From positions 810,001-842,000 of the forward strand of contig CP064995.1 of NCBI GenBank assembly GCA_016700015.1: a stretch of 32,000 nt of DNA, read 5' to 3'. The notes below the pieces were generated by a model, which searched no databases, had not been told where the DNA came from, and saw only the letters and a program-made list of their open reading frames with translations. This document shows, piece after piece, positions 1 through 32,000 of the stretch. Positions within the stretch are counted from its first letter, which is position 1; the number at the start of each line of letters is the position of its first letter. Source of the DNA: Candidatus Saccharimonadota bacterium (GTDB taxonomy: Bacteria; Patescibacteriota; Saccharimonadia; Saccharimonadales; Saccharimonadaceae). The position numbers were made by a program, and so were the translations under genes.

Positions 1-380
1 AGGTGCGGCACCAGCTGAATGGTCTTGCCACCAAACTTTCCCGCTCGCTCATCAGCGATTAGGTTGCTCATCAGTCGGCCCTGCAAGGTGGCATTTTTTT
101 GAGTTAGTTCAATGTCAAGAAAGCGCTCGTAGTGGCCAAGGTCAAGATCAGTCTCAGCGCCATCTTTCGTCACAAAGCACTCTCCGTGCTCAGCAGGATT
201 AAGTAAACCCGCATCTACATTGAGATACGGGTCACATTTTTGAATTGAAACGGCGGCACCTTTAGCCTGCAACACTGCGCCGATGCTGGCCGCAGTTATG
301 CCCTTTCCTACCCCGGAAAGAACTCCCCCCGTCACGAAAATATATTTTGTCTGTTTGCCCATCGATGATTGCTCTTCCAT
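1..380 (-). CDS. pyrG: CTP synthase, N-terminal part (gene runs off the window start)
   Basis: My translation of the minus strand gives [89 protein letters not shown]..., the canonical PyrG synthetase N-terminus. It is absent from the ORF track because no stop lies in the window. ATG at 380 lies 8 nt after a TGCTATAAT element (389-397, minus strand). An alternative ATG is at 362. Confidence 0.9.
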
Positions 381-388
381 GGGATTTC

Positions 389-397
389 ATTATAGCA
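389..397 (-). promoter_or_regulatory. extended -10 promoter element (TGCTATAAT) for pyrG; leaderless configuration
   Basis: The reverse complement of 389-397 reads TGCTATAAT, and 8 nt later is the ATG at 380. It matches the -10 block seen at 4435-4443 and 15626-15634. Confidence 0.6.
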
Positions 398-556
398 TGA
401 CGCCGCTACGACACACTATATCTAGCGTAGGGTGTTGTTCATTCTACTCTACTGGTGGACAAAGGTCTTTAAAGCTGCGTACCTACCGTCGGTTGTGGGC
501 ACACTTACTGCTCGTTATTATTGCCCGCGAGCCAACAAAAATCAACTACCCAAGTC

Positions 557-565
557 TGCTATACT
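557..565 (+). promoter_or_regulatory. extended -10 element (TGCTATACT) for the thioredoxin-like gene; leaderless configuration
   Basis: TGC TATACT at 557-565 is followed 6 nt later by ATG 572. There is no Shine-Dalgarno and no convincing -35. Confidence 0.55.
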
Positions 566-571
566 AACGAT

Positions 572-1036
572 ATGAAGGCAAAGTATACTGTCGGTATCGT
601 GGCTGCGGTCGCAGCAATTGGCGCAGCGATCATTCTCATCCAGCAGAGGCCAGCACAAGCTCCTCACAAGGTTCTCTCGCCATCGACGAACACCACTGTC
701 ACGCCTATAGCTACCACGACGCCCGCTCCCGGACGCTACACCGACTACTCACCAGAGGCAATGAGTGCGCCGAATTACACCGAGACCATCCTTTTCTTCC
801 ACGCACCTTGGTGTCCAGAGTGCCGCGCCTACAATAGCGTACTAACAACTACGCCGCCGCCGACAGGCGTCCAGATTCTCAAAGTTGACCATGACAGTTC
901 TACTGATCTGCGCAAACAATATGGTGTTGTTGTACAAACAACGTTTGTCAGAATTACACCTGCCGGGGAAAAGATCTCCGTCTGGCCGGCATATGGGAAA
1001 GAAAAATCTATCCAGGCGATTTTGGATAATACATAG
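572..1036 (+). CDS. membrane-anchored thioredoxin-fold protein (TlpA/ResA-like, WCPEC active site)
   Basis: Part of ORF 521..1036; I prefer the internal ATG 572 (MKAKYTVGIVAAVAAIGAAIILI is an N-terminal TM anchor). The motif FFHAPWCPECRAYN is a CxxC thioredoxin active site. Its stop TAG directly abuts the ATG of the next gene. Confidence 0.85.
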   Translation: MKAKYTVGIVAAVAAIGAAIILIQQRPAQAPHKVLSPSTNTTVTPIATTTPAPGRYTDYSPEAMSAPNYTETILFFHAPWCPECRAYNSVLTTTPPPTGVQILKVDHDSSTDLRKQYGVVVQTTFVRITPAGEKISVWPAYGKEKSIQAILDNT

Positions 1037-1753
1037 ATGGTACTGTTTCTTGCCGCGCTGCTTGCGGGTGTGTTCTCTGCGCTTTCCCCCTGCGTCCTGC
1101 CGCTTATCCCCATGATGCTCGGTACGCAGACACAAGGCGGGGTGCGCCGCAGCCTCCGTGTGCTCGCCGGGCTTGGCTTGTCGGTCATTGTATTTAGTAT
1201 TCTCCTCAAGTCCACGACGCTGTTTATCGATATCCCCCGTGAAGTCTGGCAGTTCATAGGTGGCGTGATAATTGGGTTATTTGGGGCATCACTGCTGTGG
1301 CCGAACGCGTGGGAGCAGCTAGTCCTCAAAACTGGGTTCGCCACTAAAGCCCAACAACTCATGTCGACCTCCTCCTCTGGGGCCGGCAATACCAAAGATT
1401 ACCTGCTCGGCGCCAGTCTTGGTCCGCTTTTCAACGTCTGCAGCCCTACCTACGCGCTAATTGTGGCGACAATTTTGCCCGTCGAACCACTCCACGGGCT
1501 ACTCCTGCTCGTTATTTACACTCTCGGACTAACCGCCACTCTTTACGCAGTTGCCGTCGGCGGCAGCCAGATTACCCATAGGCTCGGCTGGACACTCAAC
1601 CCGCATGGCGCCTTCCGGCGCATAGTCGGCGCCCTACTCCTAGTAATCGGTATCGCCATCATATTCGGCTACGATAAACTATTCCAGACTGCGCTCGTAT
1701 CGAGCGGCTTCTTCGACTGGCAGATCCTCGTCGAATCATTCCTCGCACGCTAG
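1037..1753 (+). CDS. ccdA: cytochrome c biogenesis CcdA / DsbD-family thiol:disulfide transmembrane electron transporter
   Basis: A 238-aa polytopic membrane protein. The N-terminal FSALSPCVLPLIPMML and the later NVCSPTYALIV are the two conserved Cys-containing TM motifs of the CcdA/DsbD family. It is translationally juxtaposed to the Trx-like gene (TAG-ATG). Confidence 0.85.
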   Translation: MVLFLAALLAGVFSALSPCVLPLIPMMLGTQTQGGVRRSLRVLAGLGLSVIVFSILLKSTTLFIDIPREVWQFIGGVIIGLFGASLLWPNAWEQLVLKTGFATKAQQLMSTSSSGAGNTKDYLLGASLGPLFNVCSPTYALIVATILPVEPLHGLLLLVIYTLGLTATLYAVAVGGSQITHRLGWTLNPHGAFRRIVGALLLVIGIAIIFGYDKLFQTALVSSGFFDWQILVESFLAR

Positions 1754-1755
1754 CC

Positions 1756-2967
1756 CTATACGACTGTCAGCCAGATCAATACCAGGTTGAGCAGCACTAC
1801 CAGCGCGGTAATCGCACCGAGTATCATCGACACAAGGCGTGAGTTTGCCTGGTCGCCCATGACACTGCGCCTCGCCGAAACGATCGTCAGCGGCACCAAT
1901 GCGAATGGCACCCCAAAACTCAGCGCAACCTGCGAAATAATCAGCAAGAACAGTGGGTCAAAACTAACTACGAGCAAAAATAACGCCGGTATCATGGTGA
2001 TCAAGCGTCGTGCCCACAGTGGCACAGGCACCCGTATGAGGTCTTGCATCACCACACTCCCCGCCTGGCTACCAACCGCGGTGCTCGCAAGACCCGATAC
2101 CAACAACCCGACAGCGAATAGCACCGCAACCAGCGGCCCAAGCCGCTCGCCAAGCGCAGTAAATATATCACCAAAGCTATCTGCACCGGTTCCACCAAGC
2201 ACCGCCGCCGCTAAAAGTAACATAGATATGTTGACCGTACCAGCAATCGCCATCGCCAAACCCACATCTATCTTGGTTGCGTGTAGATACCGGCGTAGCT
2301 CCCGGGGCTTCACTTTGCCATGTCGATCACGCGCTAGCGCCGAATGCAGGTACACGACATGCGGCATGATAGTAGCACCGATCATTGCTGTCGCGAGCAA
2401 CAGGGTTTCTTGTCCATCAAAGCGTGGCACCAGCCCACCGAGTGCGCCACCAAGGTCAGGCGGATGCTGTAATAGTCCCGCAAAGAATCCAATGGGGATA
2501 ATGACCAGTAGTGCAACGATCACTCGCTCAAAATACGGTTGGCCTTTATGACTATAAACGTACAATAGCGCCATCGATACGATGCCGACGATAAGCCCGC
2601 CGAGCGGCAGCGGCAGCCCAAACAACAGATGGAGCGCTACCGCGCCACCAACAACTTCAGCGATATCGGTCGCAACTGCCACCAGTTCCGCCTGCGCCCA
2701 GTACAGCCGCCTGCCCCACCGCGGCAGCCGCTCGGCCACTAGCTCGGGCAGCGACTTGCCAGTGACAAGCCCTACCTTCGCGCTCGTATACTGCGCCAGC
2801 GCCGCCATAAGGTTGGCGAGCACCAGCACCCATAGCAGCAAAAACCCATATTTTGCGCCTGCGCCAAAATTGGCCGCAAAATTACCTGGGTCGACATAGG
2901 CCACCGCCGCCACAAACGCCGGGCCGAGTAGCCGTAGTATCCTTCGCCACTGTCGCCGCAATCTCAT
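1756..2967 (-). CDS. mntH: NRAMP-family divalent metal (Mn2+/Fe2+) transporter
   Basis: A 403-aa ORF. GPAFVAAVAYVDPGNFAANFGAGAKYGFLLLWVLVLANLMAALAQYTSAKVGLVTGKSL is the NRAMP signature (DPGN). The protein is polytopic. Confidence 0.92.
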   Translation of the reverse strand: MRLRRQWRRILRLLGPAFVAAVAYVDPGNFAANFGAGAKYGFLLLWVLVLANLMAALAQYTSAKVGLVTGKSLPELVAERLPRWGRRLYWAQAELVAVATDIAEVVGGAVALHLLFGLPLPLGGLIVGIVSMALLYVYSHKGQPYFERVIVALLVIIPIGFFAGLLQHPPDLGGALGGLVPRFDGQETLLLATAMIGATIMPHVVYLHSALARDRHGKVKPRELRRYLHATKIDVGLAMAIAGTVNISMLLLAAAVLGGTGADSFGDIFTALGERLGPLVAVLFAVGLLVSGLASTAVGSQAGSVVMQDLIRVPVPLWARRLITMIPALFLLVVSFDPLFLLIISQVALSFGVPFALVPLTIVSARRSVMGDQANSRLVSMILGAITALVVLLNLVLIWLTVV

Positions 2968-2973
2968 ACCCCT

Positions 2974-2979
2974 ATTCTA
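2974..2979 (-). promoter_or_regulatory. -10 element (TAGAAT) for mntH; leaderless configuration
   Basis: The minus strand reads gtgTAGAATaggggtATG, so the -10-like hexamer sits 6 nt before the start codon at 2967. Confidence 0.45.
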
Positions 2980-3003
2980 CACGCATCGACCCCTATTAGG
3001 TAG

Positions 3004-3032
3004 TTGACTTTTTATAGCGTTTATGCTACGAT
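3004..3032 (+). promoter_or_regulatory. sigma70-type promoter for 3066..4400 (TTGACT-17-TACGAT)
   Basis: TTGACT at 3004-3009, a 17-nt spacer TTTTATAGCGTTTATGC, and TACGAT at 3027-3032. The -35 and spacer are nearly identical to the promoters at 21080 and 22867. Confidence 0.65.
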
Positions 3033-3065
3033 AAAATAAATCAACCCAATTACAAAACAAACACT

Positions 3066-4400
3066 ATGCCCACACCTGCTAGCATCGATCATACGCCCAA
3101 ACAAAGTCTGAAGGACAAAATCAAGAAGCTGTTGGGCATGACTGCGTTATCTTTCCCTATTGAAACCCCCCCTGCCCCGACTGAAGCGACAGATACGCAC
3201 ACTCCTCCCATGGCTATAGAACAGCAGACGCCCGAGGCCGAAGAAAGGCGTACAGCAATTATCGCTCAAAACGACGCAGAAGCAACCTATGCGCCGCGCC
3301 GCGGTGCTAGCATTACTACCTATACTATAAGTGGTATACACGATTTCGACACGTCATCTTACCGTATCGATATTCTGCCTAGTAATGCAAAGCCAACTCC
3401 TGAGCAAATTGCCCTAGCCATGGAGCGTGAACATGTGGTCAAACATATACCGAAACTTCGCGAGCAGGCGCAAGATGAAAGTAGGACAAACCGCATCAGC
3501 TTTACGTTTTGGAACGAAACATACACAATGACTGAGGGCGAGGCACTGCGGCACACCGTTGATATGTTGCGCTACATTGTGGCCCATGGTCGAGGCTCTT
3601 ACGAGCGCCGCAAGGCAAAGAGTTTCTTAGACGACATGTCATTTGTTGGACGGAAAGAATACCAAGAAGCTGCCCGTGGCATTGCCGCCTATTGGAGGAA
3701 ACTCCTTGATGATGACCCCACATTAACACTTTATATCGTGGGAGATGGCATAAGTAACAATTATGCGGCAGTTAAAAGTGACCAATACCTCTTTAATACA
3801 ATACTTGGTAACTTTAGTGACAGCCAGCTGGCAGAATATGCCGATCGCCTCGTTCAATATACCGATGAAACTAGAAGCGCTATAAAATCTGGCGACAACT
3901 ACCGGGTAATTTTGCTTGACGATTGGATCATCAGCGGAAGCCAAATGAATGATGCTGCGCATTATATTATGAATCGTGTACCGCAGTGTGACGCCAGCCG
4001 TATTGAAATCCACAACGTCATCGCTACTCCGCAACGTGTTGCCATTGGGCTCCAGCCAGGGAATTACGAGTGGCGCGAGGGGCTACGCCCGATTGTTCGG
4101 TCATACTACCTGGCAAACGAGGTTGACACAGTGTATGCATCACGGAGTGGCGCGCATATATCTGGCGCACACTCAACTGTGGATTTTGACTTCCAAGACC
4201 CGCTCGATGATCTCATACAAAACACGTGGCTAAATAACTGTGACCGCAAACTCGAAGCACAGCGTTCACTGGCATTTCTCACCAAAGTCGTACGCGTTTA
4301 CTACGACCCACACTTCCGCCTCAACAACATCAAGCGACTCCAAGCCATAAAAGCAGCAAATGTCTCTACGGGCAAATTACCCGCATATGAAGTTGTGTAG
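3066..4400 (+). CDS. hypothetical protein with a phosphoribosyltransferase (type I PRT) PRPP-loop-like signature in the C-terminal half
   Basis: A 444-aa ORF with its own promoter. YRVILLDDWIISGSQMNDAAHYI matches the PRT pattern (4 hydrophobic residues, DD, hydrophobic residues, S/T-G-x-x). The N-terminal ~90 aa are Pro/Thr/Glu-rich and low complexity. I recognise no other family. Confidence 0.75.
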   Translation: MPTPASIDHTPKQSLKDKIKKLLGMTALSFPIETPPAPTEATDTHTPPMAIEQQTPEAEERRTAIIAQNDAEATYAPRRGASITTYTISGIHDFDTSSYRIDILPSNAKPTPEQIALAMEREHVVKHIPKLREQAQDESRTNRISFTFWNETYTMTEGEALRHTVDMLRYIVAHGRGSYERRKAKSFLDDMSFVGRKEYQEAARGIAAYWRKLLDDDPTLTLYIVGDGISNNYAAVKSDQYLFNTILGNFSDSQLAEYADRLVQYTDETRSAIKSGDNYRVILLDDWIISGSQMNDAAHYIMNRVPQCDASRIEIHNVIATPQRVAIGLQPGNYEWREGLRPIVRSYYLANEVDTVYASRSGAHISGAHSTVDFDFQDPLDDLIQNTWLNNCDRKLEAQRSLAFLTKVVRVYYDPHFRLNNIKRLQAIKAANVSTGKLPAYEVV

Positions 4401-4414
4401 CTCGTACGAAGCTA

Positions 4415-4443
4415 TTGACTTTCTATTATTTCTATGCTATAAT
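4415..4443 (+). promoter_or_regulatory. consensus sigma70 promoter (TTGACT-17-TATAAT with TGC extension) driving the orphan RNA
   Basis: TTGACT at 4415-4420, spacer TTCTATTATTTCTATGC (17 nt), and TATAAT at 4438-4443. It starts 15 nt after the stop of the upstream CDS. Confidence 0.75.
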
Positions 4444-4449
4444 GAAAAG

Positions 4450-4794
4450 GTCGATGTGTTGGGTAAGCGATCGATGTTTGGATCTGACGGAGACATTGTC
4501 TCTCCAGGGTCAGACCATTCCCAACGTAGCTCGGACGGGCAAGCCTGTACTGAGCGCTAAGGTCATTACCCTGCTGCCGCGTTCCTATCTCTGTGAAACT
4601 ACTTGTCATATGCAGAGAGAACGCCCAGTGAACCGACCGACAAGTCGCCTCACCAGGTACGGGCGGTCGCCGCAAAGCGACAACAGACCTTGGCGTATTG
4701 CTGGTATCTGCCCGTGGGGGGCAGAAGGCCAGAAACGTCCATCCCCCGCAAGGGGCCAGTGCAGCCTTGCACCGGCCCCATTTTCTTTTTCTTC
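4450..4794 (+). ncRNA. candidate structured non-coding RNA (~345 nt), class unknown
   Basis: Bounded by a consensus promoter and an intrinsic terminator. The segment is GC-richer than its flanks. ORFs are open in all six frames with junk-like translations. Many hand-drawn helices are listed in the findings. No plus-strand gene lies downstream. Confidence 0.55.
4752..4794 (+). terminator. intrinsic terminator of the orphan RNA
   Basis: GGGGCCAGTGCA-gcct-TGCACCGGCCCC at 4752-4779 forms 11 bp with one A/C mismatch. It is followed by ATTTTCTTTTTCTTC. Confidence 0.75.
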
Positions 4795-4802
4795 GATAGA
4801 CA

Positions 4803-4841
4803 TGGAAAAGGCGTACCGCTCCTGGTGGGAAACGGTACGCC
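4803..4841 (-). terminator. intrinsic terminator of the 4852..5193 gene
   Basis: The minus strand reads GGCGTACCG-(14 nt)-CGGTACGCC, a perfect 9-bp stem at 4810-4841, followed by TTTTCC. Confidence 0.7.
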
Positions 4842-4851
4842 ATAGCAAGGG

Positions 4852-5193
4852 TCAGTGATAGTCGCGAGCTCGCACCGGGCCAGTGCCCGGCGTCCAGGCA
4901 TGCCCGTTGAACTGGCGGTACGTCCCGGCGCGGAAGCCGTTGAACAGCCACCAGACCACTGGCACAGCCACTGCCGCAGCGGTAGCGGCGAACAGCAGGC
5001 TGTGCGTGAAGTACCACACCGCCGTTGCAATCACCGTGATGGTGAGCACCCTGTAGATCGGGCGACGAAAGAAGTTATACACGCGGGCATTCCACCGATA
5101 AGCCCGCATGCGCTTTTTGTAGTCATTTTTCACACCCTTGGCACCCCGTCCGTCACGGGTGTGAAAAAAGTCGAACTGACCTGGTTGCGACAT
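4852..5193 (-). CDS. small basic membrane protein (two predicted TM helices), hypothetical
   Basis: Part of ORF 4852..5214; I prefer ATG 5193 because AAGGAGG lies 5 nt upstream. The product MSQPGQFDFFHTRDGRGAKGVKNDYKKRMRAYRWNARVYNFFRRP... has two hydrophobic segments. G+C is about 58-60% with GC-rich third positions. Confidence 0.7.
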   Translation of the reverse strand: MSQPGQFDFFHTRDGRGAKGVKNDYKKRMRAYRWNARVYNFFRRPIYRVLTITVIATAVWYFTHSLLFAATAAAVAVPVVWWLFNGFRAGTYRQFNGHAWTPGTGPVRARDYH

Positions 5194-5278
5194 AGCGCCT
5201 CCTTGAAAGAACATCCCAAACCCAATGTTCGGGAAGACTATTTGAAATTATATCATTTTTATGAGAATATACAATACT

Positions 5279-5869
5279 CTACTGCAACTGCTTCCCAAAT
5301 ACTTTGGGCACTGGGTCACCAAAGCGTACTTCGGGTACGTCAATCACCCCGCGTACTGTCATACGGGGGAACATGCGCTGGTAAATCACATCGGCACCGC
5401 CGAACACCACCGCGGCCCAATCAAAGCCAAGTAGGCCAGCGGTTTTTTTGACAGCTGCTTCTGATTCGCCCTCGATCTCGATATACGGGTTCATCCACGG
5501 CCACTCGTCGATCACCACTTCACACTCCCCTAGCTGCCAGGTTTCACGTTTGCTCTCTTGGTAAGTCTGCACCATAAGTCCGCAAGCTTTTAGAATTTCG
5601 AGCGCGGTATCAAAACCACTCACAGGTACTTCGTGCTCGCTCGCGCTGTGCGCTTGGTCGCCATGAAACTGCTTGTAGGTAAGCGTCACTTTATCGCCTT
5701 CGTCGCGCAGGCGCACAAAAGCATCATCGCGTGCCATCTGCTCGGTTTCTATGAGTACGCGGCGCATGAGGCGCATAGGTGCGGTGCACGAGGCGCCTGC
5801 CCTAGTCAGTCGCGCACGAACATCGTCTATGTCTATATCCATAAATTTCGCTTCAATTTCTGGCTTCAT
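5279..5869 (-). CDS. CYTH-domain protein (triphosphate tunnel metalloenzyme / class IV adenylate cyclase-like)
   Basis: I use the internal start at 5869 of ORF 5279..6208. MKPEIEAKFMDIDIDDVRARL carries the N-terminal ExExK CYTH signature. The ~196-aa length is typical. The longer ORF extension overlaps the upstream gene and translates as junk. Confidence 0.8.
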   Translation of the reverse strand: MKPEIEAKFMDIDIDDVRARLTRAGASCTAPMRLMRRVLIETEQMARDDAFVRLRDEGDKVTLTYKQFHGDQAHSASEHEVPVSGFDTALEILKACGLMVQTYQESKRETWQLGECEVVIDEWPWMNPYIEIEGESEAAVKKTAGLLGFDWAAVVFGGADVIYQRMFPRMTVRGVIDVPEVRFGDPVPKVFGKQLQ

Positions 5870-5885
5870 ACTACCTAAGTATAAG

Positions 5886-6260
5886 CTACTCTTCAAAACT
5901 AGTGGGAAAGTCATTGAGACTACGATAGACAATCGGCCGGCCAGCTTTCTTGGCGTTGTCGATGCCATACCGCATGCCGCGGCTAATACCGCGGTCCATA
6001 TACACCACGGTACGCTCGGCAAACATACCGATTGCCAGGCCAGCCTCAATCCCAATATGCCGTTCAATCGGCACCGTGTCATCAAGCATCTGCGTGTACA
6101 GCAAATGGCTAGCAAACGGCGCCTCGTGGTGACGCATGAGCGCGTCGCGCATCGCCGCCATCGCGTAGTCGTGGTTGGCCCGTAAGCCCTCTTCAGTATC
6201 GGCCGCAAACGGGCTTTCTAGTAGTACAAATGTTGGTGGCCGTTCCTGCTGCGCGCTCAT
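5886..6260 (-). CDS. small hypothetical protein, nucleoside 2-deoxyribosyltransferase-like (DUF4406-like) pattern
   Basis: Internal ATG 6260 is preceded by GGGGAGAATA. The 124-aa product has FVLLESPFAAD ... TVVYMDRGISRGMRYGIDNAKKAGRPIV, resembling the two-motif layout of NDT-fold proteins. The family assignment is tentative. Confidence 0.65.
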   Translation of the reverse strand: MSAQQERPPTFVLLESPFAADTEEGLRANHDYAMAAMRDALMRHHEAPFASHLLYTQMLDDTVPIERHIGIEAGLAIGMFAERTVVYMDRGISRGMRYGIDNAKKAGRPIVYRSLNDFPTSFEE

Positions 6261-6310
6261 TATTCTCCCCTGTGACGTCCACCCAAACCTATTTGTTTTG
6301 TATTGTACCA

Positions 6311-6356
6311 CAATAAAATATGGCCGTGTGCGCTCCTTGCGGATACACACACGGCC
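6311..6356 (-). terminator. intrinsic terminator of the 6366..6860 gene
   Basis: The minus strand reads GGCCGTGTG-(17 nt)-CACACGGCC, a perfect 9-bp stem with arms at 6322-6330 and 6348-6356. It is followed by ATATTTTATTG. Confidence 0.7.
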
Positions 6357-6365
6357 GGGGGCACC

Positions 6366-6860
6366 CTACAGATCGTTGACGTTCGTCACCTCACCGCGGG
6401 GCAGTGAGATGACGTCACCATTGGCTCGTACGGTGACCATCCCTGGTAGCTGCTCGGCCTGTGCCTCGTTCATGACGCGAATGCGGAACACCCGGCCCAC
6501 CATGAATGGCGGCGGGTCGTAGGCTTCCACCATCTGCACCTCGAAAGGCCGACTGGCGATGAGCGCGTCGAGTTCGGCGATGCGCGGATCGTCGTCGCCA
6601 CACTCGGCGAGTGCCTCCAACCGCGCGGCGATGTCCGGGTCGAGCACCTCGAGCCCGCCCATCAGCCACAGGGTGTAGCTGGCAGTGACCAGGACGTAGT
6701 CGTCAACACGCGACAGACCGAAGTGGTCGTCCAGAGCGATGAGGGCTGCGAGCGTTGTCGCTGGCTCCTCGTCGAACCTGTTGGTGCCGACCTGTTCAGC
6801 CGCCGCACCCAGCGCGTCGACAAGCCCGTGGCCGAACACTAGGTCATTGGTTGATGCCAT
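6366..6860 (-). CDS. hypothetical protein (acidic, high-GC codon usage)
   Basis: A 164-aa ORF with its own promoter (6905-6933) and terminator. My hand count of 6361-6480 is 73/120 G+C (about 61%). I recognise no family. Confidence 0.7.
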   Translation of the reverse strand: MASTNDLVFGHGLVDALGAAAEQVGTNRFDEEPATTLAALIALDDHFGLSRVDDYVLVTASYTLWLMGGLEVLDPDIAARLEALAECGDDDPRIAELDALIASRPFEVQMVEAYDPPPFMVGRVFRIRVMNEAQAEQLPGMVTVRANGDVISLPRGEVTNVNDL

Positions 6861-6904
6861 TGAAATACACCTGCCTTCTGAATTGTAGGGGGTACTAAAG
6901 CAGT

Positions 6905-6933
6905 ATTATGACAAATTTACACGTATATGTCAA
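6905..6933 (-). promoter_or_regulatory. sigma70-type promoter (TTGACA-17-CATAAT) for 6366..6860
   Basis: On the minus strand, TTGACA is at 6933-6928 and CATAAT at 6910-6905, with a 17-nt spacer. Confidence 0.6.
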
Positions 6934-6934
6934 C

Positions 6935-7459
6935 CTATAGCTGCAACGCGACGCGATACGCAGCCTCTTCAAGCAGCATCTCACGAGTTATTCTACCGTC
7001 AGTCACGAGTGGGTACGGGTCTTTCAGCTCACTGCCGTAGCGCTGCTGCATCATGACGCCAAAATCTGGATACACGGCTGGTACAAGCTCGGCAATTTCA
7101 GGTGGAAACTCCACGTCAACATCGAGCCCCATTTTGCGTACACCGCCCATCTGCTCGATAATCACGATCGAAAGCCCTCGAAATCCGAGCGCCTCGTGGA
7201 GCGTATCATTGCCACTCTCGATCGTCGCTAAATACTCACCTGCTGTAGCGCCAGCAATCTCATGTAGTTGAGCGTGGCGATTCAGTGCGCCACGGATTGT
7301 TTCATCGAGGCTGAGCGGCTGCTCATTAACTCCGCTTTTCGTTGTATAGCCCACAACATCAACTGAATGTCCGGCCCGCTCCATGGCATGCTGCAGCGCA
7401 CCAAGCTTGATTGGGCTCTGGCTACTCACATGTAGGCGACGGTGATGACGCTCGGCCAT
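6935..7459 (-). CDS. inosine/xanthosine triphosphatase (YjjX/DUF84-family non-canonical purine NTP phosphatase)
   Basis: A 174-aa ORF. VSSQSPIKLGALQHAM ... VGYTTKSGVNEQPLSLDETIRGALNRH parallels the YjjX pattern (TTNPAK..A ... VESGVPEQPFG.EET..GA.NR). It starts 4 nt after the nrdB stop, so it is in the same operon. Confidence 0.8.
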   Translation of the reverse strand: MAERHHRRLHVSSQSPIKLGALQHAMERAGHSVDVVGYTTKSGVNEQPLSLDETIRGALNRHAQLHEIAGATAGEYLATIESGNDTLHEALGFRGLSIVIIEQMGGVRKMGLDVDVEFPPEIAELVPAVYPDFGVMMQQRYGSELKDPYPLVTDGRITREMLLEEAAYRVALQL

Positions 7460-7463
7460 CTCG

Positions 7464-8510
7464 CTATTTGTCGTCGTTTTCGGTTGGTTCTTCTTCGGTG
7501 CCGTCGGTCGTCGCTTTGAGCTTGGCTTCGGCGTTACCCGCGTTTACTTCGTAGCTGGTGTTGGTACTTTCGAAAAAGTTGACGAGTTCGTAGGTGTCAT
7601 TCGCGGTTGCCATCCACTTAGCGGGATTGCTCACATTGTAGTGCGGCTCGAAACCCAACTCTTCCAGGCGTCGATCGGTCAGGTATTTTACGTACTGATT
7701 AATATAGTCGGCATTGAGGCCTAGAATACCGTTTGGTAGTAGCGCCTTGTTGTATTCTTCTTCCATAGCCACGCCGTCAAGAATCATTTGCTTAATCTCT
7801 TCGGCAAATGCTGGGTCCTGTAGGTCCTCGTTTTCTTCAATAACCGTAAGAATGAGATTGATGCCAAATTTGAGGTGTAGACTCTCGTCACGCACAATCC
7901 AGTCAATCAGACTACCAAAGTTTCGAAGCAGATTTCGTTGTCGGAACGACAATGCAACCATAAAGCCAGAGTAGAACCAAATACCTTCAAGGATGATATT
8001 GTAGGCGATGAGGTTGCGGATGAAGTCTTTTTTGCCCTCTGTTGTCGTGATATCCATCGTGTCTTCGGTCATACGCTTGATATATTTGGTCTCAAACTCT
8101 TCTTTGATGGCCATCACCTTTTCATCAACATGAGCGCTATAAGCTTTTTCGCGGTCAATTGGAAAGGTATCAAGTACGTACTCAAAGGCCATACAGTGGT
8201 TGGCCTCTTCCCACATTTGCTTTGCAAGGTATAGGTGACACTCGGCGGCATTGACGTAGGGGTAGACGCCAAATGCTAGTGCTTTGTTGACCAGCAGCTC
8301 GTTAGGGTTGAAATAGCTCATGAGGAACGTCACCGCGTGGCGCTCTTCTTCGGTCATCTTTTCCCAGTCTGCAAGGTCTTGTGCCAACTGAATCTCGTTG
8401 GGGAACCACGTGTTGGCAACCGCTTGGTCATACAAATCCATCGCCCATTGGTAGTGGATTGGCTTGAGTAACAAGCCGTCTTGGATACCAGCGCCTAGTA
8501 TCTTTCCCAT
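7464..8510 (-). CDS. nrdB: ribonucleotide reductase small subunit, class Ic-like (R2c: Phe at the radical-Tyr position)
   Basis: A 348-aa ORF preceded by AAAGGAGG. The ferritin-like motifs are WEEANHCMAFEYV (E-x-x-H then F at +4), YNIILEGIWFYSGF and VRDESLHLKFG. It aligns closely by eye with Chlamydia R2c (FEEAVHTHTFLYI; YYIIMEGIFFYSGF; LRDETIHLNFG). Confidence 0.92.
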   Translation of the reverse strand: MGKILGAGIQDGLLLKPIHYQWAMDLYDQAVANTWFPNEIQLAQDLADWEKMTEEERHAVTFLMSYFNPNELLVNKALAFGVYPYVNAAECHLYLAKQMWEEANHCMAFEYVLDTFPIDREKAYSAHVDEKVMAIKEEFETKYIKRMTEDTMDITTTEGKKDFIRNLIAYNIILEGIWFYSGFMVALSFRQRNLLRNFGSLIDWIVRDESLHLKFGINLILTVIEENEDLQDPAFAEEIKQMILDGVAMEEEYNKALLPNGILGLNADYINQYVKYLTDRRLEELGFEPHYNVSNPAKWMATANDTYELVNFFESTNTSYEVNAGNAEAKLKATTDGTEEEPTENDDK

Positions 8511-8599
8511 AGTATTCCTCCTTTATCAATTCGTATTAGTATCTCGATAGTACTATTATGTCATATTTATGGGACCCTTGGTAGTATGGTCCGCGTTTG

Positions 8600-8794
8600 C
8601 TAGCAAGCATGCTCGAGCGCATCCCCTGCCTCGGCATACCGGACATAGTGGAAGCCGAGGCGACGAAAGGCTTCTTTCAGTACCTCTTCGGTCGTTGGTT
8701 GGTCTTCCGGTGTTGCCACGATGTGCGTACCGTAGTCAGCGAAGGTATGGCCAGGATACTGCACTGCAAGCAGTGCCCGTTGTTCAGGAGTCAT
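8600..8794 (-). CDS. small hypothetical protein (64 aa) inside the nrd operon
   Basis: The ORF-track entry is preceded by GGGGGAG about 8 nt upstream. It lies between nrdA and nrdB on the same strand. The product is MTPEQRALLAVQYPGHTFADYGTHIVATPEDQPTTEEVLKEAFRRLGFHYVRYAEAGDALEHAC. Confidence 0.55.
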   Translation of the reverse strand: MTPEQRALLAVQYPGHTFADYGTHIVATPEDQPTTEEVLKEAFRRLGFHYVRYAEAGDALEHAC

Positions 8795-8807
8795 CCCTAC
8801 ACTCCCC

Positions 8808-8981
8808 CTACTGGCAACCGTCGCACATGGTCAGGTCGGCTGGATCGATCGGTGCTGCAACCTCGCCACGTGCAGTTGCCGCTTCATTGGCAGCTGTTTG
8901 AGCCTGCTCCATAGCATCGCTGATTGCCTGCAGTTTTTCTTCGAGTGTCATGGTGTCATTGATGATAGTAGATGCGTTCAT
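8808..8981 (-). CDS. small hypothetical protein (57 aa) ending in a CxxC tail (..DLTMCDGCQ), immediately after nrdA
   Basis: My own translation; the ORF is below the 60-aa cutoff of the track. The sequence is MNASTIINDTMTLEEKLQAISDAMEQAQTAANEAATARGEVAAPIDPADLTMCDGCQ. A strong RBS TAGGAGGGGAT precedes ATG 8981 and overlaps the nrdA stop. Confidence 0.5.
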   Translation of the reverse strand: MNASTIINDTMTLEEKLQAISDAMEQAQTAANEAATARGEVAAPIDPADLTMCDGCQ

Positions 8982-8989
8982 ATCCCCTC

Positions 8990-11398
8990 CTATACGCTTT
9001 GTTTCTTTGCGAAGCCAAACCCAGCCTTGCGGGCGCCGCCAGCGGCCAATGCTTCTGCTTTATTAACTTTTGTGGTACTCTGCTCCGCCTGATGACGTGG
9101 TTTCATATGTAGGTAATACGTGGTTTTGAGCCCGCGTAGCCACCCCTCCATATAGACCGTTTCCATGTCATCAATGCTGCGTGATTCAAGATACATATTG
9201 CGGCTGATTGCTTGGTCAACCCACTTCTGTGCCCGAGCCGCCACTTCGATAAAGGCAAACGGGCTAAGCTGGAAGCAAGTCTTGTAAACATCTTTCAAAT
9301 GCTGGGGAATTTGCTCGATATTCGTCAGGTCGCCCTGCTCCACCAGCAAACGCTCTTTCACGTCATCCCATATGCCGAGTGCTTTTAGGTCGCGCACAAG
9401 GTTGGTGTTCACTTCAAGGAATTTACCATTCAGCGTGCTGCGGCTAAATATCTGGCCAAACTGTGGGTCAATCCCCGGAGTAGTGCCGGCCACGTGAGCG
9501 ATATTGGCCGTTGGCGCAATCGCCATCAGCGTGGCGTTGCGCATACCCTTAGTCGTCTTCTTGCGTAGCAATTCCCAATCAAGGCGTTTTTTGCGCGTGA
9601 GCTTTACCTTCACTTTGCGGTCTTTTTCGTGCTTGTCGAGGCTATCGACAGGCAGTTCGCCCTTGCTCCAGCCGCTGCCTTTAAAGTCTGGGTAGGCACC
9701 GCGGGTTTTTGCAAGATTAGCCGACTCATCAATCGCATAGTAGCTAATGTATTCTGCCATCTGATCCATCAGGTCGTAGGCTTCTTCGGATTCATAGCTG
9801 TAGCCCATCTTTTCGACGACATCGGTGAAGCCCATAATGCCAAGGCCAAGGGCCCGTGTGGTCTTAATGCTATGAATCGCTTCTGGAATAGGCGTATCGG
9901 TAACATCGCACAGGTTATCGAGTTGGCGTATCGCACTGCGTGCCGCGAGTTCTAGCCGTTTCCAGTCCCACTCTTTTTTCTCCACGTCCAAAAACGCACT
10001 TAGGTTGATGCTCACAAGGTTGCACACCGATATATTGTCTTTGTCATTGGGCAGCGTAATCTCGGTACACAGGTTTGACGAGTGAATAGTGCTGACATTG
10101 TTGTTGAGTGCTCGCACGTTGATACTATCTTTCCAGGTAATCCACGGATGGCTACTCGCCTGCAGGCGAATGAGGATTTGCCGCCACTGCTGCCGCGCCG
10201 GTACTTTGTCGAACACGCGCAGCTTGCCCGCTTCGGCCAGTTTCACATACTCACTGTAGCGTGCACTAAAGGCTGCACCGTAGAGTTCGCTCAGGTCAGC
10301 TGTTTCAGCAGGATCAAACATATACCAGTCCTGCTCTTTTTGCACTCGTTTCATGAACTCGTCGCTGATATACACGGCGATGTTGGCAAATCTTGTGCGG
10401 TAGTACGGGTCACCGTTGTTTTCGCGCAAATCCATAAATGCCGGGAAATTAAGATGCCAGTTTTCCATGTAGATCGCGGCTGCGCCGGCTTTTTTGCCTT
10501 TGCGACTGACCGCAAACAGCGCGGTATCGATCATTTTCATGAACGGTAGCGGACCGGTACTCACCGTATTGGTGGTTTTGACCGGGCTACCAGCCGCACG
10601 GAGCTTGTTCATACTAATACCAATCCCACCGGTACCCTTGGCAATCCACATGGTGTCGCGAATGCTTTTAGCGATACTCTCCATATCGTCTTCGACATCA
10701 ATTACAAAGCAGTTAGAAAGCTGCGGGAAGCTGCCGCCCGCGTTAACCCGCGTGCTGCCGCCAGGCAGGTAGTCTAGATTGCTCATGTGCTTGTAAAAAT
10801 CGAGCGCTGCTTTGGTAGGGTTTTTCTCGTTGAAACTGAGCCCCATCGCAATCCGCATATGAGTAAACTGCGGCGTTTCGAGTGGTTCACCGTTTTGCTT
10901 ACGCAGCGCATAGCGGTTTTTGTTGGTGATGACGCCGAGGTACTTGCTCAGCTTGTCTTTTTCGGGGTCGAGCGCGTCGCCAAGTGCTTTCAGGTCAAAC
11001 AGCTTGCTGTCGGCCATCCGCTTGTCAAGCAAGCCATCCTTCACCGCCTGCTTAATATAGCGAGGAAAATGACTGGCGTGCAGCTTTTTCAGCTCAGCAT
11101 CGTCGGTATAGTCGCCCAGAATATTCTTATAAATGTTTTTCAGCAGCAAACGCGCAGCAATGGTATCAAAGTCTGGGTCGTCTTTTACGTTTTGCAGCGC
11201 AGTGTGAATCACCGCTTCGTCGAGCTCTTCGCTCGTAATTCCGTCAAATAATGTCAGTTGCAACTCTGTCGCTACCTGCACTACTTTTTGTATTTGATCA
11301 GGCAAACCCTCGCTTGCTCGTACAAGCGCCAGGTTTATCTTGTTGGCGTCAAATGGTTCGCGGGTGCCATCGCGTTTCACCACTTGGATGTTTGTCAT
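8990..11398 (-). CDS. nrdA: ribonucleotide reductase large subunit, class I, with N-terminal ATP-cone
   Basis: An 802-aa ORF. The ATP-cone is VVKRDGTREPFDANKINLAL. The active-site motifs LSNCFVI and SSNLCTEITLP and the radical-transfer pair TTYYLH are present. The last 40 aa contain no cysteine. Confidence 0.95.
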   Translation of the reverse strand: MTNIQVVKRDGTREPFDANKINLALVRASEGLPDQIQKVVQVATELQLTLFDGITSEELDEAVIHTALQNVKDDPDFDTIAARLLLKNIYKNILGDYTDDAELKKLHASHFPRYIKQAVKDGLLDKRMADSKLFDLKALGDALDPEKDKLSKYLGVITNKNRYALRKQNGEPLETPQFTHMRIAMGLSFNEKNPTKAALDFYKHMSNLDYLPGGSTRVNAGGSFPQLSNCFVIDVEDDMESIAKSIRDTMWIAKGTGGIGISMNKLRAAGSPVKTTNTVSTGPLPFMKMIDTALFAVSRKGKKAGAAAIYMENWHLNFPAFMDLRENNGDPYYRTRFANIAVYISDEFMKRVQKEQDWYMFDPAETADLSELYGAAFSARYSEYVKLAEAGKLRVFDKVPARQQWRQILIRLQASSHPWITWKDSINVRALNNNVSTIHSSNLCTEITLPNDKDNISVCNLVSINLSAFLDVEKKEWDWKRLELAARSAIRQLDNLCDVTDTPIPEAIHSIKTTRALGLGIMGFTDVVEKMGYSYESEEAYDLMDQMAEYISYYAIDESANLAKTRGAYPDFKGSGWSKGELPVDSLDKHEKDRKVKVKLTRKKRLDWELLRKKTTKGMRNATLMAIAPTANIAHVAGTTPGIDPQFGQIFSRSTLNGKFLEVNTNLVRDLKALGIWDDVKERLLVEQGDLTNIEQIPQHLKDVYKTCFQLSPFAFIEVAARAQKWVDQAISRNMYLESRSIDDMETVYMEGWLRGLKTTYYLHMKPRHQAEQSTTKVNKAEALAAGGARKAGFGFAKKQSV

Positions 11399-11548
11399 AT
11401 GCCCTGTCCTTTATGTTATGTTAGTACCCTCGCTCGATAGCCACGTCCACCTCCCTCAAAGTGTCCTAGCACACCACAAGAATAGCTACCACTAGTGTGG
11501 TGAGCTAGCTCTACGATAATCTTGCGGTGGTGTCTATTTTGCTGAACT

Positions 11549-11564
11549 ACTACATATGTAGTGT
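11549..11564. promoter_or_regulatory. NrdR-box-like palindrome (ACTACATATGTAGTGT) just downstream of the nrdA -10
   Basis: Contains the perfect 14-bp palindrome ACTACATATGTAGT. It matches about 12/16 of the NrdR-box consensus as I recall it (acaCwAtATaTwGtgt). Confidence 0.6.
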
Positions 11565-11573
11565 CTGTATAGA

Positions 11574-11602
11574 ATAATATGCGCTATATATGGAGATTTC
11601 AA
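11574..11602 (-). promoter_or_regulatory. nrdA promoter (TTGAAA-17-TATTAT)
   Basis: On the minus strand, TTGAAA is at 11602-11597, the spacer is TCTCCATATATAGCGCA, and TATTAT is at 11579-11574. The spacer contains a second NrdR-like box. Confidence 0.6.
11581..11596. promoter_or_regulatory. NrdR-box-like element (minus strand tctCCATATATAGCGc) in the nrdA promoter spacer
   Basis: The core CATATATAG is present. Its centre is 32 bp from the centre of the 11549-11564 box, the usual tandem NrdR-box spacing. Confidence 0.5.
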
Positions 11603-11638
11603 GTATTTTGGCTATGTTTTTTTCGCAACGCCTTACGC

Positions 11639-11654
11639 CAACACCTTATAGTGT
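11639..11654. promoter_or_regulatory. NrdR-box-like half-conserved element (caACACcttATAGTGT)
   Basis: The right half TATAGTGT is conserved and is followed by CTATGG, as in the other boxes. It is the upstream member of a second pair. Confidence 0.4.
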
Positions 11655-11671
11655 CTATGGTAATTTTTACT

Positions 11672-11687
11672 ACGCTATATGTAGCGT
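11672..11687. promoter_or_regulatory. NrdR-box-like palindrome (ACGCTATATGTAGCGT)
   Basis: A 6+4+6 near-palindrome matching about 13/16 of the consensus. Its centre is 33 bp from the 11639-11654 element. Confidence 0.5.
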
Positions 11688-11735
11688 CTATGTCACTGAA
11701 AGAAATAACATATTTATACTTCACTGAGAATAGTA

Positions 11736-11764
11736 TTGACTAACACTGAAAAAAATGTTAATAT
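11736..11764 (+). promoter_or_regulatory. sigma70-type promoter (TTGACT-17-TAATAT) for 11812..12219
   Basis: TTGACT at 11736-11741, a 17-nt spacer, and TAATAT at 11759-11764. AAGGAG lies 6 nt before ATG 11812. Confidence 0.65.
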
Positions 11765-11811
11765 AAATTTTAGCACCCCGCCTGGGGAGTTCCTTCTACC
11801 AAGGAGTCCGC

Positions 11812-12219
11812 ATGTTTCGTGTCGTTATCAACATCCTCATCAAAGCGACCGTCATCTTCGGCCTCAACACGTGGGGCTGGGTCCACTTCCGGTTCAACGG
11901 CGCGGAACTTACCACTCCCGGAGGCTACATTCTGTACGCGCTTGGGTTCGGTCTCATCTTCGCTCTTGTCGGAGCGGTGGTGCGGCTGGTCATGGGCTTC
12001 CTCACTGCCGGCATCGGTCTGGTGACCGCTGGCATCGGCGCCCTTCTGCTACTGCCCGTGCTGATGTTCGGTCTCAACGCCCTCACCCTGTGGATCTTCA
12101 GTGGCTGGCTCCCCTCTTGGGTGACCCTCGCCGGCTTCTGGCCGACAGTCGGCGCTGGCCTTCTGCTCGGACTGATGATCCCCGCCACCAAGCAGGGTTC
12201 CAGCAGCTCGCGCTACTGA
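11812..12219 (+). CDS. phage holin family 4 / YvlD-like small membrane protein
   Basis: A 135-aa ORF with an AAGGAG RBS and four hydrophobic segments. FGLNALTLWIFSGWLPSWVTLAGFWPTVGAGLLLGL parallels the YvlD-type FVINAFMLWLVS..VPGF...GFW....GA pattern. G+C is about 62% (37/60 in 11941-12000). Confidence 0.7.
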   Translation: MFRVVINILIKATVIFGLNTWGWVHFRFNGAELTTPGGYILYALGFGLIFALVGAVVRLVMGFLTAGIGLVTAGIGALLLLPVLMFGLNALTLWIFSGWLPSWVTLAGFWPTVGAGLLLGLMIPATKQGSSSSRY

Positions 12220-12232
12220 ACTCCCCGCACCG

Positions 12233-12269
12233 CCCCAGCCCGCACCCGCGGGCTGGGGCCTACTTTTTA
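12233..12269 (+). terminator. intrinsic terminator after the holin-like gene
   Basis: CCCCAGCCCGC-accc-GCGGGCTGGGG forms a perfect 11-bp stem at 12233-12258. It is followed by CCTACTTTTTA. Confidence 0.75.
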
Positions 12270-12290
12270 TGTGGTGGTACACTAGGGTAT

Positions 12291-13025
12291 ATGGACGACA
12301 TTATTACAATCAAAAACTTCGCTATGCGATTTGGGGACACCGAGGTGATCAAAGACCTCAGTTTTACTGTCAAGCGCGGCGAAACGTTTGGGCTGCTTGG
12401 TAGCAACGGCAGCGGCAAGACAACCACTATCAGGGCGCTTCTAGGAATTTATATCCCCACAGCTGGCGAACTACTTATTGATGGCGCACCTTACTCGGTG
12501 AGCGAAGGGGTAAAGCTTGGCTATCTGCCGGAAGAGCGCGGACTATACAAGAAGGAGTCGGTTATCGACACAATGGTTTATTTTGGGCAACTCAAAGGCC
12601 TAAAGCGCGACGAAGCCAGACGCCAATCGATGGACTTCTTACAGCGCGTCAAACTAGAAGATAAGGCAAAGATACGTCTCGACAAACTGAGCGGTGGTCA
12701 GCAGCAAAAGATCCAGCTCGGCATCACCGTGCTCGGAAACCCTGAACTACTCATTCTCGACGAACCGACCAAAGGCTTCGACCCCGTCAACCGCCGGTTG
12801 CTTATGAGCATTATCGAAGATCATCAGAGAAAGGGCGCAACCGTCGTGATGATCACTCACCAGATGGAAGAGGTTGAACAGCTCTGTGATCGTATCTTAC
12901 TACTCAAAGATGGAGTCGCCCGCGCCTATGGCACGGTGAGCGATGTCAAGAAGAAATTTGGTGGCAAATCACTTGACGACATATTTGTGCGAGTGTACGG
13001 CGACGAAAATGAGGAGGAGGTATAG
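12291..13025 (+). CDS. ABC transporter ATP-binding protein (ABC-2/NatA-like)
   Basis: I use the internal ATG 12291 of ORF 11736..13025. The motifs are Walker A GSNGSGKTTT, signature LSGGQQQKIQL and Walker B LILDEPTKGFD. The upstream part of the long ORF is an out-of-frame read across the holin-like gene and its terminator. Confidence 0.9.
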   Translation: MDDIITIKNFAMRFGDTEVIKDLSFTVKRGETFGLLGSNGSGKTTTIRALLGIYIPTAGELLIDGAPYSVSEGVKLGYLPEERGLYKKESVIDTMVYFGQLKGLKRDEARRQSMDFLQRVKLEDKAKIRLDKLSGGQQQKIQLGITVLGNPELLILDEPTKGFDPVNRRLLMSIIEDHQRKGATVVMITHQMEEVEQLCDRILLLKDGVARAYGTVSDVKKKFGGKSLDDIFVRVYGDENEEEV

Positions 13026-13027
13026 TG

Positions 13028-14236
13028 ATGCACAATCTACTCACCGTTATGCGGTTCGAAATAACACGAACTCTTAAGAAAAAATCATTCTGGGTTATGG
13101 CGCTCGGCTTCCCTGTCATGATCGCAGCTGTATTTGGCATTGTATTCATGTCAAATGTCTCAACTGAACAAGCCGCGAAAGACCTCGAGAAACAAAAATT
13201 TAGCCTGCAAATTACCGATACTTCCGGCCTCATCAAACCTGAGCTGGCTACTGCGTTCGGTGCAAAAATTGTCGACTCCAAAGGTGCTGCGATCGCAGCA
13301 GTCAAATCTGGCTCGCTTGACGCCTACTTTTACTACCCAGCTGACCTGTCAAAAAGTGAGATCGAGGTATATGCCAGAGATGTGGGTATTTTTGACAACG
13401 GCCGGTATTCGGGTGTCGCCAAGGCCCTACTCACGGCATCTGTCGAAAACTCAGTTGACGCCAACACGCGCGCCATTGTCAAAGATGCGACAAAGGGCAA
13501 AGTCACGACCTACCGCGACGGGGCAGAGTTCGACCCCGCCAAGCAGATGGTCCTCCCGGGCATATTTCTCGTACTGTTTTATCTGCTGATTGCATTCTTT
13601 GGCAACCAAATGCTAACCAGTACAACTGAGGAGAAAGAAAATCGCGTCATCGAAATGCTACTCACAACGGTGCAGGCACGCACACTGATCATTGGCAAGA
13701 TCTATTCGCTGATCATTCTCGCAGTAGTACAAGGACTCATAATCCTTGTACCCGCCCTCACTGGTTATTTTGTATTCCGCGATAAGCTCCAGCTCCCCGA
13801 CCTTGACCTTTCGTCGCTACCGGTTGACCCAGGCAGAATCGCCATCGGCGCCGTGATATTTATCGCGAGTTTCTTGCTCTTTACGGGGCTGATGGTGGCC
13901 ATCGGTGCCGCCGTCCCTACCGCCAAAGAAGCTGGCGGCTTCATTGGCCTTATCATGATGCTGATTTTTGGACCGCTCTACGCTGTTTCTCTCTTCATTT
14001 CTGCTCCCGACAGCCCATTCGTACGTTTTCTCACACTCTTCCCATTCACCGCACCAATACCAATGCTGCTACGCAATGCGGTCGGCAACCTGGAGCCATG
14101 GGAGATTACAGTAGGAATTATGCTACTTGTTATCAGCGCGGCACTTACCATGTCAATCGCGGTACGGATATTTCGCTACGGCGCACTCGAGTATAGTCGC
14201 AAACTCAGCCTCCGTGAGATATTTAGTCGATCATAG
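13028..14236 (+). CDS. ABC-2 type transporter permease (NatB-like)
   Basis: A 402-403-aa ORF. ATG 13028 lies 7 nt after GAGGAGGAGG; GTG 13025 is the alternative start. It has an N-terminal TM segment, a large extracytoplasmic loop and five C-terminal TM segments, and it overlaps the ATPase stop. Confidence 0.88.
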   Translation: MHNLLTVMRFEITRTLKKKSFWVMALGFPVMIAAVFGIVFMSNVSTEQAAKDLEKQKFSLQITDTSGLIKPELATAFGAKIVDSKGAAIAAVKSGSLDAYFYYPADLSKSEIEVYARDVGIFDNGRYSGVAKALLTASVENSVDANTRAIVKDATKGKVTTYRDGAEFDPAKQMVLPGIFLVLFYLLIAFFGNQMLTSTTEEKENRVIEMLLTTVQARTLIIGKIYSLIILAVVQGLIILVPALTGYFVFRDKLQLPDLDLSSLPVDPGRIAIGAVIFIASFLLFTGLMVAIGAAVPTAKEAGGFIGLIMMLIFGPLYAVSLFISAPDSPFVRFLTLFPFTAPIPMLLRNAVGNLEPWEITVGIMLLVISAALTMSIAVRIFRYGALEYSRKLSLREIFSRS

Positions 14237-14261
14237 ATGTGCACACCGTCTCGTTAGCTGC

Positions 14262-14296
14262 ATTAAAATCCCCCACGCGCGCGTGGCACATGGGGG
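14262..14296 (-). terminator. hairpin terminator between convergent genes (serves 14305..14739)
   Basis: CCCCCA-CGCGCGCGTGGCACA-TGGGGG at 14270-14296 has an inner CCACGCGCGCGTGG palindrome. On the minus strand it is followed by ATTTTAAT. Confidence 0.55.
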
Positions 14297-14304
14297 TAGT
14301 GGGG

Positions 14305-14739
14305 CTAATCTGCCCACTTGATGGACTTGTCCTTAGCCGCTTCTCGCAGCCGATCTGAGATTTCTCGGGCGCGCCGCTCCGTAGCAGCCCTGTCCTCCAC
14401 CCGCTGCTGCTCATCAAATTCCTTGGGTGACACACCACGAGAAAGGGCATCGTTCTTTGCCCTCATTCGTTCCGCAAACGCTTCAAGCGCGGCTTCTTTG
14501 TCGCCGCTATCGGTCGCATAAATCCCGTACCGACGGCGACCGGTCTCCCACGCCGACTCCTTGTCGGTGACAACCGACACCACCAGAAACGTCAGTGTTC
14601 TGATGAGCACGTACGCAGCGATCAGGAACACCACCAACCCAACAGGCCAGCTATGGAAGTAATCTCCAACTGCGCGCCCAGCAGCGACGCTCATGCCAAG
14701 GCATGCGCACAAGCCGATGAAATAAAGAAAAAGAACCAT
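14305..14739 (-). CDS. hypothetical membrane protein (2 TM segments plus a charged cytoplasmic tail)
   Basis: A 144-aa ORF with GAGGAG about 11 nt upstream. The N-terminal hydrophobic segments are followed by an Arg/Glu-rich helix-like tail. Composition is GC-rich. Confidence 0.65.
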   Translation of the reverse strand: MVLFLYFIGLCACLGMSVAAGRAVGDYFHSWPVGLVVFLIAAYVLIRTLTFLVVSVVTDKESAWETGRRRYGIYATDSGDKEAALEAFAERMRAKNDALSRGVSPKEFDEQQRVEDRAATERRAREISDRLREAAKDKSIKWAD

Positions 14740-14896
14740 TGTACCCTGTCTCCTCTGTATCGACGGATAATCAAAGATGATGATAACCTATTTGTTATAA
14801 TTTGTCAATGATAATGGCACGTCAGATGCTACAGACACGCCTGTATGTTTATGGTATAGTGTGCAACACACTTTCCCACAATCGAAAGGAACGGGA

Positions 14897-15523
14897 ATGC
14901 ACCTCACCAAAAACACCGTCGGGCGGCGCGTGCGCGCCTGGGTCATGGTAATCATGAGCCTTGCGCTCATTTTCAGTGGCGTCGAGATTGCCGTCGCCTC
15001 ATCCGCCTCCGCCGTCACGACCACGCAGACTGTGGTTACCAAGTCGGCCAAGAAGGTCGTCAAGAAGAAGGCGAAGAAGAAGAAGAAGAAGGCGAAGAAG
15101 AAGACTGCAAAAAAGGCGACGCCCACATACGCGCCCATCGCTGGCATCGATACCAGGTGCCAGGTGCCGGGCATCGCACTGTGTGCGAGCAAGGCCGCGA
15201 ACAAGTTGTTCGTTGTCGTCAACGGTCAGGTGGCCGGCGCCCTCGATACGCGCTTTGGCCGCCCCGGCATGAACACACCAAACGGCCTGTTCCATGTATA
15301 CATGAAGAACGCCAACGCGTACTCGTACAAGTACGGCGCGCGCATGCCGTTCTCACTGTTTTTCCTCCGCGGCTACGCGATCCACTTCAGTGACGAATTC
15401 ACGCAGTGGGGATGGTCCAGTCCGACCGGCGGCAGCCACGGCTGCGTCAACCTGCGCGACTGGGCAGGGGCGCAGTGGGTCTACAACAGCTCGCCCATCG
15501 GTACGCGCGTCGTCGTCTACTGA
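14897..15523 (+). CDS. L,D-transpeptidase (YkuD domain) with signal anchor and poly-Lys linker
   Basis: I use the internal ATG 14897, with AAAGGA 8 nt upstream. The C-terminal YAIHFSDEF...GGSHGCVNLR is the YkuD catalytic H...(S/T)HGC(V/I)(N/R) motif. The linker KKVVKKKAKKKKKKAKKKTAKKA follows the TM anchor. G+C is about 63% (38/60 in 15181-15240). Confidence 0.88.
   Translation: MHLTKNTVGRRVRAWVMVIMSLALIFSGVEIAVASSASAVTTTQTVVTKSAKKVVKKKAKKKKKKAKKKTAKKATPTYAPIAGIDTRCQVPGIALCASKAANKLFVVVNGQVAGALDTRFGRPGMNTPNGLFHVYMKNANAYSYKYGARMPFSLFFLRGYAIHFSDEFTQWGWSSPTGGSHGCVNLRDWAGAQWVYNSSPIGTRVVVY
15062..15103 (+). repeat. (AAG)n trinucleotide tract: (AAG)3 GCG (AAG)6 GCG (AAG)3, in frame in the L,D-transpeptidase
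   Basis: Read directly from the sequence. It encodes KKKAKKKKKKAKKK. Confidence 0.9.
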
Positions 15524-15605
15524 CGCAATCACCGCCGCGCCCGTTCATTCGGGCCGGCGGTTTTAAATTACTCATGAATTTCATCATATCGACAGATAAG
15601 CATAG

Positions 15606-15634
15606 TTGACAAAATGGTTATGATTTGCTATAAT
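15606..15634 (+). promoter_or_regulatory. consensus promoter (TTGACA-17-TATAAT with TGC) for the DAGK-family gene; leaderless
   Basis: TTGACA at 15606-15611 and TGCTATAAT at 15626-15634. ATG 15642 is 7 nt after the -10, with no Shine-Dalgarno. Confidence 0.75.
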
Positions 15635-15641
15635 AATATAA

Positions 15642-16583
15642 ATGCTTCAAACAGAAAAACGCGTCGTTGTCGTTCACAACCCACTCAGTACTCGGGCCGC
15701 AAAGATACAGGCTGGCGTGTTTAATCAGCTCGATGCGGCCGGGGTGCACTATGAGCCATTCCTAACGAAATATCCTGATACAGAGGCCAACATCGATGAT
15801 ATGCGCAACACATTCCAAGATGGAGATATCATTCTTTCGGCAGGTGGTGATGGCACTGCGATGCAAATTTCAAATGCCGTACTGCGCGAAGGCCATACCA
15901 ACACTCTGATTGGACCGCTAGGCTACGGCAATTTCCGTGACCTCGGCAAGGAGCAAAATCCTCTGCAACTGCTTGACTCGTCAGCACATGTTGTTGACGC
16001 TCATCCGATGACAATCGAGACGAATGGCCGCTACTTGCGCGATGCACCAGGCTATATGACACTTGGCTTCACAGCCATGGCAGCAAGTAGATTTGGTGCC
16101 TCAGCTTCACGCGAGCGAATGCGCAACCTACCCGAATGGACTAAGCTCGCAGCGAGTATTGGGCAGCTCGGTATGGACTATTTCGAGCTACGCGACCGCC
16201 TGCTGCCGGCCTTTCACACCAGTCAATCGCCCCTCGTGCAAAATGCCGTGACCGACATCCTAGCCATCAATAGCCGACAGGTTGGCCGTATTATTCGCTC
16301 TTCTACCGACTACCCCGCTGGTAGTACGTTTGGCTTCCGAACCAATAACGTTTCATCGATTATGCCAAATATTCCCTTTGGTCTCCGTGCACTCGCCGGG
16401 CGCGCACCCGCCCACCCCACCAATCACCTCACGGTCTATTTTGAGCAACCGTCGGTAGTTCCCTTCCAGACAGAGGGTGAATACGACGAGCTCCATGATG
16501 TTACCGAGCTATTTGTCTACAAAGACCCCGCAAAGGTGCTGCATCTCCTACGACCGGGCACTAGTCGTAGGCAAGAAAAATAG
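15642..16583 (+). CDS. diacylglycerol kinase catalytic-domain family lipid kinase (YegS/BmrU-like)
   Basis: A 313-aa ORF. The N-terminal VVVVHNPLS ... DGDIILSAGGDGTAMQISNAV carries the GGDGT motif of the DAGK/NAD-kinase-like fold. Confidence 0.8.
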   Translation: MLQTEKRVVVVHNPLSTRAAKIQAGVFNQLDAAGVHYEPFLTKYPDTEANIDDMRNTFQDGDIILSAGGDGTAMQISNAVLREGHTNTLIGPLGYGNFRDLGKEQNPLQLLDSSAHVVDAHPMTIETNGRYLRDAPGYMTLGFTAMAASRFGASASRERMRNLPEWTKLAASIGQLGMDYFELRDRLLPAFHTSQSPLVQNAVTDILAINSRQVGRIIRSSTDYPAGSTFGFRTNNVSSIMPNIPFGLRALAGRAPAHPTNHLTVYFEQPSVVPFQTEGEYDELHDVTELFVYKDPAKVLHLLRPGTSRRQEK

Positions 16584-16607
16584 AGGCCAGATGGTCTCTA
16601 TTTTTCT
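16571..16607. terminator. bidirectional hairpin terminator between the kinase gene and tRNA-Ser
   Basis: AGAGGCC-agat-GGTCTCT at 16582-16599 forms 7 bp including one G.T pair. It is flanked by ATTTTT on the plus strand and by a T-run on the minus strand (plus-strand GAAAAAT, 16575-16581). Confidence 0.65.
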
Positions 16608-16608
16608 A

Positions 16609-16700
16609 TGGCGGAGAGGATGGGATTTGAACCCACGGTACGAGTTGCCTCGCACACACGCTTTCCAAGCGTGCTCTTTCAACCACTCAGACACCTCTCC
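16609..16700 (-). tRNA. tRNA-Ser (anticodon GGA), long variable arm, CCA encoded
   Basis: The reverse complement is GGAGAGGTGTCTGAGTGGTTGAAAGAGCACGCTTGGAAAGCGTGTGTGCGAGGCAACTCGTACCGTGGGTTCAAATCCCATCCTCTCCGCCA. The acceptor stem is GGAGAGG/CCTCTCC. The anticodon arm CACGC-TTGGAAA-GCGTG gives anticodon GGA. The variable arm is GCGAG-gcaa-CTCGT and the T-loop is TTCAAAT. Confidence 0.95.
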
Positions 16701-16814
16701 AATAGGCTTATTATAGCTCAATCGACAGTGTTAGATAAAAGTTGTATTTTTCACCTCACAATGTATGCCATTCCGCTTGCAGTGCACCTACCCCCTGCAA
16801 CATACTAGGGACAG

Positions 16815-17723
16815 ATGGCACAACCCGACTTGGCAACACCGGTCATTGAACTACGGGCTCTTACCAAACGGTATGGGCTAGGTGATGCATGCTTCAACGC
16901 ACTTGACGAAGTCAGCCTCAAAATCGAGAAGGGCGAGTTTATCGCCATTATGGGGCCTAGTGGCTGCGGTAAAACCACGCTACTCAACGTGCTGGGCTTA
17001 CTTGATAGTGCAGACGAGGGCGAATACCTACTTGACGGCAACGCCATCGATCGCCTGGGCAGTGCCAAACACGCCCGCGTCCGTAGCAACCAGATTGGCA
17101 TGGTGTTCCAAAGCTTTAACCTGATTAATCGCTTGACGGTCCTTGAAAATGTGGCCCTCCCTCTCACCTACAAGGGCCTTGCGCGAACAAAACGACTAGA
17201 ACGTGCCAGTGAGGTACTGAAGCAGTTCCATCTGCAAGAACGCGAGTACTACATGCCCTGGCAACTGAGCGGTGGTCAAATGCAGCGTGTTGCTATCGCG
17301 CGGGCGCTGGTCAACGAGCCAAGCATTATTCTCGCCGACGAACCAACGGGTAACCTCGACAGTCGTAGTAGCCATGTCATTATGGAAGAGCTGAGCGAGC
17401 TTCACAAAAAAGGCAATACTATCATCATGGTTACGCATAACCCTGGGCTTACTAGCTACGCTAGTCGAGTGATTAATATGCTCGATGGCCGTATTGCCAG
17501 CGATACTCGTATCAAAGTTGATACAAAAGACGCCTATACCGTCACCAAAATCCCGCTCAACCGTCGCACCAATTTGGCAAAGGCAACGCGCGCCAAGCAG
17601 TCTGCCGAGAAAGCAAAGAGCCCCGCCGTAAAGCGCACAACGAAAATAGCGACCACCCCGAAGCCAAAAACGGCAAAGAAAAAACGTGCCACCCACAGCA
17701 AGAAGGACAGTAAAACGTCATGA
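16815..17723 (+). CDS. ABC transporter ATP-binding protein (MacB/LolD/FtsE-like) with Lys-rich C-terminal extension
   Basis: A 302-aa ORF. The motifs are Walker A GPSGCGKTTLLN, signature LSGGQMQRVAIARAL and Walker B ILADEPTGNLD. About 70 aa of K/A/T/P-rich tail follow (KATRAKQSAEKAKSPAVKRTTKIATTPKPKTAKKKRATHSKKDSKTS). Confidence 0.92.
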   Translation: MAQPDLATPVIELRALTKRYGLGDACFNALDEVSLKIEKGEFIAIMGPSGCGKTTLLNVLGLLDSADEGEYLLDGNAIDRLGSAKHARVRSNQIGMVFQSFNLINRLTVLENVALPLTYKGLARTKRLERASEVLKQFHLQEREYYMPWQLSGGQMQRVAIARALVNEPSIILADEPTGNLDSRSSHVIMEELSELHKKGNTIIMVTHNPGLTSYASRVINMLDGRIASDTRIKVDTKDAYTVTKIPLNRRTNLAKATRAKQSAEKAKSPAVKRTTKIATTPKPKTAKKKRATHSKKDSKTS

Positions 17724-18943
17724 TATTCGTTGATCACATCGAAAACGCCTATCACTCGCTAAGGCGTAACCGAGCACGCAGTGTTCTCACAACCCTCGGA
17801 ATCGCCATAGGTATCGCCAGCATCACCTGTATCCTTGCCTTGAGCAGCGGTGTGTCGCGAATGATTAACCAACAGATCGAAGCCTATAGTGGTAACCTCG
17901 TTGTTGTGCGTCCAGGACTACAAACCCGCGACCCCAATGCCCTCACTAACCCCGTGGCCCAGCAATCGTTTAGCACGAGTAGCCTTACTGAAGCGGATGC
18001 AGGCGCTATAGCGGAGCTCCCTGGCATAGATACGGCTGTACCAGTGATGACTGTTGACGGCACATTAAAATCACAAACCGAAACCATCGAAAATGGTGTT
18101 GTTGTTGCTACAACATCTGGTTTTACCAAGGTTGCCAACATCACTATGAAGAGCGGCCAATTCCTCGATGAATCGACCGATGCCAACACTGCAGTGGTCG
18201 GCGAGCAGCTTGCGATCGACCTCTTCGGCACAGAACGTCCAATCAGTAGTACATTCACAATCCGCGGCTTACAGTTCACAGTGATCGGTGTGATTAAAAA
18301 ATCGCAAAACCCCATCAATTACAACAATGTCGACCTCAACAATGCTGCGGTTGTCAGCCTTGCTCAGGGCAAGCAATTTCACCAATCCCGCGCTCAGATC
18401 CAGCAAATCAATGTGCTCGCTAAATCCGGCAGCAATATGCAGCAAATTGCCACTAGTGTGTCTAGTCGCCTCCTCCAAGCACATGGCGGCGAAAAAGATT
18501 TTTCCATCGCCGTCGGTCAAGATATCGGCAAGCCGACCAACCAGTTATTTGTGGCGCTCACCCAGGTAATGACCGCCATCGCCGCTATTTCACTGTTCGT
18601 CGGCGGCATTGGCATTATGAATATCATGCTGGTTGGCGTGGCCGAACGGACACGCGAAATTGGCATCCGTAAAGCTGTCGGCGCCAGCAATGCTAGTATC
18701 GTTTCACAGTTCCTGATTGAATCGTTGATGATGAGTCTCATCGGTGGACTGATTGGCTATTTCACTGGCTACGTACTCGCCTTCATTATCAGTACTCAGC
18801 TGTATTTTGCCCCTGCATTTACGTGGCAGGTTGCCGCAATTGCGCTGGTAATGGCGCTATGCGTCGGCCTTATATTCGGTATCTTCCCCGCCCTTAAAGC
18901 TGCTCGCAAAGATACGATTGAATCCCTGAGGCAATACCACTAG
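17720..18943 (+). CDS. ABC transporter permease, MacB/FtsX family
   Basis: A 407-aa ORF with an ATGA start/stop overlap with the ATPase. It has an N-terminal TM segment, a large periplasmic domain and a C-terminal FtsX-type 3-TM module (ERTREIGIRKAVGAS motif). Confidence 0.9.
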   Translation: MIFVDHIENAYHSLRRNRARSVLTTLGIAIGIASITCILALSSGVSRMINQQIEAYSGNLVVVRPGLQTRDPNALTNPVAQQSFSTSSLTEADAGAIAELPGIDTAVPVMTVDGTLKSQTETIENGVVVATTSGFTKVANITMKSGQFLDESTDANTAVVGEQLAIDLFGTERPISSTFTIRGLQFTVIGVIKKSQNPINYNNVDLNNAAVVSLAQGKQFHQSRAQIQQINVLAKSGSNMQQIATSVSSRLLQAHGGEKDFSIAVGQDIGKPTNQLFVALTQVMTAIAAISLFVGGIGIMNIMLVGVAERTREIGIRKAVGASNASIVSQFLIESLMMSLIGGLIGYFTGYVLAFIISTQLYFAPAFTWQVAAIALVMALCVGLIFGIFPALKAARKDTIESLRQYH

Positions 18944-19018
18944 TACTCACGCGGCCCTAGCGAAATTCAGCTCACTCTATCGCTGAGCTATATTACCAAG
19001 ACACAAACGGTGGGGGTC

Positions 19019-20065
19019 TTAGCTCAATTCTTTTTTGAACTTCTCAATCAAATCAACCTGTGTTGGGTCGACGCCATTTAAAATACCGACGTAAATACTA
19101 ACGAAGTCTGCTAGCACACACCCCCAAAGAATCTGCTTCATCACCGTATCGCCAGCAAGCGACACTTCGTTGGCTTTAGGCCGCCGACCGCTGAGCAGTT
19201 TGTCGCTCAGGGCGAAACGCTTTAAAATCTGCGGGTGTTCAAACTCACTCACTAGGTCAAACACGACAAATGGCTTTTCTACCGGATGGCTGGTCCAGCC
19301 CAAAAATTCATTGTGGTTAAACTCGGGGTAATAGTTCCAAAACGCCACATTTTTGGCATTTTCATTCCAACTAATCTTCCACTTATACGCCACCGGTGCC
19401 ATTAGGTTGCCAGCGTAGAACACAGGTGTTTTGCCAACAGCCGTCAGCGCCAGTTGCTTGGCATAGTTGTGTGTTGTCGGCATTTCTTTGGTCCATCCGT
19501 CGCTTTCGTGGTGCAGCCAGTCGGCAGCACTGTCCAGCTCGTCATATACATCGTGCGTAACCAAGCCATAAGCAATGAGGATCTTTAGCAGCACGCGCAA
19601 ATTGTAGATCATTCCCATGCGCGGCTGGGTATCATGGGGTATTTTACCATACATAATACGGTGGGCAGCAGCCATTTCCTGCAAGGTACCGCCTGTCGAA
19701 ATCACGGCGAGCTGCGGATTATGCCGATGCTCAATTGCTTCGGTGAAGCAACTGATTGTTTCTTCCGTATTGCCACTATGGCTACTCGCAATCACCAGTG
19801 TGTTGTGCTGCACGTACTTTGGAAGCGTATAGCTTTTTACGACATCAAACGGCACTTTTAATCTGTCACCGAGGAACGCTTTCACAACATCGGCTGCGAG
19901 CGCCGAACCGCCCATTCCTGCCACAACAACATCTTTTATTTCACGTCCGTCATGCTCAGCGTCTACTAGTTCGCAGTTGTAACTGACCTGCTCGTACAGC
20001 CGGGCTGCTACACCCAAAGCATCCTCGGGGTCCCGTTGTTTTAACACATTCACATCATCAAGCAT
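19019..20065 (-). CDS. bifunctional phosphoglucose/phosphomannose isomerase family (SIS domain)
   Basis: Part of ORF 19019..20068; I prefer ATG 20065, 6 nt after AAGGAG. VVVAGMGGSALAADVVKAF ... LVIASSHSGNTEETI are SIS-domain motifs typical of the PGI/PMI family. Confidence 0.85.
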   Translation of the reverse strand: MLDDVNVLKQRDPEDALGVAARLYEQVSYNCELVDAEHDGREIKDVVVAGMGGSALAADVVKAFLGDRLKVPFDVVKSYTLPKYVQHNTLVIASSHSGNTEETISCFTEAIEHRHNPQLAVISTGGTLQEMAAAHRIMYGKIPHDTQPRMGMIYNLRVLLKILIAYGLVTHDVYDELDSAADWLHHESDGWTKEMPTTHNYAKQLALTAVGKTPVFYAGNLMAPVAYKWKISWNENAKNVAFWNYYPEFNHNEFLGWTSHPVEKPFVVFDLVSEFEHPQILKRFALSDKLLSGRRPKANEVSLAGDTVMKQILWGCVLADFVSIYVGILNGVDPTQVDLIEKFKKELS

Positions 20066-20145
20066 CACCCACTCCTTGCGTATTCTTCTCTTCCTATGAT
20101 ACAGTATAGCTAAGCATAAGTATATTTTAATTTACAGGGGTGGGC

Positions 20146-20649
20146 ATGGACATTCAACCGCAATCAACTCAACCGATCAGTGATGATCAAGAACTCGCGA
20201 AGGTTTTGGCCGGCGTGACTGCTGAAGGCGATGATGAAGAAACAACAGGTGCAGCAATGAGTGATATCGTCGCGCCAGTTGCTGCTGGTCCGCCCCCTGC
20301 TGCTACGCCTGTAGTTGACAGCTCTACTCTTCCTGCAGAGCCCCAGCTTCCGCCCGTATCAGCCCCTCTGCCAGCTCCTTCGCTCCCCACAGTAGGTGGC
20401 GATGACCTCGGTAGCGTCAAGTCAGATGCAATTAATGAGCTACGCCCACTTGTAGACAAGCTCAATCTTGCGCCCGAAGAAAAGTTCGACACCTACCTCC
20501 TGCTCATCCGTTCTACCGACGACAAATCACTGGTTGCGCCAGCACACGAAGCCGCCAAGCAAATCACCGATGAAGCCCGCAAAGCTCAGGCGCTGCTCGA
20601 TATCATCAAAGAAATCGATTTTTTGTCCAACCCGCAGCAACAGCAATAG
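20146..20649 (+). CDS. hypothetical protein, Pro/Ala-rich N-terminal half
   Basis: Part of ORF 20140..20649; ATG 20146 follows GGGGTGGGC. It is followed by a strong terminator. I recognise no family. Confidence 0.65.
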   Translation: MDIQPQSTQPISDDQELAKVLAGVTAEGDDEETTGAAMSDIVAPVAAGPPPAATPVVDSSTLPAEPQLPPVSAPLPAPSLPTVGGDDLGSVKSDAINELRPLVDKLNLAPEEKFDTYLLLIRSTDDKSLVAPAHEAAKQITDEARKAQALLDIIKEIDFLSNPQQQQ

Positions 20650-20661
20650 TCACCCCTTTAT

Positions 20662-20700
20662 AGCAAAACATCCGCAACCCCCGCGGATGTTTTGCTTTAT
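20662..20700 (+). terminator. intrinsic terminator
   Basis: AGCAAAACATCCGC-aaccccc-GCGGATGTTTTGCT forms a perfect 14-bp stem at 20662-20696. It is followed by TTAT. Confidence 0.8.
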
Positions 20701-20756
20701 AGCTCAATTTGTGGTATCGTATAAAAAGGTATCCGCCCCCTACAGAAAGGCTGCTC

Positions 20757-21023
20757 ATGGGCAAGCAACTTCGCATCGACACCCGTGGTCTCAAGCTGAA
20801 GAAGCTAGTGACACGATTGCTCAGGGGAGAAGTAGTACGGCTGCGTGTGCACGAGCGTAATAGCTGGCGCCACCGCAAAGTCACGCTTGCTGTCACCGAG
20901 GGCCGACCACGACTGGGTATGGTTCACCAGAGTTATCCGGTGACTATCGGCCGCGAGCAACGGCCCGGCCACCTGGAAGTGTGCATGGACCACAGCTGGG
21001 CTTACCTGACCTTCGACGACTAA
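20757..21023 (+). CDS. small basic hypothetical protein (88 aa)
   Basis: Internal ATG 20757 of ORF 20709..21023 has AGAAAGG 7 nt upstream. The gene is flanked by terminators on both sides. Confidence 0.6.
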   Translation: MGKQLRIDTRGLKLKKLVTRLLRGEVVRLRVHERNSWRHRKVTLAVTEGRPRLGMVHQSYPVTIGREQRPGHLEVCMDHSWAYLTFDD

Positions 21024-21037
21024 TTAGTCGTCAACTA

Positions 21038-21067
21038 CCCCACGGTTCATTCCGTGGGGCGTTTCAT
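21038..21067 (+). terminator. intrinsic terminator
   Basis: CCCCACGG-ttcatt-CCGTGGGG forms a perfect 8-bp stem at 21038-21059. It is followed by CGTTTCAT. Confidence 0.7.
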
Positions 21068-21079
21068 AGCCATCACCTC

Positions 21080-21108
21080 TTGACTTTTTATTCCATTTAT
21101 GCTTAACT
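21080..21108 (+). promoter_or_regulatory. promoter (TTGACT-17-TTAACT) for 21117..21950; near-leaderless
   Basis: TTGACT at 21080-21085, spacer TTTTATTCCATTTATGC, and TTAACT at 21103-21108. ATG 21117 is 8 nt downstream. Confidence 0.6.
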
Positions 21109-21116
21109 AGAATCAA

Positions 21117-21950
21117 ATGACCACTACTGTCATCGAAACAATTTCAAAAACAAAAAACGAATCTACTCCAGATCTAAGCTTCGAATTGTCCGAAGAGGCA
21201 CTAGAGACCTTACGCCAGTTGCTGCGTTCGAACAGAAGTATGTTTGACGAACGTTTGGACGATATCACTTCCTCCTATCTTATGAAATACAACCCTGAGT
21301 TCGCCCTTAACATACAGCGAATGCGAATGGCCCGAGAGGAAAGTGCACAACTGGCAATCAAACATAGCCAGGAGCAGCTTGTCGCCGATACGCGCGCACG
21401 TATTGCCGAAAAATACGATTTGCCGACACTCAGCGAGTTCGAAGAATCAAAACAGAGAGTGTTACATGTGCTCAATGAAACTGGATGTCAGTCTGCACTT
21501 GAGGCACCGGTGCTAACTAAACTTGGCATTATCGTAAGCCAAAATAACAACCGCTGGCATCATTATCCCTATGGCAGTTTCCCTCGTACTGTCGACGAGG
21601 CTTGGTGCCGCTATCTCCGTGCTGCCGATGAACATGAAAAGTATGCGAGCCTATTAAAAAAAGGCCGAGGCGAGGGGCTGACAGCGCTTGTTATGGAAAA
21701 AGACCAGTCTCGTCGTTCTGCACATAATGCCGTTGCTACGCAGCTCTGCGACCTGCTTGGGTTAACCAATCTTCAGGATGCTCGGGAACTCGCAACCTCA
21801 ATGCGCGATCACGCTCCTATCGCCCATGGTGCAAACGATACTAAACCTAACTCCCTTGCTCCTGGAATGACAATCGCACGTGCTATGCACCATCATCTCC
21901 TAGCTGATTATGATTCGCTCCCCGATCCGGAGCGGCCTCGTCATTTTTAA
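21117..21950 (+). CDS. hypothetical protein (277 aa)
   Basis: Long ORF with coding-like composition and a promoter directly upstream. I recognise no family. Confidence 0.7.
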   Translation: MTTTVIETISKTKNESTPDLSFELSEEALETLRQLLRSNRSMFDERLDDITSSYLMKYNPEFALNIQRMRMAREESAQLAIKHSQEQLVADTRARIAEKYDLPTLSEFEESKQRVLHVLNETGCQSALEAPVLTKLGIIVSQNNNRWHHYPYGSFPRTVDEAWCRYLRAADEHEKYASLLKKGRGEGLTALVMEKDQSRRSAHNAVATQLCDLLGLTNLQDARELATSMRDHAPIAHGANDTKPNSLAPGMTIARAMHHHLLADYDSLPDPERPRHF

Positions 21951-21970
21951 TCTATAATCCTAAAACGCAT

Positions 21971-22861
21971 ATGAATGAAACAAAAACACTTCCATCCGCA
22001 AAAACCGAACAAGTACAGAGCACTCCCTACCTCGATGCATCGCGCACGATTGCGGAGTTAGTTGCGAGCGACATGTTTCAGCGCCTCAGGCTTAGGGGCA
22101 TGTCGGTCGAGGCAACACTGTTCACCGCTGCATCAGCCCGGGCAAATCAGCTTGACCGTCAAGGCGATGCAACGACGCGCAAAGAAGCAGACTCACTGCG
22201 CATTGTAAGCCAACTCGGTGAGTTTACGCACGGGCTCGAGGCAATCCGCCATCACCACCATGTAGAACCCCTCACGAAGCGCGCACTGGAAGCCGCAAAA
22301 CTGCGCACCGTGAAATTTAACCACGCGGTTCAAGACATGCTCATGCACGACCCAACAATTGAATTTGATGAGCTTGTTGGTTTCCTCAGCACTATGCATG
22401 GAGTACTTAATCGTCAGCGCTGGGGCGATGACCACGCTGGCTGGGCGAGTGAAGCCAATTGGTTTCATCATCAGCTCGAAATCACCATTCACGGTATGCA
22501 GCAAGAGATTTTTGGCGAACAGATCGCCCTTAGTCTCCCTGGGGTGACGGTTGAGCGGATAACCGACCCACACGAAGACCTGCGCGGCATTGACCGCTGG
22601 ATCACAATGGACGATGTGCGCTTCCCTGTTGATTTTAAGGCTAGCTATGCCACCGCTCGCCATGCCCGCAGCAAAGCACGCCACCCAGAACAAGTAGTTT
22701 ATACCGGTGTTGAAGGCCCACGCTTTCGCAAAGCCTTGCGGCTCGACACTAAAGATATCGCTCTACGCAGCGAGCAAATGAAGCGGAACCTCGAACTCGC
22801 CAAGCAAGCGTATATACGCCGGCAGCAACCGCTCGGGCATATTGCCACACTTGGATCGTAG
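21971..22861 (+). CDS. hypothetical protein (296 aa) with a possible PD-(D/E)xK nuclease-like motif
   Basis: The ORF starts 20 nt after the previous gene. The C-terminal half contains HGMQQEIFGEQ ... EDLRGIDRWI ... RFPVDFKAS (E ... D ... D-x-K spacing). The motif reading is tentative. Confidence 0.7.
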   Translation: MNETKTLPSAKTEQVQSTPYLDASRTIAELVASDMFQRLRLRGMSVEATLFTAASARANQLDRQGDATTRKEADSLRIVSQLGEFTHGLEAIRHHHHVEPLTKRALEAAKLRTVKFNHAVQDMLMHDPTIEFDELVGFLSTMHGVLNRQRWGDDHAGWASEANWFHHQLEITIHGMQQEIFGEQIALSLPGVTVERITDPHEDLRGIDRWITMDDVRFPVDFKASYATARHARSKARHPEQVVYTGVEGPRFRKALRLDTKDIALRSEQMKRNLELAKQAYIRRQQPLGHIATLGS

Positions 22862-22866
22862 CGCTA

Positions 22867-22895
22867 TTGACTTTTTATACTATTTGTGCTTAAAT
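22867..22895 (+). promoter_or_regulatory. promoter (TTGACT-17-TTAAAT) for 22936..23528
   Basis: TTGACT at 22867-22872, spacer TTTTATACTATTTGTGC, and TTAAAT at 22890-22895. Confidence 0.6.
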
Positions 22896-22935
22896 GATTA
22901 CATAGCAGTACGCAAAATAAAAAGGAACGCAAGAA

Positions 22936-23253
22936 ATGCCAGAAACCCTATCACCACAGCCAGGTGAGCCAACGCCAATCTACGACCAGCTAGCGGCAGC
23001 GTCATTACATCCACAAGCGGCCCACGAGCTGCAAGAAAGAAGCGCAATGACCGCTGAGGCCGATGCGTTTGCTGCACAGATTGCAGCTGAAGTTGCTACC
23101 ACAGGCAGCCTAGATGTTGCTACACCTACCGCCGACCCACGACCAACCGTAGCTGAGCAAGTAGCAGCACTTGATGCCGACGCTAGTGACAAAGTACCCG
23201 ATGTTAGTGCTATGTCCGATGAAGAACTAAGAAAAGCGCTAGGAATGCAGTAA
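22936..23253 (+). CDS. small acidic Ala-rich hypothetical protein (105 aa)
   Basis: The ORF has AAGGA about 11 nt upstream. My residue count gives about 18 D/E versus 5 K/R. Its stop overlaps the next start (TAATG). Confidence 0.6.
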   Translation: MPETLSPQPGEPTPIYDQLAAASLHPQAAHELQERSAMTAEADAFAAQIAAEVATTGSLDVATPTADPRPTVAEQVAALDADASDKVPDVSAMSDEELRKALGMQ

Positions 23254-23528
23254 TGGGAAAACCGCGTGGATATGACGTGCCGCCGCCGGCCGAGCCAAAG
23301 ACGAAAATTGTAACTTCAGTTGAGGGCCGAGTGCTTGAATCTATCCCAAAGCGTTCTCGACGCGCAGCCGCTAAGGCCGCTGCCGCAGCACTCGACCAAA
23401 AGCCGTGGGACATAGCTCATCAATCCCCTGAAGCATTACGTCATCAAGCACATATGGCAGCTAATTCACGCGACCATAGTAAACCAACGCGTGCCTTAGA
23501 AAAACGTAGAGCAATCAGCGATTATTAG
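23253..23528 (+). CDS. small basic hypothetical protein (91 aa)
   Basis: The ORF is translationally coupled to the previous one through a 1-nt overlap. My residue count gives about 18 K/R versus 10 D/E. A terminator follows. Confidence 0.6.
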   Translation: MGKPRGYDVPPPAEPKTKIVTSVEGRVLESIPKRSRRAAAKAAAAALDQKPWDIAHQSPEALRHQAHMAANSRDHSKPTRALEKRRAISDY

Positions 23529-23529
23529 C

Positions 23530-23551
23530 ACGCCTCTCGGGGGCGTTTTTG
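23530..23551 (+). terminator. weak intrinsic terminator
   Basis: ACGCC-(7 nt)-GGCGT forms a 5-bp stem followed by TTTTTG. Confidence 0.45.
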
Positions 23552-23584
23552 TATGCCCCCAGTCATAGTACAATAGAGTACGAC

Positions 23585-24616
23585 ATGAACATGCGGTTTG
23601 CGACGGAAGCAGAAATACAGCAGTGGGACACGATTGTCCCTGAGAACCCTGATGGCGGCAATGTGCTGCAGGGGTTCGTGTTTACCGACCTCAAGCGCGC
23701 GAGCGGCTGGACGATCCGCCATATTGTGTGCGACACAGCGGCGATGACAGCTATGGAGAAGCGAATCCCCTTGCTCGGTAAGGTGTGGTATGTCCCCAAA
23801 GGGCCAGGCGTCACGTCGGCGAAGGAACTACAGACAATTGTCGACGAGCTCCGACCATTTGCGAAGAAGCACGGGGCATTCACAGTGAAGATCGAGCCAG
23901 AGCTGCCGCTCGGCACCGACCTGTCGCCGCTAGGGCTTATAGCCACTCGGCCAATCCAATACAACTGCTCAACTGTGGTCGTTGACCTGCACGACGGCCT
24001 AGAAACCATCATGAAGAACTTGCCGCAAAAAGGCCGCCACGCCATAAAGCGTGCCGAGCGCGACGGTGTAGTAGTAAAAATGGTCGAAAGCACCCCTGAA
24101 AACTGCGATATAATGTACGAACTCTTTACGGAAACGGCCACTGGGGCTGGCTTTGTGATCCGCTCTCGCCAGTACTACCACGATTTTTACCAGCGCTACA
24201 GCGAGGCTGGGCAAGGCCAACTATTCTTCGCCTATTTTGACGGCAAGCTCATCGCCGGCGCCTACGCGCTGGTGTATGGCCAAAAAAGCACCTACAAAGA
24301 CGGCGCCAGTGTCCGCGAAAAAGTGACCTACGGCGGTAGCCACTACTTACAATGGAAAGTTATCGAGTGGGCAAAATCGCGCGGTAGCGTAGTACACGAC
24401 TTGTGCGGCACGCCGCCCGCGGCCGACATCGCCGACCCCAAGCACCCGTTTTACGGCCTCGGCCGCTTCAAAACCAGCTTTAATAAGCATGTCACCGACT
24501 ACGTAGGTGCCTACGAACTACCGATCAGCGTCTGGAAAACCAAGCTGTGGGTAGTCTATGTCGAAAGGCTTGTCCGTCGCCTCCACTTCAAGCGTCACCA
24601 CGAATCCTATTACTAA
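23585..24616 (+). CDS. FemAB-family peptidoglycan interpeptide-bridge aminoacyltransferase (lipid II:aminoacyl-tRNA transferase family)
   Basis: Part of ORF 23549..24616; I prefer ATG 23585 (MNMRFATEAEIQQWD...). LLGKVWYVPKGPG, NLPQKGRHAIKRAERDGV and FFAYFDGKLIAGAYALVYG..STYKDGAS are typical FemX/FemAB blocks. It is a paralogue of 30067..31053. Confidence 0.85.
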   Translation: MNMRFATEAEIQQWDTIVPENPDGGNVLQGFVFTDLKRASGWTIRHIVCDTAAMTAMEKRIPLLGKVWYVPKGPGVTSAKELQTIVDELRPFAKKHGAFTVKIEPELPLGTDLSPLGLIATRPIQYNCSTVVVDLHDGLETIMKNLPQKGRHAIKRAERDGVVVKMVESTPENCDIMYELFTETATGAGFVIRSRQYYHDFYQRYSEAGQGQLFFAYFDGKLIAGAYALVYGQKSTYKDGASVREKVTYGGSHYLQWKVIEWAKSRGSVVHDLCGTPPAADIADPKHPFYGLGRFKTSFNKHVTDYVGAYELPISVWKTKLWVVYVERLVRRLHFKRHHESYY

Positions 24617-24657
24617 ACGAAAGGCCTTTTTACCTAGTGATTAACCGCAAAGTTCTC

Positions 24658-25506
24658 ATGTCCGATGCCCGCCATTTCAGCAACGAGCAGCCCATCAACC
24701 CCTATTACCATATTGAGTCGGTTGACCTGGCCGTCGCTCAGCAAGAGCACGACCATATTCGTGACATGATGCAGCAAGCCGGCATAGAGGTGGTGCAGGT
24801 GGCAGCACCAGCCGACAGCCAAGACGGTGTGTATACCGCCAACTGGGCGCTGGTACGCGGCAACAAAGCCGTACTGGCACGGCTACCAAATGCACGTAAG
24901 GCCGAGGAGCCCCACGCAAGGTACATGCTCGCTACACTTGGTATTGAAACATTCGAAGTACCCGACGGGCTCAAGTTTAGCGGCCAAGGCGATGCCCTTC
25001 CCTGCGGTGACTTACTATTCTGCGGTAGCACCTACCGTAGTGACGAAGCAGCGCTACTCTTTGCGGCCGAAACGCTAGGGTTCCGTCGTATTCAGCTGCG
25101 CACTGTCCCGCAGCAAGATGCCTTAGGAAATGATGTCATAAATACATCGTCTGGCTGGCCCGATAGCTTTTACTACGACATAGACCTGGCACTTTCGGTG
25201 CTGCGTGGCCCCGAAAATGGCCAGAAGGGCCTGATCGCCTACTGCCCGACAGCCTTTACGCCGGAAAGTCAGCGTATTCTCGAAGATCTAACAGAGGTAG
25301 ATAAAATTATCGTCAGCGAGCATGAAGCCAAAGACGCCTTTGCCTGCAACCTTGTTTCTACCGGCAGCACGGTGATTATGAGTGCCCACGCCCCGCAGTT
25401 TGCCGCCGAACTACGCGCCCGCGGCTTCGCGCTACTTCACCCCGAAATTTGCGAACTCGTCAAAGGTGGCGGCTACATCCGCTGCACTACGTTGACGCTT
25501 GACTAG
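24658..25506 (+). CDS. guanidino-group-modifying enzyme superfamily protein (amidinotransferase / DDAH / arginine deiminase-like)
   Basis: I use the internal ATG 24658 of ORF 24547..25506; GTG 24636 is an alternative. The C-terminal KGGGYIRCTTLTLD is the GGGxxxC catalytic-Cys signature of this superfamily. The ~283-aa size fits DDAH/amidinotransferase-type members. Confidence 0.8.
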   Translation: MSDARHFSNEQPINPYYHIESVDLAVAQQEHDHIRDMMQQAGIEVVQVAAPADSQDGVYTANWALVRGNKAVLARLPNARKAEEPHARYMLATLGIETFEVPDGLKFSGQGDALPCGDLLFCGSTYRSDEAALLFAAETLGFRRIQLRTVPQQDALGNDVINTSSGWPDSFYYDIDLALSVLRGPENGQKGLIAYCPTAFTPESQRILEDLTEVDKIIVSEHEAKDAFACNLVSTGSTVIMSAHAPQFAAELRARGFALLHPEICELVKGGGYIRCTTLTLD

Positions 25507-26794
25507 CGCGAATGGCAGTGCGCACTTCGGCCGCCTCGTCCCAGGGGTGTTCACCATCAGCTCGTTCAATCACTTTTTCGTGGCCCTTGCCCAGGAACAC
25601 GACGGTATCGTCGGCAGTCTTTACCCTGCTCACGGCAAATTGAATCGCCTCACTGCGATCAAGGAGCTTGAACATCGTTTCAAATTCGACCTTACCGCTA
25701 CGCCGTGCGCCCTCAGCGATCTGTTCTAGTATCGTTTCGCCGTCAACATCACGATCATCTTCTTCGGTGAGCACTACTTCGTCGGCGTATCTGCCGGCGA
25801 TCTCACCCTGAATCGCCCGCTTACTTTCATCGCGCCGTCCTGCAGAGCCGAACAGAACGACAAGTTTACCAACAGTGTTATGTCGTAAATCTGACAACAA
25901 CTTTTCAAACGAATCGGGCGTATGGGCAAAATCGATGACGGCTGCATACGGTTGGCCCTCGTCGATGGTATTCATACGACCGTCAACACTTTTCAGCGCC
26001 GCAATTCCCTGCTCTATCTGCTGTTTGCTAAGTCCAAGCTCTATACCAACCGCAACTGCCGCCAAGCTGTTATAAACATTAAACTCGCCTGGAATGTTAC
26101 AGACAATGTCGTAAGTAACACCTTTGTAACTCACTTGGTAGGCGCTGTCCTGCGCTGTCATGTGAACGTGGTGTGGTACTAGCTCACCTTGGTGCAGGCC
26201 ATAGCCTAGCGAGCGGGGTACGGCAGCCCGCCAGCGCGCAGCACTCGGATCATCGGCATTGTAAATACCAAACTTCCGGCCATGCTTGGCTGCAATACGG
26301 AACAGGCGCAACTTCGCCGCGAGGTAGCGCTCAAAGCTGCCATGGTAGTCGAGGTGTTCATGCGTGATATTCGTCATGACCCCTATTTCATACGGGATAC
26401 CCCACACGCGGTACTGCGCCAGGGCATGACTGGTGGTTTCGAGTACCAGCCACTCGGCACCCTGCTGGCGGAACTCTGCAATACGCTTTTGGAGCAGTGG
26501 GGCCCCAGCCGTGGTCATATGCACCTGCGAAGCAACAATATCGTTGCCCACCCCAGAAGAGACAGTTGTCATAAGCGCAGTCGGGTAGTCAGCATCCACT
26601 AACATACGGTGAATCATGCTACTCGTTGTCGTTTTGCCATTGGTGCCAGTGACCCCAATAACATGCAGGCCGCGCGCCGGAAAGCCGCGGTACGCAGCCG
26701 CTGCGGCGGCTTCGAGTCGGTGATACTGCGGTTCGGCAGCGCGAAAAGCGGCACGAGGAATAGCCTTTTTGAGCAGCCGCTTCACCCTACTCAC
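25487..26794 (-). CDS. Mur ligase family protein (MurE-like UDP-MurNAc-peptide ligase, short N-terminal domain)
   Basis: A 435-aa ORF. The P-loop is GVTGTNGKTTTSSM. Other motifs are LETTSHAL, DFAHTPDSFEKLL, FGSAGRRDESKR and LTEEDDRDVD. The P-loop lies only about 50 aa from the N-terminus. Confidence 0.88.
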   Translation of the reverse strand: MSRVKRLLKKAIPRAAFRAAEPQYHRLEAAAAAAYRGFPARGLHVIGVTGTNGKTTTSSMIHRMLVDADYPTALMTTVSSGVGNDIVASQVHMTTAGAPLLQKRIAEFRQQGAEWLVLETTSHALAQYRVWGIPYEIGVMTNITHEHLDYHGSFERYLAAKLRLFRIAAKHGRKFGIYNADDPSAARWRAAVPRSLGYGLHQGELVPHHVHMTAQDSAYQVSYKGVTYDIVCNIPGEFNVYNSLAAVAVGIELGLSKQQIEQGIAALKSVDGRMNTIDEGQPYAAVIDFAHTPDSFEKLLSDLRHNTVGKLVVLFGSAGRRDESKRAIQGEIAGRYADEVVLTEEDDRDVDGETILEQIAEGARRSGKVEFETMFKLLDRSEAIQFAVSRVKTADDTVVFLGKGHEKVIERADGEHPWDEAAEVRTAIRASQAST

Positions 26795-27848
26795 GACTAC
26801 CGCCGATCACTCCCGCTATACGGGCGCTGCCTTCGTCGTCGTAGTCGGCATAGCGTCGTCCGACGAGCAGTACCAAATCGTCTTTTTTGGCACCACGCAC
26901 CACAATGAACGCTGCTTCTTCGTGGTCGCGGGCAGCATCAGGATCGGCGCTATCGCCAACAACCACCACTCTGTCGGCCACTTTGCGTAGCGAGTCCAGT
27001 ACCGTTGGCTGGGCAGCTGTATCGAGCGCTACGAGCAAACGACGCTTGGCGAGCTGCTTAGCGTTGTCAATGAGTCGCAGCAAGCTATCGTCAGCACCGC
27101 CCTGGTCAACAGCGATCAAAAACGGAGCGTTGTGGCGCAAATAGTCAAAGTTCCCTGCGATTCGCTCTACCCGGGCGATGCCGTCGGCAAACTTGGCGAC
27201 ATCGACACCCAGTACATACACCGCCGCCAGCGCCGTGGCAACATTGAGCCCATTCGCCTCACCAACAAGGTAAGACGCGACGTCGAGCTTGGTGTGCATA
27301 TCGATGACGAGCGACACTTCCGTACCCTTGCGGTACAGTGCTTGCGACACAACACGCATATCGGCCTTTTCGTCAGTACCGAATGTAATGAGATTGTGGT
27401 GTTCAACACCAGCAGGGGGCGTGAGGCCATGGGGCAGCACTGCGTAGCGCACCCCAAGAGCGGTAACAGCTGCAAGCTCGGGTGAATCAGTAGTCGCGAC
27501 AGCCATTTCTACGGTAAGAGTCGGCAAAGCGTAACTAGCGACAAGTGCCGCGTGCACTTCCATTACTACATAGTCGTAGCCCTGACGAGACGCATCTGCC
27601 AGGCGGCGGTGCAGCAAGAAGGGATCTGTTTCGAAGCTGTGGTCGGCATCAGCCGCCGCCATCACCTCGACTACCTTCGCTCCGCTCTCACGCAAAAGTT
27701 CCGCGATCAATCGTACAACAGTTGATTTGCCGTGGTTGCCCGTAACAAGGATCAGCTTCGCAGTATTTGATTTACTACCATAGCGAAGCGATGCGATTTT
27801 AACGCGCAGTTTTTTGTAACTGTTTGGCTTGCTCCCCCGCTTCATCAT
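26787..27848 (-). CDS. divergent Mur ligase family paralogue
   Basis: A 353-aa ORF with an 8-nt overlap with the downstream Mur ligase gene. The P-loop variant is LVTGNHGKSTV. MEVHAAL stands in place of E-x-SSH, and NGLNVATALAAVYVLG is retained. The DxAHxP block is replaced by AVDQGGADDS. Confidence 0.75.
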   Translation of the reverse strand: MMKRGSKPNSYKKLRVKIASLRYGSKSNTAKLILVTGNHGKSTVVRLIAELLRESGAKVVEVMAAADADHSFETDPFLLHRRLADASRQGYDYVVMEVHAALVASYALPTLTVEMAVATTDSPELAAVTALGVRYAVLPHGLTPPAGVEHHNLITFGTDEKADMRVVSQALYRKGTEVSLVIDMHTKLDVASYLVGEANGLNVATALAAVYVLGVDVAKFADGIARVERIAGNFDYLRHNAPFLIAVDQGGADDSLLRLIDNAKQLAKRRLLVALDTAAQPTVLDSLRKVADRVVVVGDSADPDAARDHEEAAFIVVRGAKKDDLVLLVGRRYADYDDEGSARIAGVIGGSRE

Positions 27849-27883
27849 GCTTCTATTTTAGCACTAGAACCAGACTATGGAGA

Positions 27884-28222
27884 CTAGTAGCTGCTACCAC
27901 TACCGCTGGCGGCCGCGATAATCATCATAAGCAAGAAGAAACCAAACGAAAGTATTCCTAGCCCCGCCCAAACAAACGCGATAATCGCCATAATCTTAGC
28001 TGTATTTGCTTTACTTGTGGCATCGGGCACATTACCGGCACTTAGCGCCGAGCTTGCCATTGACGAGAAGACGACGGCTAAGATACCAAAGATACTGATA
28101 CCGCTCAAGATAAGCGAAACGACGCTCATTGTCATGTGGCTATTGACTGGTTGTACACCAGGCGCTACCGGCTGAGCGGGTACGGGTGTTGGCACGGGCG
28201 GTACTGGTTGTTGTTCGTTCAT
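27884..28222 (-). CDS. small membrane protein with Pro-rich N-terminus (DUF4190-like architecture)
   Basis: A 112-aa ORF. MNEQQPVPPVPTPVPAQPVAPGVQPV is followed by two long hydrophobic segments. Confidence 0.7.
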   Translation of the reverse strand: MNEQQPVPPVPTPVPAQPVAPGVQPVNSHMTMSVVSLILSGISIFGILAVVFSSMASSALSAGNVPDATSKANTAKIMAIIAFVWAGLGILSFGFFLLMMIIAAASGSGSSY

Positions 28223-28286
28223 TACATCTCCTATGAATTACTTGCTGAGTCTATAGTAGCAGATTTGCTTGTGCTAGCGAATATCG

Positions 28287-29396
28287 TTGGCACATGGTAT
28301 GGTAACAGTAGTGAAAATTCTGGGAATTGAGAGTAGTTGTGACGAAACCGCAGCAGCGGTGGTTGAGGATGGGTTCTGCCTACTCAGTAATGTTGTCGTG
28401 TCGCAAATCGATATTCACAAGGCCTATGGGGGAGTAGTGCCAGAAGTCGCTGCACGCAGTCACATTGAAGCAATTGGGCCAGTGATTGATAAAGCTCTAG
28501 CCGATGCCGACTGTACCTGGAACGACATCGATGCCATTGCCGTCACCTACGCCCCAGGGCTGATTGGATCTTTACTGATCGGCACCCTGGCGGCACGTAC
28601 CTTGGCGATAACAAAGCACAAACCACTCTACGCCATTCATCATGTAGAGGCCCATGTGTACGCCAATTTCATCACCAGTGCGCCTGGTCAACAATTGGCC
28701 CTCCCCGCCAAGCAACCCGCATTCCCCTGCCTAGCGCTCATCGTAAGTGGTGGCCACACCCAGTTAGTGCTCTTCCGTGATCATGGCGACTATAGCCTTC
28801 TTGGCCAAACGCAAGACGACGCTGTTGGAGAAGCATTCGACAAGGTCGCAAAAATTCTCGGCCTCTCCTACCCTGGTGGTCCATCAGTGGCTGCGGCTGC
28901 CGAGAATGGCGACCCTCATGCCTATGTATTTCCCAGGGCCAAACTTAAGGGCGAGTTTGATTTTTCGTTCTCAGGCCTCAAAACGGCCGTTCTAAGAGCC
29001 GTTCAGCGCGAAGCAGGCGTGGACATCACTTTTCCCTCACACGAGCTTGCAGAGCTTCTCACGAGCAAACAGCGGCATGATTTTGCTGCGAGCTTCCAGT
29101 ACACGGCGGTCGCAACGCTTGTCGATAAGGCATTGGCGGCTTACGAAGCCTATCTACCCGCTTCAGTGGTGATTGCCGGTGGTGTGGCCGCTAGCCAAGA
29201 GCTGCGTCGGCAGCTCAGCGATCGTCTGCCGATTGCTATCGAATACGCACCGATGAACCTGTGCACCGACAACGCGGCAATGATCGCCACACTTGGCTAT
29301 TTTGTCGCGCAGAAATGTGCCGCCACTGATCCCTATTCACTTGAGGTACAGCCCAGCCTTTCTATGTCTCAATCGGTTTGGCGACGCAGCTACTAG
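28287..29396 (+). CDS. tsaD: tRNA N6-adenosine threonylcarbamoyltransferase
   Basis: A 369-aa ORF. ILGIESSCDETAAAVV, HVEAHV and GGVAAS are TsaD/Kae1 hallmarks. The start is uncertain (ATG 28287, ATG 28299 or GTG 28311). Confidence 0.93.
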   Translation: MAHGMVTVVKILGIESSCDETAAAVVEDGFCLLSNVVVSQIDIHKAYGGVVPEVAARSHIEAIGPVIDKALADADCTWNDIDAIAVTYAPGLIGSLLIGTLAARTLAITKHKPLYAIHHVEAHVYANFITSAPGQQLALPAKQPAFPCLALIVSGGHTQLVLFRDHGDYSLLGQTQDDAVGEAFDKVAKILGLSYPGGPSVAAAAENGDPHAYVFPRAKLKGEFDFSFSGLKTAVLRAVQREAGVDITFPSHELAELLTSKQRHDFAASFQYTAVATLVDKALAAYEAYLPASVVIAGGVAASQELRRQLSDRLPIAIEYAPMNLCTDNAAMIATLGYFVAQKCAATDPYSLEVQPSLSMSQSVWRRSY

Positions 29397-29944
29397 GCAT
29401 TACACGCGCCGCTGTCATAGTGGATGTCGGAGATCCTATACCTTCCATCGTTTGCACCTAGTGGGCCATTGAGTTTAAACCATCGCCCCTCCGGGCCACC
29501 TGGCAGCCAGCGCCAGTATTGCCACCACACGGTTCCATCAAATGCTTGTTGGGTATCGAGCCTCATCCAGTAACAGCGCGGAACCCAGACCGCATCAACA
29601 TCGTGATAAGTAGGCCACCCTGTCCAAGGCGCAGAAAATGTTCCCTTTGACCAACTCCCCTCGTATAGTATCCAGCGGTCGCTAGATGGCATGCGACTCC
29701 AGCCAGATACATAAGGAGTACTGTTGTAGTAACCCCATCCAGTGCCGGGATAGTTTGTCCCGTAGTAAGTATTGAGTAAGTTGCCGTTATAGTAGTAGAG
29801 CTTTCCCCCTAGCGCGTTGACTTTGTAGCTTGCACTTGCTTGTGGAGCGGATGGTGATAGGACGGCGCCGAGACAAGCAACCAGAAAGCCCGACAGCAAC
29901 AGCCCCTTCCATGACCAAATATTGATAGATTGTGTCTTTCTCAT
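29393..29944 (-). CDS. secreted Trp/Tyr/Gly-rich hypothetical protein
   Basis: A 183-aa ORF with the strong RBS GGAGGGAGT. The signal peptide is ...LLLSGFLVACLGAVLSPSAPQASA. The mature part is extremely rich in W, Y and G. Its stop overlaps the tsaD stop in the shared CTAG. Confidence 0.75.
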   Translation of the reverse strand: MRKTQSINIWSWKGLLLSGFLVACLGAVLSPSAPQASASYKVNALGGKLYYYNGNLLNTYYGTNYPGTGWGYYNSTPYVSGWSRMPSSDRWILYEGSWSKGTFSAPWTGWPTYHDVDAVWVPRCYWMRLDTQQAFDGTVWWQYWRWLPGGPEGRWFKLNGPLGANDGRYRISDIHYDSGACNA

Positions 29945-30066
29945 ACTCCCTCCACCTAGTGTATTAGACGACGCTATGTGCGTTCTGTGGCTAGCTTAAA
30001 ACTACCTCGCTATTTATGCAATACCACTTACAATAGATCTTCTGGTCTGTTATATAATTAGTGTTG

Positions 30067-31053
30067 TTATTTGCGCAACGACTTAACACGCCGTACGAAT
30101 TTTTTAGCGGTCGGCAGGCCCTTCGACCAGACCCAGTACAGGGGTGAGAGCGGGTAATCATAGGTACCGACTAGCTTGTCCTCATGGCTAGCAAAGCCCT
30201 GCTTGAAACTACTTACCCCGTCGTTTAGTAGGCCGTTCATGTCATAGCGGGCAAGCCCCCACTCTTTGCAAGTAGTAATAGCGTGCCACTTCAGGCCATA
30301 GTTAGCTCGTAGTTCTTGTCCCTCTTGGTTCATGCCACCATAAAGCTCAAATGCAGTGCGGCTGCTGATCGCCAACCACACAAACGCTATAGGTTTTTCA
30401 CCTTTAAATGCCGCAAATATTACCGATGAATCACCAAGATAACGATGAACGTCATAATAATACTTGTCGGTATGAAGGTCGAAGCCGGCGCGTTCAGCAG
30501 TGTCGTGATAGATTGCGAGGCATTGGGCAATTTCTTCATCTGTTTTAACCTTCCGAAACACCAGCGCTTCCCTACTCGATTTGCGGATATATTGTCTGGT
30601 TTTTTTGCTCATAGCCGTTTCAAGATCAGCCAGTGAACTAGCGAGGTCGAGAATAATTGTACGCGGCAAAAGAATCGTGTTCGTCGTAGGGTGCCATGGG
30701 TGGTAGACATCCATCTCACTGTCGTCTGGTTCGATCGATAGCACAGTTCCCGGCAAGTGCTGCTTCGAGTACGCAACGAGCGCCTGGAGTACTTCCCTTT
30801 CTTTACCAACCCGCCACACCGGCCCTCGTGGTACATAGTCAAGGCGACGAAATGGCCCAGGCAGACGGCGCACAAGTATCTGTGCCGCACCTTGCACATG
30901 ATCCTCGTCATCAACAAATAGCACACGGTGCGCCAGCCAGTTGTTTGCCGCTTTTAGCTCACCCCACCCCCATAGTTGCAGCGGGTGACCGCCCATATCA
31001 TGAACAATTTCATCCCACAGTTCTCTCTCTTCACACACCTTCCCTATCGTCAT
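30067..31053 (-). CDS. FemAB-family peptidoglycan bridge aminoacyltransferase (second paralogue)
   Basis: I use the internal ATG 31053 of ORF 30067..31137. MTIGKVCEERELWDEIVHDMGGHPLQLWGWGELK ... RRLDYVPRGPVW ... FAAFKGEKPIAFVWLAIS...ELYGGMN are FemAB-like blocks. TATAAT lies 7 nt upstream of the ATG. Confidence 0.82.
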   Translation of the reverse strand: MTIGKVCEERELWDEIVHDMGGHPLQLWGWGELKAANNWLAHRVLFVDDEDHVQGAAQILVRRLPGPFRRLDYVPRGPVWRVGKEREVLQALVAYSKQHLPGTVLSIEPDDSEMDVYHPWHPTTNTILLPRTIILDLASSLADLETAMSKKTRQYIRKSSREALVFRKVKTDEEIAQCLAIYHDTAERAGFDLHTDKYYYDVHRYLGDSSVIFAAFKGEKPIAFVWLAISSRTAFELYGGMNQEGQELRANYGLKWHAITTCKEWGLARYDMNGLLNDGVSSFKQGFASHEDKLVGTYDYPLSPLYWVWSKGLPTAKKFVRRVKSLRK

Positions 31054-31060
31054 GCTGCAT

Positions 31061-31066
31061 ATTATA
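31061..31066 (-). promoter_or_regulatory. -10 element (TATAAT) for the second FemAB gene; leaderless configuration
   Basis: The minus strand reads ggtgTATAATatgcagcATG, so 7 nt separate the -10 from the start codon, with no Shine-Dalgarno. Confidence 0.55.
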
Positions 31067-31191
31067 CACCTAATAGCCATAGGCAAATTTGCATAATTTC
31101 GCATGAAGTGTGCTATACTAAAGTAGAACATAAACACGTGGAAAAAATGGCGGTCTTATAGAGGTGTCAGGTATTGACAAATTTTAGAAAT

Positions 31192-31207
31192 GTTTTCACG
31201 TGAAAAC
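31192..31207. promoter_or_regulatory. perfect 16-bp palindrome GTTTTCACGTGAAAAC (candidate operator) in the femAB2/valS divergent region
   Basis: Read directly. A near-copy TTTTCGCGTGAAACT lies at 31242-31256, 49 bp downstream. Confidence 0.5.
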
Positions 31208-31241
31208 TTTCTCATTGATACCTATTGTTTTTATTTGCCTT

Positions 31242-31256
31242 TTTTCGCGTGAAACT
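31242..31256. promoter_or_regulatory. second copy of the TTTTC(A/G)CGTGAAAC motif
   Basis: It is 13/15 identical to 31193-31207 and lies 23 nt upstream of the valS start. Confidence 0.45.
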
Positions 31257-31278
31257 AAATAGAACACTACGAGGTTGC

Positions 31279-32000
31279 ATGAAGCTATCTAAAGCCTATA
31301 CCCCAAATGACTACGAGCCGACAATTTACGCTCTATGGGAGCAGGCTGCGGTATTTGCGCCGAGCGGCAAGGGAGATCCCTATGCCGTCGTCATGCCACC
31401 GCCCAACGCCAACGGCAATCTGCACATCGGACACGCCTTAGGGACAGCTGTTCAGGATATTTTAGTCCGCTACCATCGGGCCAGGGGCTACGACGCCGTT
31501 TTCGTCCCAGGAGCCGATCATGCTGGATTTGAGACCTGGGTTGTGTACGAAAAAGAACTTGAGGCACTAGGGAGGTCGCGTTTTGAATACTCACGCGACC
31601 AACTTTACTCACAAGTATGGGATTTTGTTGACAAACATCGTGGCAATGTGGAGTTACAGCTACGGGCCCTTGGGGCAGGGGTGAGCTGGAACGATTTGGT
31701 GTTTACTCTCGACGCCAAAGTAATAGACACCGTTTACAATACGTTCAAGCGCATGTGGGATGACGGACTGGTATACAGGGGTGAGAAAATTGTCAGTTAC
31801 TGTACCAAGCACCATACGAGCTTCGCGGATATTGAAGTTCAGCACAAAGACGAGAAATCGAAGCTGTGGAAAATTGCCTATCCAACTCTCGACAAAATCG
31901 GCGAGATTGTGGTTGCAACCACACGTCCCGAAACCATGCTGGGTGATGTTGCTGTCGCCGTTCACCCCGATGACGAGCGTTACAAGCACCTAGTGAGCAC
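31279..32000 (+). CDS. valS: valine--tRNA ligase, N-terminal part (runs off the window end)
   Basis: My translation gives MKLSKAYTPNDYEPTIYALWEQAAVFAPSGKGDPYAVVMPPPNANGNLHIGHALGTAVQDILVRYHRARGYDAVFVPGADHAGFETW..., with the class I HIGH motif and a typical ValRS N-terminus. GAGG lies 4 nt upstream of the start. Confidence 0.95.
   Translation, partial: MKLSKAYTPNDYEPTIYALWEQAAVFAPSGKGDPYAVVMPPPNANGNLHIGHALGTAVQDILVRYHRARGYDAVFVPGADHAGFETWVVYEKELEALGRSRFEYSRDQLYSQVWDFVDKHRGNVELQLRALGAGVSWNDLVFTLDAKVIDTVYNTFKRMWDDGLVYRGEKIVSYCTKHHTSFADIEVQHKDEKSKLWKIAYPTLDKIGEIVVATTRPETMLGDVAVAVHPDDERYKHLVS

What the first reader, a model, noticed from the sequence alone, without database searches (positions are those of the whole stretch)
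4415..4794. Orphan ~345-nt highly structured RNA with its own consensus promoter and terminator; class not recognisable
**Transcription unit (seen).** The best promoter in the window (TTGACT-17-TGCTATAAT, 4415-4443) starts 15 nt after the stop of the upstream CDS. About 345 nt later comes a GC-rich hairpin plus T-tract (4752-4794). No plus-strand gene follows, so this is not a leader or riboswitch.

**Non-coding character (seen).** The interval is GC-richer than its flanks. It is open in all six frames, and no stop occurs in any plus-strand frame between 4632 and 4796. The translations are Cys/Arg/Pro-rich junk.

**Helices drawable by hand.**
- 4458-4463 / 4520-4525
- 4480-4488 / 4509-4516
- 4529-4539 / 4544-4555 (CAAG loop)
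- 4579-4593 / 4613-4624 (6+6 bp with a CTA bulge)
- 4653-4658 / 4686-4692, enclosing hairpin 4666-4670 / 4677-4681
- 4701-4713 / 4719-4732
- CCCC-GCAA-GGGG (4744-4755), a GNRA hairpin that competes with the 5' arm of the terminator

**Known classes checked.** I could not find the RNase P P4 sequence GGAAAGUCC. I found no tmRNA T-arm, CCA end or tag ORF. I found no SRP domain IV GGAA/AGCA core.

**Context.** Its neighbours are orphan or nucleotide-handling genes: a PRTase-signature protein upstream, and CYTH plus NDT-like genes downstream.
Basis: partly seen in the sequence, partly recalled or inferred. Interest (0 to 1): 0.72.

Follow-up and report, generated by a model that had tools for sequence, protein, structure and literature searches.

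The report
Orphan structured RNA candidate in Saccharibacteria
A ~340-base stretch in one Saccharibacteria species has a near-perfect promoter, a strong terminator, no coding signal and an unusually stable fold, so it is probably a species-specific non-coding RNA; no relative was found anywhere, so neither its reality nor its function could be tested.

Summary
There is a TTGACT-17-(TG)cTATAAT promoter at 4415-4443 and a 12-bp GC hairpin with a U-tract at 4752-4794. No frame looks coding, and the fold is among the most stable in the window (z about -4.4, against a window background of -0.5 +/- 1.3). Rfam 15 and ARAGORN recognise nothing.

The window is a Candidatus Saccharibacteria contig. The RNA is a strict orphan. 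It is 100% identical in 13 other loci fetched from the same species. It is absent from the same slot in the nearest relative, and absent from about 0.7 Mb of other Saccharibacteria loci. Searches of JGI metagenome contigs, viral contigs, phages and plasmids also found nothing. Covariation therefore cannot be tested.

One piece of context is new. The upstream 444-aa gene belongs to a Saccharibacteria-wide PRTase-like family. In 39 of 53 loci this gene is followed directly by an acidic ~210-aa partner gene. In the window that partner is missing, and the RNA candidate sits in its place, inside a variable island.

Best reading: a young, independently transcribed structured sRNA that shares the terminator of the PRTase-like gene, function unknown. 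Main rival: a non-functional remnant of cassette turnover. Interest is modest.

The parts
3004..3032 (+). Promoter of the upstream PRTase-like gene (TTGACT-17-TACGAT with TG). It is 22/29 identical to the RNA promoter. Its -35 region is conserved in relative L005.
3066..4400 (+). 444-aa PRTase-like protein of a Saccharibacteria-wide family. It has a disordered N-terminus (residues 1-99) and a confident core (residues 100-430).
   Evidence: Pfam PRTase-CE E 0.03 and PADLOC PRTase_III-A E 8.7e-5. 383 family members found by HMMER. AF2 pLDDT 77.7; Foldseek best hits are UPRT/HGPRT/PyrR.
4415..4443 (+). Near-consensus sigma-70 promoter with extended -10 (TTGACT-N17-TATAAT, with TG). Predicted transcription start about 4448-4450.
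4449..4794 (+). Candidate non-coding RNA of about 340-345 nt.
4480..4516 (+). Hairpin: outer stem 4483-4488/4509-4514 (probability 0.97), inner stem 4489-4494/4498-4503.
4529..4555 (+). 11-bp hairpin with a CAAG loop (probability 0.98-0.99).
4556..4694 (+). Central multi-branched domain. It is closed by the 9-bp helix 4556-4564/4686-4694 (probability 1.0). It contains hairpins 4579-4624, 4628-4653 and 4666-4681. z = -4.02 on the plus strand against -3.12 on the minus strand.
4701..4732 (+). 12-bp GC-rich hairpin with a GUGGG loop (probability 0.99).
4752..4794 (+). Intrinsic terminator: a 12-bp stem with one A.C mismatch, a GCCU loop and the tail AUUUUCUUUUUCUU. It is the first plus-strand terminator after the 444-aa gene, so it also ends that mRNA.
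   Evidence: one search lists no other plus-strand terminator-like site in 3000-7000
4810..4841 (-). Separate intrinsic terminator of the convergent 113-aa gene.
4852..5193 (-). Convergent 113-aa small membrane-protein gene (true coding gene). It is present in relative L005 without the RNA.
   Evidence: differences by codon position 21/16/50

Best explanation
The interval 4449-4794 is a lineage-restricted, independently transcribed, structured non-coding RNA of about 340 nt.

**Shown.**
- It has its own near-consensus sigma-70 promoter, placed immediately after the stop codon of the 444-aa PRTase-like gene.
- Its intrinsic terminator is also the first terminator available to that gene's mRNA. 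The same sequence would therefore also be the 3' UTR of read-through PRTase-like transcripts. This matches the architecture of 3'-end-derived sRNAs that have their own promoter.
- The promoter, the terminator, the non-coding composition and the unusually stable, well-defined fold are all present. The element and the 444-aa gene together occupy a variable slot.

**Inferred.**
- It is transcribed as a discrete RNA.
- It functions with, or on, the neighbouring PRTase-like gene product, whose usual protein partner is missing here.
- I cannot say how it acts. The most likely options are direct binding of the protein, or cis/trans control of its mRNA.
For: **Promoter.**
- It scores 11/12 with an extended -10.
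- Promoter motifs of this quality are strongly enriched in the window. Apart from one minus-strand match at 14780, the other instances sit in front of ORFs.

**Terminator.** A strong intrinsic terminator is present.

**Non-coding composition.**
- All six frames score like off-frame sequence.
- The ORF translations have no Pfam hit.
- The only long plus-strand ORF runs through the terminator.

**Fold.**
- z = -4.39.
- The body without the terminator gives z = -3.58 on the plus strand and -3.05 on the minus strand.
- The central domain gives z = -4.02 with MFE ensemble frequency 0.11 on the plus strand, against -3.12 and 0.015 on the minus strand.
- The tiles over the RNA are among the most extreme of 180 tiles in the window, comparable to the tile containing the tRNA.

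**Context.**
- In 39 of 53 loci the PRTase-like family is followed directly by an acidic partner gene.
- The window and about 7 kb of extra flank of the same genome lack that partner.
- The 444-aa protein keeps all family-invariant residues.
- PRTase-fold proteins that bind nucleic acid are known. The PyrR structure 1ufr is among the fold hits. Classic PRTases binding single-stranded RNA is noted in PMC5512222. Retron type III-A PRTase-like effectors are held by RT-ncRNA/msDNA (PMC12746101, abstract).
Against: **No homologue found.**
- None in the nearest relative's syntenic slot (L005).
- None in 68 non-self Saccharibacteria loci, about 0.7 Mb.
- None in JGI metagenome contigs or viral contigs by translated fuzzy scans.
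- None in phages or plasmids.

**No variation to analyse.** All 13 same-species loci are 100% identical over the element, so there is no covariation and no evidence of selection.

**No link to the protein family.** No PRTase-like homologue elsewhere is accompanied by a similar RNA.

**Weak strand signal.** Over the full length, the minus strand folds about as well as the plus strand.

**No expression data.**
Confidence: 0.5

Rival explanations
1. It is a non-functional remnant of cassette turnover. The module arrived as a PRTase-like gene plus a second gene. That second gene was the usual acidic partner, or another gene with its own promoter. It was deleted or decayed, leaving a promoter, about 340 nt of junk and the operon terminator. 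Any transcript would be fortuitous.
For: - The element occupies exactly the position of the partner gene seen in 39 of 53 loci.
- The slot between Nramp and the nrd-side genes is highly variable among relatives. In L005 it holds an unrelated 467-aa ORF plus an acyltransferase between the same conserved promoter and a terminator.
- The element has strict orphan status.
Against: - There is no detectable similarity to the partner family, by tblastn or by profile search of six-frame translations.
- No frame keeps any coding signature.
- A decaying gene is not expected to be one of the most stably folded segments of the window, nor to have a well-defined ensemble.
- The promoter is near-perfect rather than degraded.
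Confidence: 0.3
2. It acts only in cis, as a long structured 3' UTR of the PRTase-like mRNA. In that role it would stabilise the mRNA or insulate it from convergent transcription. The internal promoter would be incidental.
For: - No plus-strand terminator lies between the stop codon at 4400 and 4752, so the mRNA must include this sequence.
- The 113-aa gene is convergent and has its own terminator 15 nt away.
Against: - A promoter scoring 11/12 with an extended -10, placed 14 nt after the stop codon, is unlikely to be accidental. The expected count is 0.2 per window for a looser pattern.
- A 390-nt 3' UTR is unusually long for a genome of about 1 Mb.
Confidence: 0.12
3. It is a diverged copy of a known housekeeping or mobile-element RNA that the models fail to score. 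Candidates are RNase P RNA, tmRNA, SRP, 6S/Ms1, a retron ncRNA and an omega-RNA.
For: Its size is similar to RNase P RNA, tmRNA and Ms1. It has a strong promoter.
Against: - No Rfam family reaches the gathering threshold.
- The 301-nt body gives no match at all at E <= 10. The only sub-threshold hits are hairpin-plus-terminator look-alikes.
- ARAGORN finds no tmRNA.
- It is absent from the syntenic region of relatives, in a variable island.
- There is no RT, TnpB or IscB gene within about 10 kb.
Confidence: 0.03
4. It encodes a small protein.
For: - An ORF of 147 codons (4415-4858) spans the region.
- The 3' half is depleted of stop trinucleotides on both strands: 1 observed against about 6.8 expected.
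Against: - The ORF runs through the terminator and ends beyond it.
- Codon usage is off-frame-like in all frames.
- There is no Pfam match.
- The gene callers of three assemblies call nothing here.
- The only GGAG lies inside a stem.
Confidence: 0.03

Closest known systems
3'-end-derived bacterial sRNAs with their own promoter, sharing the terminator of the upstream mRNA (the MicL/DapZ type; from my own knowledge)
   Same: The promoter sits at the end of the upstream gene. The terminator is shared with that gene's mRNA. The transcript is independent and non-coding.
   Different: - The promoter lies just after the CDS, not inside it.
- At about 340 nt and multi-branched, it is larger and more structured than typical base-pairing sRNAs.
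- No seed region or target was identified (one search was uninformative).
- Chaperone dependence is unknown.
Type III-A retrons (ncRNA + reverse transcriptase + PRTase-like effector; PMC7736814, PMC12746101)
   Same: A PRTase-like protein lies next to a structured ncRNA gene. The protein's best defence-library match is PRTase_III-A (E 8.7e-5).
   Different: - No reverse transcriptase lies within about 10 kb.
- The RNA is downstream of the PRTase-like gene.
- The protein family's usual neighbour is an acidic ~210-aa protein, not an RT.
- The match is weak and below Pfam cut-offs.
Type III toxin-antitoxin systems (ToxIN-like RNA antitoxins; from my own knowledge)
   Same: The concept of an RNA gene adjacent to a protein that it neutralises by direct binding.
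   Different: - Those antitoxins are tandem repeats of about 34-45 nt placed upstream of an endoribonuclease toxin.
- Here there are no repeats, the RNA is downstream, and the protein has a PRTase-like fold.
PyrR / pyr-leader RNA (a PRTase-fold RNA-binding attenuation protein; from my own knowledge; the PyrR structure 1ufr is among the fold hits)
   Same: A PRTase-fold protein that binds a structured RNA.
   Different: - The PyrR binding site is a short 5' leader element in front of pyr genes and is an Rfam family.
- That family gives no match here, and the RNA is not a leader.
Rfam BjrC68 (RF02353) and ar35 (RF02346)
   Same: A hairpin followed by a GC-rich terminator hairpin and a U-tract at 4707-4790.
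   Different: Scores are 23.7 and 20.4 bits against gathering thresholds of 39 and 45. Only the generic 3' hairpins match. It is not a member.

Membership tests
Any Rfam 15 family (including RNase P RF00010/11, tmRNA RF00023, SRP RF00169/RF01854, 6S RF00013) | Covariance-model score at or above the family's gathering threshold | tested here: not met
   the only hit in the window is a tRNA at 16612-16700; the best hit is BjrC68 at 23.7 bits against 39; no match at E <= 10 for 4445-4745.
tmRNA | tRNA-like domain plus a tag reading frame | tested here: not met
   ARAGORN finds only tRNA-Ser.
Housekeeping RNA of any class | Conserved in related genomes | tested here: inconclusive
   It is absent from all 68 non-self related loci. 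Whole genomes of relatives could not be searched.
Retron (type III-A) | Reverse transcriptase gene adjacent to the ncRNA | tested here: not met
   the precomputed Pfam lists for all genes within about 10 kb contain no RT family.
Retron (type III-A) | PRTase-like effector of the retron clade | tested here: inconclusive
   PADLOC PRTase_III-A E 8.7e-5 at 20 bits. Pfam PRTase-CE scores 14.6 bits against a cut-off of 27.
Type III toxin-antitoxin | RNA antitoxin made of tandem direct repeats upstream of the toxin gene | tested here: not met
   there are no tandem repeats in 4380-4870. The RNA lies downstream of the protein gene.
Type I toxin-antitoxin (convergent sRNA with a small membrane protein) | Antisense overlap or extended complementarity with the toxin mRNA, and co-occurrence of the pair | tested here: not met
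   The two terminators are separate (hairpins 4752-4779 and 4810-4841). Relative L005 keeps the 114-aa gene without the RNA.
Independent sigma-70 / intrinsic-terminator sRNA gene | Promoter consensus at the 5' end | tested here: met
Independent sigma-70 / intrinsic-terminator sRNA gene | Intrinsic terminator at the 3' end | tested here: met
Independent sigma-70 / intrinsic-terminator sRNA gene | Discrete transcript of the predicted size | not testable with these tools
   No expression data are accessible.
Structured RNA family (in the general sense) | Covariation supporting the helices across homologues | not testable with these tools
   The only copies available are identical.
Protein-coding gene | Codon usage like the genome's genes, with an ORF ending before the terminator | tested here: not met
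Partner gene of the PRTase-like family (as a pseudogene) | Residual similarity to the partner profile | tested here: not met
   the best six-frame hits in the window have E > 5 and lie elsewhere. At the expected divergence (homologues are at most 40% identical) a decayed copy might be undetectable.

The most novel reading that the evidence does not exclude
In this lineage a structured RNA has functionally replaced the conserved acidic protein partner of a PRTase-like conflict or toxin-type protein. It would act as an RNA antitoxin, regulator or cofactor that binds the PRTase-fold protein directly. That would be an RT-less analogue of how retron RT-ncRNA/msDNA holds PRTase-like effectors.
Probability: 0.1. 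Interest if true: 0.75.

Novelty: new member of a known kind. Interest (0 to 1): 0.33.

Why it matters
If real, this would be one of very few candidate regulatory or structured RNAs described in Saccharibacteria, a group of ultrasmall epibionts with genomes of about 1 Mb.

Its position is suggestive. It sits where a protein partner of a widespread, uncharacterised PRTase-like two-gene module normally lies. That would make a protein-to-RNA partner swap experimentally testable.

On present evidence it remains a single-species orphan with no comparative support, so its value is as a lead, not a discovery. The PRTase-like/partner module found along the way is the more broadly relevant by-product.

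Tried and rejected
**Known RNA classes.**
- Rfam at gathering and at E <= 10, on the whole window, on 4300-4950 and on the terminator-free body. Nothing but terminator look-alikes.
- ARAGORN. No tmRNA.

**Homologue searches.**
- Via the upstream 444-aa protein. Only a 99% twin and a 32% homologue were found, and the latter is followed by a CDS.
- Via the downstream 113-aa protein in GTDB genomes. Nothing, so the species is apparently not in that collection.
- Via 113-aa and Nramp homologues plus their contigs. The RNA is absent, or the copies are identical.
- Stop-free translations of both strands of the RNA, used as fuzzy DNA probes in viral and JGI metagenome contigs. Nothing. I estimate this would catch only homologues of roughly 88% identity or more.
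- blastn against phages and plasmids. Nothing.
- nhmmer --max against all fetched loci and against the rest of the window. Nothing.

**Alternative origins of the sequence.**
- Pseudogene of the L005 acyltransferase or 467-aa ORF. No similarity.
- Pseudogene of the partner family. No similarity.
- Internal tandem or direct repeats, as in a type III antitoxin. None.

**Functional leads.**
- RNA-mRNA duplex scan against translation-initiation regions of the window's genes. Uninformative; the 444-aa TIR is not a preferred target.
- Nucleic-acid mimicry by the acidic partner. The partner is acidic (median net charge -16), but so are the PRTase-like proteins, so this carries no weight.

**Not run.**
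- I did not build a single-sequence covariance model. With no sequence signal and partner genes filling the homologous positions, it was unlikely to add anything.

Full report
**What the window is**

- The 444-aa ORF upstream of the finding is found verbatim on ENA contig ERZ25038134 NODE_127 (35 kb).
- The 113-aa ORF downstream is 100% identical to a protein annotated in a 'Candidatus Saccharibacteria bacterium' with locus tag IPM09_04490; the longest contig carrying this protein is 1.01 Mb.
- The Nramp gene next door is 79% identical to that of Ca. Saccharimonas aalborgensis.
- The window is therefore chromosomal DNA of an uncultured Saccharibacterium (TM7).

**Checking the observation**

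*Promoter.*
- The promoter is real: TTGACT, a 17-nt spacer ending in TGC, then TATAAT, at 4415-4443. It scores 11/12 with an extended -10.
- It begins 14 nt after the TAG stop of the 444-aa ORF.
- Such motifs are not background noise here. TGNTATAAT occurs 5 times against 0.69 expected. The other four copies lie just upstream of pyrG, the 113-aa gene and two other ORFs.
- TTGAC-N18-TANNAT occurs 5 times against 0.2 expected. Three of the other four copies precede ORFs, including the 444-aa gene itself at 3004-3032.

*Terminator.*
- The terminator is GGGGCCAGUGCA-GCCU-UGCACCGGCCCC followed by AUUUUCUUUUUCUU.
- Its pair probabilities are 0.96-1.0.
- The pattern scan missed it only because of one A.C mismatch in the stem.
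- The convergent 113-aa gene has its own separate terminator at 4841-4810.

*Coding potential.*
- The interval does not look coding. A codon-usage log-odds score, trained leave-one-out on 24 ORFs of the window, gives +0.27 +/- 0.10 for real gene chunks (minimum -0.02). The six frames of 4445-4795 score -0.16 to -0.39.
- The ORF translations hit no Pfam family.
- The only long plus-strand ORF runs through the terminator.
- Three independent assemblies have no gene call there.

*Fold.*
- Over 4445-4796 the plus strand gives z = -4.39 and the minus strand -4.07.
- Tiling the whole window in 352-nt pieces on both strands gives a background of -0.54 +/- 1.30. The tiles over the RNA (-4.6 and -5.1) are among the three most extreme of 180. 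The tile holding the tRNA scores -4.45.
- Without the terminator the body still gives -3.58 on the plus strand against -3.05 on the minus strand.
- The central domain 4556-4694 gives -4.02 with an MFE ensemble frequency of 0.11 on the plus strand, against -3.12 and 0.015 on the minus strand. This is a modest strand preference that agrees with the promoter and terminator.
The helix 4653-4658/4686-4692 is replaced by a 9-bp helix 4556-4564/4686-4694.

*Two corrections.*
- Only about 4651-4796 is open in all six frames. The 5' half has a normal number of stops. The 3' half has 1 stop trinucleotide on both strands against about 6.8 expected.
- The downstream flank is as GC-rich as the element.

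**Known classes**

- Rfam 15 at gathering thresholds finds only a tRNA-Ser at 16612-16700.
- At E <= 10 the only matches are sub-threshold hairpin-plus-terminator resemblances: BjrC68 at 23.7 bits against 39, and ar35.
- The terminator-free body gives no match at all.
- ARAGORN finds no tmRNA.

**Search for relatives**

All of these searches failed.
- Thirteen other loci of the same species, fetched from several different sequencing projects, are 100% identical over whatever part of the element they cover. L076 ends just short of it. There is no variation to analyse.
- The nearest different relative is L005 (Nramp 88%, 113-aa protein 76%). It keeps the flanking genes and even the cassette promoter. 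Between them it carries an unrelated 467-aa ORF and an acyltransferase.
- More distant relatives have other content in this slot: nothing at all, an NTPase plus dCMP deaminase, an MmeI restriction-modification gene, or an adenosine deaminase.
- blastn and nhmmer --max against 68 non-self Saccharibacteria loci (about 0.7 Mb) give nothing beyond promoter-like 14-34-mers.
- Stop-free translations of both strands, used as degenerate probes, found nothing in viral contigs or JGI metagenome contigs. I estimate this would detect only homologues of roughly 88% identity or more.
- Phage and plasmid collections give nothing.
It evidently lacks this species anyway: neither the 113-aa nor the 444-aa protein was recovered there.

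**New context**

- The 444-aa protein is not an orphan. A full HMMER scan finds 383 family members.
- It gives weak matches to Pfam PRTase-CE and to PADLOC PRTase_III-A.
- The AF2 model has pLDDT 77.7 and pTM 0.78. Its best solved-structure neighbours are UPRT, HGPRT and PyrR, at weak scores.
- A scan of GTDB genomes with the family alignment returned 53 loci, nearly all Saccharibacteria.
- In 39 of them the PRTase-like gene is followed at once, usually with overlap, by a ~200-250-aa acidic helical partner ORF. The same holds for the only distant homologue found by the word-based search (L004).
- Neither the window nor the roughly 7 kb of extra flank of this genome held in L002 contains a partner homologue.
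- The RNA candidate sits exactly where the partner should be. It lies between the PRTase-like gene and the first plus-strand terminator.
- None of the 14 partner-less loci has a comparable non-coding element.

**Interpretation**

- The promoter quality, the terminator, the absence of coding signal and the exceptional fold together make a transcribed non-coding RNA the most economical reading. I give it about 0.5, plus about 0.12 for a purely cis 3'-UTR role.
- Because no terminator separates it from the 444-aa gene, the same sequence is also the 3' UTR of that mRNA. The architecture is that of a 3'-end sRNA with its own promoter.
- A functional link to the PRTase-like protein is an inference from position only. 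It has conceptual precedents. PRTase-fold proteins can bind RNA (PyrR; remark in PMC5512222). Retron type III-A PRTase-like effectors are controlled by an RT-ncRNA/msDNA complex (PMC12746101).
- The element fails membership of those systems. There is no RT nearby. There are no antitoxin-like repeats.
- The main rival, at about 0.3, is that this is debris from cassette turnover in a recombination-prone slot. No data I could obtain exclude this, because there is no comparative or expression evidence.

**Verdict**

- The interpretation as an unclassifiable orphan RNA is partly supported.
- The candidate is best described as a new, single-species member of the general class of promoter- and terminator-bounded bacterial sRNAs.
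- Interest is modest (0.33). The more novel possibility, an RNA standing in for a protein partner of a PRTase-like conflict module, has low probability (about 0.1) but is directly testable.

Noticed in passing
window 3066-4400; loci L014-L066 (match at about 5001-6100, partner immediately downstream): There is a Saccharibacteria-wide, uncharacterised two-gene module. It consists of a PRTase-like protein (383 members at 50% clustering) followed directly by an acidic ~200-250-aa helical partner. The partner shows recurring sequence blocks such as EGIGNRMLIRDFL and IVEELWKNVQDYRE in many members (read off the sequences). The pairing is present in 39 of 53 loci. The PRTase-like domain also occurs at the C-terminus of ~850-aa proteins and inside ORFs of about 1900-2240 aa (L056, L061, P0197). 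The layout resembles toxin-immunity or TA pairs, but the function is unknown.
   Followed up: partly
window 2968-4850; L005 5980-8375; L008, L011, L077, L078, L080: The slot between Nramp and the nrd-side genes is a hot spot of gene turnover among close relatives. In different relatives it holds 444-aa + RNA, 467-aa + acyltransferase, nothing, NTPase + dCMP deaminase, an MmeI restriction-modification gene, or a 723-aa adenosine deaminase. The cassette promoter's -35 region is conserved between the window and L005, although the cassettes are unrelated.
   Followed up: partly
window 1345-3443: Thirty of the 33 SNPs between the window and strains L002/L003 (over 14.4 kb compared) cluster in this 2.1-kb tract, which covers DsbD-like, Nramp and the 5' end of the 444-aa gene. 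Elsewhere the strains are nearly identical. This looks like a recombination tract.
   Followed up: no
window 4929-5280 (+): This is the most extreme folding z-score tile of the whole window (-5.3, from 25 shuffles). It lies on the strand antisense to the 113-aa membrane-protein gene; the sense strand gives -2.9. I did not look for a plus-strand promoter, and the result is unexplained.
   Followed up: no
window 3004-3032 and 4415-4443; L005 about 8290-8320 (-); L011-13 14804-14837: A clade-typical promoter shape, TTGACTTTTTAT...TGCTAnnAT, recurs. The two promoters of the cassette are 22/29 identical to each other. Similar sequences precede genes in other Saccharibacteria loci.
   Followed up: partly
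L067-L076 (same species, several sequencing projects): Stretches of 1.4-4.4 kb from assemblies of several unrelated sequencing projects are 100% identical to the window, apart from one SNP at 6357. This suggests a very clonal, widely distributed population.
   Followed up: partly
L001 10350-10731 (window ~8600-8981, minus strand): Two small ORFs (57 aa and about 64 aa) lie between nrdA and nrdB. A 57-aa ORF is called at the same place in L005, L008, L011 and L077, which suggests a conserved small protein in the nrd operon.
   Followed up: no
window 16609-16700 (-): tRNA-Ser(GGA) with a long variable arm. It is the only Rfam or ARAGORN hit in the window.
   Followed up: yes

What the first reader, a model, noticed from the sequence alone, without database searches (positions are those of the whole stretch)
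8600..9110. NrdA lacks the C-terminal redox cysteine pair, while a 57-aa ORF 8 nt downstream ends in CDGCQ; two micro-ORFs sit inside the nrdA-nrdB operon
**Established.** Class I R1 subunits normally end in a flexible tail with two cysteines (for example E. coli ...CESGACKI). That pair shuttles reducing equivalents from thioredoxin or glutaredoxin into the active site.

**Seen in NrdA.** The 40 residues after the conserved TTYY are ...LHMKPRHQAEQSTTKVNKAEALAAGGARKAGFGFAKKQSV, with no cysteine.

**Seen downstream.** Eight nt after the stop, behind a very strong RBS (AGGAGGGG), a 57-aa Ala/Glu-rich ORF in a different frame ends ...PADLTMCDGCQ. That is a flexible linker plus a terminal CxxC. A second ORF of 64 aa (with a GGGGGAG RBS) ends ...ALEHAC. 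The reading frame of the 57-aa ORF stays open for at least 9 codons upstream of its ATG, into the nrdA 3' end.

**Possible explanations.** (a) A detached, trans-acting redox tail peptide. (b) A frameshift (sequencing error, pseudogenisation or programmed) that splits a longer NrdA. (c) An unrelated inserted micro-gene pair; both are GC-richer than nrdA.
Basis: partly seen in the sequence, partly recalled or inferred. Interest (0 to 1): 0.66.

Follow-up and report, generated by a model that had tools for sequence, protein, structure and literature searches.

The report
Detached redox tail of ribonucleotide reductase
In this Saccharibacteria genome the cysteine-bearing tail that normally recharges the DNA-precursor enzyme ribonucleotide reductase has been cut off the enzyme and is encoded as a separate 57-residue micro-protein, an arrangement I could not find described for this class of the enzyme.

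Summary
NrdA (11398-8990, minus strand) has no cysteine after residue 708. Eight nt downstream, a 57-aa ORF (8981-8808) ends in CDGCQ.

It is not a frameshift or an artefact:
- All 82 related Saccharibacteria NrdA tails lack cysteine.
- The ORF lies downstream at gaps of 3-181 nt in all three frames, or after nrdB in one subclade.
- Its dN/dS is 0.009, as low as nrdB.
- All 92 full-length family representatives end in CxxC plus one residue.

The last 16 residues ([AC]P[IV]DPx[DE]xxxC[DE]xCQ) align without gaps to the ends of fused NrdA tails. This holds for sister metagenomic NrdAs and for 70 of 71 outgroup NrdAs, which mostly end in CESCQ or CEACQ.

A second, shorter split exists in Microbacteriaceae. 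There, 53 of 53 Cys-less NrdAs are followed, usually with overlapping stop and start codons, by a 22-55-aa ORF ending in DPMDELQCESCQ. Phages of Clavibacter and Pontimonas carry unannotated copies.

The best reading is a gene fission that left a trans-acting dithiol tail for a class Ic-like RNR. It is analogous to the split class II NrdJa/NrdJb. The redox function is inferred, not shown.

The 64-aa ORF is a separate, lineage-restricted gene, and its terminal Cys is not conserved.

The parts
8990..11398 (-). nrdA, the class I RNR catalytic subunit (802 aa). The active-site residues are intact: C230, N/C444/E in NLCTE, C459 and the YY of TTYY. The 40-aa C-terminal tail has no cysteine and ends in the conserved motif RKAGFGFAKK.
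   Evidence: Pfam hits to ATP-cone, Ribonuc_red_lgN and lgC. Best PDB hit is 5IM3, P. aeruginosa NrdA, E=1.7e-186. All 82 related Saccharibacteria tails are Cys-less and share ...KPRHxAEQSTxKVNK...GFGFAK.
8982..8992 (-). The nrdA stop codon TAG overlaps the Shine-Dalgarno sequence AGGAGGGG of ORF57. The intergenic distance is 8 nt.
   Evidence: Read directly from the sequence.
8808..8981 (-). ORF57, the proposed detached NrdA redox tail. It has a conserved N-terminal amphipathic helix (MTLEEKLQAISDAMEQAQ), a variable Ala-rich linker, and a C-terminal module APIDPADLTMCDGCQ-COOH.
   Evidence: 457 homologues, almost all 57 aa. C53, G55 and C56 are invariant. An exhaustive profile search found 119 small proteins, and 92 of 92 full-length ones end in CxxC plus one residue. 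dN/dS is 0.009. AF2 predicts a helix at 13-37 and a low-confidence coil tail. The last 16 aa align without gaps to fused NrdA tails.
8600..8794 (-). ORF64, a lineage-restricted small gene inserted between ORF57 and nrdB. It is not part of the redox-tail system.
   Evidence: Only two homologue clusters exist, at 98% and 81% identity. They sit in the same position in close Saccharimonas relatives. It is absent from 83 other loci. dN/dS is 0.11. The 81% homologue ends ALERA without Cys. There is no Pfam or PHROG hit.
7464..8510 (-). nrdB, a class Ic-like radical-generating subunit. It has Phe at the radical-Tyr position and Glu as the first metal ligand.
   Evidence: Best PDB hit is 1SYY, C. trachomatis R2c, E=7e-67. 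In the alignment, FNPNELLV matches FSTAESLV and HCMAFEY matches HTHTFLY.
11540..11690 (-). Upstream control region of the operon. It holds NrdR-box-like palindromes (ACGCTACATATAGCGT and related) and a promoter-like site at 11602-11574.
   Evidence: Pattern search gave 7 matches against 0.98 expected. The sequence was read. The promoter scan is and is consensus-level only.

Best explanation
ORF57 is the C-terminal redox tail of the class I RNR catalytic subunit, separated from NrdA by a gene fission and now made as a 57-residue micro-protein.

**Shown**
- In the ancestral, fused state the NrdA of this clade carries three tail parts. These are a proximal segment (KPRHxAEQSTxKVNK...[KR][KR]GFG), a long low-complexity linker, and a terminal module [AC]P[IV]DPx[DE]xxxC[DE]xCQ-COOH.
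- Saccharibacteria, and a related set of Microbacteriaceae, show the split state. There NrdA stops just after the GFG motif and has no tail cysteines.
- The terminal module is then encoded by its own gene inside or next to the nrd operon. It has a strong RBS or overlapping stop and start codons.

**Inferred**
- After each turnover the C230-C459 disulfide in the NrdA active site is reduced by the CxxC dithiol of the free micro-protein.
- The flexible end of the micro-protein enters the active site as a covalent tail would.
- The resulting peptide disulfide is re-reduced by a thioredoxin- or glutaredoxin-type system.
- The conserved N-terminal helix of the 57-aa form probably docks it on NrdA or on the redoxin. 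The 22-55-aa actinobacterial form does without this helix.
For: 1. **NrdA tail.** It has no Cys in the window, in 82 of 82 Saccharibacteria relatives, or in 53 of 53 actinobacterial split loci. The catalytic cysteines are kept.
2. **ORF57 is a real gene under very strong constraint.** dN/dS is 0.009, against 0.021 for nrdA and 0.009 for nrdB, at near-saturated dS of roughly 1.7-2.4. The Cys-x-Gly/Ser-Cys-Gln/Glu end is present in every full-length member.
3. **Synteny.** It lies directly after nrdA in about 70 species. In one subclade it lies after nrdB and a PNPOx-like gene. The same holds for a distant member.
4. **Homology to fused tails.**
   - A chimeric query retrieved NrdA fragments whose single chain contains both the GFG segment and an ending such as PVDPNDALLCDGCQ or ACPVDPAERALCEACQ.
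   - 70 of 71 complete outgroup NrdA tails end in CxxC plus one residue. Of the 75 tails counted, 54 end CESCQ and 15 CEACQ.
   - The last 16 residues align without gaps.
5. **Direction of change.** An NJ tree of the NrdA C-terminal barrel places fused forms basal and all Cys-less forms in one derived clade.
6. **Second split form.** Microbacteriaceae and Leifsonia have a 22-55-aa ORF ending VPVDPMDELQCESCQ that overlaps the stop of a Cys-less nrdA.
7. **Predicted structure.** AF2 gives one helix plus an unstructured, low-confidence C-terminus.
8. **Precedent.** In split class II RNR, NrdJb 'mediates efficient reductive dithiol exchange' (PMC4520616). Most class I RNRs end in CXXC (bioRxiv 10.1101/2022.04.23.489257).
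Against: - There is no biochemical, proteomic or expression evidence. Dithiol exchange with NrdA and with a redoxin is inferred only.
- How a free peptide reaches a useful local concentration is unknown.
- The conserved N-terminal helix has no clear counterpart in fused tails. ORF57 is therefore more than a cut-off tail.
- The peptide gene is not always linked to nrdA.
  - 27 of 80 actinobacterial loci carry it away from nrd genes, in phage or prophage contexts or elsewhere on the chromosome.
  - One Saccharibacteria-type member sits next to a ZIP transporter and SOD.
  - Two Cys-less NrdAs (L179, L039) have no adjacent peptide gene.
- No cytoplasmic redoxin gene is present in the 32-kb window. 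The one thioredoxin-fold protein is membrane-anchored.
- The tree rests on 105 residues and has no support values.
Confidence: 0.78

Rival explanations
1. Metal-handling peptide. The terminal CxxC binds a metal (Fe, Zn or Cu), and the micro-protein helps assemble or protect the Mn/Fe cofactor of the class Ic-like NrdB. It would not reduce NrdA.
For: NrdB is class Ic-like. Metal genes lie nearby in several loci: ZnuA/ABC-3 after nrdB and SOD upstream in L084, ZIP transporter and SOD next to the ORF in L087, and Nramp in the window. Some members have a third Cys (P0205, and many fused tails with ACSI...).
Against: The motif is the same one that ends ordinary NrdA tails, including those of tyrosyl-radical class Ia enzymes (Acinetobacter and Pseudomonas-type). 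In those enzymes its accepted role is dithiol exchange. The loss of NrdA's own cysteines matches the presence of the peptide exactly. A two-Cys site on a disordered end is a poor ligand set for Mn.
Confidence: 0.07
2. The peptide is a regulator or competitor of RNR, Sml1-like, or it has an RNR-independent role such as a phage-related function. The Cys-less NrdA would then be reduced directly by another reductant.
For: Copies occur in actinophages right after the holin gene and at chromosomal sites away from nrd genes. Some class II RNRs without tail cysteines have been suggested to use other reductants.
Against: In 53 of 53 actinobacterial loci that have nrdA upstream, and in about 75 Saccharibacteria loci, the peptide is co-oriented with a Cys-less nrdA and mostly tightly coupled to it. 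Its constraint equals that of the enzyme subunits. Phage-borne copies fit equally well as auxiliary genes that boost dNTP supply, as phage thioredoxins do (own knowledge: T4 nrdC).
Confidence: 0.08
3. Artefact or decay. A sequencing or assembly indel, a pseudogenising frameshift, or programmed frameshifting or readthrough splits one longer NrdA.
For: The ORF57 frame is open for 18 codons upstream of its ATG. In some relatives the two ORFs are in the same frame, separated by one stop.
Against: The same two-gene arrangement occurs in about 75 independent species-level assemblies. Gaps range from 3 to 181 nt in all three frames, and each has its own RBS. In five species nrdB and another gene lie between the two. 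The micro-ORF is under strong purifying selection from its own ATG.
Confidence: 0.01
4. The micro-ORF is a precursor of a ribosomally made, post-translationally modified peptide (RiPP) that merely sits by the nrd genes.
For: It is small, has a conserved C-terminal core with cysteines, and has a variable N-terminal part.
Against: No modifying enzyme, protease or exporter is conserved next to it in any context examined. The core equals the end of a housekeeping enzyme's tail.
Confidence: 0.02

Closest known systems
C-terminal CxxC / CxxxxC redox tail of class I RNR alpha subunits (E. coli NrdA C754/C759; yeast Rnr1 CX2C)
   Same: A cysteine pair sits within the last six residues of a flexible, disordered end. 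The sequence module [AC]P[IV]DP...C[DE]xCQ is shared with fused tails of sister and outgroup NrdAs. The presumed role is the same: shuttling electrons from a redoxin to the active-site disulfide.
   Different: Here the tail is not part of NrdA. It is a separate gene product of 57 aa, or 22-55 aa in Microbacteriaceae. The 57-aa form has its own conserved N-terminal helix, which fused tails lack.
Split class II RNR NrdJa/NrdJb of Pseudomonas aeruginosa (PMC4520616; PMC5704485)
   Same: The catalytic polypeptide lacks the C-terminal cysteines. An adjacent gene encodes the part that carries out reductive dithiol exchange. It is the only described split RNR of a free-living organism (abstract of PMC4520616).
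   Different: NrdJ is class II and B12-dependent, with no NrdB. NrdJb is a folded cysteine-rich domain with a zinc finger (the CRD is 150-220 aa, per PMC5704485). The present case is class I (Ic-like), and the detached part is an unfolded micro-protein with only two cysteines.
Class Ic RNR of Chlamydia trachomatis (NrdB R2c, PDB 1SYY)
   Same: NrdB is the closest solved relative, with Phe at the radical site and Glu as the first ligand. NrdA is in the same broad group as the P. aeruginosa and Chlamydia enzymes.
   Different: The tail state of the Chlamydia NrdA was not examined here. Related NrdAs of this broad group that were examined (Acinetobacter, Pseudomonas phages) carry fused Cys tails. 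Metal content was not tested here.
Redoxins dedicated to RNR (NrdH, phage T4 thioredoxin, Grx fused to NrdB in Facklamia ignava, PMC6187632)
   Same: These are accessory redox components encoded with or fused to RNR genes, and also carried by phages.
   Different: Those have a thioredoxin fold and reduce the tail. ORF57 has no such fold and corresponds to the tail itself.

Membership tests
Class I RNR alpha C-terminal redox tail | Two cysteines spaced CxxC or CxxxxC within the last ~10 residues | tested here: met
   The protein ends C53-D-G-C56-Q57. Both cysteines are invariant in 34 aligned members and present in 92 of 92 full-length representatives.
Class I RNR alpha C-terminal redox tail | Sequence homology to tails of bona fide NrdA proteins | tested here: met
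   The last 16 residues align without gaps to fused tails of sister NrdAs (P0359 ...PVDPNDALLCDGCQ; P0316 ...ACPVDPAERALCEACQ). They also match the outgroup consensus ACSIxDPxCESCQ. A 14-residue HMM built from outgroup tails did not rank ORF57 within the window, so the claim rests on anchored motif identity plus context.
Class I RNR alpha C-terminal redox tail | Flexible, unstructured segment | tested here: met
   In the AF2 model, residues 38-57 are coil apart from one short turn. pLDDT is below 50 for residues 54-57. This is a prediction only.
Class I RNR alpha C-terminal redox tail | Covalently continuous with the catalytic subunit | tested here: not met
   It is a separate ORF with its own RBS. 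The spacing and frame relative to nrdA vary, and it lies after nrdB in a subclade.
Class I RNR alpha C-terminal redox tail | Reduces the active-site disulfide and is re-reduced by thioredoxin or glutaredoxin | not testable with these tools
   This needs enzyme assays.
Split RNR of the NrdJa/NrdJb type | Catalytic chain lacks tail cysteines, and an adjacent gene supplies them | tested here: met
Split RNR of the NrdJa/NrdJb type | Class II (B12-dependent, no NrdB) | tested here: not met
   NrdA has the class I architecture, and nrdB is in the operon.
Split RNR of the NrdJa/NrdJb type | Second chain is a folded cysteine-rich zinc-finger domain of 150-220 aa | tested here: not met
   ORF57 is 57 aa with two Cys and one predicted helix.
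Class Ic RNR (NrdB without radical tyrosine) | Phe (or another redox-inert residue) at the radical-Tyr position, and Glu replacing the first Asp ligand | tested here: met
   Alignment to 1SYY.
Class Ic RNR (NrdB without radical tyrosine) | Mn/Fe heterodinuclear cofactor | not testable with these tools
   This needs metal analysis.
Thioredoxin-fold redoxins (Trx, Grx, NrdH) | Thioredoxin fold with an internal CxxC | tested here: not met
   There is no Pfam redoxin hit. The model has a single helix, and the CxxC is at the extreme C-terminus.

The most novel reading that the evidence does not exclude
The micro-protein is a free, dedicated dithiol carrier with no fold of its own. In effect it would be the smallest 'redoxin' known, serving NrdA in trans. 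Because it is a separate gene, it has become mobile. It would be shared between Saccharibacteria and the actinobacterial lineages that host them. It would also be carried by actinophages such as Clavibacter phage CMP1 and Pontimonas phage phiPsal1, which could use their own copy to raise or take over the host's RNR turnover.
Probability: 0.35. Interest if true: 0.85.

Novelty: new variant of a known kind. Interest (0 to 1): 0.72.

Why it matters
The C-terminal cysteine pair is treated as a fixed part of every class I RNR catalytic subunit. Here it is a separate micro-protein across a whole phylum-level lineage of ultra-small epibiotic bacteria. A still shorter form occurs in a family of Actinobacteria.

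- **Biochemistry.** It gives a natural system for studying tail-mediated re-reduction in trans: stoichiometry, docking, and which redoxin recharges the tail. This is hard to separate from the rest of the cycle in fused enzymes.
- **Annotation.** Genome annotations that call these NrdAs complete, and skip 22-57-aa ORFs, miss a probably essential component. The phage copies are unannotated.
- **Drug or control point.** The peptide could be a specific point of control for dNTP supply in Saccharibacteria and in plant-pathogenic Microbacteriaceae (Clavibacter, Leifsonia).
- **Evolution.** The near-identical operon in epibiont and host phyla, plus phage-borne copies, suggests exchange of an RNR module along an ecological association.

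Tried and rejected
- **Phage origin of the window.** Rejected. Megablast found no phage DNA match, and there was no close relative in IMG/VR. Homologues are named Saccharibacteria and sit on contigs up to 1 Mb.
- **Fusion in the profile search.** The exhaustive profile search of 1.84 billion representatives found no long protein carrying the whole ORF57 profile. I first read this as 'no fusion exists'. That was too strong, because a chimeric query later found fused tails that share only the terminal module.
- **PDB profile search with ORF57.** It returned only coiled-coil noise.
- **14-residue HMM of outgroup tails.** Searched against all six-frame segments of the window, it did not rank ORF57. 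The motif is too short for HMMER statistics.
- **Motif rarity.** The bare motif C..C.-stop is not rare (4 of 917 segments).
- **Helix homology.** Homology of the ORF57 helix to 'TLEQK/KEEILAKL' stretches in some fused tails looked suggestive by eye. MAFFT did not support it, and I do not claim it.
- **Rfam.** It found only a tRNA in the window.
- **Terminators.** No terminator-like site lies between nrdA and nrdB on the coding strand.
- **Literature.** Eight searches found no description of a split class I RNR, or of RNR in Saccharibacteria, within the searchable library. Subscription-only papers are not covered.
Full report
**1. What is in the window**

All genes of the finding lie on the minus strand.

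| Feature | Coordinates | Length |
|---|---|---|
| nrdA | 11398..8990 | 802 aa |
| ORF57 | 8981..8808 | 57 aa |
| ORF64 | 8794..8600 | 64 aa |
| nrdB | 8510..7464 | 348 aa |

NrdA has an ATP-cone, the all-alpha domain and the ten-stranded barrel. The catalytic motifs are present: LSNCF, NLCTE, VCNL and TTYY. Its five cysteines are at 230, 444, 459, 497 and 708. The 40 residues after TTYY therefore contain none.

The nrdA stop codon overlaps a strong Shine-Dalgarno sequence (T-AGGAGGGG-AT-ATG), and ORF57 starts 8 nt after the stop. ORF57 ends ...APIDPADLTMCDGCQ and ORF64 ends ...ALEHAC. The GC differences it mentions are negligible.

**2. Where the window comes from**

There is no phage DNA match, and the best phage NrdA is 38% identical. 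Homologues of ORF57 and NrdA come from Candidatus Saccharibacteria (TM7) genomes, on contigs up to 1 Mb. The closest loci are activated-sludge Saccharimonas, with NrdA 95% identical.

NrdB is most similar to the Chlamydia trachomatis class Ic protein (1SYY, E=7e-67). It has Phe at the radical-tyrosine position and Glu as the first metal ligand. NrdA is closest to the P. aeruginosa enzyme (5IM3).

**3. ORF57 is a real, strongly constrained gene**

- A word-indexed search found 457 homologues, nearly all exactly 57 aa.
- In 34 aligned members, 25 columns are invariant, including C53, G55 and C56.
- An exhaustive profile search of 1.84 billion representative proteins found 119 hits. All are small apart from three long (442-1169 aa) weak partial hits.
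- Among the small hits, all 92 full-length ones end in CxxC plus one residue. The 24 that do not are truncated or frame-shifted after about profile position 35-45.
- Against a relative with near-saturated synonymous divergence, dN/dS is 0.009 for ORF57. That compares with 0.021 for nrdA and 0.009 for nrdB.
- AlphaFold2 predicts one helix (residues 13-37) followed by a low-confidence, unstructured end.

The family has three parts:
- a conserved helix, MTLEEKLxAIDxAM;
- a linker of variable length and composition;
- the module P[IV]DPxxLxxCx[GS]C[QE]-COOH.

**4. It is not a frameshift or an artefact**

In 80 species-representative Saccharibacteria genomes plus three further contigs, all 82 NrdA tails that could be read are Cys-less. 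They share ...KPRHxAEQSTxKVNK...GFGFAK. ORF57 was found in 79 of 83 loci. Most of the misses are contig ends.

The distance from the nrdA stop to the ORF57 start ranges from 3 to 181 nt, in all three frame relations. In five species the order is nrdA, nrdB, a PNPOx-like gene, then ORF57. A distant member (68 aa) has the same nrdA-ORF-nrdB order.

**5. ORF57 is homologous to the end of ordinary NrdA tails**

- Three outgroup NrdAs end ...DCEACQ...ECESCQ and ...ECEACQ. They come from an Acinetobacter-like record labelled as a phage and from two Pseudomonas phages.
- Of 71 complete NrdA tails from viral contigs (31-43% identical), 70 end in a cysteine pair plus one residue. The only Cys-less one (L097) is a 61%-identical member of the window's own clade.
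- Among all 75 outgroup tails ending CxxC plus one residue, 54 end CESCQ and 15 end CEACQ. The usual context is ACS[IL]xDPxCESCQ.
- A chimeric query made of the last 110 residues of NrdA joined to ORF57 retrieved ten metagenomic NrdA fragments that cover 95-100% of it.
  - These fragments have the same proximal tail and GFG motif, then a 60-130-residue low-complexity linker.
  - They end, for example...GPVDPNDALLCDGCQ...ACPVDPAERALCEACQ or ...CPIDPAELAQCDSCQ.
- The last 16 residues of ORF57, of these fused tails and of the peptides in section 6 align without a gap.
- A neighbour-joining tree of the 105 residues before TTYY puts the fused forms basal and all Cys-less forms in one derived clade. 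The region is short and the tree has no support values.

The simplest history is one fission in the linker, after the GFG motif.

**6. A second split form in Actinobacteria and their phages**

Two hits of the chimeric search were Cys-less NrdAs from Microbacteriaceae MAGs. In one (L178, GC 64%), the nrdA stop overlaps the start (TGATG) of a 29-aa ORF, MNEFTTADAPLEYVVPVDPMDELQCESCQ, followed by nrdB. Its cluster members are annotated 'hypothetical protein' in Microbacteriaceae and Leifsonia.

A metagenome scan confirmed 293 relatives. The best 80 have GC 57-75% and sit on contigs up to 3.4 Mb.

- **53 linked loci.** A Cys-less NrdA ending [RK][RK]GFG(F)GG... is followed by a 22-55-aa ORF ending [VI]P[VT]DPMD[DE]LQCESCQ. 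The gap is -4 to +6 nt, mostly with overlapping stop and start codons. All 53 NrdA tails have zero cysteines.
- **27 remaining loci.** Twenty-five have no nrdA or nrdB match; two are contig-end cases in which nrdB follows the peptide gene directly. Several are phage or prophage regions with endolysin, primase, tail-fibre assembly protein or integrase. Others are chromosomal.

Cultured phages of Microbacteriaceae carry unannotated copies next to the holin gene. Clavibacter phage CMP1 has MGDGEYTVPQDPMDEFQCDSCQ, which starts at the holin stop. Pontimonas phage phiPsal1 has ...VPIDPMDLLQCTSCQ, which overlaps the holin end. Clavibacter phage CN1A also gave a match.

An Amnibacterium contig has a Cys-less NrdA with no adjacent peptide gene. 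This fits unlinked copies in very high-GC genomes. I could not show that the two genes occur in one genome.

**7. Mechanism**

*Shown:*
- The fission itself.
- The complementary distribution of cysteines between NrdA and the micro-protein.
- The constraint on the micro-protein.
- The operon linkage.

*Established knowledge:* in class I RNR the tail cysteine pair re-reduces the active-site disulfide and is itself reduced by thioredoxin or glutaredoxin (PMC5704485, introduction). In the split class II enzyme the separate NrdJb chain 'mediates efficient reductive dithiol exchange' (PMC4520616, abstract).

*Inferred:*
- ORF57 does the tail's job in trans.
- The helix of the 57-aa form is probably a docking element.

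*Unknown:*
- The role of the conserved [KR][KR]GF[GA] motif. It ends every Cys-less NrdA and is repeated up to three times in fused tails.
- Which redoxin recharges the peptide. The window's only thioredoxin-fold protein is membrane-anchored and paired with a DsbD-like protein.

**8. ORF64**

ORF64 has only two homologue clusters, at 98% and 81% identity. They sit in the same position in the closest relatives, and the ORF is absent from all other loci. dN/dS of 0.11 suggests it is coding. The 81% homologue ends ALERA, so the terminal Cys is incidental. ORF64 is a lineage-specific small gene of unknown function, not part of the tail system.

**9. Comparison with what is known, and novelty**

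The closest known system by mechanism is NrdJa/NrdJb. That system is class II, and its detached part is a folded zinc-finger domain. By sequence, the closest known element is the ordinary class I tail, but that tail is by definition part of NrdA.

The two large RNR phylogeny papers describe CXXC tails as the class I consensus and discuss splitting only for class II. Eight full-text searches found no report of a split class I enzyme or of this micro-protein. The library does not cover subscription-only papers.

I therefore rate this a new variant of a known kind. It is of clear interest to RNR specialists and directly testable, but it still lacks any experimental support.

Noticed in passing
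window 11540-11690 (upstream of nrdA) and window 413-428: NrdR-box-like 16-bp palindromes lie upstream of nrdA (ACGCTACATATAGCGT plus related copies). A near-identical box (ACGCTAGATATAGTGT) lies about 150 nt upstream of a membrane-anchored thioredoxin-like gene (574-1036, WCPEC motif). That gene is followed by a DsbD_2-like gene (1037-1753), and an Nramp Mn transporter (1756-2967, minus strand) is adjacent. The search gave 7 matches against 0.98 expected.
   Followed up: partly
window 8600-8794 (-): ORF64 is a lineage-restricted small gene between ORF57 and nrdB. It is found only in the closest Saccharimonas relatives, has dN/dS 0.11, matches no family, and its terminal Cys is not conserved.
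   Followed up: yes
L178 710-802; L180-L259; NC_013698 (Clavibacter phage CMP1) 36704-36772; MG835450 (Pontimonas phage phiPsal1) about 18362-18463: A 22-55-aa micro-ORF ending VPVDPMDELQCESCQ overlaps the stop of a Cys-less nrdA in Microbacteriaceae. Unannotated copies sit next to the holin gene (abutting or overlapping its end) in phages of Clavibacter and Pontimonas, and in metagenomic prophage regions.
   Followed up: partly
NrdA C-termini: window 8990-9030 (-), L004-L083, L178-L259, P0316/P0338/P0343/P0350: A short motif [KR][KR]GF[GA](F) ends every Cys-less NrdA of the clade. It is repeated one to three times inside fused tails. Its function is unknown.
   Followed up: no
L097 103-2409: A 61%-identical, Cys-less NrdA on a 95-kb IMG/VR contig carries an intein-like insertion inside the catalytic NLC|TE motif. 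nrdB follows directly, and then the contig ends.
   Followed up: no
L058, L065, L072, L079, L080 (about 5400-7400): In one Saccharibacteria subclade the order is nrdA, nrdB, a PNPOx-like split-barrel protein (110-135 aa), then ORF57. The same PNPOx-ORF57 pair sits next to a ZIP transporter and SOD in L087-L089.
   Followed up: partly
L178, L188, L259 versus window 7464-8510 and 8990-11398: The class Ic-like nrdAB of high-GC Microbacteriaceae is about 70% (NrdA C-terminus) to 83% (NrdB) identical to the Saccharibacteria genes. This suggests horizontal transfer between the epibiont lineage and an actinobacterial family.
   Followed up: partly
L084 6241-8855: In a distant relative, nrdB is followed by a 39-aa predicted membrane ORF and a ZnuA/ABC-type metal uptake system, with Fe/Mn SOD upstream. 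This fits a metal-supply module for the Mn/Fe enzyme.
   Followed up: no
window 5279-7459 (-): Genes downstream of nrdB are nucleotide-related: NTPase_I-T (6935-7459), a DUF7768 / nucleoside 2-deoxyribosyltransferase-like protein (5886-6350), and a CYTH-domain protein. This neighbourhood is conserved in close relatives.
   Followed up: partly
L090 (CAKLQH020000007.1, labelled 'Acinetobacter phage MD-2021a'): This 'phage' record carries rstAB, nrdAB and hcpC in a chromosomal-looking arrangement. It is probably bacterial sequence mislabelled as phage.
   Followed up: no
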